Positions 1-47,466 are shown, counted from the first letter of the stretch. The stretch is 47,466 nucleotides of DNA from Nitrospirota bacterium (GCA_016217725.1 JACRHB010000177.1:1-47466); one strand, 5' to 3'. The notes: generated from the letters alone by a model not told the origin. Translations and numbers: made by a program.

Positions 1-7
1 AAAAACG

Positions 8-153
8 GCATTACATCCGCAGATTTCACAGATAAAGACAATGATATAAATGAGATAGGCACATATTGTATATTCACCCAAAAGGTGAAAGGCAAAAGTC
101 AGTTAAGCTTTTAATAAATCTGTGATAATCTGCGCTAATCTGTGGATAAATGC
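8..153. repeat. CACAGAT/ATCTGTG tandem-unit inverted repeat element
   Basis: Left arm atccgcagatttcacagat; right arm atctgtgata-atctgcgcta-atctgtggat; same family at 3098-3173 and 11810-11865. Confidence 0.7.
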
Positions 154-236
154 TTTTTTTAGGATTATGAGAAAGAGCCAGAAAAAATATCCCGCTTGAT
201 GAAATTAGATGTCTGTTTTAGGTAATATATTCCCGG

Positions 237-1325
237 ATGATAATCGGAATACCAAGAGAGATCAAGGAGCATGAATACAGGGTTGCGATCACGCCTTTCG
301 GGGTAAGAGAGCTTGCAAAAGAAGGACACCGGGTAATCGTTGAAAAAGCAGCCGGCCTCGGAAGCGGTTTTTCCGATGAAGAGTATCTCCTGGCGGGCGC
401 TGAGCTAACGGACAGGGGAAGCTTATTCGGCAATTCCGAACTGATCGTAAAAGTAAAAGAGCCGGTCCCGGGTGAATACGACCTGTTTCGCGACGGGCAG
501 GCATTGTTTACGTTCCTCCACCTCGCCTCCAATCCCGAGCTTGTAAAAATCTTATTGAGAAAAAACATCTCCGCGTTCGCTTATGAGACGCTTGAGGCAA
601 ACGGCTGCCTGCCGCTCCTCACGCCCATGAGCGAGATCGCCGGAAGGATGGCCCCCGTTGTGGCGGCATATTACCTGCAGAAAATACACGGCGGATTGGG
701 ACTGCTTCTGACCGGCGCGGAAGACGTTCCCCCTGCGCAGGTGGTCATCCTGGGAGCCGGTGTGGTCGGGATGAACGCCTTAAAGGTCGCTTACGGAATG
801 GGCGCAAAGGTGGTTGTTTTAAACAGGGGCGTTGAGAAGCTTAAACGGATAGACGAGCTGTATAAAGGGATGGTAAAAACAGCTCCGGCGGAAAAGGAGC
901 ATATAGAGGCGGAGACGCTGAGGGCGGACGTGCTGATCGGCGCAGTTTATATTACGGGCGCAAAGACTCCGAAGCTGATCTCGAGGGCTCTTGTCTCAAG
1001 GATGAAAAAAGGCTCTGTAATCGTGGACGTTTCAGTCGACCAGGGGGGGTGCATAGAAACCACAAGACCCGCAACGCACTCCAGCCCGGTCTATACGGTT
1101 GACGGGATAATCCATTACACGGTTGCAAACATGCCGGGCGCATACCCGAGGACTTCTACGCTCGCCCTCACGAACAAGACCCTTGAGTATGTTGAAATCC
1201 TTGTAAGCAGCGGCATTGAAAAAGCTGTAAAAGAGAATGAGACGTTAAAAACAGCCCTTAATACTTATAACGGGAAAATCACGCACAAAGCGGTCGCCGA
1301 AGCGATGTCGGCGCTTATAGATTAA
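237..1325 (+). CDS. ald: alanine dehydrogenase
   Basis: MIIGIPREIK..EYRVA start, FTFLHLA, PMSEIAGR, GAGVVG Rossmann motif, DVSVDQGGC, VANMPGA. Confidence 0.95.
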   Translation: MIIGIPREIKEHEYRVAITPFGVRELAKEGHRVIVEKAAGLGSGFSDEEYLLAGAELTDRGSLFGNSELIVKVKEPVPGEYDLFRDGQALFTFLHLASNPELVKILLRKNISAFAYETLEANGCLPLLTPMSEIAGRMAPVVAAYYLQKIHGGLGLLLTGAEDVPPAQVVILGAGVVGMNALKVAYGMGAKVVVLNRGVEKLKRIDELYKGMVKTAPAEKEHIEAETLRADVLIGAVYITGAKTPKLISRALVSRMKKGSVIVDVSVDQGGCIETTRPATHSSPVYTVDGIIHYTVANMPGAYPRTSTLALTNKTLEYVEILVSSGIEKAVKENETLKTALNTYNGKITHKAVAEAMSALID

Positions 1326-1346
1326 AACTGTCAACGGAGGATTGAA

Positions 1347-2159
1347 TTGTTCAAGAAAATCGTTTTCTTTCTCGTCTTGCTTCAGAGTTTTTCAAGCGGT
1401 TCAGCATATGCCGAAGGTTTCGGCCTGGGGACACACGCCGGTTTCGGCGTCATTAAATATGAGGAGAATACATCCGCCTTCGGAGATGAGGTCGAATCGA
1501 AGGCTGTGCTCAATACAGCGCTCTTCGGCGTATCCGGAGAGTATTCCTTGAAAAAGCCGGATAATTTTTTTGCGGGCATTACTACCGACTGGGCCTTCGG
1601 CTTGGAAGACAGGGAGAACTGGAAGGAGAACGGGGTAAAGATCCAGACAGACGACCTGGAGATCTTCGGGCAGTTTTATGATATCAGGTTCGGTTACAAA
1701 AACAGCATAAGCAGCTTTTACTACAGGGCGTATATTTCGGGAGGCTGGGACGGAATACATTTCAGCAGGGATAATTTTGTAGTGAGCGGGAGGCCTGAAA
1801 GCGGCAGCGTAACCGAAAATTTCAGCTTATGGCGAACCGGCGGGGGAATCGGCGCAGGTTACAAATTCGACAAATGGGCGCTGGACGGGAGAGCGGCCTA
1901 TGCTTATTATCCCAGAGGGCAGGTAAGAAACAGCAGCCTGTCGCAGTTTACATTTGACACGACCGGCGCCTGCCTTGACGTGGGAGCAGGGATTGCCCGT
2001 GAGCTTATAAAGAACGTAAATCTTTATCTCGGCGGCAGCTACACTCTCATTGAGCTGAAAGAGAGCGATATAGAGAGGGACGATTCGGTCCAGGCCGTAT
2101 TCCCGGAGAGTGAGACACAGATTATTGTCGGGGTAGCCAACCTGACGTTTGCGTTTTAA
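1347..2159 (+). CDS. outer-membrane beta-barrel protein
   Basis: Signal peptide, alternating aromatic beta-strands, C-terminal Phe (LTFAF); GGAGG SD before TTG. Confidence 0.7.
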   Translation: MFKKIVFFLVLLQSFSSGSAYAEGFGLGTHAGFGVIKYEENTSAFGDEVESKAVLNTALFGVSGEYSLKKPDNFFAGITTDWAFGLEDRENWKENGVKIQTDDLEIFGQFYDIRFGYKNSISSFYYRAYISGGWDGIHFSRDNFVVSGRPESGSVTENFSLWRTGGGIGAGYKFDKWALDGRAAYAYYPRGQVRNSSLSQFTFDTTGACLDVGAGIARELIKNVNLYLGGSYTLIELKESDIERDDSVQAVFPESETQIIVGVANLTFAF

Positions 2160-2160
2160 A

Positions 2161-3030
2161 TTACAGTTTCTTCTCGTACTTCTCAAACAGCTTCAGGCCT
2201 TCGAGGTGTTTTTCGGTGAAGTCGTAAGATATTATTTTCCAGTAGCCGACCAGCTCCTTCTCGCTCAGCCACTTCTTCTGCGGCGCCTCTCTGGCGATTA
2301 AAGGGTATTTTCTCTTTGCATATTTCCCGGCGCTTACCAAATCGGATGAGAGTTTTCTGACAAGCTCTTTCTTCTCTCCGGCGGTCTCTTTCCTCACGAT
2401 CCACAGCGCAAATACAAAGGGAAGCCCGGTGTATTTATCCCACAATTCCCCGAGATCGTAGATATAAAGTTGAGAGTTAAGAGTTGAAAGTGAAGAATTA
2501 AGTTTTGTTTTTGGTTTTTCACTTTTAACTTTCAACTTACAACTTTTAACTATCTTCTTCGCCTCCCTCATCGCGGTGTCGCCGATGTGGAGGACTGCGT
2601 CAAAAGAAGACAGGATGTTTTTAACGCTTTGCCGGTTCACCGGCGTGAATTTGCATTTCAGCGACAGGAATTCCTTGAGGATTATTTTTAAAAGGACGAC
2701 GGAGGTCTCGGAGTCCGAAGTCAGGGCGATCTTCTTTCCGCCGAGCTCATTTATCGGCAGCCTTGAAAAAAGCAGGATGCTTTTTATAGCGCCGGACGAG
2801 CTTATTGAAAACCACGGGAGAATGCGGTATTTGTCTTTGTTCCTCAAATATTCAATGGAAGAGGATATGCTGACGTCGAGCTCACCGCTGCGCAGCATTT
2901 TATTCAGCTTTGAAGGCACGCCCCTGATAAATTTATACGCCGAGCCGCTGCACTCTTTTTCGAGATAATAAAAAATCGGGAAAAGGTTTGCATACGGGAT
3001 CCTCCCGATTTTGAGCTTTGTTTTTTTCAT
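2161..3030 (-). CDS. mqnA: chorismate dehydratase (futalosine menaquinone pathway), with ~28-aa repeat-derived insert
   Basis: IPYANLFP, GVPSKLN, S.TS..LL, IGD.A, DLGELW..TGLPFVFALW. Confidence 0.88.
   Translation of the reverse strand: MKKTKLKIGRIPYANLFPIFYYLEKECSGSAYKFIRGVPSKLNKMLRSGELDVSISSSIEYLRNKDKYRILPWFSISSSGAIKSILLFSRLPINELGGKKIALTSDSETSVVLLKIILKEFLSLKCKFTPVNRQSVKNILSSFDAVLHIGDTAMREAKKIVKSCKLKVKSEKPKTKLNSSLSTLNSQLYIYDLGELWDKYTGLPFVFALWIVRKETAGEKKELVRKLSSDLVSAGKYAKRKYPLIAREAPQKKWLSEKELVGYWKIISYDFTEKHLEGLKLFEKYEKKL
2468..2551. repeat. heptamer tandem inverted repeat inside mqnA
   Basis: agttgag-agttaag-agttgaa-agtgaag ... ttttcac-ttttaac-tttcaac-ttacaac-ttttaac; same family intergenic at 23516-23613. 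Confidence 0.8.
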
Positions 3031-3059
3031 GCCGTTAACTTTTCAACCTAAAAACCTTT

Positions 3060-3220
3060 TAGCCACGAAGTTTCACGAATTATCACGAATAAAATCAGGA
3101 CATAGATTTTCGCAGACATACACAGGTAAGTTCGTTTTTTTTAAATCCTGATAATCTGCATTTATCTGCGTCCAAATTCTTTTATATCCCTTCGTGTTTA
3201 TTCGTGTATATTCGTGGCTA
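3060..3220. repeat. nested inverted-repeat element (outer CACGAA family, inner CAGAT family)
   Basis: tagccacgaa..cacgaat..cacgaat / ttcgtg..ttcgtg..ttcgtggcta enclosing a second IR at 3098-3173. Confidence 0.75.
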
Positions 3221-3255
3221 ACTACCGTATTCAGTTTCAAATCTTAAATTGTAAA

Positions 3256-4701
3256 TTACCCCTTTATCACTCCCAGCGGCCTGAGCTTTGCGACCTTCTT
3301 TGACAGGCCTGCGTTATGGACGACGTCCACGACACGGGAGACGTCCTTATACGCCTCGGGCATCTCTTCTGCAAGCGTTCCCCTTCCCGTGGCCCTTACG
3401 ATTATTCCCAGGTCCGCCATTTCTCTCCAGATGGCGCGTCCTTTAGCCCTTCTCATCGCCTCATGCCTCGACATCAGCCTTCCTGCGCCGTGGCACGTCG
3501 AGCCGAAGGACTCTTTCATCCCCCTGTCCGTTCCTATGAGGACGAAGGAGGCCCTCCCCATATCGCCGGGTATTATAACAGGCTGACCGATATTTTTATA
3601 AGCGTCGGGAAGCTCGGGATGTCCCGGAGGGAACGCCCTTGTTGCGCCCTTGCGGTGTACGACAAGCTTCATTTTTTTACCGTTAACAGTATGCTCTTCC
3701 ACCTTTGCAATGTTATGCGCAACGTCGTATATCAGACTCATCCCGAGCATTTTCGGTCCGGCCTTGAAGACATTTAAGAATGATTCCCTCACCCAGTGCA
3801 TTATGAACTGTCGATTGGCCCATGCAAAATTCGCCGCGGCCCTCATTGCGGCAAGATAATCCCTCGCCTCAGGGCTGTCAAAAGGCGCACAGGCCAGCTC
3901 CCTGTCGGGAAGGTTGATGCCGTATTTCTGAACGGCCTTCTGCATTACTTCGAGAAAATCAGTGCACACCTGATGGCCGAACCCGCGCGAGCCCGTGTGG
4001 ATCATCACGGTAATCTGATTTTTGAATAAGCCGAGCGCATCGGCGATTTCCTCATCATACACTTCGTCCACGCATTGAATTTCCGTGAAGTGATTCCCTG
4101 AGCCGAGCGTGCCGAGCTGGGATTTGCCGCGCTCATATGCCTTGCTGCTGATCAGATCGGGCTCCGCGCCTTCAATGCATCCGTTAGATTCAGTATGTTC
4201 GAGGTCTTCCCTTCCGCCGAAGCCCTGCTCCACGACCCAGCGCGCACCTTGAAGAAGGACCTTTCTGTGTTCTTCGGAATTTAACTTCAGTTTGCCTTTC
4301 GAGCCCACGCCCGTAGGGATATCTCTATAAAAGCCTTCGATAAGCTCTTTGATCTTCGGGGCGACTTCTTCTTTTGCAAGGCCGGTGCGCAGGAGCCTGA
4401 CCCCGCAGTTGATATCATAACCGACCCCTCCCGGAGAGATAACGCCTTCTTTTAAATCGAATGCGGCAACTCCTCCGATGGAGAAGCCGTAACCCGTGTG
4501 GATATCCGGCATCGCAAGGGATGAGCCGACAATGCCCGGCAGCGCGGCGACGTTGGCGACTTGTTCGACGGAGCCTTTTTCGAGATCCCTTTCGAGAGTC
4601 TCATCGACGTAAATAATCCCGTTTGTGCGCATGCCGGCCTTGTATCCCTTAGGGACTTCAAGACGTGTTCCGTCAATCCTGTGCAAGCCTTCGATGGTCA
4701 T
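3256..4701 (-). CDS. rtcB: RtcB RNA ligase
   Basis: MPDIHTGYGFSIGG, GVGYDINCG, GTLGSGNHF, HTGSRG, YDVAHN, HRKGATRA, HGAGR, EEMPEAYKD; start moved to ATG 4701 (GAGGTG SD); the ORF-track extension reads through a repeat. Confidence 0.95.
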   Translation of the reverse strand: MTIEGLHRIDGTRLEVPKGYKAGMRTNGIIYVDETLERDLEKGSVEQVANVAALPGIVGSSLAMPDIHTGYGFSIGGVAAFDLKEGVISPGGVGYDINCGVRLLRTGLAKEEVAPKIKELIEGFYRDIPTGVGSKGKLKLNSEEHRKVLLQGARWVVEQGFGGREDLEHTESNGCIEGAEPDLISSKAYERGKSQLGTLGSGNHFTEIQCVDEVYDEEIADALGLFKNQITVMIHTGSRGFGHQVCTDFLEVMQKAVQKYGINLPDRELACAPFDSPEARDYLAAMRAAANFAWANRQFIMHWVRESFLNVFKAGPKMLGMSLIYDVAHNIAKVEEHTVNGKKMKLVVHRKGATRAFPPGHPELPDAYKNIGQPVIIPGDMGRASFVLIGTDRGMKESFGSTCHGAGRLMSRHEAMRRAKGRAIWREMADLGIIVRATGRGTLAEEMPEAYKDVSRVVDVVHNAGLSKKVAKLRPLGVIKG

Positions 4702-4731
4702 AATTTCACCTCTTTTAACTTTCTCTTTTTT

Positions 4732-4798
4732 GTCATTCCGGCTGGTCCGGAATCTTTCTTCAAAAGGATTCCCGACGCGCTTCGCTTGCGGGAATGAC
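4732..4798. repeat. GTCATTCC...GGAATGAC palindromic element
   Basis: gtcattccggctggtccggaatc matches the reverse complement of 9920-9942 at 22/23. Confidence 0.8.
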
Positions 4799-4824
4799 GA
4801 AAAAGCGCTTAAAGCAGACACTAA

Positions 4825-5274
4825 TCATATATCAAATATTACCACAGCCTCCCACCCTGAATTGACCTTTTTGACCGACAGGTTGTGATACGTGGCGGCT
4901 TTGATGAGCAGCCTGCTTTCGTTCACTTCCGGAGCAAAGATGCCACCGGAGATTTTTGATGTGAGTGTAATCCCCTCTTTCCCCCCCTTAGCAGGAGAGG
5001 GCAGGGGGGGTGAAATATTGACAACAAATCTCCTCCCTATGAATCCATACGTATCGAACAAAAAGATAAGCTCATTCAGCCAATTAATAAGCAAATCTTC
5101 ATTCTTTTCGGCGTTCAGCGCAACTTGTTTTTTTTCCGCTTCTTTTATACCGGAAACGTCTGTAATGAGATCACTTAAACCTTCTGCAGCATTCTCAAAA
5201 AGCTCCTCCATGCTGTCGCCCCATATCCTGAGGCCGACGTCTCCCGAGGTGTCTATCTGCTCGTATCTTTTCAT
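4825..5274 (-). CDS. archease (RtcB cofactor) with in-frame palindromic insert
   Basis: ELFENAA, LLINWLNELIF, IKAATYH, C-terminal FDI; adjacent to rtcB. Confidence 0.9.
   Translation of the reverse strand: MKRYEQIDTSGDVGLRIWGDSMEELFENAAEGLSDLITDVSGIKEAEKKQVALNAEKNEDLLINWLNELIFLFDTYGFIGRRFVVNISPPLPSPAKGGKEGITLTSKISGGIFAPEVNESRLLIKAATYHNLSVKKVNSGWEAVVIFDI
4969..5015. repeat. C-run/G-run palindromic element inside archease
   Basis: aatcccctctttccccccttagcaggagagggcaggggggtgaaa; resembles intergenic units at 15255-15291 and 39166-39252. Confidence 0.75.
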
Positions 5275-5305
5275 ATTTATCCGCTTCGGCAGACGATCTG
5301 AAATC

Positions 5306-6421
5306 TCACAGCGTCCTCTTGAACGTCGTTATCGCCAATCCCATCATCAGGGCGGTGAACACGATGAGAAAAATTACATCGCCGCTGACGACCTTGAGTC
5401 CTGCATTTTTGAACAGGATGGACTTCAGCGCGTGCACGGCATACGCCTCCGGATTTATTTTGGAAAAGGCCTTTAACCAGTTGGGGAAGCTTTCAATGGG
5501 GTATACGGCGCCGCTGGGGAAGAAGAATATGACGTTTAAAAATCCGCTGAATATGCCGACCACCCTCGGATGATTAGCCCTTCCCAAAAACACGAACATC
5601 ATGCTGAGAAGCGCCATCGTCGTAAGAATGACTATCAGGAAAATCGATATCCCTTGATCCAGCCCGCGTAAAAAAGGGATGCCCGTTATTAACATGCTTA
5701 TTCCAAAGACGGCAAGCGCCGTTATCGTGGTGATTATCAGGCCGCTGATGATAAGCCCCAGGACAATGACGCCCCGCGATATGGGGGCGAGGAGGTAGCT
5801 TTCATTGGTCCCGAGGAATCTGTCCATAACGAGATTGAAGACCCCTGAGGTCATTGTGCCCATGAAGATCGCCATAATTACTACGCCGGGGACGAGGGAC
5901 TGGTAGTAATCGACCATGCCGTATAAGTCAATGCCCCTCAGGTAAATTTCATCCGGCATCTCTCTTACCGGCGTATATTCCTGCCTGACCGCCCTTATGC
6001 TTCCGTCTATTGCGCTTCTTATCGTCTCTGCCGAGATGTTGTCCGTGTTGTCGATGAATAAACCGAGCTCCGGCTTTTTATTGAGCACGACCCTCTTTGT
6101 AAAATCCGGGGGGATGAGCAAAGCAGCCTTGTATATGCCGTTCCTTACGCCCTGAACGGCCGCGCCCCGGTCTTTCAACTGCACGAGGGAAAAGGTCTTT
6201 GCGCCCGCTTCTATCGCCCTCAGGTTTTCAATCACGCGCGATGCGTATGCGCCCGGATCCTGATTGACGACGACCACCGGGATGCCTTTGAATTTACCCT
6301 GAAAGGAATTGCCGAGGATGACGAGATACAGCAGAGGCATTACGAGGCTCATCATTATAACGACCGGGTTGCGCAGGAATTTTTTTATGTCGCGCTCTAT
6401 GATTGCGAGTAAACGTATCAT
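5306..6421 (-). CDS. ABC-2 type transporter permease
   Basis: N-terminal TM, periplasmic loop, LVPG, five C-terminal TMs, SGAVYPIESFP..NP. Confidence 0.9.
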   Translation of the reverse strand: MIRLLAIIERDIKKFLRNPVVIMMSLVMPLLYLVILGNSFQGKFKGIPVVVVNQDPGAYASRVIENLRAIEAGAKTFSLVQLKDRGAAVQGVRNGIYKAALLIPPDFTKRVVLNKKPELGLFIDNTDNISAETIRSAIDGSIRAVRQEYTPVREMPDEIYLRGIDLYGMVDYYQSLVPGVVIMAIFMGTMTSGVFNLVMDRFLGTNESYLLAPISRGVIVLGLIISGLIITTITALAVFGISMLITGIPFLRGLDQGISIFLIVILTTMALLSMMFVFLGRANHPRVVGIFSGFLNVIFFFPSGAVYPIESFPNWLKAFSKINPEAYAVHALKSILFKNAGLKVVSGDVIFLIVFTALMMGLAITTFKRTL

Positions 6422-6447
6422 GCTATTATTATCTTTTTTATAAATTT

Positions 6448-6475
6448 GTACGGGCGAGGCGCGCCTCGCCCCTAC
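6448..6475. repeat. GTAG-type REP hairpin
   Basis: Minus strand GTAGGGGCGAGGCGCGCCTCGCCCGTAC; near copy at 7502-7528. Confidence 0.8.
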
Positions 6476-7490
6476 TCATCTCCCCAGCTTCCGAGGAATG
6501 CCGGCGCCTATGAGGAAGCTCACCTTTTTTGCCTCTTCTTCGCGGATGGACTTGCCGGTATAGTGTATAAAAACGTCCTCAAGCGACTGCTGATGTATGC
6601 TTGCGGAGCTGACTGTCACGCCCGTCTCTTTGACCGCCTCGAGCAGGGACGGGAAGGTTCTGCGCCCCGTTATCGACGTATACTCTCAGGATATCTTCAT
6701 GCATTTGAACTTTGTGCACGAATGGGATCTTTGCAATTGCCGCCTGCGCCGCGTCCGCTTTCGAAGTGTCGGCGAGGCTGAGGAAAATTATGTCGTTGCC
6801 CGGTATCCGGGCCTTGAGATTATCAGGCGAATCAAGGGCGATTATCTTTCCCGCGTCTATTATGGCTACCCTGTCGCAGAGGCTTTCAGCTTCTTCCATA
6901 TAATGCGTGCTGAGTAAAATGGTGAGTGAATCTTTCTTTCTGAATTTCTCGATGAAGTCCCAGATGACGCGCCTGCTCTGGGGGTCCAGGCCTATCGTAG
7001 GCTCATCCAGAAACAGGATCTCCGGCGTGTGGACGAGGGCGCGGGCGATCTCAAGACGCCTCCTCATTCCACCGGAGTATGTCGCCACAAGATCGTGGGA
7101 CCTGTTTGCAAGCCCCACGATCTCAAGCAGATAGGGTATCTGCTGCTTCCTCTCTTTTTGCGGGATGTTGTAAAACCTGCCGTAGATATCCATGTTCTCA
7201 TAGCCTGTGAGATCAAGATCGCTGGTCAACGCTTGAGGCACAACGCCTATCCTCTGCCTGACATTGTCGGGGGCTTTGGTTACGTCCAATCCCGCGACAA
7301 CCGCCTTTCCGCTTGAAGGCTTCAGAAGTGTGGTAAGGATCCTGATGAGAGTTGTCTTCCCCGCGCCGTTAGGCCCCAAAAATCCGAAGAACTCGCCTGA
7401 CGAAACAGTAAAGCTCACATCATTTACCGCCGTGATCTCACCGAACTTTTTGGTTAGATTTGAAACCTCTATGGCGTTTGTCTTCTGCAT
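6476..7490 (-). pseudogene. ABC transporter ATP-binding protein (DrrA-like) with apparent 1-nt insertion frameshift
   Basis: GPNGAGKT, YSGGMRRR, LFLDEPT; removing one base from the run at 6651-6653 restores ...SLLEAVK...QQSLEDVFIHYTG... to TGA at 6476. Confidence 0.8.
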
Positions 7491-7501
7491 GGCTGTTTAT
7501 T

Positions 7502-7528
7502 TAGGGCGAGGCCCCGCCTCGCCCCTAC
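7502..7528. repeat. GTAG-type REP hairpin providing the hlyD stop codon
   Basis: Minus strand ATG TAG GGGCGAGGCGGGGCCTCGCCCTAA. Confidence 0.8.
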
Positions 7529-8562
7529 ATTTTTGGAATTTCGACGTTCACCGTCATGCCCGGTTTCAATATTTTTTCAGGATCATCGACACGTATCTCC
7601 ACGTGAAAGGTTTTAATGTCCTGCACACCGTGACGGACGTCTTTCTGGGTGGCGAATTCCGCATATTTACCTATTTTTGATACAGCGCCCTTTATCTCTT
7701 TGCCGGGCAATCCGTCAACGGTGATATGTGCTTTGCCGTTAATGCTTATACGGCTTATCAGACTTTCTTCAACGTCGATCCTCACCCACAGATTCTGCAT
7801 ATCGACTATGGTAAGGACGGCAACCCCGGGTGAAATAAACTCACCGGCCTCCAACGCCTTAAAAACGACGGCGCCTGAAATGGGCGATTTTATCACCGTG
7901 TCGTCAAGCCTCGCCTTCTGTAGTAAAAGCGCGGCCTCTACCTCCTTTATATTCTTTTGGGCGGATACCAGTTGGCTCTGTGAATAATTCAATTGAGCTA
8001 GCGACTGGTTGACGCGCGCAAGGGCTGCATGATATCTTGCCTTTGAAGACTCGTATGCGGCCCTTAAAGCCTCAAAGGCCGCAACCGCCCTGTCTCTATC
8101 CGAATCCGATAACAGATTTTCTTTAAAAAGCGATACCGACCTGTCCATCTGCCTTTTGGCCTCTTCCATCTGGACCCTCGATTTCTCGACGTCGGCCTCG
8201 GCGTTTTTTACGTCGGCTTCGGTCGTCTTCACCCCGGCCTTTGAGCTTTCTACGAGAGCGGCGGCGCTCTTTGCATCCGTCCTCGCCTTTTCCAATGCCG
8301 CTGCGGCCTGATCCGCTGAAGCCCTGAGCTCATCGCTTTCAATCCGGATGACCGCGGCATCATTTTGAACCGTATCCCCTTCTTTGCAGCAAATCCAGGA
8401 AATCCTGCCGGATATCTTTGAGGCAAGATTCACCTCTGTGCCTTCAACGACGCCCGTCGTATTAATTGCCTTCGTTTGTTTCTCGTTAAGAAGAGAATAA
8501 ACGATTACTCCCGTGATGATTGACAGCACGATTATCAGAATAACCGTTATACGTTTTTTCAT
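7525..8562 (-). CDS. HlyD-family periplasmic adaptor
   Basis: N-terminal TM, lipoyl halves (SKISGRI, IKSPISG), coiled coil, LKPGM. Confidence 0.9.
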   Translation of the reverse strand: MKKRITVILIIVLSIITGVIVYSLLNEKQTKAINTTGVVEGTEVNLASKISGRISWICCKEGDTVQNDAAVIRIESDELRASADQAAAALEKARTDAKSAAALVESSKAGVKTTEADVKNAEADVEKSRVQMEEAKRQMDRSVSLFKENLLSDSDRDRAVAAFEALRAAYESSKARYHAALARVNQSLAQLNYSQSQLVSAQKNIKEVEAALLLQKARLDDTVIKSPISGAVVFKALEAGEFISPGVAVLTIVDMQNLWVRIDVEESLISRISINGKAHITVDGLPGKEIKGAVSKIGKYAEFATQKDVRHGVQDIKTFHVEIRVDDPEKILKPGMTVNVEIPKM

Positions 8563-8567
8563 CTGCT

Positions 8568-8607
8568 AATCCCCCTCACCCTAACCCTCTCCCGCAAGGG
8601 GAGAGGG
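8568..8607. repeat. C-run/G-run palindromic element overlapping the metallophosphoesterase 3' end
   Basis: aatccccctcaccctaaccctctcccgcaaggggagaggg; near-identical inverted copy at 38348-38389. Confidence 0.85.
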
Positions 8608-9765
8608 AATTACTGATTGACTGTTTTCGGAAATAATTTCAATTATCGTCAATTCCGGCGGGGAAAGGAAGCGCACGGGCGGCCCGGCGGTGCCCGCTCC
8701 CCGGCTGACGTATAATGCGGAGCCTTTCGGCAGATTTATAAAACCCGTATGATGCTGGAATATAAAAGGAGTAATAAGGTTAATGGGGAAAATCTGCCCC
8801 TTATGCGTATGCCCCGAAAGCTGAAGGTCTAAAAGCCCGAGGCTCTTATTGTTTACATTCGATCTATGCTTCAACAATACGGTAAAAACGTCCGGAGAAA
8901 GCCCGGATAAGATATCTTCTTCCGACTTATGTGTTAAATTCTTCGAACCCCCGTTGCCAAACTCCAGGAGGTCGTCCACGCCTGCGATATTGATAATCCC
9001 TCCCGGGGTGACCGCGCGCCCCCTGAGCAAGTCAAAGCCGGAGTCTTCGATAAATTTCACGGAGCGTTTCAGCCCTCCGTAGAATTCATGGTTGCCGATT
9101 ACGGCAAACTTGCCCAGTCTTGCGTGGAGCTTTTCCAACTTACCCGCGAGGCGGTCGACGTGATGGACCACTCCGTCCACGAGGTCGCCCGTGGAAACTA
9201 TCAAGTCCGGCTTTACATTTTCGATCTCTCTGATGATTTTATCCAGAGTTTTATCTCTTACGATTATGCCGAGATGAAGGTCGGCGATCTGCGCAATCGT
9301 TATTTTGTCCGGGCCTTCAGGAAGTTTTGAAGTCCTGACGGTCAATTTTTCTACACGCAGGCTTCTTGCCTCAAATAATCCATAAGCATTAATTGCCGCG
9401 GCAATGAAAAGAGGCATGAAAAACGTATATGCAGGAGATATCACCGTCGAGGTTAAATCTTTCCCGAGCCATAAGCCGCCGTGCTGCGCGATGAGATTGT
9501 ACGCTTCAACGACGAGGGCCAACGGAAAGAGGATTATGATGACCGAAACCCACATATAACCGATGTAGGCAAAAAGCCTTGCAGATCTTTCCGACCCTCT
9601 CAGGCTGTATAAATGTATCAACACCGGCGATAAAGCCATAAACAACAGCAGGAGTCCCAGGGGAATATCTACGGCGGCGCCGGCGCTTAATATATTCGAC
9701 AGCTTGAAAAACACGTACAGATTGGCCAAGCCGTAGGCCGTTGAAAAAAATAAAAATACGAGCAT
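8581..9765 (-). CDS. membrane-bound calcineurin-like metallophosphoesterase (YkuE-like)
   Basis: N-terminal TMs, DLH, GDLVD, GNHE, SGHTHKGQ, VSRGAG. Confidence 0.9.
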   Translation of the reverse strand: MLVFLFFSTAYGLANLYVFFKLSNILSAGAAVDIPLGLLLLFMALSPVLIHLYSLRGSERSARLFAYIGYMWVSVIIILFPLALVVEAYNLIAQHGGLWLGKDLTSTVISPAYTFFMPLFIAAAINAYGLFEARSLRVEKLTVRTSKLPEGPDKITIAQIADLHLGIIVRDKTLDKIIREIENVKPDLIVSTGDLVDGVVHHVDRLAGKLEKLHARLGKFAVIGNHEFYGGLKRSVKFIEDSGFDLLRGRAVTPGGIINIAGVDDLLEFGNGGSKNLTHKSEEDILSGLSPDVFTVLLKHRSNVNNKSLGLLDLQLSGHTHKGQIFPINLITPFIFQHHTGFINLPKGSALYVSRGAGTAGPPVRFLSPPELTIIEIISENSQSVIPSPLAGEG

Positions 9766-9873
9766 TCCTGTTATTATCCTTTTCCCGTGAAACTATTATA
9801 CCCGATGTAATGAGCAATGACGAATGAGCAATAAAAGTAACCCTTCAGTTACGGGTTAAGAGCTATTTGAGTT

Positions 9874-9942
9874 GTCATTCCTCCCGAAGCTTCGGGATCG
9901 GGAATCCTTCTTGCAAATCGATTCCGGACAAGCCGGAATGAC
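9874..9942. repeat. GTCATTCC...GGAATGAC element with nested cccgaagcttcggg hairpin
   Basis: Termini gtcattcc/ggaatgac; family of 4732-4798 and 28922-28948. Confidence 0.8.
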
Positions 9943-10114
9943 AAAAAAGAATCGCTCAATTTAGGTAGCAATAAAAATGCCAAGAAGGAGTAAAATTAAT
10001 TATTGTTTTTTATCAAAGAGATTGTGTGATAAGAAAGAGAACTTTTGAGTGTGCGCACATAAATCTTGACTGTCACAAAAGCGCCATGTGGTTCGATTTC
10101 ACTGCAGCGCGTTG

Positions 10115-10345
10115 TTATGTCCCGATTATTTCATTTAATCCTTCTTCAGCCATCGCTTTCTCATAAGCTGGATCCAATTTGGCACATTCTTTCGCTAACC
10201 GATTGCGCTCTAATCTTTCTATCTTCTCGTTAACTGCTGTCTGAATTGCTTGGCTACGATTTAAAAAGATGTTTTCATGGACAAGATGGTCCAAACGACT
10301 AATAGAATTTTGTTCAAGCGTTATTGCGATTTTTGCTTTACTCAT
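10115..10345 (-). CDS. CopG/ribbon-helix-helix antitoxin-like protein (no adjacent toxin)
   Basis: KAKIAITL..RLD.LV...NRSQAIQ.AV RHH pattern; GGAGGTG SD. Confidence 0.75.
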   Translation of the reverse strand: MSKAKIAITLEQNSISRLDHLVHENIFLNRSQAIQTAVNEKIERLERNRLAKECAKLDPAYEKAMAEEGLNEIIGT

Positions 10346-10357
10346 ATATTCACCTCC

Positions 10358-10400
10358 CGGTATTACTACTTATCATACCGAATACCGGAAATACGGTCAA
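10358..10400 (-). promoter_or_regulatory. sigma70 promoter with overlapping inverted-repeat operator for the RHH gene
   Basis: TTGACC-17-TATGAT; IR CGGTAT-N11-ATACCG at 10358-10380. Confidence 0.6.
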
Positions 10401-10473
10401 GGTGTTCTCGTTCGTCTGTTACGTAAAAAAAATATGCACGCAGGCGAAAGCAGGAAAGGGCAAAAAGAAGGAG

Positions 10474-10567
10474 AACACACCCCTTAATCCCCTCTTGATA
10501 GAGGGGAAATAACAGGGCGTATTGCGATACGCCCCTACGGTACGGGTGAACGGCCGTTCGCCCGTAC
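10474..10567. repeat. cluster of one C/G-run palindrome and two GTAG-type REP hairpins
   Basis: aacacaccccttaatcccctcttgatagaggggaaa; gggcgtattgcgatacgcccctac; gtacgggtgaacggccgttcgcccgtac. Confidence 0.8.
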
Positions 10568-10569
10568 AA

Positions 10570-11799
10570 TCATTCATACCTCAGCGCGTCTATCGGGTCC
10601 AGCAGGGACGCCTTGTAGGCGGGATAGAATCCGAAGAATATCCCGACAAGGCCTGAAAAGCCGAAGGCTAAAAGAATTGAGTACGGCTCGATGATCGTCG
10701 TCCATTCCATAAGGAGCGACAGGAGCTCCGATATGCCCACGCCGAAGGCGATCCCGGCCACGCCGCCGATCAATGACAGCGTCAGCGCCTCGATAATGAA
10801 CTGCGTCCTTATGTCCCGGGTCTTTGCTCCTACCGCCATGCGTATCCCTATCTCTCTGGTCCTTTCGGTAACCGACACGAGCATGATGTTCATGATCCCG
10901 ATGCCGCCGACAAGGAGGGAGACCGACGCTATGGCCCCGAGCAGCACCGCCATGACTTTTGAGGACTCCTCCGCAGCCTGCATCATCTGGGTGAGGTTCC
11001 TGACAGTGAAATCATCATCCTGCTTCGGGCCGATGTGATGCCTCTGTCTCATCAAATTTTTTATCTGCTCCTCCGCCAATGCGAGCTCATCCGTGCTTTT
11101 TGCCTGGACCATGATTATGCTTATCCTGCCCGGTATGGCAGAGCCGAAAAGTTTTTTCTGGGCGGTTGTCACAGGCACATAGATGGTGTCGTCCTGGTCC
11201 TGGCCTGTCAGGGATTGGCCCTTGCTTTCAAGGACGCCGAGGACCGTAAAAGGGATTTTCTTGATCCTGATGATCTGTCCCACCGGATCCAGCCCTCCGA
11301 AGAGATTGTCCACGACCGTCTGTCCTAACAGGCATACCTTTGTAGCGCTTTTTACATCCTGCTCTGTGAAAGCCCTGCCTGCCGACAGCGACCAGCCCCG
11401 TATGGTCAGCATGCCCGGCGTAGTCCCTGTCACGCCGGTGGCCCAGTTCTGATTGCCGTAAACAACCTGTGCGACGCCTCCGAGGATAGGGGCCGCGCTC
11501 GATACCGCGGTGCTTTCCTTTACAATGGCGTATGCATCATCCAGGACCAGGGTAGCCCGGGTCCCTGCGCCCATCCTGACCCCTCCTGCCGTGGTTGCGC
11601 CGGAAAGCACCATCAGGAGGTTGCTTCCTATGCTCGAGATCTGGGCCTCTATCTGCCTGCTCGCGCCTGTGCCGACCGCAAGCATCGCTATAACCGCGCC
11701 TACGCCTATGATGATGCCTAACATGGTGAGGGACGACCGCATCTTGTTCGCCCTAAGCGCCCTGAGGGAGATTTTAAATGTTGAAGGTAAATTGATCAT
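10570..11799 (-). CDS. MacB/FtsX-family ABC permease
   Basis: RSSLTMLGIIIGV, VGGIGIMNIMLVSVTERTREIGIR, ALRYE. Confidence 0.93.
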   Translation of the reverse strand: MINLPSTFKISLRALRANKMRSSLTMLGIIIGVGAVIAMLAVGTGASRQIEAQISSIGSNLLMVLSGATTAGGVRMGAGTRATLVLDDAYAIVKESTAVSSAAPILGGVAQVVYGNQNWATGVTGTTPGMLTIRGWSLSAGRAFTEQDVKSATKVCLLGQTVVDNLFGGLDPVGQIIRIKKIPFTVLGVLESKGQSLTGQDQDDTIYVPVTTAQKKLFGSAIPGRISIIMVQAKSTDELALAEEQIKNLMRQRHHIGPKQDDDFTVRNLTQMMQAAEESSKVMAVLLGAIASVSLLVGGIGIMNIMLVSVTERTREIGIRMAVGAKTRDIRTQFIIEALTLSLIGGVAGIAFGVGISELLSLLMEWTTIIEPYSILLAFGFSGLVGIFFGFYPAYKASLLDPIDALRYE

Positions 11800-11809
11800 C
11801 TTAGCTTCT

Positions 11810-11865
11810 ATCCACAGATTTCACAGATTCAAAAAAGATTAAAAAAATCTGTGTAATCTGCGGAT
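11810..11865. repeat. CACAGAT-family inverted repeat
   Basis: atccacagatttcacagatt ... aatctgtgtaatctgcggat. Confidence 0.8.
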
Positions 11866-11881
11866 GAGATCATTTATATTT

Positions 11882-12562
11882 TTACTTCTCATCGCTCACG
11901 ATCCTGCCGTCGAGGAATCTTATTATCCTCCTGCTGTATGCGGCGATGTCGGATTCGTGGGTTATGAGTATTATTGTGATATTCGATTCCTTGTTCAGCC
12001 TCACAAAAAGCTCCATTATCTCGGCGCTCGTCTTCGTATCAAGGTTGCCCGTAGGCTCGTCCGCAAGTATGATCGGGGCGTTGTTCACAAGCGCCCTTGC
12101 TATGGCGACCCTTTGCTGCTGGCCGCCTGAAAGCTGGTTCGGGTGATGCAGTTCTCTGCCTTCAAGCCCCACGCTCTTGAGCGCGGCCGCCGCCCGCCGC
12201 CGCCTCTCTTCAATCGGCAGTCCGTCATAGAGCATCGGGAGCTCGACGTTTTCGAGCGCAGACGTCCTGGAAAGGAGATTGAAGCCCTGAAAGACAAAGC
12301 CTATTTTTTTGTTCCTGATACCCGCGCGCTCGTCCCTTTTGAGATTGCCGACGCTGAGTCCTTCAAGAAGATATTCGCCGTCCGTCGGTTTGTCGAGACA
12401 GCCGAGGATATTCATAAAGGTCGATTTCCCTGAGCCTGACGGCCCCATGACGGCGACGAATTCTCCTTTTTCAATAGCGGAGGATACACCGCTCAACGCA
12501 TTCACATCAATGTCGCCGAGCCGGTAGATCTTTGTAATGTCTTTTGTCTCGATAAGCGGCAT
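11882..12562 (-). CDS. MacB/LolD-type ABC ATP-binding protein
   Basis: GPSGSGKST, LSGGQQQR, ILADEPTGNLD. Confidence 0.93.
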   Translation of the reverse strand: MPLIETKDITKIYRLGDIDVNALSGVSSAIEKGEFVAVMGPSGSGKSTFMNILGCLDKPTDGEYLLEGLSVGNLKRDERAGIRNKKIGFVFQGFNLLSRTSALENVELPMLYDGLPIEERRRRAAAALKSVGLEGRELHHPNQLSGGQQQRVAIARALVNNAPIILADEPTGNLDTKTSAEIMELFVRLNKESNITIILITHESDIAAYSRRIIRFLDGRIVSDEK

Positions 12563-12575
12563 GGTTTTTCCGTAG

Positions 12576-12690
12576 ACCGTGACCGGTTAACGTGTCCGTC
12601 CACCGTGTCCGTTTTTTGTCTTTCACGGTCACGATTCACGGACACGCCTTACGATTTTTCCACGGTCACGTTAACCGGTCACGGTTCACG
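12576..12690. repeat. CGTGWCCGGTTAACGTG-family inverted repeat
   Basis: 24-bp arms 12576-12599 and 12662-12685 match 23/24; related copies at 32251 and 42884. Confidence 0.85.
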
Positions 12691-12698
12691 ATTCTCCC

Positions 12699-13868
12699 TC
12701 AGAACATCCTCGGACCCGGGGGTCTGACGGCTTCTTTCGGTTTAATGAGGGACTCGACTAGCACTTCCTGTCCTTCCTTTATTTCGCCTGCAACAAGCTC
12801 CGTATAATTGCCGTCGCTGACGCCGGTGGAAACCGTTATCCGCTCAGGCTTCCCGTTCTTTATTACCCATACACCCTTGCCTTTTTGGCGCGCATTGCCT
12901 TTATCAAACGGGCTGAATCTCAAGGCCGCATTCGGTATTTTCAGGACGTCTTTTTTAACCGATAGGATAACCGAGACGTTTGCGGTCATGCCGGGTTTCA
13001 GCAGGGGTGAATTGCTGTTCGCCTTTACAGGATTGTCCACCCCGACCACCACGTCATACGTGACAACGTTCTGAACGGTGATAGGGGCATTCCTTACCTG
13101 TGACACCTTGCCCTTAAAAACCACATCCGGATAAGCGTCAACGGTAAATTCAACTTCCTGCCCGGTAATCACCTTGCCGATGTCCGCCTCATCGACGTTC
13201 GTGTCTATCTGCATCTTCGTCAGATCCTGCGCAATGGTAAAAAGCGTCGGCGTCTGGAAGCTTGCGGCAACCGTCTGCCCGACGTCCACGCTCCTTGAGA
13301 CGACGATCCCATCCACCGGGGAAAGTATTTTTGTGTATCTCAGATTAGTCTCCGCGACCTTTAAAGCCGCCTCAGCCTGTGCGACCTGCGCCTTTGACGC
13401 GCTTACCTGGGCGTTTGACGTTTCATAATTTGTAACCGAAGTATCCAGCTCGCTTCTCGCGATAAGATTTCTTGCAAACAGCTCACTGTTCCTCTCCATG
13501 GTCCGTCTTGCATCGACAAGCGCAGCCTCAGACCTCTCCAGGCTCGCCTTTGCCGACATTAAGTTGGCCCGCGCCTGCTCTACCTGCGCCTCGAAGGTCG
13601 CGGGGTCTATCATCGCTATCATCTGCCCTTTTTTAACGGGAGAATTGTAATCGACATAGATGTTCTTTATGGTGCCCGACACCTGCGTGCCCACAAGGAC
13701 CGTAGTCACCGGGTTCACCGTGCCCGAGGCGGTGACCGCTTCGACTAGGTCGCCTCCGGCGATTCTTTCGGTCCTGAATTTCGGATCTTCATTCTTATTT
13801 CTGAACATGAAAAATGCAGCGACGCCGATGCCCGCTGCGATTATGATCACTCCGAGTATCTTTTTCAT
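12699..13868 (-). CDS. MacA-like periplasmic adaptor
   Basis: GTQVSG, SPVDGIV, GQTVAASFQTPTLF, VDEADIG, LKPGMTA. Confidence 0.9.
   Translation of the reverse strand: MKKILGVIIIAAGIGVAAFFMFRNKNEDPKFRTERIAGGDLVEAVTASGTVNPVTTVLVGTQVSGTIKNIYVDYNSPVKKGQMIAMIDPATFEAQVEQARANLMSAKASLERSEAALVDARRTMERNSELFARNLIARSELDTSVTNYETSNAQVSASKAQVAQAEAALKVAETNLRYTKILSPVDGIVVSRSVDVGQTVAASFQTPTLFTIAQDLTKMQIDTNVDEADIGKVITGQEVEFTVDAYPDVVFKGKVSQVRNAPITVQNVVTYDVVVGVDNPVKANSNSPLLKPGMTANVSVILSVKKDVLKIPNAALRFSPFDKGNARQKGKGVWVIKNGKPERITVSTGVSDGNYTELVAGEIKEGQEVLVESLIKPKEAVRPPGPRMF
13002..13029. repeat. degenerate GTAG-type REP in frame within the macA-like gene
   Basis: Minus strand TGTAAAGGCGAACAGCAATTCACCCCTG, encoding VKANSNSPL between DNP and LKPGM. 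Confidence 0.55.
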
Positions 13869-15160
13869 CTTCTTTCTCCCATCGCCTTCTCAAGGCTTGC
13901 GTGTGCGGTTTTATAATCATAGAGCGCCTGTATGTAGGATGATTTTGCACTGCTCAAACTCACCTGCGCGTCAGTAACTTCAATAGGGTTTCCAACGCCT
14001 GCTTTGTATCTGCCGTTTGCAAGCTCAAGATTTTCCTCCGCCTGTTTTACAACGATCCCGGCGGCGGGGATCCTCTCCCCGGCCTCTTTGAGATTAAGAT
14101 ACGCCTGCTGCACTTCAAGAAATATATTCTGCCTCAGCGCTTCTTCATTCGCCCTCTGGACGTTGAGATTCGCCCTCGACTCTCCAACCTGGTGTTTCGT
14201 AAGGAAGCCGCTGAATATGGGAAACGATAACGTCACGCCCGCATTCCATCCCTCATCGAGAGGGAATTCTTCTCCTGAGCGGCTGTAAGACGCGCTGCCG
14301 GTCAGCGCGGGATAGTATCCTTTCTCTGCAAGCGTGACGGAGCTTTCAGCGGATTGTCTTTTGAAAATTATCGATTCGAGGTCGGGTCTGTTTTTATACG
14401 CCTTCATGATCGCCTCGTCAAATGTTATCACGTAGACCTGGAAAGAAAGGTTGTCTTCAATATCGAATTCGGGCGCCTCGGGAACGCCCATCGCATTATT
14501 AAGGGTCACAATTGCGATCCTCAGGGCGTTTTCAGCTCTGATAAGGTTAAGTCTCGAATTGCTCAGATCGACCTCCGCCTTTGTGACGTCGAACTTCGGT
14601 TTCGTGCCGACCTCATAAAATCCCTTTGCCTGTTCAAGATGCTGCTGAGACTGTTTTACCGCTTCCTCCGCAACGTCCCTGTCCCGGGTTGCCTTCAATA
14701 CCCCGTAATATGCCTGCTTGACGTTAAGGACTATCTGCTGGGATGCATTTTCAAGGTCGGCGCGTGATGAATCGAGGTTGAGATCCTGTACCCGCACCTG
14801 CGCCGCTGTTTTGCCGAAGTCATAGAGATTCTGTTTCAACGTGACGCTGCCTGTGTATTCATCAAAGGTATTGTCGATGTCTGTAGACAAGTCAGACGTT
14901 GAACGGCTTGATGAAGATATCCTGCTGTAACCCGACGTCAGGTCGATCTGGGGATAATAATTCGCTGCCGCCTCTCCGACCCTGCTCTGATTCACTTTCA
15001 CGGTATTGGCAAAGGATACGATGTTCGGATGCTTTGTTAATGCTATTTCGATACATCGTTCGAGATTGAGCGCCTCGCCCTTTTTGATAAGCTCCCCGGC
15101 CTCGGCGTTGAAGGTGATGAGGAGCAATAGAATTATTAATATGATCGATTTCATTTGCAT
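13865..15160 (-). CDS. TolC-family outer membrane efflux protein
   Basis: Signal peptide, YYPQIDL, duplicated OEP helices, RYKAGVG. Confidence 0.9.
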   Translation of the reverse strand: MQMKSIILIILLLLITFNAEAGELIKKGEALNLERCIEIALTKHPNIVSFANTVKVNQSRVGEAAANYYPQIDLTSGYSRISSSSRSTSDLSTDIDNTFDEYTGSVTLKQNLYDFGKTAAQVRVQDLNLDSSRADLENASQQIVLNVKQAYYGVLKATRDRDVAEEAVKQSQQHLEQAKGFYEVGTKPKFDVTKAEVDLSNSRLNLIRAENALRIAIVTLNNAMGVPEAPEFDIEDNLSFQVYVITFDEAIMKAYKNRPDLESIIFKRQSAESSVTLAEKGYYPALTGSASYSRSGEEFPLDEGWNAGVTLSFPIFSGFLTKHQVGESRANLNVQRANEEALRQNIFLEVQQAYLNLKEAGERIPAAGIVVKQAEENLELANGRYKAGVGNPIEVTDAQVSLSSAKSSYIQALYDYKTAHASLEKAMGERR

Positions 15161-15170
15161 TGTTGTTTAA

Positions 15171-15291
15171 TTCCCCTCTTTGGAAAGAGGGGCCGGGCTC
15201 CCGTTGCTGTGAAGCATTGCAACGGGAAGTGGAAATTTTATATTATGATTCAAAAATCCCCCCTCGCCCCCCTTTGCTAAAGGGGGGAAAT
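15171..15291. repeat. composite C/G-run palindromic element with nested hairpin
   Basis: 39 bp (15195-15233) identical to 43289-43327 inside rsmE; second unit aatccccctcgccccctttgctaaagggggga. Confidence 0.9.
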
Positions 15292-15302
15292 CACGCCCTA
15301 CA

Positions 15303-15329
15303 TAACTCTTAACTCTTAACTCTTAACTC
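15303..15329. repeat. TAACTCT heptamer tract overlapping the RND stop codon
   Basis: taactct repeated ~4x; encodes GVKS-stop on the minus strand. Confidence 0.75.
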
Positions 15330-18300
15330 CAACACCCTTCTCCATCTTTATAACAAACATCAGCAACGCCGGGATGACAAAGACGGTAAACACCGTTGAT
15401 AGCGCAAGCCCGCCGACTATGACGCTGCCGAGACCTCTGTAAAGCTCGGAGCCCGGTCCGGGGGCGATTACAAGAGGAAGCATGGCGAAGATGCTGGTGA
15501 AGGCAGCCATGTAAATCGGCCTCAGCCTGGACCTTGTCGCGTCAAGCACGGCTTCCCTGTGCTCCATTCCGTATTCACGGATGTTGTGAAGTGTCTGATG
15601 GACTATAAGTATTGCATTGTTGACGACCACCCCGATCAATATTACAAAGCCTAACATCGTGAGTATATCGAGAGGCTGCGGCGCTATGAAAACGTTGACA
15701 AGCTTCAGCCCGATAAAGCCGCCGGCTCCTGCAAGGGGCACGGTCAGCATTATTATGAAAGGGTAGACGAAATTTTCATAGAGCGCGGCCATGAGCAGGT
15801 AGGTAATGACCGCGGCAAGTATCAGGTTCCATTGGAGCGCCTTTCTCGACTCCGTGAGCTTGTCCGCCACGCCGCTCTGTCTTACGTTGACGCCCTGGAG
15901 CAGTCCCTGATCTTTCAGCATCGGGATGAATTTGTTGTCTATAAGCTCCATCGCCTCTTCTATCGGCATTGAAAAGGGCGGTGTGACCTGAAGCGTGATC
16001 GTGCGGTTCCTCTCAAGGTGTCTTATTTCGGTGATGCCGGTAGTCCTTTCAAGCGTTGATACTGAAGACACGGGGATGACCTTTCCGCCGGGGGTTGAGA
16101 TCATCGCATTGTATAATTCCTCAGGGGTCTTTATATCTTCTTCATTTGCCTTCACCACCATGTCTATCTTCTTTTGGCCTTCCTGTTTGAAGTCCCCGAT
16201 CTTTCTGCCGTCCATAAGCACGTCTACGGCAACGCCGAAATCATCCGCGCTCATGCCCGAGGCCCTGAGCCTGTCGCGCTCCGGCAGGAGCCTTACCTCA
16301 GGGAATAGCAGTTCAAGCGAAGGGACGGGTCTTATCTGCACGTCCCGGATCTCGTTTCTGATTATGCCGAACATCGTGCCGGCCACCCTGATGAGCCGGT
16401 TAATATCATTGCCGCTTATATCGACCTCGATAGTCCTGGCCCTGCCGAGTCTCGTCTGAAAAATACCGGCCTGGCTGCTTACGCCGAACATGCCGGGTAT
16501 GGAATTTATCTTCTGCATGAACAGCGGCACAAGCTCTCCCGCCCTCTGCTCATGTGTGCTTATCGCGCCTGACAGCATGATCTGCTCGGAGCCGACATAG
16601 AACATATTTTTTATCCCGGGAAGTCCGTTGCTCTCTTTCTTGAAATTAGGCTCGACGGATTTGAAAAATTGTTTCCCAATATCCATCTTTTCTTCATAGG
16701 ACAGACCGGGCGGCGGTATCAGAAGGTTTATTACGAGGTTCCTGTTTCCCTGAGGGAGGTACTCCATCTTGGGCAGCATGAGTATGGTAATAACAACCGA
16801 CAGGAACGTAAGAGACAAAACGGTGGTGAGCCGCATGAGTGTGTTCTTCATCGACAGGTTCACGATCCTCATCATCCACTCCACAAGCCGGTCTCCGATG
16901 CTGCCGAGAATGACGAATCTCTCTTTTCTCTGTTCTCCCGATATCCTGTAAAATCTCTCCGACAGCATCGGGATGACGGAGATGGATACATAGAGACTGA
17001 TCAGTGTGGCAAAGGTCATGGCAATGGCTATGTCCCTGAATAACTGCCCAGCCTCCTCCTTCACAAAGACAATCGGCAGGAAGACCGCAACGTTCGTCAG
17101 CGTTGAGGCCACTATCGCCCCCCATACCTCTTTTGCGCCGTGATATGAGGCGTCATAAGGCGACTTGCCCATCTTCCTGTGGCGGTCGATGTTCTCAAGC
17201 ACGACAATGGCATTGTCAACGAATATGCCGATTGCAAATGAAAGCCCGGCGAGACTCACGACGTTAAGGTTCCTCCCCATGGCCTGCATGAAAATGAACG
17301 TCCCGATGACGCTTATCGGTATTGCCGACGCAGTGATGATCGTTGATGAAAAATTCCTGAGGAATATCAGAAGCACCACAACCGCCAGCGCCCCGCCGAT
17401 GAGGATGTCTTTCTTTACAAGGTCGATTGCGCTCTGAATGTACGGCCTTTGGTCATACACCCAGTCTAAGTAGATGCCTTCAGGCTTCAATTTGTCTTCA
17501 TTGAGCCGCTTGACGGTCGCTTCGACCCTGTTGGTCAGGTCGAGGATGTTCGTTCCCGCTTCGGGCTTAACGCCTACGGCCATCCCGTCTTTGCCGTTGT
17601 GTATCATTGCGACCGTGCGCTTTTCATACCCGAATTGCACGTCCGCCAGATCGGAAAGCATAATGCGTCTCTGCCCCGTTGAGCGTACTACAATATTTTT
17701 TATCTCCTCCGGTGACCGTAATTCAGCGACGGTCCTTATCCTGTAATCCCTCCTGCCGACGCCCATAACTCCCGCAGAGACATTCACGTTCTCCGCCCTC
17801 AGCACATTGACTACGTCATTTATAGTGAGACCGTGAGCGGCCAACTTTTCAGGAGACACGATTATATGCATCTCCTTCTCGGTGCCGCCCCCTATAAAGA
17901 GGTCTGCCACGCCCTCGACCCTCTCAAGATGCTGGCGGACTTCATTTTCAAAAAACGTCTTATAGGAATAAACGTGATTTGGATTGCCTTCGGAGGTTCT
18001 TAGTATCATCCAAATTACGGGCGAAGTGGCCGCGCCTGTGGCGTTGATGACGGGCTTATCTACATTTTCAGGATATGAGCGGACTTCATTGAGCTTGTTC
18101 GACACCCTGAGGAGCGCATCGTCAACGTCCGTGCCGACCTTGAATCTGAGCGTGACCGTCCCAAGCCCGTTGAATGCGGAGCTTTCCATTTCGATAAGTC
18201 CGGGGATGCCCTTCAGGACTTTTTCCTGCTCCTCGATTACGTCGCGCTCTATTTCATATGGAGTCGCGCCACTCCAGACGGTCCTGACCTCGATCTCCGG

Positions 18301-18426
18301 CTCGGTTACGTCGGGGCTTAACTGATACGGCATCTTGTAAAGCCCGATTATCCCGAAAAGGACAATAAAGATAACCGCGACTATGACGGTTACCGGTTTT
18401 TTGATTGATGTTTGAACGATGTCCAT
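15316..18426 (-). CDS. RND efflux permease (AcrB/AcrD/AcrF family)
   Basis: VDNAIVVLENI, VNNAIL, RLRPI, APGPGSE; start at MDIVQ (18426); the upstream MPLCLC peptide is repeat-derived. Confidence 0.93.
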   Translation of the reverse strand: MDIVQTSIKKPVTVIVAVIFIVLFGIIGLYKMPYQLSPDVTEPEIEVRTVWSGATPYEIERDVIEEQEKVLKGIPGLIEMESSAFNGLGTVTLRFKVGTDVDDALLRVSNKLNEVRSYPENVDKPVINATGAATSPVIWMILRTSEGNPNHVYSYKTFFENEVRQHLERVEGVADLFIGGGTEKEMHIIVSPEKLAAHGLTINDVVNVLRAENVNVSAGVMGVGRRDYRIRTVAELRSPEEIKNIVVRSTGQRRIMLSDLADVQFGYEKRTVAMIHNGKDGMAVGVKPEAGTNILDLTNRVEATVKRLNEDKLKPEGIYLDWVYDQRPYIQSAIDLVKKDILIGGALAVVVLLIFLRNFSSTIITASAIPISVIGTFIFMQAMGRNLNVVSLAGLSFAIGIFVDNAIVVLENIDRHRKMGKSPYDASYHGAKEVWGAIVASTLTNVAVFLPIVFVKEEAGQLFRDIAIAMTFATLISLYVSISVIPMLSERFYRISGEQRKERFVILGSIGDRLVEWMMRIVNLSMKNTLMRLTTVLSLTFLSVVITILMLPKMEYLPQGNRNLVINLLIPPPGLSYEEKMDIGKQFFKSVEPNFKKESNGLPGIKNMFYVGSEQIMLSGAISTHEQRAGELVPLFMQKINSIPGMFGVSSQAGIFQTRLGRARTIEVDISGNDINRLIRVAGTMFGIIRNEIRDVQIRPVPSLELLFPEVRLLPERDRLRASGMSADDFGVAVDVLMDGRKIGDFKQEGQKKIDMVVKANEEDIKTPEELYNAMISTPGGKVIPVSSVSTLERTTGITEIRHLERNRTITLQVTPPFSMPIEEAMELIDNKFIPMLKDQGLLQGVNVRQSGVADKLTESRKALQWNLILAAVITYLLMAALYENFVYPFIIMLTVPLAGAGGFIGLKLVNVFIAPQPLDILTMLGFVILIGVVVNNAILIVHQTLHNIREYGMEHREAVLDATRSRLRPIYMAAFTSIFAMLPLVIAPGPGSELYRGLGSVIVGGLALSTVFTVFVIPALLMFVIKMEKGVGVKS

Positions 18427-18439
18427 TAAAAAAACGTGG

Positions 18440-18514
18440 GGCGCAAAGGCACAAAGGCACAGAGGCACAGAGTATAAATAACTTTGTGCCTTTGTGCCTC
18501 TGCCACTTTGTGCC
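18440..18514. repeat. GGCACAAA octamer inverted-repeat element
   Basis: ggcgcaaa-ggcacaaa-ggcacaga-ggcacaga ... tttgtgcc-tttgtgcc-tctgccac-tttgtgcc; same family at 41490-41646. Confidence 0.85.
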
Positions 18515-18532
18515 TTTTATTTATTTGTTTTG

Positions 18533-19597
18533 TCATTTCTGCACACTCACTGCCTGCCCATCCCGCAGTCTCTCATTCCCCTTAACAACCACCTTCATGC
18601 CTTCGCTGAGTCCTAGCCCCTGAATGCCGGCATTCATTCCCGTGTAAGCAATCACATTCACCGGGATCATCTTTGCCTGTGAATCATTCACAACAAACAC
18701 GACCGTATTGCCGAACACGGTAATGACCGCGTCCCTCGGGACAATCAATGCCTTTTCCTTTTGACCTGCAGGCAGAAGCACGCGTGCCTCCATGCCCTCA
18801 ACCAGATCCGCTGAGCTTTTTATCCTCACCTTGACCGGGATAGTCCTTGTCGATACGTCGCCTTTGGGGACAATGGCAAAAACCTTTCCCGTCATTTCCA
18901 TGCCGCCGGCTATCACCCTTGCATCCATGCCCTTCTTCACATGCGCAAGGTATTGTTCGGGCAGCTCGGCTACAACGTCCATGAAATCATCTCTGCCTAT
19001 CGAGGCGACAGCGCCGCCCGGAGAAAGCCATTCGCCTAATTCAATATACTTCTTTATCACTATCCCGTTAAAGGGGGATTTAACGACCTTCTTGCCCAGC
19101 TCAACCTCAATGCGCTCCACGTCCGCCTTTAAGGATGCGGCCTTTTTTTCAAGGCCGTTTACTTTAGATTTCTGATCATCATATGCCTGAACGGAAATCA
19201 GATCCTCTTTATAAAGGCTCCCGGTGCGTTCAAGATTTTTCTTCTCATTCTCAAGGTCCGATAGTACCTGCTCGTAAGTCGCCTTTGTCGACTGAATGGT
19301 CTTCTCCAGAAGCTCGCTGTTTATTACGACAAGCGCGTCCCCCGTTTTCACCCTCTGACCTTCTTCAAAACCTGCTTTCTCAGCCAGCCCGCTCACCTCG
19401 GAGGCGACTTCCGAAACCTCATGGTAATAAACCGTGCCGATGAATTCATTCACCGGCGCAACGAGTCCCGAGGTGACCCCGGAGACAACTACCATTGCTG
19501 GAGGCATGGCCTGCTGTTTCGGCTTTTCCTGAGCATGTAGATAACGCGGTATGAGAAGTAGTAAAAAAAGGGAAATTATGTATGATCTTTTAAGCAT
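18533..19597 (-). CDS. RND membrane fusion protein
   Basis: Signal peptide, SEVSG, KSPFNG, VPRDAV, LRDGQ. Confidence 0.9.
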   Translation of the reverse strand: MLKRSYIISLFLLLLIPRYLHAQEKPKQQAMPPAMVVVSGVTSGLVAPVNEFIGTVYYHEVSEVASEVSGLAEKAGFEEGQRVKTGDALVVINSELLEKTIQSTKATYEQVLSDLENEKKNLERTGSLYKEDLISVQAYDDQKSKVNGLEKKAASLKADVERIEVELGKKVVKSPFNGIVIKKYIELGEWLSPGGAVASIGRDDFMDVVAELPEQYLAHVKKGMDARVIAGGMEMTGKVFAIVPKGDVSTRTIPVKVRIKSSADLVEGMEARVLLPAGQKEKALIVPRDAVITVFGNTVVFVVNDSQAKMIPVNVIAYTGMNAGIQGLGLSEGMKVVVKGNERLRDGQAVSVQK

Positions 19598-19621
19598 CTA
19601 AATTCTCCTGATATGTTTTAT

Positions 19622-19650
19622 GTAGGGGCGGGTTTCAAACCCGCCCCTAC
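19622..19650. repeat. GTAG-type REP hairpin
   Basis: gtaggggcgggttt-c-aaacccgcccctac, perfect palindrome. Confidence 0.85.
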
Positions 19651-19653
19651 CGT

Positions 19654-21005
<1,352 letters not shown>

Positions 21006-21009
<4 letters not shown>

Positions 21010-21596
21010 TTCACATCCTTTCTTATTCCGTGAATGATTAATTGAAAAAGAGAATTGCTCATCTTCTTTACGTCGCCGATCCCGAAAATCAATTTTAATA
21101 AAACCGCGCCCCTGATGCTCGCAAAAATCACAGCCGCCGTGTCCTTGACGTCCGTGGATTTGAAAATGCCTTTTTTAATGCCTGTAATAAGTATATCAGC
21201 TATTATCCCGTGCTGCGTCTTGAAAAAGTTTTTCCTGAGCGGCTGCAGGAACGGGAGGGTGTGCTCTTTAAAGAATATGGAGAGCAGTTGTCTCTTCCGG
21301 AACGAGCACTCAAGGTTCAGGGCAATATACTTTTTCAGGGCTTCAAGAGGATCTTCGGCAGGCAGTTTTTCAACCCGCTCGACAAAATCCCCTGTCTGGT
21401 CTTTGATAAGCTCCATAAAAAGCTCTTCCTTGTTCCTGAACCTCAGGTAAAGCGCCCCGACGCTCAAGCCGCCGGCGCGGGCGATCTCGGCCATTTTAGT
21501 CTCCGAATAGCCCTTTGAGGAAAACAGCTCCAGGGCGGATTTCAGCACCTTTGATTTAGGCATCTTATTAAATGAACGACGGTTCATATGAATCAC
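21006..21596 (-). CDS. TetR/AcrR-family regulator (start uncertain: 21596, 21587 or 21563)
   Basis: ALELFSSKGYSETKMAEIARAGGLSVGALYLRFRNKEELF HTH. Confidence 0.92.
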
Positions 21597-21630
21597 CGTT
21601 CATTTTAGAACGCTGCGGAAAGATTGTCAA
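21570..21630 (-). promoter_or_regulatory. sigma70 promoter of the tetR-efflux operon with tandem palindromic operators
   Basis: TTGACA(21630-25)-17-TAAAAT(21607-02); ATGAAC-N4-GTTCAT at 21572-21587 and ATGAAT-N4-GTTCAT at 21588-21603. Confidence 0.75.
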
Positions 21631-21649
21631 GTTGAGCTGAACGGGGTGA

Positions 21650-21679
21650 TTGACTTTTACAATTTATAACAGTTAGAAT
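21650..21679 (+). promoter_or_regulatory. putative sigma70 promoter of lysR
   Basis: TTGACT-18-TAGAAT, 11 nt before ATG, no SD. Confidence 0.5.
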
Positions 21680-21690
21680 TACTTACCATT

Positions 21691-22605
21691 ATGGACGACC
21701 ACAAATTAAAGGTGTTCTGCATAGTTGCGGAGACTAAAAGCTTCTCAAGGGCTTCAGAGATAATTCGCCTTACCCAGCCTGCCGTCAGCCTTCAAATTCA
21801 AGCGCTCGAAGAGATGTACGGCACCAAGCTTTTTAACCGCTCCGGCTGCGTTATCACCCTCACCCAGGCCGGAGAGATGCTTTATAAGTATGCAAAAGAG
21901 ATTAATTCGCTTTATGAGGCCGCCGAAAAAGAGATAGGCGGGATCACCGGTCTCGTAAAGGGCGTCATAACCGTAGGGGCCAGCTCAACCATAGGCAACT
22001 ACGTCCTGCCTTCCGTCATATCCGATTTCAAGAGAAGGTTCCCCAAGGTCGGCGTCCATCTCCACGTCGGCAATACCAAAGCCGTAATTGATTATTTGAA
22101 CGCCGGCAGCGTTGACATAGGGCTTGTCGAGGGCGACGTCAACAAACAAAAACTGCTCCTGGAAAAACTCATTCCCGATGAAATGGTCTTGATAATGTCG
22201 CCCTATCATCACTTAGCCAAGAAAGCCAGCGTGTCCATTATGGAGCTTTCAAAGGAGCCTATAATCTTCAGGGAAGAAGGCTCGGGCACGAGAGAGGCGA
22301 TAGAAAAGTACCTGACAAAGCACGGCATAACGCAGCAGAATCTGAAAATATCCCTCATAATGGGGAGCACGGAATCCATAAAAAGCGCGGTTGAGGAAGG
22401 GCTCGGCATTGCAATAATGTCAAAGTGGGCCGCCCGGAAGGAATGCCGTTACGGCAGCCTGAAGACCGCGGTCTTCAAGGAAGAGAAATTTGTAAGAGAT
22501 TTTGCGCTTGTCTTCCGTAAATCCAAAGAGCCTTCGCATACGGTCGAGCAATTTATGGGGTTCTTGAGAAGATATCCCTATAATAAGCTCTTAAACACCC
22601 AATAG
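21691..22605 (+). CDS. LysR-family regulator (CysL-like)
   Basis: SFSRAS..LTQPAVSLQIQALE HTH, GASSTIGNY, REEGSGTR. Confidence 0.92.
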   Translation: MDDHKLKVFCIVAETKSFSRASEIIRLTQPAVSLQIQALEEMYGTKLFNRSGCVITLTQAGEMLYKYAKEINSLYEAAEKEIGGITGLVKGVITVGASSTIGNYVLPSVISDFKRRFPKVGVHLHVGNTKAVIDYLNAGSVDIGLVEGDVNKQKLLLEKLIPDEMVLIMSPYHHLAKKASVSIMELSKEPIIFREEGSGTREAIEKYLTKHGITQQNLKISLIMGSTESIKSAVEEGLGIAIMSKWAARKECRYGSLKTAVFKEEKFVRDFALVFRKSKEPSHTVEQFMGFLRRYPYNKLLNTQ

Positions 22606-22628
22606 CCACTCAATAACCTTACCTTAAA

Positions 22629-22797
22629 AAGGAGGCTGAACGCCTCATAAATACAATGACGACTCCTTTAAAAAAAAGAGGCGAGCATTCCCAATCAGGC
22701 CGGCAATATGAACCATAACGATTTATTTTGCAAAACGGGGTTTTGCCCTTTCAATTAATCGTCGATTCATTGTGTTTATGAGGCGTTCAGCCTCCTT
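22629..22797. mobile_element. MITE-like element with 31-bp terminal inverted repeats
   Basis: aaggaggctgaacgcctcataaatacaatga (22629-59) vs tcattgtgtttatgaggcgttcagcctcctt (22767-97): 30/31 complementary; no ORF. Confidence 0.6.
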
Positions 22798-23471
22798 CAC
22801 CCGCTGATTCTCAGAGTAGCAACAAAATCCAGCGAGCTCAATTTTGTAAATATTTGTTTTATTGCATCCTTATTTCTTGTGGAGACGGTGAATTTATATT
22901 CAATCTCGCCTTTTGACCGCTCCTTCTCATAGTTGATGGAATGAATCTGAAACCCGAGGTCCGACAGCATGGATATGATCATATCTTCTTTATCCTCCGC
23001 GGCGGGAGTTGAAACCGTGATGATGTTATACCTCAAAAACTTAATCTTCCTCTCGACGGCCCGGAGCGCCATTAATGCGATGATGGTGATTACAAAAGTT
23101 ATAAGTCCTTCATAATATAGGCCTCCCCCGATGGCAAGTCCTATTGCGGAGACAATCCATATGGACGCGGCGGTCGTCAGCCCCCGTATCGCAAAACCGC
23201 TCTTTACAATAACGCCGGCTCCCAAAAAGCCTATTCCGATCAGGGCGCCTGCGGAAATCCTTGCAGGGTCGATCCGCAGGGTCGGGTCGAGGCTGCGAAT
23301 GTAGAAATAATAGTTTTCGGATACGACCATTATGAGGACGGCGGCCAAACAGACAATCAACTGCGTCCTGAAGCCCGCCGCTCTTCCATGAGCTTCTCTC
23401 TCAAAGCCGATAATGCCGCCGATAATCGCCCCCAGAAGAAGACGCAGCGTTATTTCATAAACGGATATCAT
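22797..23471 (-). CDS. MgtC/SapB family protein
   Basis: IGFERE..GRAAGFRT, DPARISA, GIGFLGAG, GLTTAASIW, C-terminal ACT-like region; start at MISV. Confidence 0.9.
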   Translation of the reverse strand: MISVYEITLRLLLGAIIGGIIGFEREAHGRAAGFRTQLIVCLAAVLIMVVSENYYFYIRSLDPTLRIDPARISAGALIGIGFLGAGVIVKSGFAIRGLTTAASIWIVSAIGLAIGGGLYYEGLITFVITIIALMALRAVERKIKFLRYNIITVSTPAAEDKEDMIISMLSDLGFQIHSINYEKERSKGEIEYKFTVSTRNKDAIKQIFTKLSSLDFVATLRISG

Positions 23472-23478
23472 GCAAGTT

Positions 23479-23508
23479 ATTATAATCGACATTCTTTAAA
23501 GGTGTCAA
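23479..23508 (-). promoter_or_regulatory. sigma70 promoter, probably leaderless mgtC-like transcript
   Basis: TTGACA-18-TATAAT, then 7 nt to ATG. Confidence 0.65.
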
Positions 23509-23515
23509 AGACAAC

Positions 23516-23613
23516 GTCAAGAGTCAAGAGTTAAGAGTCAAGAGTTAAAAGTTTTAAAGACAATGTAATAGGAATTTTTTTCACTTTAAACTTTCAACTC
23601 TCAACTTTCAACT
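23516..23613. repeat. heptamer tandem inverted repeat
   Basis: gtcaaga-gtcaaga-gttaaga-gtcaaga-gttaaaa ... tttcact-ttaaact-ttcaact-ctcaact-ttcaact. Confidence 0.8.
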
Positions 23614-23685
23614 TATTCCGCCGTTGGCAATACAAAAGCAAATATGTTAATCTTATTGGTATAGTCTTTGCAGGAGGGACACAAT

Positions 23686-25527
23686 TTGTATAAAAGTATA
23701 GTCATATGGATTTTGTTCGGTTTGATGATGATCTTGATCTTCAACCTTATCGAAACATCGAAACCCGACGACGAGATGGTATTTTCCGACTTCACGGCTA
23801 AATTGCAGCAGGGCGAAATAACGGAGGTAACCATAAAAAAGCCTGAAAACCTGCTTGTCGGAACCCTGAAAGACGGGGTCAAGTTCAAGACCTATTCGCC
23901 GGATTATCCCGATCTCGTAAAAGAGCTGAGGGATAAAGGCGTAAAGATCTCCGTAAAACCCGAGCACACTCCGTGGTACATGAATATCCTCTTTAATTTC
24001 GGACCAGTGATCCTGCTGGTCCTTCTATGGGTATTTTTCATGAGGCAGATGCAGACAGGCGGCAACAAGGCCCTGTCTTTCGGAAGGAGCCGGGCCAAAC
24101 TCGTATCTGAAAAAGGCATAAAAATAACCTTTGCAGATGTGGCAGGCATTGAGGAAGCTAAAGAAGAAGTGCAGGAAATCATACAATTCTTAAAGGACCC
24201 GCAGAGATTCCAGAAGCTCGGCGGGAAGATACCAAAAGGCGTCATGCTTGTCGGTCCCCCCGGCTCCGGGAAGACCCTGCTCGCAAGGGCCATAGCAGGC
24301 GAGGCCGGCGTACCGTTCTTTTCCATCAGCGGCTCCGACTTTGTAGAGATGTTTGTCGGCGTGGGCGCTTCGAGAGTGAGGGATTTATTTGAGCAGGCAA
24401 AAAAGAGCTCCCCGTGCATTATTTTTATTGATGAAATTGACGCGGTCGGACGTCACAGGGGCGCCGGTCTCGGAGGCGGCCACGACGAGCGCGAGCAGAC
24501 GCTGAACCAGCTGCTTGTCGAGCTTGACGGTTTTGATCCGAACGAAGGGATCATCGTGCTCGCATCCACCAACAGACCGGACGTGCTGGACCCCGCGCTT
24601 TTACGGCCCGGAAGGTTTGACAGACAGGTAGTCGTACCGCACCCCGATGTAAAAGGCAGGCTTGAGATAATAAAGGTCCACATCAAAAAAATACCGCTTA
24701 ATGAAAATGTAAATCTTGAAGTGCTTGCAAGAGGGACGCCCGGATTTTCAGGGGCCGACCTCGCCAACCTTATAAATGAAGCCGCGCTCCATGCAGCGAG
24801 ACAATCAAAGGCAAAAGTCGAGATGTCGGATTTCGAGGACGCAAAAGACAAGGTCATGATGGGCAAAGAAAGAAAGAGCATGATCCTGTCCGAGGAGGAA
24901 AAAAACAACACCGCCCACCACGAGGCGGGGCATGCCCTGGTCGCCAAGCTGACGCCCGGAACCGACCCCCTTCACAAGGTCAGCATCATACCGCGCGGAA
25001 TGGCGCTTGGCATTACCCAGCAGCTTCCGATAGATGACAGGTACACCTATTCCAGAGGATACATATTAAACACGCTGGCAGTCCTTTTGGGCGGCAGGGC
25101 CGCGGAAGAGATCGCGCTCGGACACATGACCACAGGCGCCGGCAACGACCTGCAAAGGGCCACCGATCTGGCGCGCAAGATGGTATGCGAATGGGGCATG
25201 AGCGACAAGCTCGGCCCTCTCACGTTCGGAAGGCGCGAAGAGCAGATATTCCTCGGCAAGGAGATCACAAGACATAAGGACTATTCCGAGAAGACGGCTG
25301 AAGAAATAGACGAAGACGTGAAGGCTATCATTAAGGAAAGATATGAATATGCAAAACATCTTCTCATCGAAAACAAGACTTCCCTGTTAAAACTCGCGCA
25401 GGCGCTGCTTGATAAAGAAACCCTCGACGGCCCTGAAATAGAAGCCATCATCCGGGGCACGGACGGCGATATGCCGAAGACGGAGGCGGAGAAAGACGCA
25501 ACCGTCGCCTCGGAAACGTCGGCGTAG
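23686..25527 (+). CDS. ftsH: ATP-dependent zinc metalloprotease FtsH (TTG start at 23686 after AGGAGG; alternative 23668)
   Basis: Two TMs, [39 protein letters not shown]. Confidence 0.97.
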
Positions 25528-25709
25528 ATTAAGCCCGGGAATTCTGATTTGCAAACGCAAAAATTCGTGATTGATTAGTCACTCGGTAATAACCTTCTTC
25601 CTCTTTTTATCAAATCGTAGAAAAACTCTGACTATCGGGTTTTAACTCTCTTTTTCCGCGTTTAATATATAATATTCCATTCTCTGAAAGGCAGGCTTTT
25701 ATTGGTTAA

Positions 25710-25775
25710 ATGAACAATCTCCCGTTTCGAGAAGGTCAGATTATTGAAAGCCCGTTATTCAATGAGCGGATATAA
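25710..25775 (+). pseudogene. possible N-terminal stub of an SNF2-type helicase gene
   Basis: MNNLPFREGQIIESPLFNERI-stop resembles, from memory, N-termini of defence-island helicases; unverified. Confidence 0.3.
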
Positions 25776-25780
25776 CAAAT

Positions 25781-26842
25781 ATGATGACGTTGAAGCAATT
25801 TTCATCTAAGCCGGAAACTATACCGGCGGTCACATCCTGGTACCTTGCTGATCTTGGTGAAGCCCGTGGCAAGCAGGAATTATTTACCAAACAATCTCCT
25901 CAGAGGCTAAGAGTTTTGCGTGAACATGCCCTGATAGAAAGTGCTGTTTCATCAAACCGTATAGAGGGCGTGAAGGTTGAACAGTCTCGCATACGAACTA
26001 TCATACTCGGCAAATCACATTTACGCGACCGCGATGAGGAAGAAGTAAGAGGGTATCGCAACGCTCTTAAACTGATTCATGAGCAAGGCATCAAACTCCC
26101 GGTTTCAGAGCATACCATACTCAAACTGCACAAACTTTCACGGGGACAGATATGGGATGCCGGGAAATACAAAGAACAGGACAGCGATATAATTGAAAAA
26201 TATCCTGACGGGACATCCCGGATACGTTTTAAGACAGTGACTGCTGACAGGACCTCTGAATATATGACAAAGCTGCTTGAGATGTGGAACCGGTGCCTCC
26301 GCGAAAAATGGGTGCATCCCATGATCGCACTTGCGGCATTCAACCTTGATTTTCTGTGCATTCATCCCTTCCGTGATGGGAACGGCAGGGTTTCAAGGCT
26401 TTTTCTATTGCTTCAAAGTTATCATTTGGGCTTTGAAGTCGGACGCTACATCAGCATTGAGCGGATTATAGAACAGAGCAAGGACCGTTATTATGAAACT
26501 CTGGAGCAAAGCTCTCAAGACTGGCATAAAGGCAAAAATGATCCCTGGCCTTATATCAATTACGTACTCTTTACGCTCAAAACTGCCTATCGTGAGTTTG
26601 AGGATCGGGTAGGACAATTGAGATCGCCGAAAGGCGCAAAGACGGAGATGATCAAATCTGCAATCAATTCGTTTCCCGGCGAGTTTACTCTGTCTGATCT
26701 GGAACACGCTTGTCCGGGTGTCAGCAGGGACATGATACGAAAGGTGCTTAGAGAGATGCAGGATATTAAAGATATTGAGTGCGTCGGTCGAGGCCCAGGC
26801 GCTCCATGGAGGGAAAGAGGTAATACCTCTAAAAGAGGGTAA
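25781..26842 (+). CDS. Fic-domain protein with C-terminal HTH
   Basis: HPFRDGNGRVSR active-site motif; SSNRIEG inhibitory-helix motif. Confidence 0.92.
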   Translation: MMTLKQFSSKPETIPAVTSWYLADLGEARGKQELFTKQSPQRLRVLREHALIESAVSSNRIEGVKVEQSRIRTIILGKSHLRDRDEEEVRGYRNALKLIHEQGIKLPVSEHTILKLHKLSRGQIWDAGKYKEQDSDIIEKYPDGTSRIRFKTVTADRTSEYMTKLLEMWNRCLREKWVHPMIALAAFNLDFLCIHPFRDGNGRVSRLFLLLQSYHLGFEVGRYISIERIIEQSKDRYYETLEQSSQDWHKGKNDPWPYINYVLFTLKTAYREFEDRVGQLRSPKGAKTEMIKSAINSFPGEFTLSDLEHACPGVSRDMIRKVLREMQDIKDIECVGRGPGAPWRERGNTSKRG

Positions 26843-26872
26843 TAAAGAGGGTAATATGGTTAAGGAGGCTCA

Positions 26873-27709
26873 TTGAAACTCACCTGGAAAAATTACAGCT
26901 TCGACTTTTCGAAACGTGCTTACATAATGGGGATATTGAACGTCACGCCCGACTCGTTTTCCGACGGCGGCAAGTTTTTTGATCAAGATAGAGCCGTCGG
27001 GCAGGCGCTGAAAATGCAGGAAGACGGCGCCGATATTATCGACGTCGGCGGGGAATCGACAAGACCGGGCGCTGAGAAGATTTCGGTTAAAGAAGAAATC
27101 AGACGCGTAGCTCCCGTCATCGAGGCCCTTGCAAACAAGGTTAAGATTCCAATATCGATTGATACCTACAAATCCGCCGTTGCTGAAGCGGCTGTTTCAT
27201 CCGGCGCTTCCGTTATTAACGACATCAGCGGATTGAGATTTGATCCCAAGATGCCGAAAGTCGCGGCAAGGCACGAAGTCCCGGTTGTAATAATGCACAT
27301 TAAAGGTAAGCCCCAAAACATGCAGTTGAATCCGGCCTACAAGGCCCTCATCCCGGAGATTATGGATTATCTTAGAGGCGGGCTAAAGCTTGCAAGAAAT
27401 GCCGGGATCGCCGATGACAAAATTATCATAGACCCCGGCGTCGGCTTCGGGAAGACCGTTGAGCATAACCTCGAGATCATAAGACGGCTTAATGAATTCA
27501 CCGGCTTTGAAAAGCCCATACTCTTAGGCCCCTCAAGGAAATCCTTCATCGGCAAGATACTCGGCGATCTGCCGGTAACTGAAAGACTCGAAGGCACTGC
27601 GGCAGCCGTTGCCGTAGGGATATACAACGGAGCCAATATTGTCAGGGTGCATGACGTGAAAGAAATGGTCAGGGTAGTCAGGATCGCAGACGCAATAAAA
27701 AGAGGTTAA
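26873..27709 (+). CDS. folP: dihydropteroate synthase
   Basis: MGILNVTPDSFSDGG, GGESTRPGA, IDPGVGFGK, SRKSF, RVHDV. Confidence 0.97.
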   Translation: MKLTWKNYSFDFSKRAYIMGILNVTPDSFSDGGKFFDQDRAVGQALKMQEDGADIIDVGGESTRPGAEKISVKEEIRRVAPVIEALANKVKIPISIDTYKSAVAEAAVSSGASVINDISGLRFDPKMPKVAARHEVPVVIMHIKGKPQNMQLNPAYKALIPEIMDYLRGGLKLARNAGIADDKIIIDPGVGFGKTVEHNLEIIRRLNEFTGFEKPILLGPSRKSFIGKILGDLPVTERLEGTAAAVAVGIYNGANIVRVHDVKEMVRVVRIADAIKRG

Positions 27710-27752
27710 ACACCCCTCACTCCTTCACCTCATCACTCCTTCCCTCCTCCCC

Positions 27753-27780
27753 TAAAGTTCTTTTTATTTATTTCCGATAT
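27753..27780 (+). promoter_or_regulatory. possible sigma-28 (FliA) promoter upstream of the pilin-like gene
   Basis: TAAAGTTC-N12-TCCGATAT vs consensus TAAAGTTT-N11-GCCGATAA. Confidence 0.4.
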
Positions 27781-27931
27781 GTAGTTAACGAACCTATTGG
27801 GAATAACATTTTATTTGAACAGTCTGAATTTCCACAGGGAGGTGGTAAGTTATTGGGATGAATTAAACATTAAACAAAAAATTTCGGAATGTAAATTTAA
27901 CTTATCCGCAAGTTAAGAAAAGGAGGTAAAA

Positions 27932-28624
27932 ATGAAAAAAGATTTAAATCAAAAAGGCTTCACGCTCATCGAGTTGTCGATAGTGCTGGTCATCATCGGC
28001 ATCATCCTGGGCGCAGTGCTCAAGGGCCAGGACCTGCTCGAGAGCGCAAAGGCGAAAAAACTCTCATCCACATTAAATGCATGGAATGCGCTTACCTGGA
28101 CCTATATGGACAGAATGGGACGCTTCCCGGGCGACGTCAGCGGGAATGGAGTTATCGGTGACGTAGCAGCGACGGAGCAAACTACGGCGGGATCGGCTAT
28201 CGGAGAACTGACCGCGCTGAATGCAACGTCAAATGCGCCTCTAAATCCCGTTGCGATCGGCGGGCAGTCATTCTGGGTATACCTTGGCTATGACGCCCCC
28301 GGCGGAATTAACAGGAACGTCATGGTGATATGCGTTACGGCAACCTGCGCCGCCGGCGCCGCCGGCGCTTTCACCGCTGATCAGGTGCGCATAATACAGT
28401 CCGTGGATACAGCCATAGACGGCGCCGCAGACGGAGGACTGGGACAGGTCAGGGCTGCCACTGCGGTCAGCCTTGCGGGCGCCGGAACTACGGCAACCGG
28501 CAGAGCCGCTGCGGCGGTCATAGCCGTGACGGGAGTAAATGAGACCGCGGCAGGCGTTGCTACTGCATGGGCGTCCGGCGGAACGCAAAGGGCCGCCGTA
28601 TGGCTCTTTGACAAGCCGTATTAA
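27932..28624 (+). CDS. type IV/T2SS pilin-like protein
   Basis: QKG/FTLIEL prepilin cleavage-methylation motif, hydrophobic helix, strong AGGAGGT SD. Confidence 0.85.
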   Translation: MKKDLNQKGFTLIELSIVLVIIGIILGAVLKGQDLLESAKAKKLSSTLNAWNALTWTYMDRMGRFPGDVSGNGVIGDVAATEQTTAGSAIGELTALNATSNAPLNPVAIGGQSFWVYLGYDAPGGINRNVMVICVTATCAAGAAGAFTADQVRIIQSVDTAIDGAADGGLGQVRAATAVSLAGAGTTATGRAAAAVIAVTGVNETAAGVATAWASGGTQRAAVWLFDKPY

Positions 28625-28645
28625 GAAATTTTGTGGTAGTCAATG

Positions 28646-28675
28646 CCCCCCTTTTCCAAAGGGGGGATGTTTTTA
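28646..28675 (+). terminator. C/G-run hairpin followed by T tract (repeat-derived terminator candidate)
   Basis: cccccctttt-cc-aaagggggg, then atgtttttatt. Confidence 0.45.
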
Positions 28676-28719
28676 TTCTCATTTGTGAGCCGAAAGCTTA
28701 TGCCGGTCTGATATAAATA

Positions 28720-28905
28720 ATGTACAAAACGATACTCATAAAGCTGACCGGCATAACCGGTTTGCTGCTTGTGTTAAGCGCTTATTATCTGCTATGGATA
28801 CCGCCGGAGACCGGGTTGAGTGAGGTGATGACAAGGACCAGATATGCCATCGTGCTGAATCTATCCGGCGGACTGATGGTGGTATATTCCATTTATAGAA
28901 GGTGA
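28720..28905 (+). CDS. small two-TM hypothetical protein
   Basis: 61 aa, two hydrophobic segments. Confidence 0.5.
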   Translation: MYKTILIKLTGITGLLLVLSAYYLLWIPPETGLSEVMTRTRYAIVLNLSGGLMVVYSIYRR

Positions 28906-28921
28906 AATGGAATTTAAGGAA

Positions 28922-28948
28922 CTGGATTCCCGCTTTCGCGGGAATGAC
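28922..28948. repeat. ATTCCC-N8-GGGAAT (dRS3-like) palindrome
   Basis: ctggattccc gctttcgc gggaatgac. Confidence 0.8.
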
Positions 28949-28957
28949 GATTAGAAC

Positions 28958-30130
28958 ATGAACGGTAAGATTAAAAAACTTGTCACTCGTCACTCGTCAC
29001 TCGTCACTGTCCCAAACGGCTTCACCCTCATAGAGCTCGCAATCGTCCTCGTAATAGTAGGCATGCTGGTCGGACTGGGCGCAAGCATGATGGGGCCTTT
29101 AACAAAAAGGGCGAAGTTACATGAAACGAGGGAGATCGTCAAGAGCGTATATGAATCATTAATGGGCTATGCGGCAAGGAACAAAAATCTACCCGCTACT
29201 TTAGCGTCTCTTGGAGTAAGAACGACTGATGCATATAACCGACCGTTGGTTTACAATGCGATCACCTTCGCCAACCTCTGTACAAACACCGGCACATACA
29301 TAACCGTCAACGACAACAGCAGCGGAACGATGTCGACACAAACCGATATTGCATTCATAGTATTAGGCGAAGGGGAGAACAGGTGCAATCAGACAGGCGT
29401 TGCTTCTCCATTTGCCATTGCCGTCCAGGACACGGTAACGGCATGCGTGGACGGCTCGGATCCCAATGCCTTCTATGACGACATAGTAATGTACCAGGAC
29501 ATAAACGCCATCAGGGACAAGATCTGCAATGTATTTAAAATAGTGACGGATAGTCTGCCGACGGGAACGGAAGAAACGGCATATCCAGACTCTAATTTAG
29601 AGGCAACAGACGGGACCACGCCATATACCTGGTCCATACTTTCCGGCTCGTTGCCCTCGGGACTATCATTGCAAAATAGAACCTCGGGGACTTGCGGCTC
29701 TGCCGCATGTACGTTATCCAATCCATGTGGATGTATTACAGGAATGCCGACAATGGACGGCAGTTTTAATTTTACAGTTAATGTTGCAGACAACGAAACT
29801 CCTAACAGGACGGCAACAAAGAGTCTTTCCATTACAATAAACCCGAATGATCCGAGGATCACCACGGAGTTTCTGACATATTGCACTGTTAATCAACCAT
29901 ATCCTGGCACTACGCTGAGTGCTTCAGGCGGAAAGCCTTCATATACATGGGCGTTGGCGGGAGGAAGCAGTCTGCCTACGGGTTTAAATTTAAATGCAAC
30001 TACGGGTGAAATTTCCGGAACGCCGACTGTAGCGGGGACATATCCATTTACCATAACGGTTACTGACAGTGGTTCACCATCAAGAAGCACATCCAAGACC
30101 TTATCTATCGCAATTAATCCTTTACCTTAA
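28958..30130 (+). CDS. pilin-like protein with two C-terminal putative Ig domains
   Basis: NG/FTLIELAIVL motif; two GG..PYTW...GSLP.GL.L...G.I.G.PT..G...FTV.V.D units. Confidence 0.8.
   Translation: MNGKIKKLVTRHSSLVTVPNGFTLIELAIVLVIVGMLVGLGASMMGPLTKRAKLHETREIVKSVYESLMGYAARNKNLPATLASLGVRTTDAYNRPLVYNAITFANLCTNTGTYITVNDNSSGTMSTQTDIAFIVLGEGENRCNQTGVASPFAIAVQDTVTACVDGSDPNAFYDDIVMYQDINAIRDKICNVFKIVTDSLPTGTEETAYPDSNLEATDGTTPYTWSILSGSLPSGLSLQNRTSGTCGSAACTLSNPCGCITGMPTMDGSFNFTVNVADNETPNRTATKSLSITINPNDPRITTEFLTYCTVNQPYPGTTLSASGGKPSYTWALAGGSSLPTGLNLNATTGEISGTPTVAGTYPFTITVTDSGSPSRSTSKTLSIAINPLP
28982..29009. repeat. (GTCACTC)4 tract in the prepilin leader
   Basis: gtcactc x3 + gtcactg, encoding VTRHSSLVT. 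Confidence 0.85.
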
Positions 30131-32226
30131 ACCAGCCCCAACACAATCTCCCGCTCTTCAATATCAACCCGCTCTATCCGCACGTTTACCTCTTTCCCGA
30201 TGGTAAACGTCTTCTTCCTGCGCCGGCCTATGAGCCTGTAGCTTTTCTCGTCAAACACATAATAGTCGTCGGGCATGGACGATACGTGCAGAAAGCCTTC
30301 AACGAAAAAGTCCTTCAACTGTATCTTCAGGCCGTGTGATGAGATGTTTGAGACTAGGCCCGCATATTCATCGCCCACCTTGTCTTTCATGAACCATACC
30401 CTCATGGCGTTGACTATCTCTCTCTCGGCTTCATCGGCAACCCGTTCGGTCTTTGAAGAATTGGCGGCTATATCCGGCAGCAGTTTTTCAAGATGCTCAC
30501 GCTTCTGCTTTGAAAATTTATTCCTGGTCAGCGCGTCTTTTAGTATCCTGTGGACGACGAGGTCGGGATACCTTCTTATCGGGGAGGTGAAATGCGTGTA
30601 GCTTTCCGACGCGAGTCCGAAATGCCCGGTGTTCTCGGTGGAATATTTCGCCTGTTTCAGAGAACGCAGGAGGAGGATGTTCAGCAGGGATTCCTCGACG
30701 GTTCCCTTTATCTTCTTTAAGAGCGCCTGAAAGGTATTCGCTTCCGCCTTTTTAAAGTGCATGCCGAAGGAAGCGAAGAGCGGTCTTAATTCATCAAGCT
30801 TAAAAGGGTCCGGCTTTTCATGTATCCTGTATATCGACGGGAATTCCAGGCTCTCGAGATGTGAAGCGACCGCCTCGTTTGCGGCTATCATAAATTCTTC
30901 GATCATCATGTGGGCGAGATTTCTCTCAGCCTTGATTATCGCCTCCGGCATCCCCTGTATGTTCAGGAGCACCTCCGGCTCGGGCAGGTCGAAATCGAGG
31001 CTGCCCCGCTTTATCCTCTGCCTTCTGAGTATTTCGCAAAGCTCCTCCATCAGCTCGAAGCTTTCAAGGAGGTATTCGTATCTCTTCCTTTCTTCCAGGT
31101 CCTTATCGTCAAGTATCTTTCTGACGGAGGTGTAGGTCATCCTCTCGTTGCTGTGTATGACGCTCGGATAAAAGTCTTTCCTGAGCATCTGCCCCTTGTT
31201 GTCGAAGCGCATCTCGACGGTAAACGTCGGCCGGTCCTGACGCGGCACAAGGCTGCACAGGTCGTTTGAGAGCTTTTCGGGGAGCATGGGGATTACGCTG
31301 CCCGGGAAATACACGCTCGTGCCCCTGCGCCTCGCCTCAAAGTCGACAGCGGAATCCCACGGCACGTAGTGGCTCACGTCCGCAATGTGAACATAAAGAA
31401 TAAAACCGTCCGGCGTCCTGTTTATCGATATAGCATCGTCAAAATCTTTCGCCGTCTCTCCGTCAATTGTAACGGTCAAAAGCTTCCGGCAGTCAACTCT
31501 CTTCCGCAGGGGGATCTCTCCTCCAAGCTCCTTTACCTCCGAAAGCACTGAAGGCGGGAATTTGCGCTGAAGCGAATATTCTTCAACGATCATGTCTATC
31601 TCTACGCCCGGCTCAATAATATCCGGCAGGATTTTTAAGACCCTTGCCTCAGCCGGTTTTACGGAAGTCGGGTAGGAAGAAATCTCGACGACTACGTTAT
31701 CGCCGTTCCTGGCCCCCGCCCTGCTGCCGGGACTGATCAATATGCCGAAGGGTATTTTCCTGCTCTTGGGTTTTACATAGAAGATATTCCCTTCATGGTA
31801 AAACCTCCCCACAACTTTCTTCTGCGCCCGCTCAAGGACTTGTATGATGCGGCCTTCCCTCTTTGAGGGACTTTCTATCCGGACCACAACCCGGTCCCCG
31901 GACATGGCTCCTGACGTTCTCCTGGGCGGGATGAAAAGGTCGCGCGCGCCGCGCTTGTCGGGGATCACAAAACCGAATCCGTCCCTGTGCGCCTCAAAGT
32001 ACCCGGTGGTGAGGTTCATCTTTTCAGCGGGGCCGTAAAGACCGTAACGGGTCTTAACGGCGTCCCCCGATTGGACAAAAGACTTGAGTGCCCTCTTTAT
32101 CGCTCCGGATTCTCTCTTGTGAAACTTCAGGGCCTGCGTTAGCTCCCTGACGCTGACGGGTCTTTCGGTTTTTGTTTTGAGAAAATTCAGAATGGCTTCT
32201 TTTATCTTAATGTCTTCCGGGATCAT
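30127..32226 (-). CDS. rnr: ribonuclease R
   Basis: HRDGFGF, TIDGETAKDFDDA, HIADVSHYV, HFTSPIRRYPD, C-terminal S1; start at MIPED. Confidence 0.95.
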   Translation of the reverse strand: MIPEDIKIKEAILNFLKTKTERPVSVRELTQALKFHKRESGAIKRALKSFVQSGDAVKTRYGLYGPAEKMNLTTGYFEAHRDGFGFVIPDKRGARDLFIPPRRTSGAMSGDRVVVRIESPSKREGRIIQVLERAQKKVVGRFYHEGNIFYVKPKSRKIPFGILISPGSRAGARNGDNVVVEISSYPTSVKPAEARVLKILPDIIEPGVEIDMIVEEYSLQRKFPPSVLSEVKELGGEIPLRKRVDCRKLLTVTIDGETAKDFDDAISINRTPDGFILYVHIADVSHYVPWDSAVDFEARRRGTSVYFPGSVIPMLPEKLSNDLCSLVPRQDRPTFTVEMRFDNKGQMLRKDFYPSVIHSNERMTYTSVRKILDDKDLEERKRYEYLLESFELMEELCEILRRQRIKRGSLDFDLPEPEVLLNIQGMPEAIIKAERNLAHMMIEEFMIAANEAVASHLESLEFPSIYRIHEKPDPFKLDELRPLFASFGMHFKKAEANTFQALLKKIKGTVEESLLNILLLRSLKQAKYSTENTGHFGLASESYTHFTSPIRRYPDLVVHRILKDALTRNKFSKQKREHLEKLLPDIAANSSKTERVADEAEREIVNAMRVWFMKDKVGDEYAGLVSNISSHGLKIQLKDFFVEGFLHVSSMPDDYYVFDEKSYRLIGRRRKKTFTIGKEVNVRIERVDIEEREIVLGLV

Positions 32227-32250
32227 GGCATCAGCACACAAAACGTTATC

Positions 32251-32303
32251 CGTGTCCGGTTAACGTGTCCGTAAAATATAACGGACAACGGTCACGGTCA
32301 ACG
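32251..32303. repeat. CGTGTCCGGTTAACGTG-family element
   Basis: cgtgtccggttaacgtgtccgtaaaa identical to 42884-42909. Confidence 0.85.
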
Positions 32304-32314
32304 TCCCTACTAAA

Positions 32315-33892
32315 TTATACTTTATCCTTCGTCGCCCAATTTATTATATCGTTCACCATCGCCTCAAGGGTTGCCTCTTTCGGCATGATGCTGACTTTCA
32401 AGCCCGCCTTTTCAACCGCTTTTGCGGTCACGGGACCGATTACGGCGATTGCAACGTCTTTTAGAAACACGAGGGCGTCTTCTCCCATTATCTCCATGTA
32501 ATTGTTGAAAGTCGCCGCGCTGGTAAATGTGGCGATTGTGATCTTCCCTTGCTTTAAAAATCTCTTTAATCGCTTCCCGTGAGTCTCCGGCTTCACGGCC
32601 CTGTACGCCGTGACAACGTCGATCTCCCCGCCGAGCTCCCGTATCTTTTCAGGGAGAATCTCCCGTGCCGCTTCCGCCCTTGCAAGAAGAAACTTTGTCC
32701 CTCTCAGTGCAGAAGCGCCGGAGTGCAGCAGTTCAGAAGTGTTATTATTTTTTCCTTCTGCACTTTTGCACTTTTGCACTATTGCACTTATCAACCCTTC
32801 CGCATTGAACTCCTCCGGCACCAGATCAACTTTAATTCCAAACTTATTTATCGCCGCAGCGGTCTTTGAGCCGACGGCGCAAATCTTTATCCCCTTCAAA
32901 TCCCTGATGTCCCGTTCCCGCTCAAATAACCGCTGAAAGAAATATTTCACACCGTTTCCGCTTGTAAGGATCAGCCAGTTATAGGATTCAATTTTATCTA
33001 TAGCCTTATCCATTTCCGTCCAGTCTTCAGGCGGAACAATTTTGATGGTGTGAAATTCAATTATTTCTGCGCCGAGGTCTTCCAGCATTTCAAGGCTCGT
33101 TGTGTGCTCTCTTGTAATGAGAATACGCTGACCGAAAAGCGGCTTCTTTTCAAACCATTTGAGAGCTTCTCTTAATTTTACAACCTCACCGACTACCATC
33201 ACGGCAGGCGGTTTGATCTCGTTCTCCTTTACCAAATCGGGTATATTCCCCAAATTGCCGACGAGGGTCGTCTGGTCGGCCCTCGTGCCCCAGCGCACTA
33301 CGGCTACGGGGGTTTCAGGGCTTCTGCCGTTTTCGATCAGACGCCGGCATACCTGTGAAATATTTTTGACCGTCATAAGGAAGACAATTGTGCCTACGCC
33401 TGTTGCAAGCTTTGCCCAATCAATGGAGCTTTCTTTTTTCGTGACGTCTTCATAGCCGGGGACAATCGCAAGAGATGATGAATACTGCCTGTGTGTGAGA
33501 GGAATTCCGGCATAAGCAGGCGCCGCGATTGCGGAGCTGACTCCCGGCACCACTTCAAATTCTATCCCCTCTTTTACCAGCGCCTCGGCCTCTTCCCCGC
33601 CCCTGCCGAAGACAAAAGGGTCGCCGCCTTTCAAGCGGCATATGATCTTACCAGTCTTTGCCTTTTCAACAAGCGTCCGGTTTATCTCATCCTGCGTCAT
33701 GTCGTGCTGCCCGCCGCGCTTGCCCGCATAGATGAATTCAGCGTCGTGGTTAATGTAGTTCAGAACCTGTGCATTCAGATGGAAGTCATAAACCACCACT
33801 TCTGCCTTTTTAAGACACTTAAGCCCCTTCACCGTAAGAAGGCCGATATCACCGGGACCGGCTCCGACTATGTAGACTTTGCCTTTTTGCAT
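32315..33892 (-). CDS. cobA: uroporphyrinogen-III C-methyltransferase / uroporphyrinogen-III synthase fusion (CobA-HemD)
   Basis: VGAGPGD, RLKGGDPFVFGRGGEE, PGVSS; HemD half TSGNGV, FTSA, IGPVT. Confidence 0.93.
   Translation of the reverse strand: MQKGKVYIVGAGPGDIGLLTVKGLKCLKKAEVVVYDFHLNAQVLNYINHDAEFIYAGKRGGQHDMTQDEINRTLVEKAKTGKIICRLKGGDPFVFGRGGEEAEALVKEGIEFEVVPGVSSAIAAPAYAGIPLTHRQYSSSLAIVPGYEDVTKKESSIDWAKLATGVGTIVFLMTVKNISQVCRRLIENGRSPETPVAVVRWGTRADQTTLVGNLGNIPDLVKENEIKPPAVMVVGEVVKLREALKWFEKKPLFGQRILITREHTTSLEMLEDLGAEIIEFHTIKIVPPEDWTEMDKAIDKIESYNWLILTSGNGVKYFFQRLFERERDIRDLKGIKICAVGSKTAAAINKFGIKVDLVPEEFNAEGLISAIVQKCKSAEGKNNNTSELLHSGASALRGTKFLLARAEAAREILPEKIRELGGEIDVVTAYRAVKPETHGKRLKRFLKQGKITIATFTSAATFNNYMEIMGEDALVFLKDVAIAVIGPVTAKAVEKAGLKVSIMPKEATLEAMVNDIINWATKDKV
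32706..32788. repeat. AGTGCA octamer inverted repeat inside the HemD domain
   Basis: agtgcaga-agcgccgg-agtgcagc-agttcaga ... tctgcact-tttgcact-tttgcact-attgcact. Confidence 0.8.
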
Positions 33893-34188
33893 GGTTTAAT
33901 TATATATGAACAAATGGAGGCTTAATTGCATCCAACTAAAACGTTATTGATGATAACATAATCATCCGATGTTCGGGTAGGAATGGGAATATACGGTATC
34001 GGGTATTCACTCCATTGCCTCAAATAGAAATCGGGGAATAGAGATATCTATTTTAAACAATCCCTGCAATGCATGGCTGACAAAGAGTTTGAGCTTAAAG
34101 ATATAACAACTTTATTACTCTCAAAATTTTATGATGTCATAAAATATACCGGCATGGTAAAATTAAGTAATTGAAAGGAGGAGGGCTT

Positions 34189-34410
34189 ATGACAACAGCA
34201 TCTATAAAAGATAATCTCTTTGCACAACTCGACAAGCTTCCTTACGACCTCCAGCTTCGTGTGCTTGATTTTGTTAAAACCTTAATCCCTAAAGGAGTCG
34301 AAGGGAAAAGCCTTCTGCGATTTGAAGGAGCTATTTCCGCTGATGATCTGCAACTAATGTCAAAAATTATAGAAGAAAACTGTGAGAAGGTAGATACCGG
34401 TGAATGGTAG
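34189..34410 (+). CDS. putative antitoxin (VapB-like) of a type II TA pair
   Basis: 73 aa, LP..LQ.RVLDFV pattern, AGGAGG SD, overlaps start of a PIN fragment. Confidence 0.65.
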   Translation: MTTASIKDNLFAQLDKLPYDLQLRVLDFVKTLIPKGVEGKSLLRFEGAISADDLQLMSKIIEENCEKVDTGEW

Positions 34411-34522
34411 ATTTCTCCTCGATACAAATATAATTATTGCCCTTTTTGCCGAAGATCCGAAAATTCATGAACGAATAACAAATGCAAATGAAGTGTTTGT
34501 ACCGATATCAATTATCCTCTAA
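34400..34522 (+). pseudogene. vapC: truncated PIN-domain toxin (VapC-like)
   Basis: GTG start, MNGRFLLDTNIIIALF...EVFVPISIIL-stop; only 40 aa, ends at the ihfB stop. Confidence 0.75.
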
Positions 34523-34800
34523 ACCTTATTCACCATCTCGCGCAGATCTTTGCCTACCTTGAAATACGGGACCTTCTTCGGCGGGACTTCAACGGCTTCG
34601 CCGGTCTTGGGGTTTCTCGCCTTTCTGGCGTTTCTGCTGCGGAGCCTGAAATTGCCGAAGCCCCTTATCTCGACCTTTCCGCCTTTGGCAAGGGCTTCTT
34701 TGATGCTTTCAAATATCGTCTCTATAATGACCTCCACCTGCTTTTTCGACAACCCTTCCAGCTTCTCCGAGATCCTTTCAATAAGAACAGACTTTGTCAT
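34519..34800 (-). CDS. ihfB: integration host factor beta subunit (IHF/HU family)
   Basis: MTKS.LIE, VEIRGFGNF, ARNPKTGE, PYFKVGK; downstream of rpsA-sppA. Confidence 0.85.
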   Translation of the reverse strand: MTKSVLIERISEKLEGLSKKQVEVIIETIFESIKEALAKGGKVEIRGFGNFRLRSRNARKARNPKTGEAVEVPPKKVPYFKVGKDLREMVNKV

Positions 34801-34815
34801 AGCTACCTCCCGTGA

Positions 34816-34885
34816 TTAGTTTTTAGTTTTTAGTTTTTAGTTTTTAGTTAAGAGACTAACAACTAACAACTAACAACTAACAACT
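34816..34885. repeat. heptamer tandem inverted repeat
   Basis: (ttagttt)x4-ttagtta, agag, (actaaca)x4. Confidence 0.9.
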
Positions 34886-34889
34886 GTTT

Positions 34890-35738
34890 TCACGGCGTCA
34901 TTAAATATTTCAGGCTTATCCCCTGAAACACGTTATCTATAAGCTTTCTGGGCAGCTCGCCTTTCAGCAGCTCGAGGAAACCGAACTTTTCCTTTTTCTG
35001 CACCACCTGCGGCTCTCCTTTGATCCCGGTCATTTCTCCGGCTAATTTAATCGCATCCTGAAGGTTGCCCAGCTCATCGATAAGCCCGAGCTCTTTCGCC
35101 ATCTTTCCGGTGAAAACGCGCCCGTCGGCAAGCTTTCTGATTTCTTCGAATTTCATCTTCCTGCCGTCCGAGACCGCGCGGATAAACTGGTCGTGCACGT
35201 CGTCGAGCACCGTCTGAAGGATCTGTTTTTCTTCCGGCTTCAAAGCTTTAAAGACCGACGCAATGTCTTTATGCTCCCCGCTTTTTATTACCTGCGTTTC
35301 AACCCCTATTTTCTTCATGAGGCCTTCAACGTTCGGGATCTCCATTATCACGCCGATGGAGCCCGTCAGGGTTCCTGCGTTTGCAACTATCTTGTCGGCG
35401 GGGGCGGAGATGTAATAACCGCCGGAGGCGGCTACGGTCCCCATGGAGACGATGACCTTCTTCTTTTCTTTTATCTTCTTGATCTCTTCATATATTTCCT
35501 GAGACGGAGCCACTGCGCCGCCCGGACTGTCAACCCTGAGGATTATGGCCTTTATCGAACCGTCTTTTGCATGCTCCTTTAATTCTTCGATGACGTCGGT
35601 CGAATCAATGATGACGCCGGAAACGCGCACAAGCGCAACCTTATCCCCCAACGGGCCCTTATTGGTGATCGTCATCAAAAGGCTCAGTATTATTACGACC
35701 ACAAAAACAATGATGAAAAAAATCAAAACCTTCTTCAT
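34890..35738 (-). CDS. sppA: signal peptide peptidase SppA (short form)
   Basis: RVDSPGG, AASGGYY, TGSIGV, KSGEHKD, DGRVFTG. Confidence 0.95.
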   Translation of the reverse strand: MKKVLIFFIIVFVVVIILSLLMTITNKGPLGDKVALVRVSGVIIDSTDVIEELKEHAKDGSIKAIILRVDSPGGAVAPSQEIYEEIKKIKEKKKVIVSMGTVAASGGYYISAPADKIVANAGTLTGSIGVIMEIPNVEGLMKKIGVETQVIKSGEHKDIASVFKALKPEEKQILQTVLDDVHDQFIRAVSDGRKMKFEEIRKLADGRVFTGKMAKELGLIDELGNLQDAIKLAGEMTGIKGEPQVVQKKEKFGFLELLKGELPRKLIDNVFQGISLKYLMTP

Positions 35739-35875
35739 AACAACCTTACACTGGAGATAAGCCGTAAACTCCGATTGAAATATTTCTCTGCGTCAGAGTC
35801 ATACAATCAATTGAAAATTTATTAAAGCAGCAAGACTTACCTTCGCCTGAAAAGAACACAGGGCGCGCTCTGAGG

Positions 35876-37453
35876 TCAAGCAATCATCATCTTCAGGCTG
35901 AGATCTATCTTCCTCTCGGCAGGATTGACGTTTATCACCCTCGACGTCAATTCGGTCCCTAGCTTGAAAAGCTCTTCCAGCTTCTCATCCGGTTTCCTGG
36001 TTATCTCCGACTTGTGCATCAAGCCTTCCACTCCGTCCTCAAGCTCTACAAAAATGCCGAAATCCGTAATGCTTACAACCTTCCCGTTTACCGTATCGCC
36101 CAGTTTGTATTTATTGGGGATTTCATCGGCCCACGGATCGGGCTTCAATTCTTTAAGCCCTACGGAAATCCGCTCTTTTTCAGGCTCTATGTTCAAGATC
36201 ACGACTTCGATCTGCTGTCCTTTCTTCAGGACGTCGGAGGGATGTTTGACACGTTTTACCCAGGAAAGATCGGATATGTGAAGCAGCGCGTCGATACCCT
36301 CTTCCAGCGCAATGAAAGCGCCGAAATCCGCAAAGCTTTTTACCTTCCCGGTAATCCTTTGGCCGACGGAGTATCTGCTCCTTGCAACGTCCCACGGATT
36401 AGGCTTCAATTGCTTTATGCTTAAAGAGATCTTCTTATCTTCTTTGTTGACTTTTAATATGGCCGCTTCAACCTTATCGCCTACGGAAAAATATTTGGAA
36501 GGCTTAACGGACTTCTCCACCCAGTCGATCTCGCTGATATGTATAAGCCCTTCGACCCCTTCCTCAAGCTCCACAAAAATGCCGTAATCCGTCGTCGTGA
36601 TGATCTTCCCTAAAATTTTTTGGCCGACAGGATACTTTTCTTCAACGGAGTTCCAGGGATCGGATTTTTTCTGTTTATAGCCGAGGGTTACTTTCGCGGT
36701 CTCGGAATTAAACGACAGGATAACCACCTCAACGGCGTCGCCTACGCTGAATAATTCCCCCGGATGGCTGATCCTCCCCCATGACATATCGGATATATGC
36801 AGCAAACCGTCGATCCCTCCGAGGTCTATAAAGGCGCCGTAATCGGTCAGGTTTTTAACCGTGCCTTTTATAATGGCGCCTTCCTGCAGCTTATTCAGCG
36901 TTTGCTCCCTCAGCTTGCTCCTTTCTTCCTCAAGGAGCACGCGTCTTGATACGATCACGTTTGAGCCTTTGTGATTCAGATTAAGCACCTTGAACGCGCA
37001 GCTCTGTCCTATGAGGTTATCTATATTCTTTGGGGCTTTTAAATCTATTTGAGAACCCGGAAGGAATGCGCTTATGCCGCCGATGCTTACGGTCAGTCCA
37101 CCCTTGACCTTTCCGGTAATCTTTCCGTCTACCGCGATGCCTTTATGAAAGGCGTTCTCGAGCATGTCCCAGGTCCTTATTCCCTCGGCCTTCAGCCTCG
37201 AAAGTTTTACAAACCCGTCGGCGTCATGCATGTTCTCGATAAACACCTCCACGTCGTCTCCGGGCTTCAGACATTTGATCTCGTTTTCAGGCAATTCGCT
37301 GATGGGTATAAATCCTTCGCATTTCGTTCCTACGTCTACGATAACCCCGTCAGGCTTTACCTTTAAGACGTTGCCCTTTACGATCGCCCTTTCTTTCAAT
37401 CCCCTGAAAGTGTTGGCATAAAGTTTTTCCAGATCACTCACTTGTGGTTCCAT
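35876..37453 (-). CDS. rpsA: 30S ribosomal protein S1
   Basis: Six S1 repeats, AFLPGSQID, DYGAFIDLGGIDGLLHISD. Confidence 0.95.
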   Translation of the reverse strand: MEPQVSDLEKLYANTFRGLKERAIVKGNVLKVKPDGVIVDVGTKCEGFIPISELPENEIKCLKPGDDVEVFIENMHDADGFVKLSRLKAEGIRTWDMLENAFHKGIAVDGKITGKVKGGLTVSIGGISAFLPGSQIDLKAPKNIDNLIGQSCAFKVLNLNHKGSNVIVSRRVLLEEERSKLREQTLNKLQEGAIIKGTVKNLTDYGAFIDLGGIDGLLHISDMSWGRISHPGELFSVGDAVEVVILSFNSETAKVTLGYKQKKSDPWNSVEEKYPVGQKILGKIITTTDYGIFVELEEGVEGLIHISEIDWVEKSVKPSKYFSVGDKVEAAILKVNKEDKKISLSIKQLKPNPWDVARSRYSVGQRITGKVKSFADFGAFIALEEGIDALLHISDLSWVKRVKHPSDVLKKGQQIEVVILNIEPEKERISVGLKELKPDPWADEIPNKYKLGDTVNGKVVSITDFGIFVELEDGVEGLMHKSEITRKPDEKLEELFKLGTELTSRVINVNPAERKIDLSLKMMIA

Positions 37454-37467
37454 TGGTTTATATTATA

Positions 37468-37715
37468 TTACCTCCTGACAAAAATTTCTCTAATTTTCTT
37501 TGCTGCGTCCTCAATTATCGTTTGAGGCGTTAAAGCGCTTCCTGAAATCCCCACCTTGTCCACCCCTTTAAACCACTTTTTAAAACATCCCTCGCGGTTT
37601 CAATATGATATACTTTAGCACAAACCTCTCACTAAAGTTTAATAATTAATGATTTCCATGACGGGGTTGACCCCGAAACAAAAAAATCCGCTTTCTCAGC
37701 CGCTATTATCTGCAT
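37468..37715 (-). pseudogene. ispH: degraded ispH (lytB) remnant
   Basis: N-term MQIIAAEKA..(G)F/CFGV; C-term VYHIETA../WFKGVDKVGISGSALTPQTIIED; frameshifts and large central deletion; cmk-plsC-ispH-rpsA position. Confidence 0.8.
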
Positions 37716-38334
37716 ACTGCCTTTTCAATTCCTTTACGGCATCCATGACCTTCTCGCTTATCGCCTCATGCTGCAGATGCTCGCCTGAACCTTTTCCCTC
37801 TTCAATAGAAGTATAATATATCGGTTTACCGAATACCACTGAAATCTTTGCTCTCTTAAGCCATTTGGCGTCCACGGGCAGCGCCTTGTCGGACCCTATA
37901 ATGAGGGTCGGGACCACAGGGGCTCTGCTTAGAGACATTATCATGCCGACGCCGCGCTTGGCTTTGAGAAATTCGCCGGTCTCGCTCCTCCTTCCCTCGG
38001 GAAAGATCGCAATAAGCTCACCCTTCCTTAGTCTCCTGACCGTTTCTTTTATCGTGGACGGCCGGGTTCTTTCTCTGTCAACAGGGAATGCCGCCTCTTT
38101 TATCATCCAGCCCAATACGGGAATATTAAAAAGCCCTTTTCTCGCCATAAAGGTGGCCCTCCTCGGCGTCACGGATCCCAATATCGGAGGGTCGAGGTAG
38201 CTGATATGGTTGGCGGCGACAATTACTCCGCCTTCCGCCGGAATATTCTCCTTCCCTTTAACAATCAGCCCGCCGTTGATGCGGCATATAAGTCTTATTG
38301 TAAATGCGACAAGCTTGTATATAAGAGCGTACAT
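37696..38334 (-). CDS. plsC: 1-acyl-sn-glycerol-3-phosphate acyltransferase
   Basis: NHISYLD, FPVDR, FPEGRRS. Confidence 0.9.
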   Translation of the reverse strand: MYALIYKLVAFTIRLICRINGGLIVKGKENIPAEGGVIVAANHISYLDPPILGSVTPRRATFMARKGLFNIPVLGWMIKEAAFPVDRERTRPSTIKETVRRLRKGELIAIFPEGRRSETGEFLKAKRGVGMIMSLSRAPVVPTLIIGSDKALPVDAKWLKRAKISVVFGKPIYYTSIEEGKGSGEHLQHEAISEKVMDAVKELKRQYADNSG

Positions 38335-38347
38335 GAATATTTATATG

Positions 38348-38441
38348 CCCTCTCCCCCCTTGCGGGAGAGGGTTAGGGAGAGGGGGATTTAATAAGCTTT
38401 TCTCACCCTCCCCTTAATCCCCTCCCATCAAGGGAGGGGAA
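38348..38441. repeat. doublet of C/G-run palindromic elements
   Basis: ccctctcccccttgcgggagagggttaggg.. and ccccttaatcccctcccatcaagggagggga. Confidence 0.85.
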
Positions 38442-38455
38442 GTATCTCAAGCAGC

Positions 38456-39103
38456 TTATTTCTTCAGGCTTCCTATAATCTTTTCGACGACTTCTTCTAT
38501 GCTGAGCTTGCTCGTGTCTATGTAAATCATATCATCCGTCTTCTTGAGCGGCGAGCTTTCCCTCGTGGAATCCCTCAAATCTCTTTTTTGCAGGTCCTTA
38601 ATTGTCTTTTCAACGCTTATCCCGGGATCCCTGAGCTTAAGCTCTTCATATCTCCTTTTAGCCCTTTCCTCTACGCCTGCGTCAAGGAAAAATTTATTCT
38701 CCGCATCAGGGAAGATCGTTGTGCCGGTATCTCTCCCTTCAACGACGACCTTGCCTTTTAATCCGGCCTCCCTCTGTATGGAAAAGAGAAAAGCCCTCAC
38801 CGCGGGTTTGGCGGAGACCCGGGAGCTTAATTCCCCTAGCTCGGCAGTCCTGATGAGGGACGTCACGTCGGCGCCGTTGACGCTTATGCCGTCGCCGTTG
38901 AGCGTAAGCCTTAAATCAGCCAACGCCTTTCTTAACGCTTCTTCATCGTCCGGGTCGACGTTGTCCTGCTTTACCTTCCATGCAACCGCCCTGTAAAGCG
39001 CTCCCGTGTCGAGGTATTTATAACCGAGTCTCTTTGCGCAGAGTCTTGCTAGCGTGCTTTTGCCCGCTCCCGAAGGGCCGTCTATGGTTATTACTTCTTT
39101 CAT
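38456..39103 (-). CDS. cmk: cytidylate kinase
   Basis: ITIDGPSGAGKST, YLDTGALYRA, EGRDTGT, RD.RDSTR..SPL. Confidence 0.96.
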   Translation of the reverse strand: MKEVITIDGPSGAGKSTLARLCAKRLGYKYLDTGALYRAVAWKVKQDNVDPDDEEALRKALADLRLTLNGDGISVNGADVTSLIRTAELGELSSRVSAKPAVRAFLFSIQREAGLKGKVVVEGRDTGTTIFPDAENKFFLDAGVEERAKRRYEELKLRDPGISVEKTIKDLQKRDLRDSTRESSPLKKTDDMIYIDTSKLSIEEVVEKIIGSLKK

Positions 39104-39165
39104 AGGTGTTTAACGTAGAACTTATAATAACAAAATATGAAATTCTAATTCTATGCGGCTTTGAA

Positions 39166-39252
39166 AATCCTCCCCTTTACAAGGGGAGGTCGGGAGGGGT
39201 ATTGAAAAAAAATTTACAACCTCCCCTACCCCTCCTTGTAAAGGAGGGGATT
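39166..39252. repeat. inverted doublet of C/G-run palindromes (REPIN-like)
   Basis: aatcctcccctttacaaggggagg.. / ..cccctccttgtaaaggaggggatt. Confidence 0.85.
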
Positions 39253-39369
39253 TAAGACAGTGTTGCCTTGAAAATTTTTTATTGATTTGATCTTTAAAAT
39301 CTTATATCATTTGCACAAGCCGATACGTATTTTAAAAAAGCATTCCACGGGTGTAAAAAGGAGGGGTAT

Positions 39370-41469
39370 ATGGATTACGCAAAAAATTTCGAATACGTCC
39401 ATGAAAAAGAGTGCAAAGCGATTGAAGAAAAACTCAGGAGCCTGGATCCCGACAATGCCGATAAAAGACTGTTGAGCCTTACCGGTCTTGCCCTCTCCGG
39501 CGGCGGCATCCGCTCGGCTTCCTTCGGGCTCGGCGTTTTGCATGCCCTCTCAAAAAAGGGCGTGCTCGAAAAAACAGATTACCTCTCAACCGTTTCAGGA
39601 GGAGGTTATATCGGATCATCTTTGACATGGTTCCTTTATAAATACAAATATGATTTAGTCTCAAGCTTTCCATTCGGCGAAAGGAATACCGGGGCGAGAA
39701 CGGGAAAGGACCGGAACGCCGTTCTCGATTACATCAGACAGCGCGGCAATTATCTTGACCCCGGAAAAGGCTTAGGCGTCGCGTCGCTGTTTGCCGTGAT
39801 CCTCCGCAGCATGCTTCTGTCCCTCTTTGTATATTTCCCGCTGCTCTTTGCCGCCGTCTTCGGACTGCATTATTACGGATGGTTCGAGCCGGAATCCTGG
39901 CTGAAAGCGGATATCGAAATGAACAGGCTTTACCGGCTTGCTGCCTGCGGACTCTCTTTCTTTTTCGTCATAAGCATTTTATATTCGCTGGCGACTTCCC
40001 TGCCCAAGTTTTTCAGCGATAAGATCGATATAACAAAACCATATCGCGCCCGGATCGGATTCCAGCAGGGAATGGGTTGGCTTTTAGCATTAACCGTCGC
40101 GCTTCTGATTGCCGGCTCGCTGCCGTTTGCCGGCTCGCTGCTCAAAGAAAAACTCCCTGTGCTTGCAAGCGGCTCCACTATTTTGGGCGCTGTCGGCTCT
40201 TTTTATCGCTTTATAACGGAACAGAATAAAAAGGATTCACGAAAAGAGCTTGCATCCGGGCTGATAGTGTGGGCCGCTTCCATATTAATGATCTACGGCC
40301 TTTTACTGCTTGCATATTTTGGGGCCATAAATGTGGAAAGCTCACGACATTACTTTATTTCAGCATGTTTTGTCATTTCAGCGGCGGTCACCGGCCTGTT
40401 TGTCAATCTTAATTATGTCTCGCTGCACAGGATGTACAGGGACCGTCTTATGGAGACGTTCATGCCTGATAACGAAACCGTAAAAAGCGGGGAGTGGAAG
40501 CCTGCTTTTGAAGCCAATAAGACGCGCCTTCAAGATATGTATAACGGCAGCCAGGCCGGTCCTTATCACATTATCAATACCAACGTGATACTTACGGATT
40601 CAAAGGATTCAAAATTTCGCGGCAGGGGCGGTGATAACTTTATTTTATCGCCGAAGTATTGCGGAAGCTGCGCGACGGGATGGTGTAACACAAGTGATTT
40701 CATGAAAGGCAGAATGACGCTTGCGACCGCTATGGCTATCTCAGGCGCCGCGGTCAACCCGCATACGGGCGTTGCAGGAAAAGGACCGACCCGGAACAGG
40801 CTCCTGTCGTTTCTCATGACACTGTTGAATTTAAGATTAGGGTATTGGGCGCCCAACCCCCGCTATCATAAATTATATAAGCCGAATTATTTTATCCCCG
40901 GCTTGTGGGGCTTGCTGGGTGCGGGTTTCCACGAAAAAAATTGGTTCTTCATCGAATTGTCGGACGGGGGACATTTTGACAACACCGGCCTTTATGAATT
41001 GATCCGCCGCAAAGTAAAGGTCATTATTCTATCCGACGGCGGCGCCGACGAGAAGTGCACGTTCGGTGATCTTGCAAATGCGCTCGAGCGCGTGAGGGTC
41101 GATTTCGGAGTCAACATAAGATTTGAAGATAAAAATACCGATCTCCGGCAAATGATCCCCGGCTCCGCGGATAAAAGCATTTTACAGGAGAAATACAATC
41201 TGTCTAAAAACGGCTTTGCCATCGGAGCCATTGAGTACCCCGGAGAAGAAAACGGCGTGCTTTATTACATAAAGGCGGCTCTCATCGAGGGACTGCCCGC
41301 CGACGTTTACGGTTATAAAAACGCCAACGCTGCTTTCCCGCATCAATCAACGACGGATCAGTTCTTTGACGAAGCGCAGTTTGAGGCTTACCGGGAGCTT
41401 GGATACGGGCTGACGCTCAGCATGATGGAGCATGACTCCGCCTTCGGTCCGCGGAAGCTTTTATGCTGA
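39370..41469 (+). CDS. patatin/cPLA2-like phospholipase with multi-TM insertion
   Basis: GLALSGGGIRSA, STVSGGGY (catalytic Ser), LSDGGHFDN, ~6 TM segments, FPHQST.DQFFDE. Confidence 0.8.
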   Translation: MDYAKNFEYVHEKECKAIEEKLRSLDPDNADKRLLSLTGLALSGGGIRSASFGLGVLHALSKKGVLEKTDYLSTVSGGGYIGSSLTWFLYKYKYDLVSSFPFGERNTGARTGKDRNAVLDYIRQRGNYLDPGKGLGVASLFAVILRSMLLSLFVYFPLLFAAVFGLHYYGWFEPESWLKADIEMNRLYRLAACGLSFFFVISILYSLATSLPKFFSDKIDITKPYRARIGFQQGMGWLLALTVALLIAGSLPFAGSLLKEKLPVLASGSTILGAVGSFYRFITEQNKKDSRKELASGLIVWAASILMIYGLLLLAYFGAINVESSRHYFISACFVISAAVTGLFVNLNYVSLHRMYRDRLMETFMPDNETVKSGEWKPAFEANKTRLQDMYNGSQAGPYHIINTNVILTDSKDSKFRGRGGDNFILSPKYCGSCATGWCNTSDFMKGRMTLATAMAISGAAVNPHTGVAGKGPTRNRLLSFLMTLLNLRLGYWAPNPRYHKLYKPNYFIPGLWGLLGAGFHEKNWFFIELSDGGHFDNTGLYELIRRKVKVIILSDGGADEKCTFGDLANALERVRVDFGVNIRFEDKNTDLRQMIPGSADKSILQEKYNLSKNGFAIGAIEYPGEENGVLYYIKAALIEGLPADVYGYKNANAAFPHQSTTDQFFDEAQFEAYRELGYGLTLSMMEHDSAFGPRKLLC

Positions 41470-41489
41470 CAGGCAGATATTTTTTACTA

Positions 41490-41646
41490 CAGACACAAAG
41501 GCACAGAGGCACAAAGTTAAGAAAAATATTAGAAGTTGGGAATTTGAGAACGTGAGAAAAAAATAATCTTTACTTTTTCTCAGCTTCTTAACTTCGTATC
41601 TTCTCAACTTCTTATTGTTCTCTGTGCCTCTGTGCCTTTGTGCCTG
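41490..41646. repeat. nested octamer inverted repeats (GGCACA outer, AGAAGTTG inner)
   Basis: Outer cacaaaggcacagaggcacaaag / ctctgtgcctctgtgcctttgtg; inner 41531-41612 agaagttg../..caacttct. Confidence 0.85.
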
Positions 41647-41651
41647 TTATT

Positions 41652-42830
41652 TTACTTCTTTCTTATTCGTGAAATCGCGTACCTGGCAAGCTCCGACATG
41701 TAGGCTGCGCCGAGCCGCAGGACTTCTTCGTCGAAGTCGAATCTCGGACTGTGGGACGGCGCATTTTCGAGCCCTTTCCTGGCCGCGCCGAACCTGACAA
41801 AGCAGCCTGGAATTTTCTGTAAATAGTATGCAAAGTCTTCACCGCCCAGCGTCGGGAAGGGGATGGCGATCGTGTTTTCACCGCCCAAAAGTTTTTCGGC
41901 GACGTCCCATGCGAATTCCACCGCCCTTTTCTCGTTTATCACCGGCGGGTATCCCGGTTTCAGCTCAACGTGTATCACGGCGTTATGGAGGACTGAAAAA
42001 GAAGAAGCCATCTTTTTAACCTTGCCGACAACCTGTTTCCTTACGGCTTCATCGGTCGTCCTTATAGTCCCTTTTAAAACGGCTTTCTCCGCAATGACAT
42101 TGTGCGCCGTTCCCGCATTTAAATGCCCGACGGTTATTACCGCGGGGTGAAACGGGTCTATCTCCCTCGAAATTATCGTCTGAAGGTTCATGACGAGCTG
42201 GCTTGCAATTACAACGGCGTCGACCGCCTCGTGAGGCTTTGCGGCGTGTCCTCCTTTCCCTGTAATCGTTATTTCAAAGCCGTCCGTGTATGCCGTATGC
42301 AGGCCGGTCTTGATCCCGAGCGTGCCTGAATTATAGTGCGTCTCGATATGGCCGCCGAAGATCATGTCCACGCCGTCGAGCGCGCCCTGTTCTATCATCG
42401 GCTTGGCCCCGCCTTCATTTTCCTCGGCAGGCTGGAATATGAAGACGACGTTTCCCTCGGGCGGGTTCTCTTTTAAAATTGTCGCTGCGCCGAGAGCGAT
42501 TGCCACGTGACCGTCGTGTCCGCAGGCATGCATTATACCGGGCGCCTCGGAAGAAAACGGAAGCCCGGTCTCTTCGGTTATCGGCAGGGCGTCCATATCC
42601 GCCCTGACGGCAATTGTCGGGGCGTTTTTATCGGTCATTAATTCTCCGACTATTCCCGTTCGCGCAATTCCTGTTTTGTGTCTGATCCCAAGCTCTTTCA
42701 ACGTATTGGATATCAGTCCGGCAGTCTCTTTTTCTTCATACCCCAATTCAGGCCGCCGGTGAATGGTCCGCCTGATATTTCTCATCCATTCAAAAAGCTC
42801 ATCGCTTACTATTTTGTTGAATTGCTTCAT
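41652..42830 (-). CDS. M20D-family amidohydrolase
   Basis: H..PELGYEE, RADMDALP, MHACGHDGH, FQPAEE, GKGGHAA.PH, GEDF; start MKQF after GAGG. Confidence 0.92.
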   Translation of the reverse strand: MKQFNKIVSDELFEWMRNIRRTIHRRPELGYEEKETAGLISNTLKELGIRHKTGIARTGIVGELMTDKNAPTIAVRADMDALPITEETGLPFSSEAPGIMHACGHDGHVAIALGAATILKENPPEGNVVFIFQPAEENEGGAKPMIEQGALDGVDMIFGGHIETHYNSGTLGIKTGLHTAYTDGFEITITGKGGHAAKPHEAVDAVVIASQLVMNLQTIISREIDPFHPAVITVGHLNAGTAHNVIAEKAVLKGTIRTTDEAVRKQVVGKVKKMASSFSVLHNAVIHVELKPGYPPVINEKRAVEFAWDVAEKLLGGENTIAIPFPTLGGEDFAYYLQKIPGCFVRFGAARKGLENAPSHSPRFDFDEEVLRLGAAYMSELARYAISRIRKK

Positions 42831-42883
42831 GGTATGCCTCTCTAACATTTCTATTAATAATATAAAACAGTTTATTCGTTATA

Positions 42884-42941
42884 CGTGTCCGGTTAACGTG
42901 TCCGTAAAAATAACGGACACGGACCACGGTCACGGTTTACG
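42884..42941. repeat. CGTGTCCGGTTAACGTG-family element
   Basis: Core shared with 32251 and 12578. Confidence 0.85.
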
Positions 42942-42947
42942 ACCCGG

Positions 42948-43793
42948 CTACCCCATATCCCCGAGCTTAAATTGAATAATGCTTATCGCCGCTATAGGCG
43001 CCGTCTCGGTGCGAAGGATCCGCGGGCCGAGCGAGGCTTCGATAAAACCTCTTTCAACTGCTGCTGCTACTTCATCTTTTGAAAACCCCCCTTCGGGACC
43101 GATTAGAAGGGTTATTTGTTTAATATCTTTGAGACCGGTCAAGACTTTTTTCAGATTTCTTTCTTTGTGTTCTTCGGAGAAGATGATACTGCAACATCCC
43201 CCTACATCCCCCTTTTTCAAAGGGGGAAAAAGTTCCCCTCTATCAAGAGGGGTCGGGGGTGTGTTCCCCTCTTTGGAAAAGAGGGGCTGGGCTCCCGTTG
43301 CTGTGAAGCATTGCAACGGGAAGTGGAGATTTTTTAAAAATTCCTTTATCTCCACAGCCTCCTCAATCTCCGGCACCCTCTCCCTCCCGCACTGCTGTGA
43401 GGCCGACAGGGCGATCTTCCGCCAGCGTTCAACCTTCTCCGTATGCCGCACTTGCGAACGTTCCGTAATAAGCGGAATGATCCTGCTTACGCCGAGCTCT
43501 GTTGCTTTCTGGATAATGAAGTCCATCTTGTCGCTTTTAGGCAAGCCCTGTGCGAGGGTTATCGAGACGGGCGATTCGGCGGAGTAGGGCTCTTTTTTTA
43601 TCTTCTCAACGACGACTTCTTTTTTGTGAACCTGGAGAATCCTGCAAATGTATCTATATCCGGAGCCGTCGAATATTACAAGTTGCTCGCCGGGATTCAC
43701 GCGGAGCACGAGCGAGAGATACCTTGCATTATCTCCGGTGATGGTGATTTTATCTGAACCGGCCTTTTCAACTGGAAGAAAGAGACGCGTCAT
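42948..43793 (-). CDS. rsmE: 16S rRNA m3U1498 methyltransferase with ~45-aa repeat-derived insert
   Basis: VLRV, QKATELGV, IGPEGGFS, LGPRILRTETA. Confidence 0.95.
   Translation of the reverse strand: MTRLFLPVEKAGSDKITITGDNARYLSLVLRVNPGEQLVIFDGSGYRYICRILQVHKKEVVVEKIKKEPYSAESPVSITLAQGLPKSDKMDFIIQKATELGVSRIIPLITERSQVRHTEKVERWRKIALSASQQCGRERVPEIEEAVEIKEFLKNLHFPLQCFTATGAQPLFSKEGNTPPTPLDRGELFPPLKKGDVGGCCSIIFSEEHKERNLKKVLTGLKDIKQITLLIGPEGGFSKDEVAAAVERGFIEASLGPRILRTETAPIAAISIIQFKLGDMG
43196..43332. repeat. composite of three C/G-run palindromes plus nested hairpin inside rsmE
   Basis: 43233-43252 is the reverse complement of the unit at 10474-10509; 43264-43332 matches 15171-15238. Confidence 0.92.
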
Positions 43794-43964
43794 TTGACTA
43801 TTTTATAACATCCAATATTTTCTGTTCCAATATTTTCTTGTAATCCTTTGCGCCCCCTGATATATTAAGTGCATTAAAATTCATCAGGGGTAAATCTGTA
43901 GGGCTTCAGTCTTGTGAATGAATGCAAACCCTACAGCAGCTCAATAAGCATTTTGCGGGGAGAA

Positions 43965-46900
43965 ATGAAGGGGGAAACAGGATCGCCTGCCAAAATAACA
44001 CGTCCGCACGTTTCAGATATTTTCCCGCGCAAAAGACTCTTTCGCCTTCTTGACGATAACAGAAAGCATTCCGTTGTGTGGTTGTCCGCGCCTGCGGGTT
44101 CGGGCAAGACCACGCTTGTTGCGAGTTATCTTGATGAACACAGGCTTCCCTTTCTCTGGTATCAGGTGGACAGGGGCGATGATGATTTAGCTGCATTTTT
44201 CTACTACATGGGGCATGCGGCAAAGAGAGCCGCTCCCCGCTATCGCAAACCGCTTCCTCTTTTAACCCCTGAATATCTGCCCGGACTGTCCACCTTTACC
44301 CGAAGGTATTTTGAGGAGATATATAAAAGGGTTCGAGGGGTCAAGGGTTCGAGGGTTCAAGTAAAGACTCGTGGCAAGCATCTGCTTGAACCCTTGACCC
44401 CTCGAACCCTCAAACCCTTCTGTATCGTTTTCGACAACTATCAGGAAGTCCCTGCCGGCTCCATGTTACACGAGACAATTAATGCGGGGCTGGACCTCAT
44501 CCCTGATGGAATAAGGGCCATCATTATAAGCAGGGCCCATCCGCCCGACGCCTATGCCCGGATGCGGTCAAACGATAAAATAACAGTAATTGATGATATC
44601 AGATTGACGGAGGAAGAGACCGCAGGGCTGATGAAGATGAAGGTGAAAGGCAAGGTTACGCCCGAGTGCGTACGCAAGGTTCACGAAAAGACGCAGGGAT
44701 GGGCTGCTGGGATAGTACTGATGCTTGAGAAAGCGCGGCAGGGGATGATGGATGCCGGCTCTATGGAAGACTCCGGGACGGATACCATCTTTGATTACTT
44801 TGCCACCGAGATATTTCAGAAGGTTGACGTAAACACACAGGTGTTTCTACTTAAGACCGCCTTCTTCCCTGACATGAATCTGCAGATGGCCGAAAGACTC
44901 ACCAGACTTGAAAATGCAGACCATATACTTTCCGAACTGACCCGCAATAATTTTTTCACGGAAAAGCGTCATCATACAAATCCTGTCTACCGGTATCATC
45001 CGCTTTTCAGGGAATTTCTTTTGTCTCAGGTAAAAGACTATTTCGTAAAAAATGACATCGCAGAGTTACAGAAAAAGACCGCGGCAATCCTTGAGGAATC
45101 GGGAAAGGTTGAGGATGCCTTTGCATTATACCGGAGCGCATGTGACAGCGAGGGCGCAATCAGGCTGATTATGACAAACGCAATGAAGCTGCTTCAGGCG
45201 GGAAGGATCAGGACACTTGAGGGATGGATTGCAGGCCTTCCTGATGAGATCAGGAACAACATGCCATGGCTTTTATACTGGCTCGGCGCCTGCCGGAGGC
45301 CGTTTAATCCACCTGAGAGTCTGGTCCATTTTGAAAAGGCCTTTGAGCTTTTCAGGGCGCAAAAGGATGCGGAAGGGGTATTTCTCTCATGGTCAGGGAT
45401 TGTCGATTCGATATATTTCGGATTTGACGATTTTAAGAGGCTTGACAGGTGGATAAAAATATTGGAGGCGCTTATCTCTGAATTCGGTGGGATCCCTGCC
45501 GGCGTGATAGATGCCCGTGTAAATGTAAACATGATTTGCGCCCTCCTGAGAAGAGACGCCGGGAATCCTGCTTTACGAAGGTTGCTGGAGCGCTCTGAGG
45601 CGCTGATAAACGAAAGTCGTGATAACAACCTGAATATAATTATGCTTTCACACCATCATCTCTACTATTTATATTGCGGCAATTTTGTAAGATCAGGCTT
45701 GATCGTCGAGAGGATGAGAGAGACATGCAAATCATGCGATATTGTATCATTATCGCATGTTATTCTGAAGCTGTCAGAAGCAATCCAGTTTAATTTTGTT
45801 GGAGACCTGGAAAAATGCAGAAGAGCTGTTGACGAGGGGCTGAAGCTCTCTGATGAATCAGGAGTGACCGTCTTGAACTTTATGTTAATGGGGCAGTTGG
45901 TGTGGATATCCATCGGCATGAACGATTTTAAGACTGCCGGAGACTGTCTTAAGAAAATAGAGTCGTCAATGGCAATGTTGCGCCCTTTTGATATTGCTTT
46001 TTATCACCACCTTAAAAGTTGTGAAGCCCTGGGAAAAGGGGACCTGCAACAGGCAAAAGAGCATGCGGAACTGGTGATGGCAATCACCTATAAAATCGGC
46101 GCTCGCTCAAACTATGCTTTAATGAATCTATTATATGCACAAGTTTTATGTGAGCTTGGAGAATGCGGAAAAGCGGTCGAACACATTTCAGCAGCGCGAG
46201 ATGTCTGGGAATATTTTAAAAGCCCGTTTGAAGAGTTTTCGCGTCTACTGATTGAGGCCAAGATTTCCTTTGGTCAGGGAGATGAAAAACAGGGCCTTAA
46301 ACATCTCAGCCAGGCCATGACGTTGGGAAGAGAATGCGGATACGTCATGACGTATATATGGCGCCCCTCTATCATGGCAAACCTCTGCGCAACGGCGCTT
46401 GAAAACGGGATTGAGGTTGACTATGTACAGCATTTGATAAGGAAGCGGGATCTTGTCCCTGAAAATCCGCCCGTGCATCTGGACAACTGGCCCTGGCAGT
46501 TAAAGATATATACACTCGGCAGGTTTGGAATATTGAAGGACGGGAAGCCTGTGGAGTTTTCTGGCAAGGCCCAGAAGAAACCTCTTGAGCTGCTTAAATG
46601 CCTGATTGCCCTCGGAGGCAGGGAGATCAGCGAGCAGACGATAACCGATATACTCTGGCAGGACGCAGACGCGGACATGGCCCGCCATTCCTTCAAGATC
46701 ACGCTTCACCGTCTCAGGAAACTGCTCCAGCATGAAAACGCAATCCGTCTCTCCGGCAGCCATCTTAGTCTGGACCCGTGGTGCTGCCGGGTGGATGTGT
46801 GGGCCTTTGAGCGTTTCCTTGGGGAAGCTGATATTAATTGGAATAAAGGTCTGTCGGATAACGCCGCCCAGTTGACCGAAAAAGCTGTCAGGATGTATCA

Positions 46901-47270
46901 AGGGGCTTTCCTTTCCCGGGAACCTGAGCCATGGATAACATCCACGCGTGAAAAACTCAGGAGCAAGTTCCTGCGGAATGTTATGAAGCTTTGCCATTAT
47001 TACAAGGAGAGGAAACAGTGGCAAAAGGCCCTCGACTGCTGCCACAAGGCCCTTGAAACAGACAGCCTTGCAGAGGAGTGTTATCAGCATCTCATGAAAT
47101 GCTATCACCAGCTCGGCAGGAAGGCGGAAGCCGTTGCGGTATATGAGAAGTGCAGGAATGTTTTATCCTCATCACTCGGAGTAAATCCATCGCCTGAGAC
47201 AGAGAGAATTTACCGGGAAGTGACGGAAGAGAATAAAAAGTATATCGATAGGCGCAGGAATAAATTCTAA
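43965..47270 (+). CDS. MalT-like STAND ATPase with TPR-like region and C-terminal winged-helix/BTAD (SARP-type) domains
   Basis: AKITRP, APAGSGKTT, VFDNYQ, TQGWAAG, YRYHPLF; TLGRF, LLKCL, LWQD, TLHRLRKLL, VDVWAF, YQGAFL, EECYQHLM, LGVNPSPET; start at ATG 43965 after GGGGAG. Confidence 0.88.
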   Translation: MKGETGSPAKITRPHVSDIFPRKRLFRLLDDNRKHSVVWLSAPAGSGKTTLVASYLDEHRLPFLWYQVDRGDDDLAAFFYYMGHAAKRAAPRYRKPLPLLTPEYLPGLSTFTRRYFEEIYKRVRGVKGSRVQVKTRGKHLLEPLTPRTLKPFCIVFDNYQEVPAGSMLHETINAGLDLIPDGIRAIIISRAHPPDAYARMRSNDKITVIDDIRLTEEETAGLMKMKVKGKVTPECVRKVHEKTQGWAAGIVLMLEKARQGMMDAGSMEDSGTDTIFDYFATEIFQKVDVNTQVFLLKTAFFPDMNLQMAERLTRLENADHILSELTRNNFFTEKRHHTNPVYRYHPLFREFLLSQVKDYFVKNDIAELQKKTAAILEESGKVEDAFALYRSACDSEGAIRLIMTNAMKLLQAGRIRTLEGWIAGLPDEIRNNMPWLLYWLGACRRPFNPPESLVHFEKAFELFRAQKDAEGVFLSWSGIVDSIYFGFDDFKRLDRWIKILEALISEFGGIPAGVIDARVNVNMICALLRRDAGNPALRRLLERSEALINESRDNNLNIIMLSHHHLYYLYCGNFVRSGLIVERMRETCKSCDIVSLSHVILKLSEAIQFNFVGDLEKCRRAVDEGLKLSDESGVTVLNFMLMGQLVWISIGMNDFKTAGDCLKKIESSMAMLRPFDIAFYHHLKSCEALGKGDLQQAKEHAELVMAITYKIGARSNYALMNLLYAQVLCELGECGKAVEHISAARDVWEYFKSPFEEFSRLLIEAKISFGQGDEKQGLKHLSQAMTLGRECGYVMTYIWRPSIMANLCATALENGIEVDYVQHLIRKRDLVPENPPVHLDNWPWQLKIYTLGRFGILKDGKPVEFSGKAQKKPLELLKCLIALGGREISEQTITDILWQDADADMARHSFKITLHRLRKLLQHENAIRLSGSHLSLDPWCCRVDVWAFERFLGEADINWNKGLSDNAAQLTEKAVRMYQGAFLSREPEPWITSTREKLRSKFLRNVMKLCHYYKERKQWQKALDCCHKALETDSLAEECYQHLMKCYHQLGRKAEAVAVYEKCRNVLSSSLGVNPSPETERIYREVTEENKKYIDRRRNKF
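44327..44419. repeat. AGGGTTCR octamer inverted repeat inside the STAND ATPase domain
   Basis: agggttcg-aggggtca-agggttcg-agggttca ... tgaaccct-tgacccct-cgaaccct-caaaccct. Confidence 0.9.
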
Positions 47271-47309
47271 TTGTGATTCCCAATCAGCAATCCGCAATCC
47301 ACAATAATT

Positions 47310-47350
47310 TCCAATCTGTATCCAATCCGTAACCTGCCATGTTTTATGCT
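47310..47350 (+). promoter_or_regulatory. 11-bp-periodic direct repeat upstream of a -10 box (candidate SARP/BTAD binding site)
   Basis: tccaatctgta-tccaatccgta, then TATGCT at 47345-47350. Confidence 0.5.
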
Positions 47351-47381
47351 ACTGTTGCCAACAATTCAACGGGTAAAAATC

Positions 47382-47466
47382 ATGAGCTTAAAAGACTACA
47401 TCGTTCGCATTTACAGGTATCAGAAAGACAAGCCCCGGAAGCTTGTAGGCCTGGTTGAGGAAGTAG
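47382..47466 (+). CDS. partial small hypothetical protein (runs off window)
   Basis: MSLKDYIVRIYRYQKDKPRKLVGLVEEV, open to the window end. Confidence 0.6.
   Translation, partial: MSLKDYIVRIYRYQKDKPRKLVGLVEEV

Follow-up and report, generated by a model that had tools for sequence, protein, structure and literature searches.

The DNA analyzed here (hereinafter, the window) is a stretch of 47,466 nucleotides (GCA_016217725.1 JACRHB010000177.1:1-47466) from a genome of 2.77 Mb in 225 contigs, denoted G000, that belongs to Thermodesulfovibrionia (Nitrospirota); the relatives with which this genome is compared are Thermodesulfovibrionia MAGs. The gene at the center of the analysis, rsmE, is encoded on the minus strand and contains a stretch of repetitive DNA at positions 43193-43335 which, read from the minus strand, corresponds to residues ~154-201 of the protein. 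The features of this locus and two related intergenic features of the window are as follows (for the parts of the repeat, the plus strand is the own orientation of the element):

42948-43793, minus strand: rsmE (16S rRNA m3U1498 methyltransferase family), an intact 281-aa open reading frame (ORF) holding the repeat.
43193-43335, plus strand: whole long-form repeat copy (nhmmer 168.9 bits, model positions 1-150).
43193-43207, plus strand: outer C-run and left terminus, AACATCCCCCTACAT, which pairs with the G-run at 43253-43265.
43208-43226, plus strand: hairpin A (C5, T-rich loop, G5), 100% identical to C125:20279-20297 and others.
43233-43252, plus strand: hairpin B, the exact reverse complement of 10489-10508.
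43253-43265, plus strand: outer G-run, TCGGGGGTGTGTT, which closes unit U1 (43193-43265).
43266-43286, plus strand: hairpin C, the first part of the 69-bp unit U2D (43266-43334).
43287-43324, plus strand: linker CTGGG and hairpin D, holding a 39-bp exact match to 15195-15233.
43325-43335, plus strand: right terminus, GGAGATTTTTT, the inverted counterpart of the canonical left terminus.
15168-15240, plus strand: stand-alone intergenic U2D (hairpin C, hairpin D and right terminus; model positions 74-147), located outside any open frame.
10464-10508, minus strand: stand-alone intergenic hairpin B and G-run (43233-43274 versus 10508-10464, 86.7% identity).

The assignment of the gene to RsmE, a housekeeping SPOUT methyltransferase, and the in-frame reading of the peptide quoted in the initial annotation are both borne out. 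The protein matches PF04452 (E 9e-53, split into two stretches) and the PUA domain family PF20260, both above the cut-off; among the 12 solved RsmE-family chains that were matched, the closest structure is E. coli RsmE (4e8b, E 1.6e-42), and the top Foldseek matches of the RsmE model are all RsmE-family structures. The protein combines an N-terminal PUA-like domain with a C-terminal SPOUT methyltransferase domain that contains the conserved knot motifs, and all 14 invariant columns of a 35-sequence RsmE alignment are represented. Judged by this alignment and the domain matches, both domains and every invariant family residue are intact despite the insert, and we infer that the insert is probably translated and the enzyme functional. 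In the AlphaFold2 model built on the same alignment (mean pLDDT 84.4), the PUA and SPOUT domains outside the insert are mostly above 85, the 10-residue blocks over residues 161-200 average 43-58, residues 159-178 are below 50, and no secondary structure is predicted for residues 156-199, between the helix 149-155 and the strand 200-205. The insert thus adds ~45-48 Pro/Gly-rich residues, predicted to be disordered, to a loop of the SPOUT domain. Distant RsmE proteins lack this segment: the solved E. coli and H. influenzae structures align only to either side of the insert.

The initial annotation described the segment as a mosaic of three independently mobile pieces that abut one another, and the individual matches on which this description was built are real. 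Positions 43289-43327 are identical to 15195-15233 (39/39), the exact match ending there on both sides; with mismatches allowed, the similarity extends to 43264-43333 versus 15171-15239 (95.7% over 70 columns). Likewise, the reverse complement of 43233-43252 is found without mismatch at 10489-10508, inside the intergenic segment 10474-10509 that had been pointed out, and when up to two mismatches are allowed, this 20-mer is found in only two places in the window and shows 0 matches in 100 shuffles. The third C/G-run unit corresponds to hairpin A, which also resembles window positions 20277-20309 and 28645-28677. The repeat-derived stretch, originally placed at 43196-43332, is confirmed with slightly wider boundaries (43193-43335, ~143 bp). 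Its composition is different, with four hairpins (A, B, C and D) and an outer stem rather than three units. When the insert is folded as single-stranded DNA (-39.5 kcal/mol, z -5.5; none of 200 shuffled sequences folds as well), the predicted structure has hairpins A and B inside the outer stem, and hairpins C and D come next. A relationship to known Rfam families was considered and rejected as chance: a search of 42800-43900 at E <=1 returned four matches far below the gathering scores (best 28 bits versus a cut-off of 70).

This architecture is not confined to rsmE. A blastn search of G000 with positions 43150-43380 yielded 253 HSPs, and the alignment of 18 of these reveals one common arrangement: the left terminus AAAATCCCCCT.CAT, hairpin A, hairpin B, the G-run TTAGGGGTGTGT, hairpin C, optionally CTGGG and hairpin D, and the right terminus GGAGATTTTT. 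The rsmE copy contains every module in the canonical order; the 143-bp insert is a complete copy from a modular family of non-coding, multi-hairpin repeats. Three further full-length long forms were found in G000, at C105:18891-19036 (88.6%), C175:4587-4449 and C193:5072-5207, with 86.5-88.6% identity to the rsmE copy over 141-149 aligned columns, along with ~30 short forms of roughly 100 bp each that lack D; in most comparisons with other copies, the rsmE copy shows 85-91% identity. Long and short forms alike end in terminal inverted repeats (AAAATCCCCC... and ...GGGGAGATTTT). No consistent direct repeat or target-site duplication was seen among the 18 aligned copies, the flanks of which are A/T-rich. 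Profiles seeded with 13 short and 4 long copies (nhmmer, E <=1e-3) gave 265 and 219 matches in G000, respectively, which were merged into 218 loci. Many of these match profile positions 2-75 only, that is, unit U1, and others only hairpin C, hairpin D and the terminus, that is, U2D, as at 15168-15240. As the alignments and partial matches indicate, the family is composed of two units: U1, which includes the outer C-run, A, B and the outer G-run, and U2, which includes C and a terminal G-run and in which D may be nested. Hairpin D is present in 17 copies in G000, all 17 located between a C/G hairpin followed by CYGGG and a terminal G-run, so D can be regarded as a repeat that lives only within other repeats. 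Long forms were also detected in two other species, G007 (89%) and G009 (87%), and the family is present in 30 of the 41 genomes searched. No description of it was found in the literature on Nitrospirae and Thermodesulfovibrio repeats, in a search that covered few subscription journals.

These data bear directly on the original proposal that three separate small mobile elements arrived recently and sequentially at one hotspot. The separate occurrence of B with the G-run (10464-10508) and of C with D (15168-15240), together with the 39/39 identity to an intergenic copy, speaks for independent pieces. However, A, B and the outer stem recur as one unit at many loci, D is never free, and the order and junctions of the modules match those of the canonical composite, which recurs full-length at three other places in G000; A and B form U1, and C and D form U2D. 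Moreover, the level of identity to other copies gives no sign of a very recent arrival. In this form, the proposal appears very improbable.

Several further repeats in the window are reported here as separate observations. Another dispersed family (...CCGTGTCCGGTTAACGTGTCCGT...) occupies the spacer immediately downstream of rsmE (42876-42935) and also in intergenic regions 12571-12693 and 32241-32276. The 1118-aa ORF adjoining rsmE (43914-47270) contains in frame, at 44328-44418, an inverted repeat of 7-8-base tandem units (arms 44328-44353 and 44385-44410, 96% complementary), which represents another type of translated hairpin repeat, distinct from the one in rsmE. At intergenic positions 2466-2539, 15300-15329, 23515-23615, 18439-18517 and 41489-41647, there are hairpins made of heptamer and octamer tandem repeats (AGTTAAG-type and CACAAAGG-type), some in inverted pairs.

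Given the abundance of similar sequences, the assembly itself has to be considered: the two halves of rsmE could have been joined through a collapsed or chimeric repeat, the interior being different in the actual cell. The genome is split into 225 contigs and contains more than 200 similar repeat loci; in the one gene-bearing public run, X1 (probably the source sample), no contig spans 43222-43310; and the depth summed over the modules exceeds that of the flanks by a factor of thousands, which implies many look-alikes in the sample. A contig bridging this interior was sought in runs X1-X3, and none was found; among the public runs listed for the gene, none was an RNA run. Nevertheless, the contigs of X1 cover 43033-43221 and 43311-43850 and so confirm both gene-repeat junctions, with 0-2 differences; the reading frame and the canonical module order are preserved; and independent assemblies of relatives have repeats at exactly the same site. 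Taken together, these observations make an artefact very unlikely. In X2 and X3, almost no unique rsmE sequence is represented, and the pieces fall on the repeat modules and on a short stretch near 43000. With respect to the depth, the summed value over modules A and B (43188-43283) reaches ~61,000 compared to ~11 on the rsmE flanks, and modules A and B are also found in many contigs of X2 and X3, which come from two other groundwater samples; the repeat modules seem to be common to many organisms of the groundwater community.

The presence of a repeat in a coding sequence is not peculiar to rsmE either. When an in-frame locus is defined by a stop-free frame running at least 40 codons on both sides, 34 of the 53 G000 loci that score at least 60 bits are in frame inside ORFs. 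The profiles were seeded with copies that resemble the genic rsmE copy, a choice that favors genic copies among the highest-scoring loci. Apart from rsmE, the other 33 in-frame loci belong to 32 distinct host ORFs, 28 of which contain Pfam domains (E <=1e-5). These hosts include MnmE, AcrB, Tgt, QueH, QueA, a nitrogenase-like oxidoreductase, pyruvate kinase, ribonucleotide reductase, PPDK, asparagine synthase, UvrD, an SRP54-type GTPase, HemN, ResB, radical SAM enzymes and glycosyltransferases. The rsmE insert, which had been presented as the strongest internal proof of mobility, is no special proof in this respect, as at least 34 copies, that of rsmE among them, lie in frame within genes. In either orientation, the consensus offers a single frame without stops, and 24 of the 34 in-frame copies, that of rsmE included, are read against the orientation of the element; the dominant peptide among these 24 is that of the consensus -1 frame, and rsmE uses the commoner frame. 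With a single stop-free frame per orientation, copies are retained in genes only at places that tolerate their length, frame and position (surface loops). Enrichment of the family in genes was considered and rejected because, of all loci, 70 of 218 are in open frames compared to 659 of 1000 random intervals. The genic copies represent survivorship, not preference. As a separate observation, a multi-haem cytochrome c ORF of 710 aa (C169:2280-4409) contains two separate in-frame short forms in opposite orientations.

To compare alleles, 25 RsmE orthologues were aligned and the slot between the 'EFL(K)' and 'IIFSE' motifs was read as DNA in 19 of them; a 20th locus (L014) did not match these anchors. 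The repeat content of the slot differs among the ~20 related genomes, and its length ranges from 159 nt (G005 and G028) to 282 nt in G000, the longest. In G008, the slot consists of G-run', B' and A', and in G007 of G-run', B', A', D and the terminus, with D at the opposite end and in the opposite orientation compared to G000. The slot of G026 contains C, A and the terminus, and that of G005 resembles the G008 type with the C-run arms lost. Unrelated repeat families occupy the slot in G009 (L003; GTCATTCC...GGAATGAC) and G006 (L007; GGGGCACGGC...GCCGTGCCCC). A similar inverted pair, GTCATTCCGG...CCGGAATGAC, is present in intergenic positions 4724-4763 and 9911-9950 of the window. In G002, which belongs to the same genus (L002, G002:C6), the slot contains in-frame stops and the frame is kept downstream; possible explanations are a pseudogene, a split gene and a sequencing error in this 10-contig assembly. 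As judged from the aligned slots, the RsmE slot is a hypervariable hotspot for repeats, in agreement with the part of the initial annotation that placed a hotspot here.

The details of the junctions are informative. In G007 and G008 alike, U1 starts at nucleotide 462 of the CDS, and the start in G000 corresponds to it once the 69-nt U2D is set aside; the 3' junction is common to G000 and G008; and the extra block in G000 is exactly U2D (69 bp, 23 codons). Within U1, G000 is identical to G007 at 53 of 57 positions and to G008 at ~87%, compared to 73-79% for the flanking rsmE DNA. Given that U1 is more alike than its flanks, the repeat was either re-acquired, homogenized against the family, or constrained as DNA, and is not simply inherited neutral filler.

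The same pattern was observed in all 5 other hosts examined, namely mnmE, a ferredoxin-like gene, tgt, pyruvate kinase and queA: the very loop that holds the element in G000 is occupied in some relatives by this family or by different repeat families, and other relatives have almost nothing there. For the ferredoxin-like gene, a single hairpin with one or more G-runs and a common 3' junction is present in G008, G009 and G003, and G000 has the full long form. Together with the restriction of D to the interior of other repeats, these slots suggest that the repeats prefer to land in existing repeats or to convert them.

Such recurrence in the loops of unrelated proteins raises the question whether RsmE and the other hosts have gained, under selection, a functional Pro/Gly-rich segment, such as a binding or localization loop, rather than tolerated selfish DNA. 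Similar peptides are indeed present in many hosts, and the DNA of the element is better conserved between species than the flanking coding DNA. However, the same DNA is also found in intergenic regions and in both orientations; the content of the slots varies between close relatives, some slots being nearly empty; the segment is disordered in the model; and the conservation tracks the hairpin arms, which fits a constraint at the DNA level. A functional role for the peptide accordingly seems highly improbable.

With respect to the origin of the rsmE copy, it appears somewhat probable, on the strength of the slot comparison, that it was built in at least two steps. In the first step, U1 would have been inserted at one codon position and in one orientation, as in two other species of the genus (G007 and G008); in the second step, G000 would have gained the 69-bp (23-codon) U2D beside U1, the likely route being either insertion of a repeat into a repeat or gene conversion from another long-form copy. 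Existing repeats would thereby act as landing pads for new ones, which would explain long-lived, hypervariable repeat slots in the same protein loops. The earlier notion of serial insertion is consistent with this course of events as far as the slots of G007 and G008 make two or more steps likely, whereas the qualifier 'recent' finds little support in the mostly 85-91% identity. Alternatively, the whole 143-bp long form could have arrived pre-assembled, in the manner of a MITE, possibly replacing an older repeat, in which case the U1-only states of G007 and G008 would be separate events or partial deletions. The long-form composite exists as a unit with the same junctions at three other loci of G000 and in G007 and G009 (86.5-89%), so that arrival in a single step is conceivable. 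Furthermore, the ferredoxin-like gene has the long form only in G000, 4 of its 5 orthologues having a much shorter element; partial loss of hairpin arms does happen, as in the slot of G005 compared to G008; and the high identity of U1 between species could reflect independent recent insertions rather than common ancestry, which weakens the stepwise reading. Nevertheless, given the same codon and orientation of U1 in G007 and G008, the 3' junction common to G000 and G008, and an extra block in G000 that is exactly U2D, a unit that also stands alone (15168-15240), the arrival of the complete long form in one event seems rather unlikely; besides, D at the opposite end in G007 requires a separate event anyway.

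A candidate for the agent that moves the repeats in trans emerged from the gene neighborhoods. There are three strong DUF559 genes in G000, and a C-run hairpin adjoins all three; at C126 and C121, the flanks of these genes are nearly letter-for-letter the B hairpin and G-run of rsmE. We take DUF559 to be a family with a Vsr-like fold (PD-(D/E)XK). In G000 and 40 relatives, 29 DUF559 loci (26 small ORFs of 110-175 aa and 3 long fused ORFs) were scored for a motif consisting of a C-rich 6-bp stem, a loop of 2-12 and a G-run. Among the small ORFs, the motif is present upstream in 23 of 26, inverted downstream in 18, on at least one side in all 26 and on both sides in 15, counts that overstate independence because the genomes are kin, even though the hairpin sequences differ between lineages. 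In the controls, the motif was found in 42 of 3000 random windows (1.4%) and in 101 of 3000 ORF upstream regions (3.4%). Of the long fused ORFs, two out of three have the motif. In these ORFs (L147, L163 and L170 of G011, G010 and G005, respectively), the DUF559 domain lies within 517-766 aa, and in two of the three the hairpin and G-run are located beside the domain inside the ORF; here, the domain may be a nuclease cassette that was inserted in frame into a larger gene. No hairpin-bracketed DUF559 was found in the literature on DUF559 together with repeats or mobility, in a search of equally limited journal coverage. A RAYT/Y1 transposase as the partner was also considered and rejected: none of the five Y1_Tnp genes of G000 is flanked by the family, and just one of them lies less than 1.5 kb from a family locus, which scores weakly (32 bits) and is ~760 bp away.

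The bracketing of DUF559 genes by inverted B and G-run elements would make the repeats gene-less derivatives of DUF559 cassettes, and tentatively, the small DUF559 nuclease can be proposed as the trans-acting agent. Seen in genome sequences, the link between DUF559 and the repeats is an association only, and the hairpin could alternatively be a terminator or a ribosome-site feature of the DUF559 genes. When all lines of evidence are considered jointly, the explanation that we find best, and on the whole probable, is that a copy of the family resides in rsmE, that it grew stepwise, and that DUF559 is a candidate agent.

The rsmE insert is, then, nothing unusual within a family of translated hairpin repeats that extends over the whole genome. 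Its existence would carry the Rickettsia type of selfish DNA in coding genes over to free-living, uncultivated Nitrospirota, at a comparable density. Three features go beyond the literature found on such repeats: the modularity, with module D found only inside other repeats; the behavior of host-protein loops as enduring slots in which the repeats are exchanged more rapidly than the gene around them changes, suggesting that repeats target repeats; and the candidate partner gene, DUF559, bracketed by the same hairpins, which renders the mechanism of mobility testable. The practical effects of the inserts include longer proteins, split Pfam matches, broken metagenome assemblies and pseudogene look-alikes. 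Going further, one might speculate that these repeats belong to an undescribed class of selfish elements, in which a small DUF559 gene is bounded by inverted C-run/G-run hairpins, the enzyme targets hairpin repeats that are already in place, and repair or gene conversion copies new modules into these older ones. Dozens of essential proteins (RsmE, MnmE, Tgt, QueA, pyruvate kinase and others) would in this way acquire permanent slots in their surface loops that evolve rapidly, throughout a bacterial order and probably outside it as well. We regard this broader scenario as possible rather than probable.

Among known systems, a precedent for a nuclease of this fold is provided by the Vsr-like 'EDxHD' homing endonucleases, such as I-Bth0305I, which, in the accessible portion of the source, illustrate how selfish DNA can be spread by a nuclease of the Vsr fold, and which reside in group I introns or inteins and carry additional DNA-binding domains (PMC3239194). 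In contrast, the small DUF559 ORFs, with their putative role, stand alone between inverted hairpins. MITEs, as characterized in the available sections of a review (PMC10969869), share with the Nitrospirota repeats the small size, the non-coding nature, terminal inverted repeats, a high copy number and fusions that now and then join them in frame to host ORFs. Unlike MITEs, the present family combines its modules in variable ways; no consistent target-site duplication was recognized among the 18 aligned copies. A parent insertion sequence with the same ends was not found in a transposase check that consisted of the five Y1_Tnp genes.

In BIMEs and REPINs, REP palindromes are combined into mosaics with alternating orientations, and the RAYT (Y1 transposase) gene is flanked by repeats. 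The Nitrospirota family resembles these systems in being made of short, GC-rich, imperfect palindromes present in hundreds of copies and assembled into mosaics, and in that the proposed partner gene is flanked by the repeats. It differs in that the flanked gene is DUF559 rather than Y1_Tnp and in the many copies found in coding frames, REPs seldom overlapping coding regions by definition, according to the consulted part of the source (PMC12306157).

The closest parallel is with the Rickettsia palindromic elements (RPE), which, in the available portion of the review, are dispersed palindromes of ~100-150 bp, often located in frame in unrelated housekeeping genes, and encode a conserved peptide that was judged compatible with the fold of the host protein (Ogata et al., 2000, 2002, as reported in PMC10969869). 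Compared by description rather than by sequence, the two families share a hairpin-forming palindrome of ~100-150 bp, many in-frame copies in unrelated intact genes and a conserved peptide. The Nitrospirota repeats differ from RPE in the host phylum (Nitrospirota, Thermodesulfovibrionia), in the modular organization with U1, U2 and the nested D, and in the C-run/G-run hairpins. By analogy, they would appear to work like RPE, which is a likeness and not membership in that family, and they go beyond RPE, as the latter are described in the accessible text of the review (PMC10969869), in that orthologous loops serve as repeat slots with turnover across an order and in that the hairpins bracket DUF559 genes.
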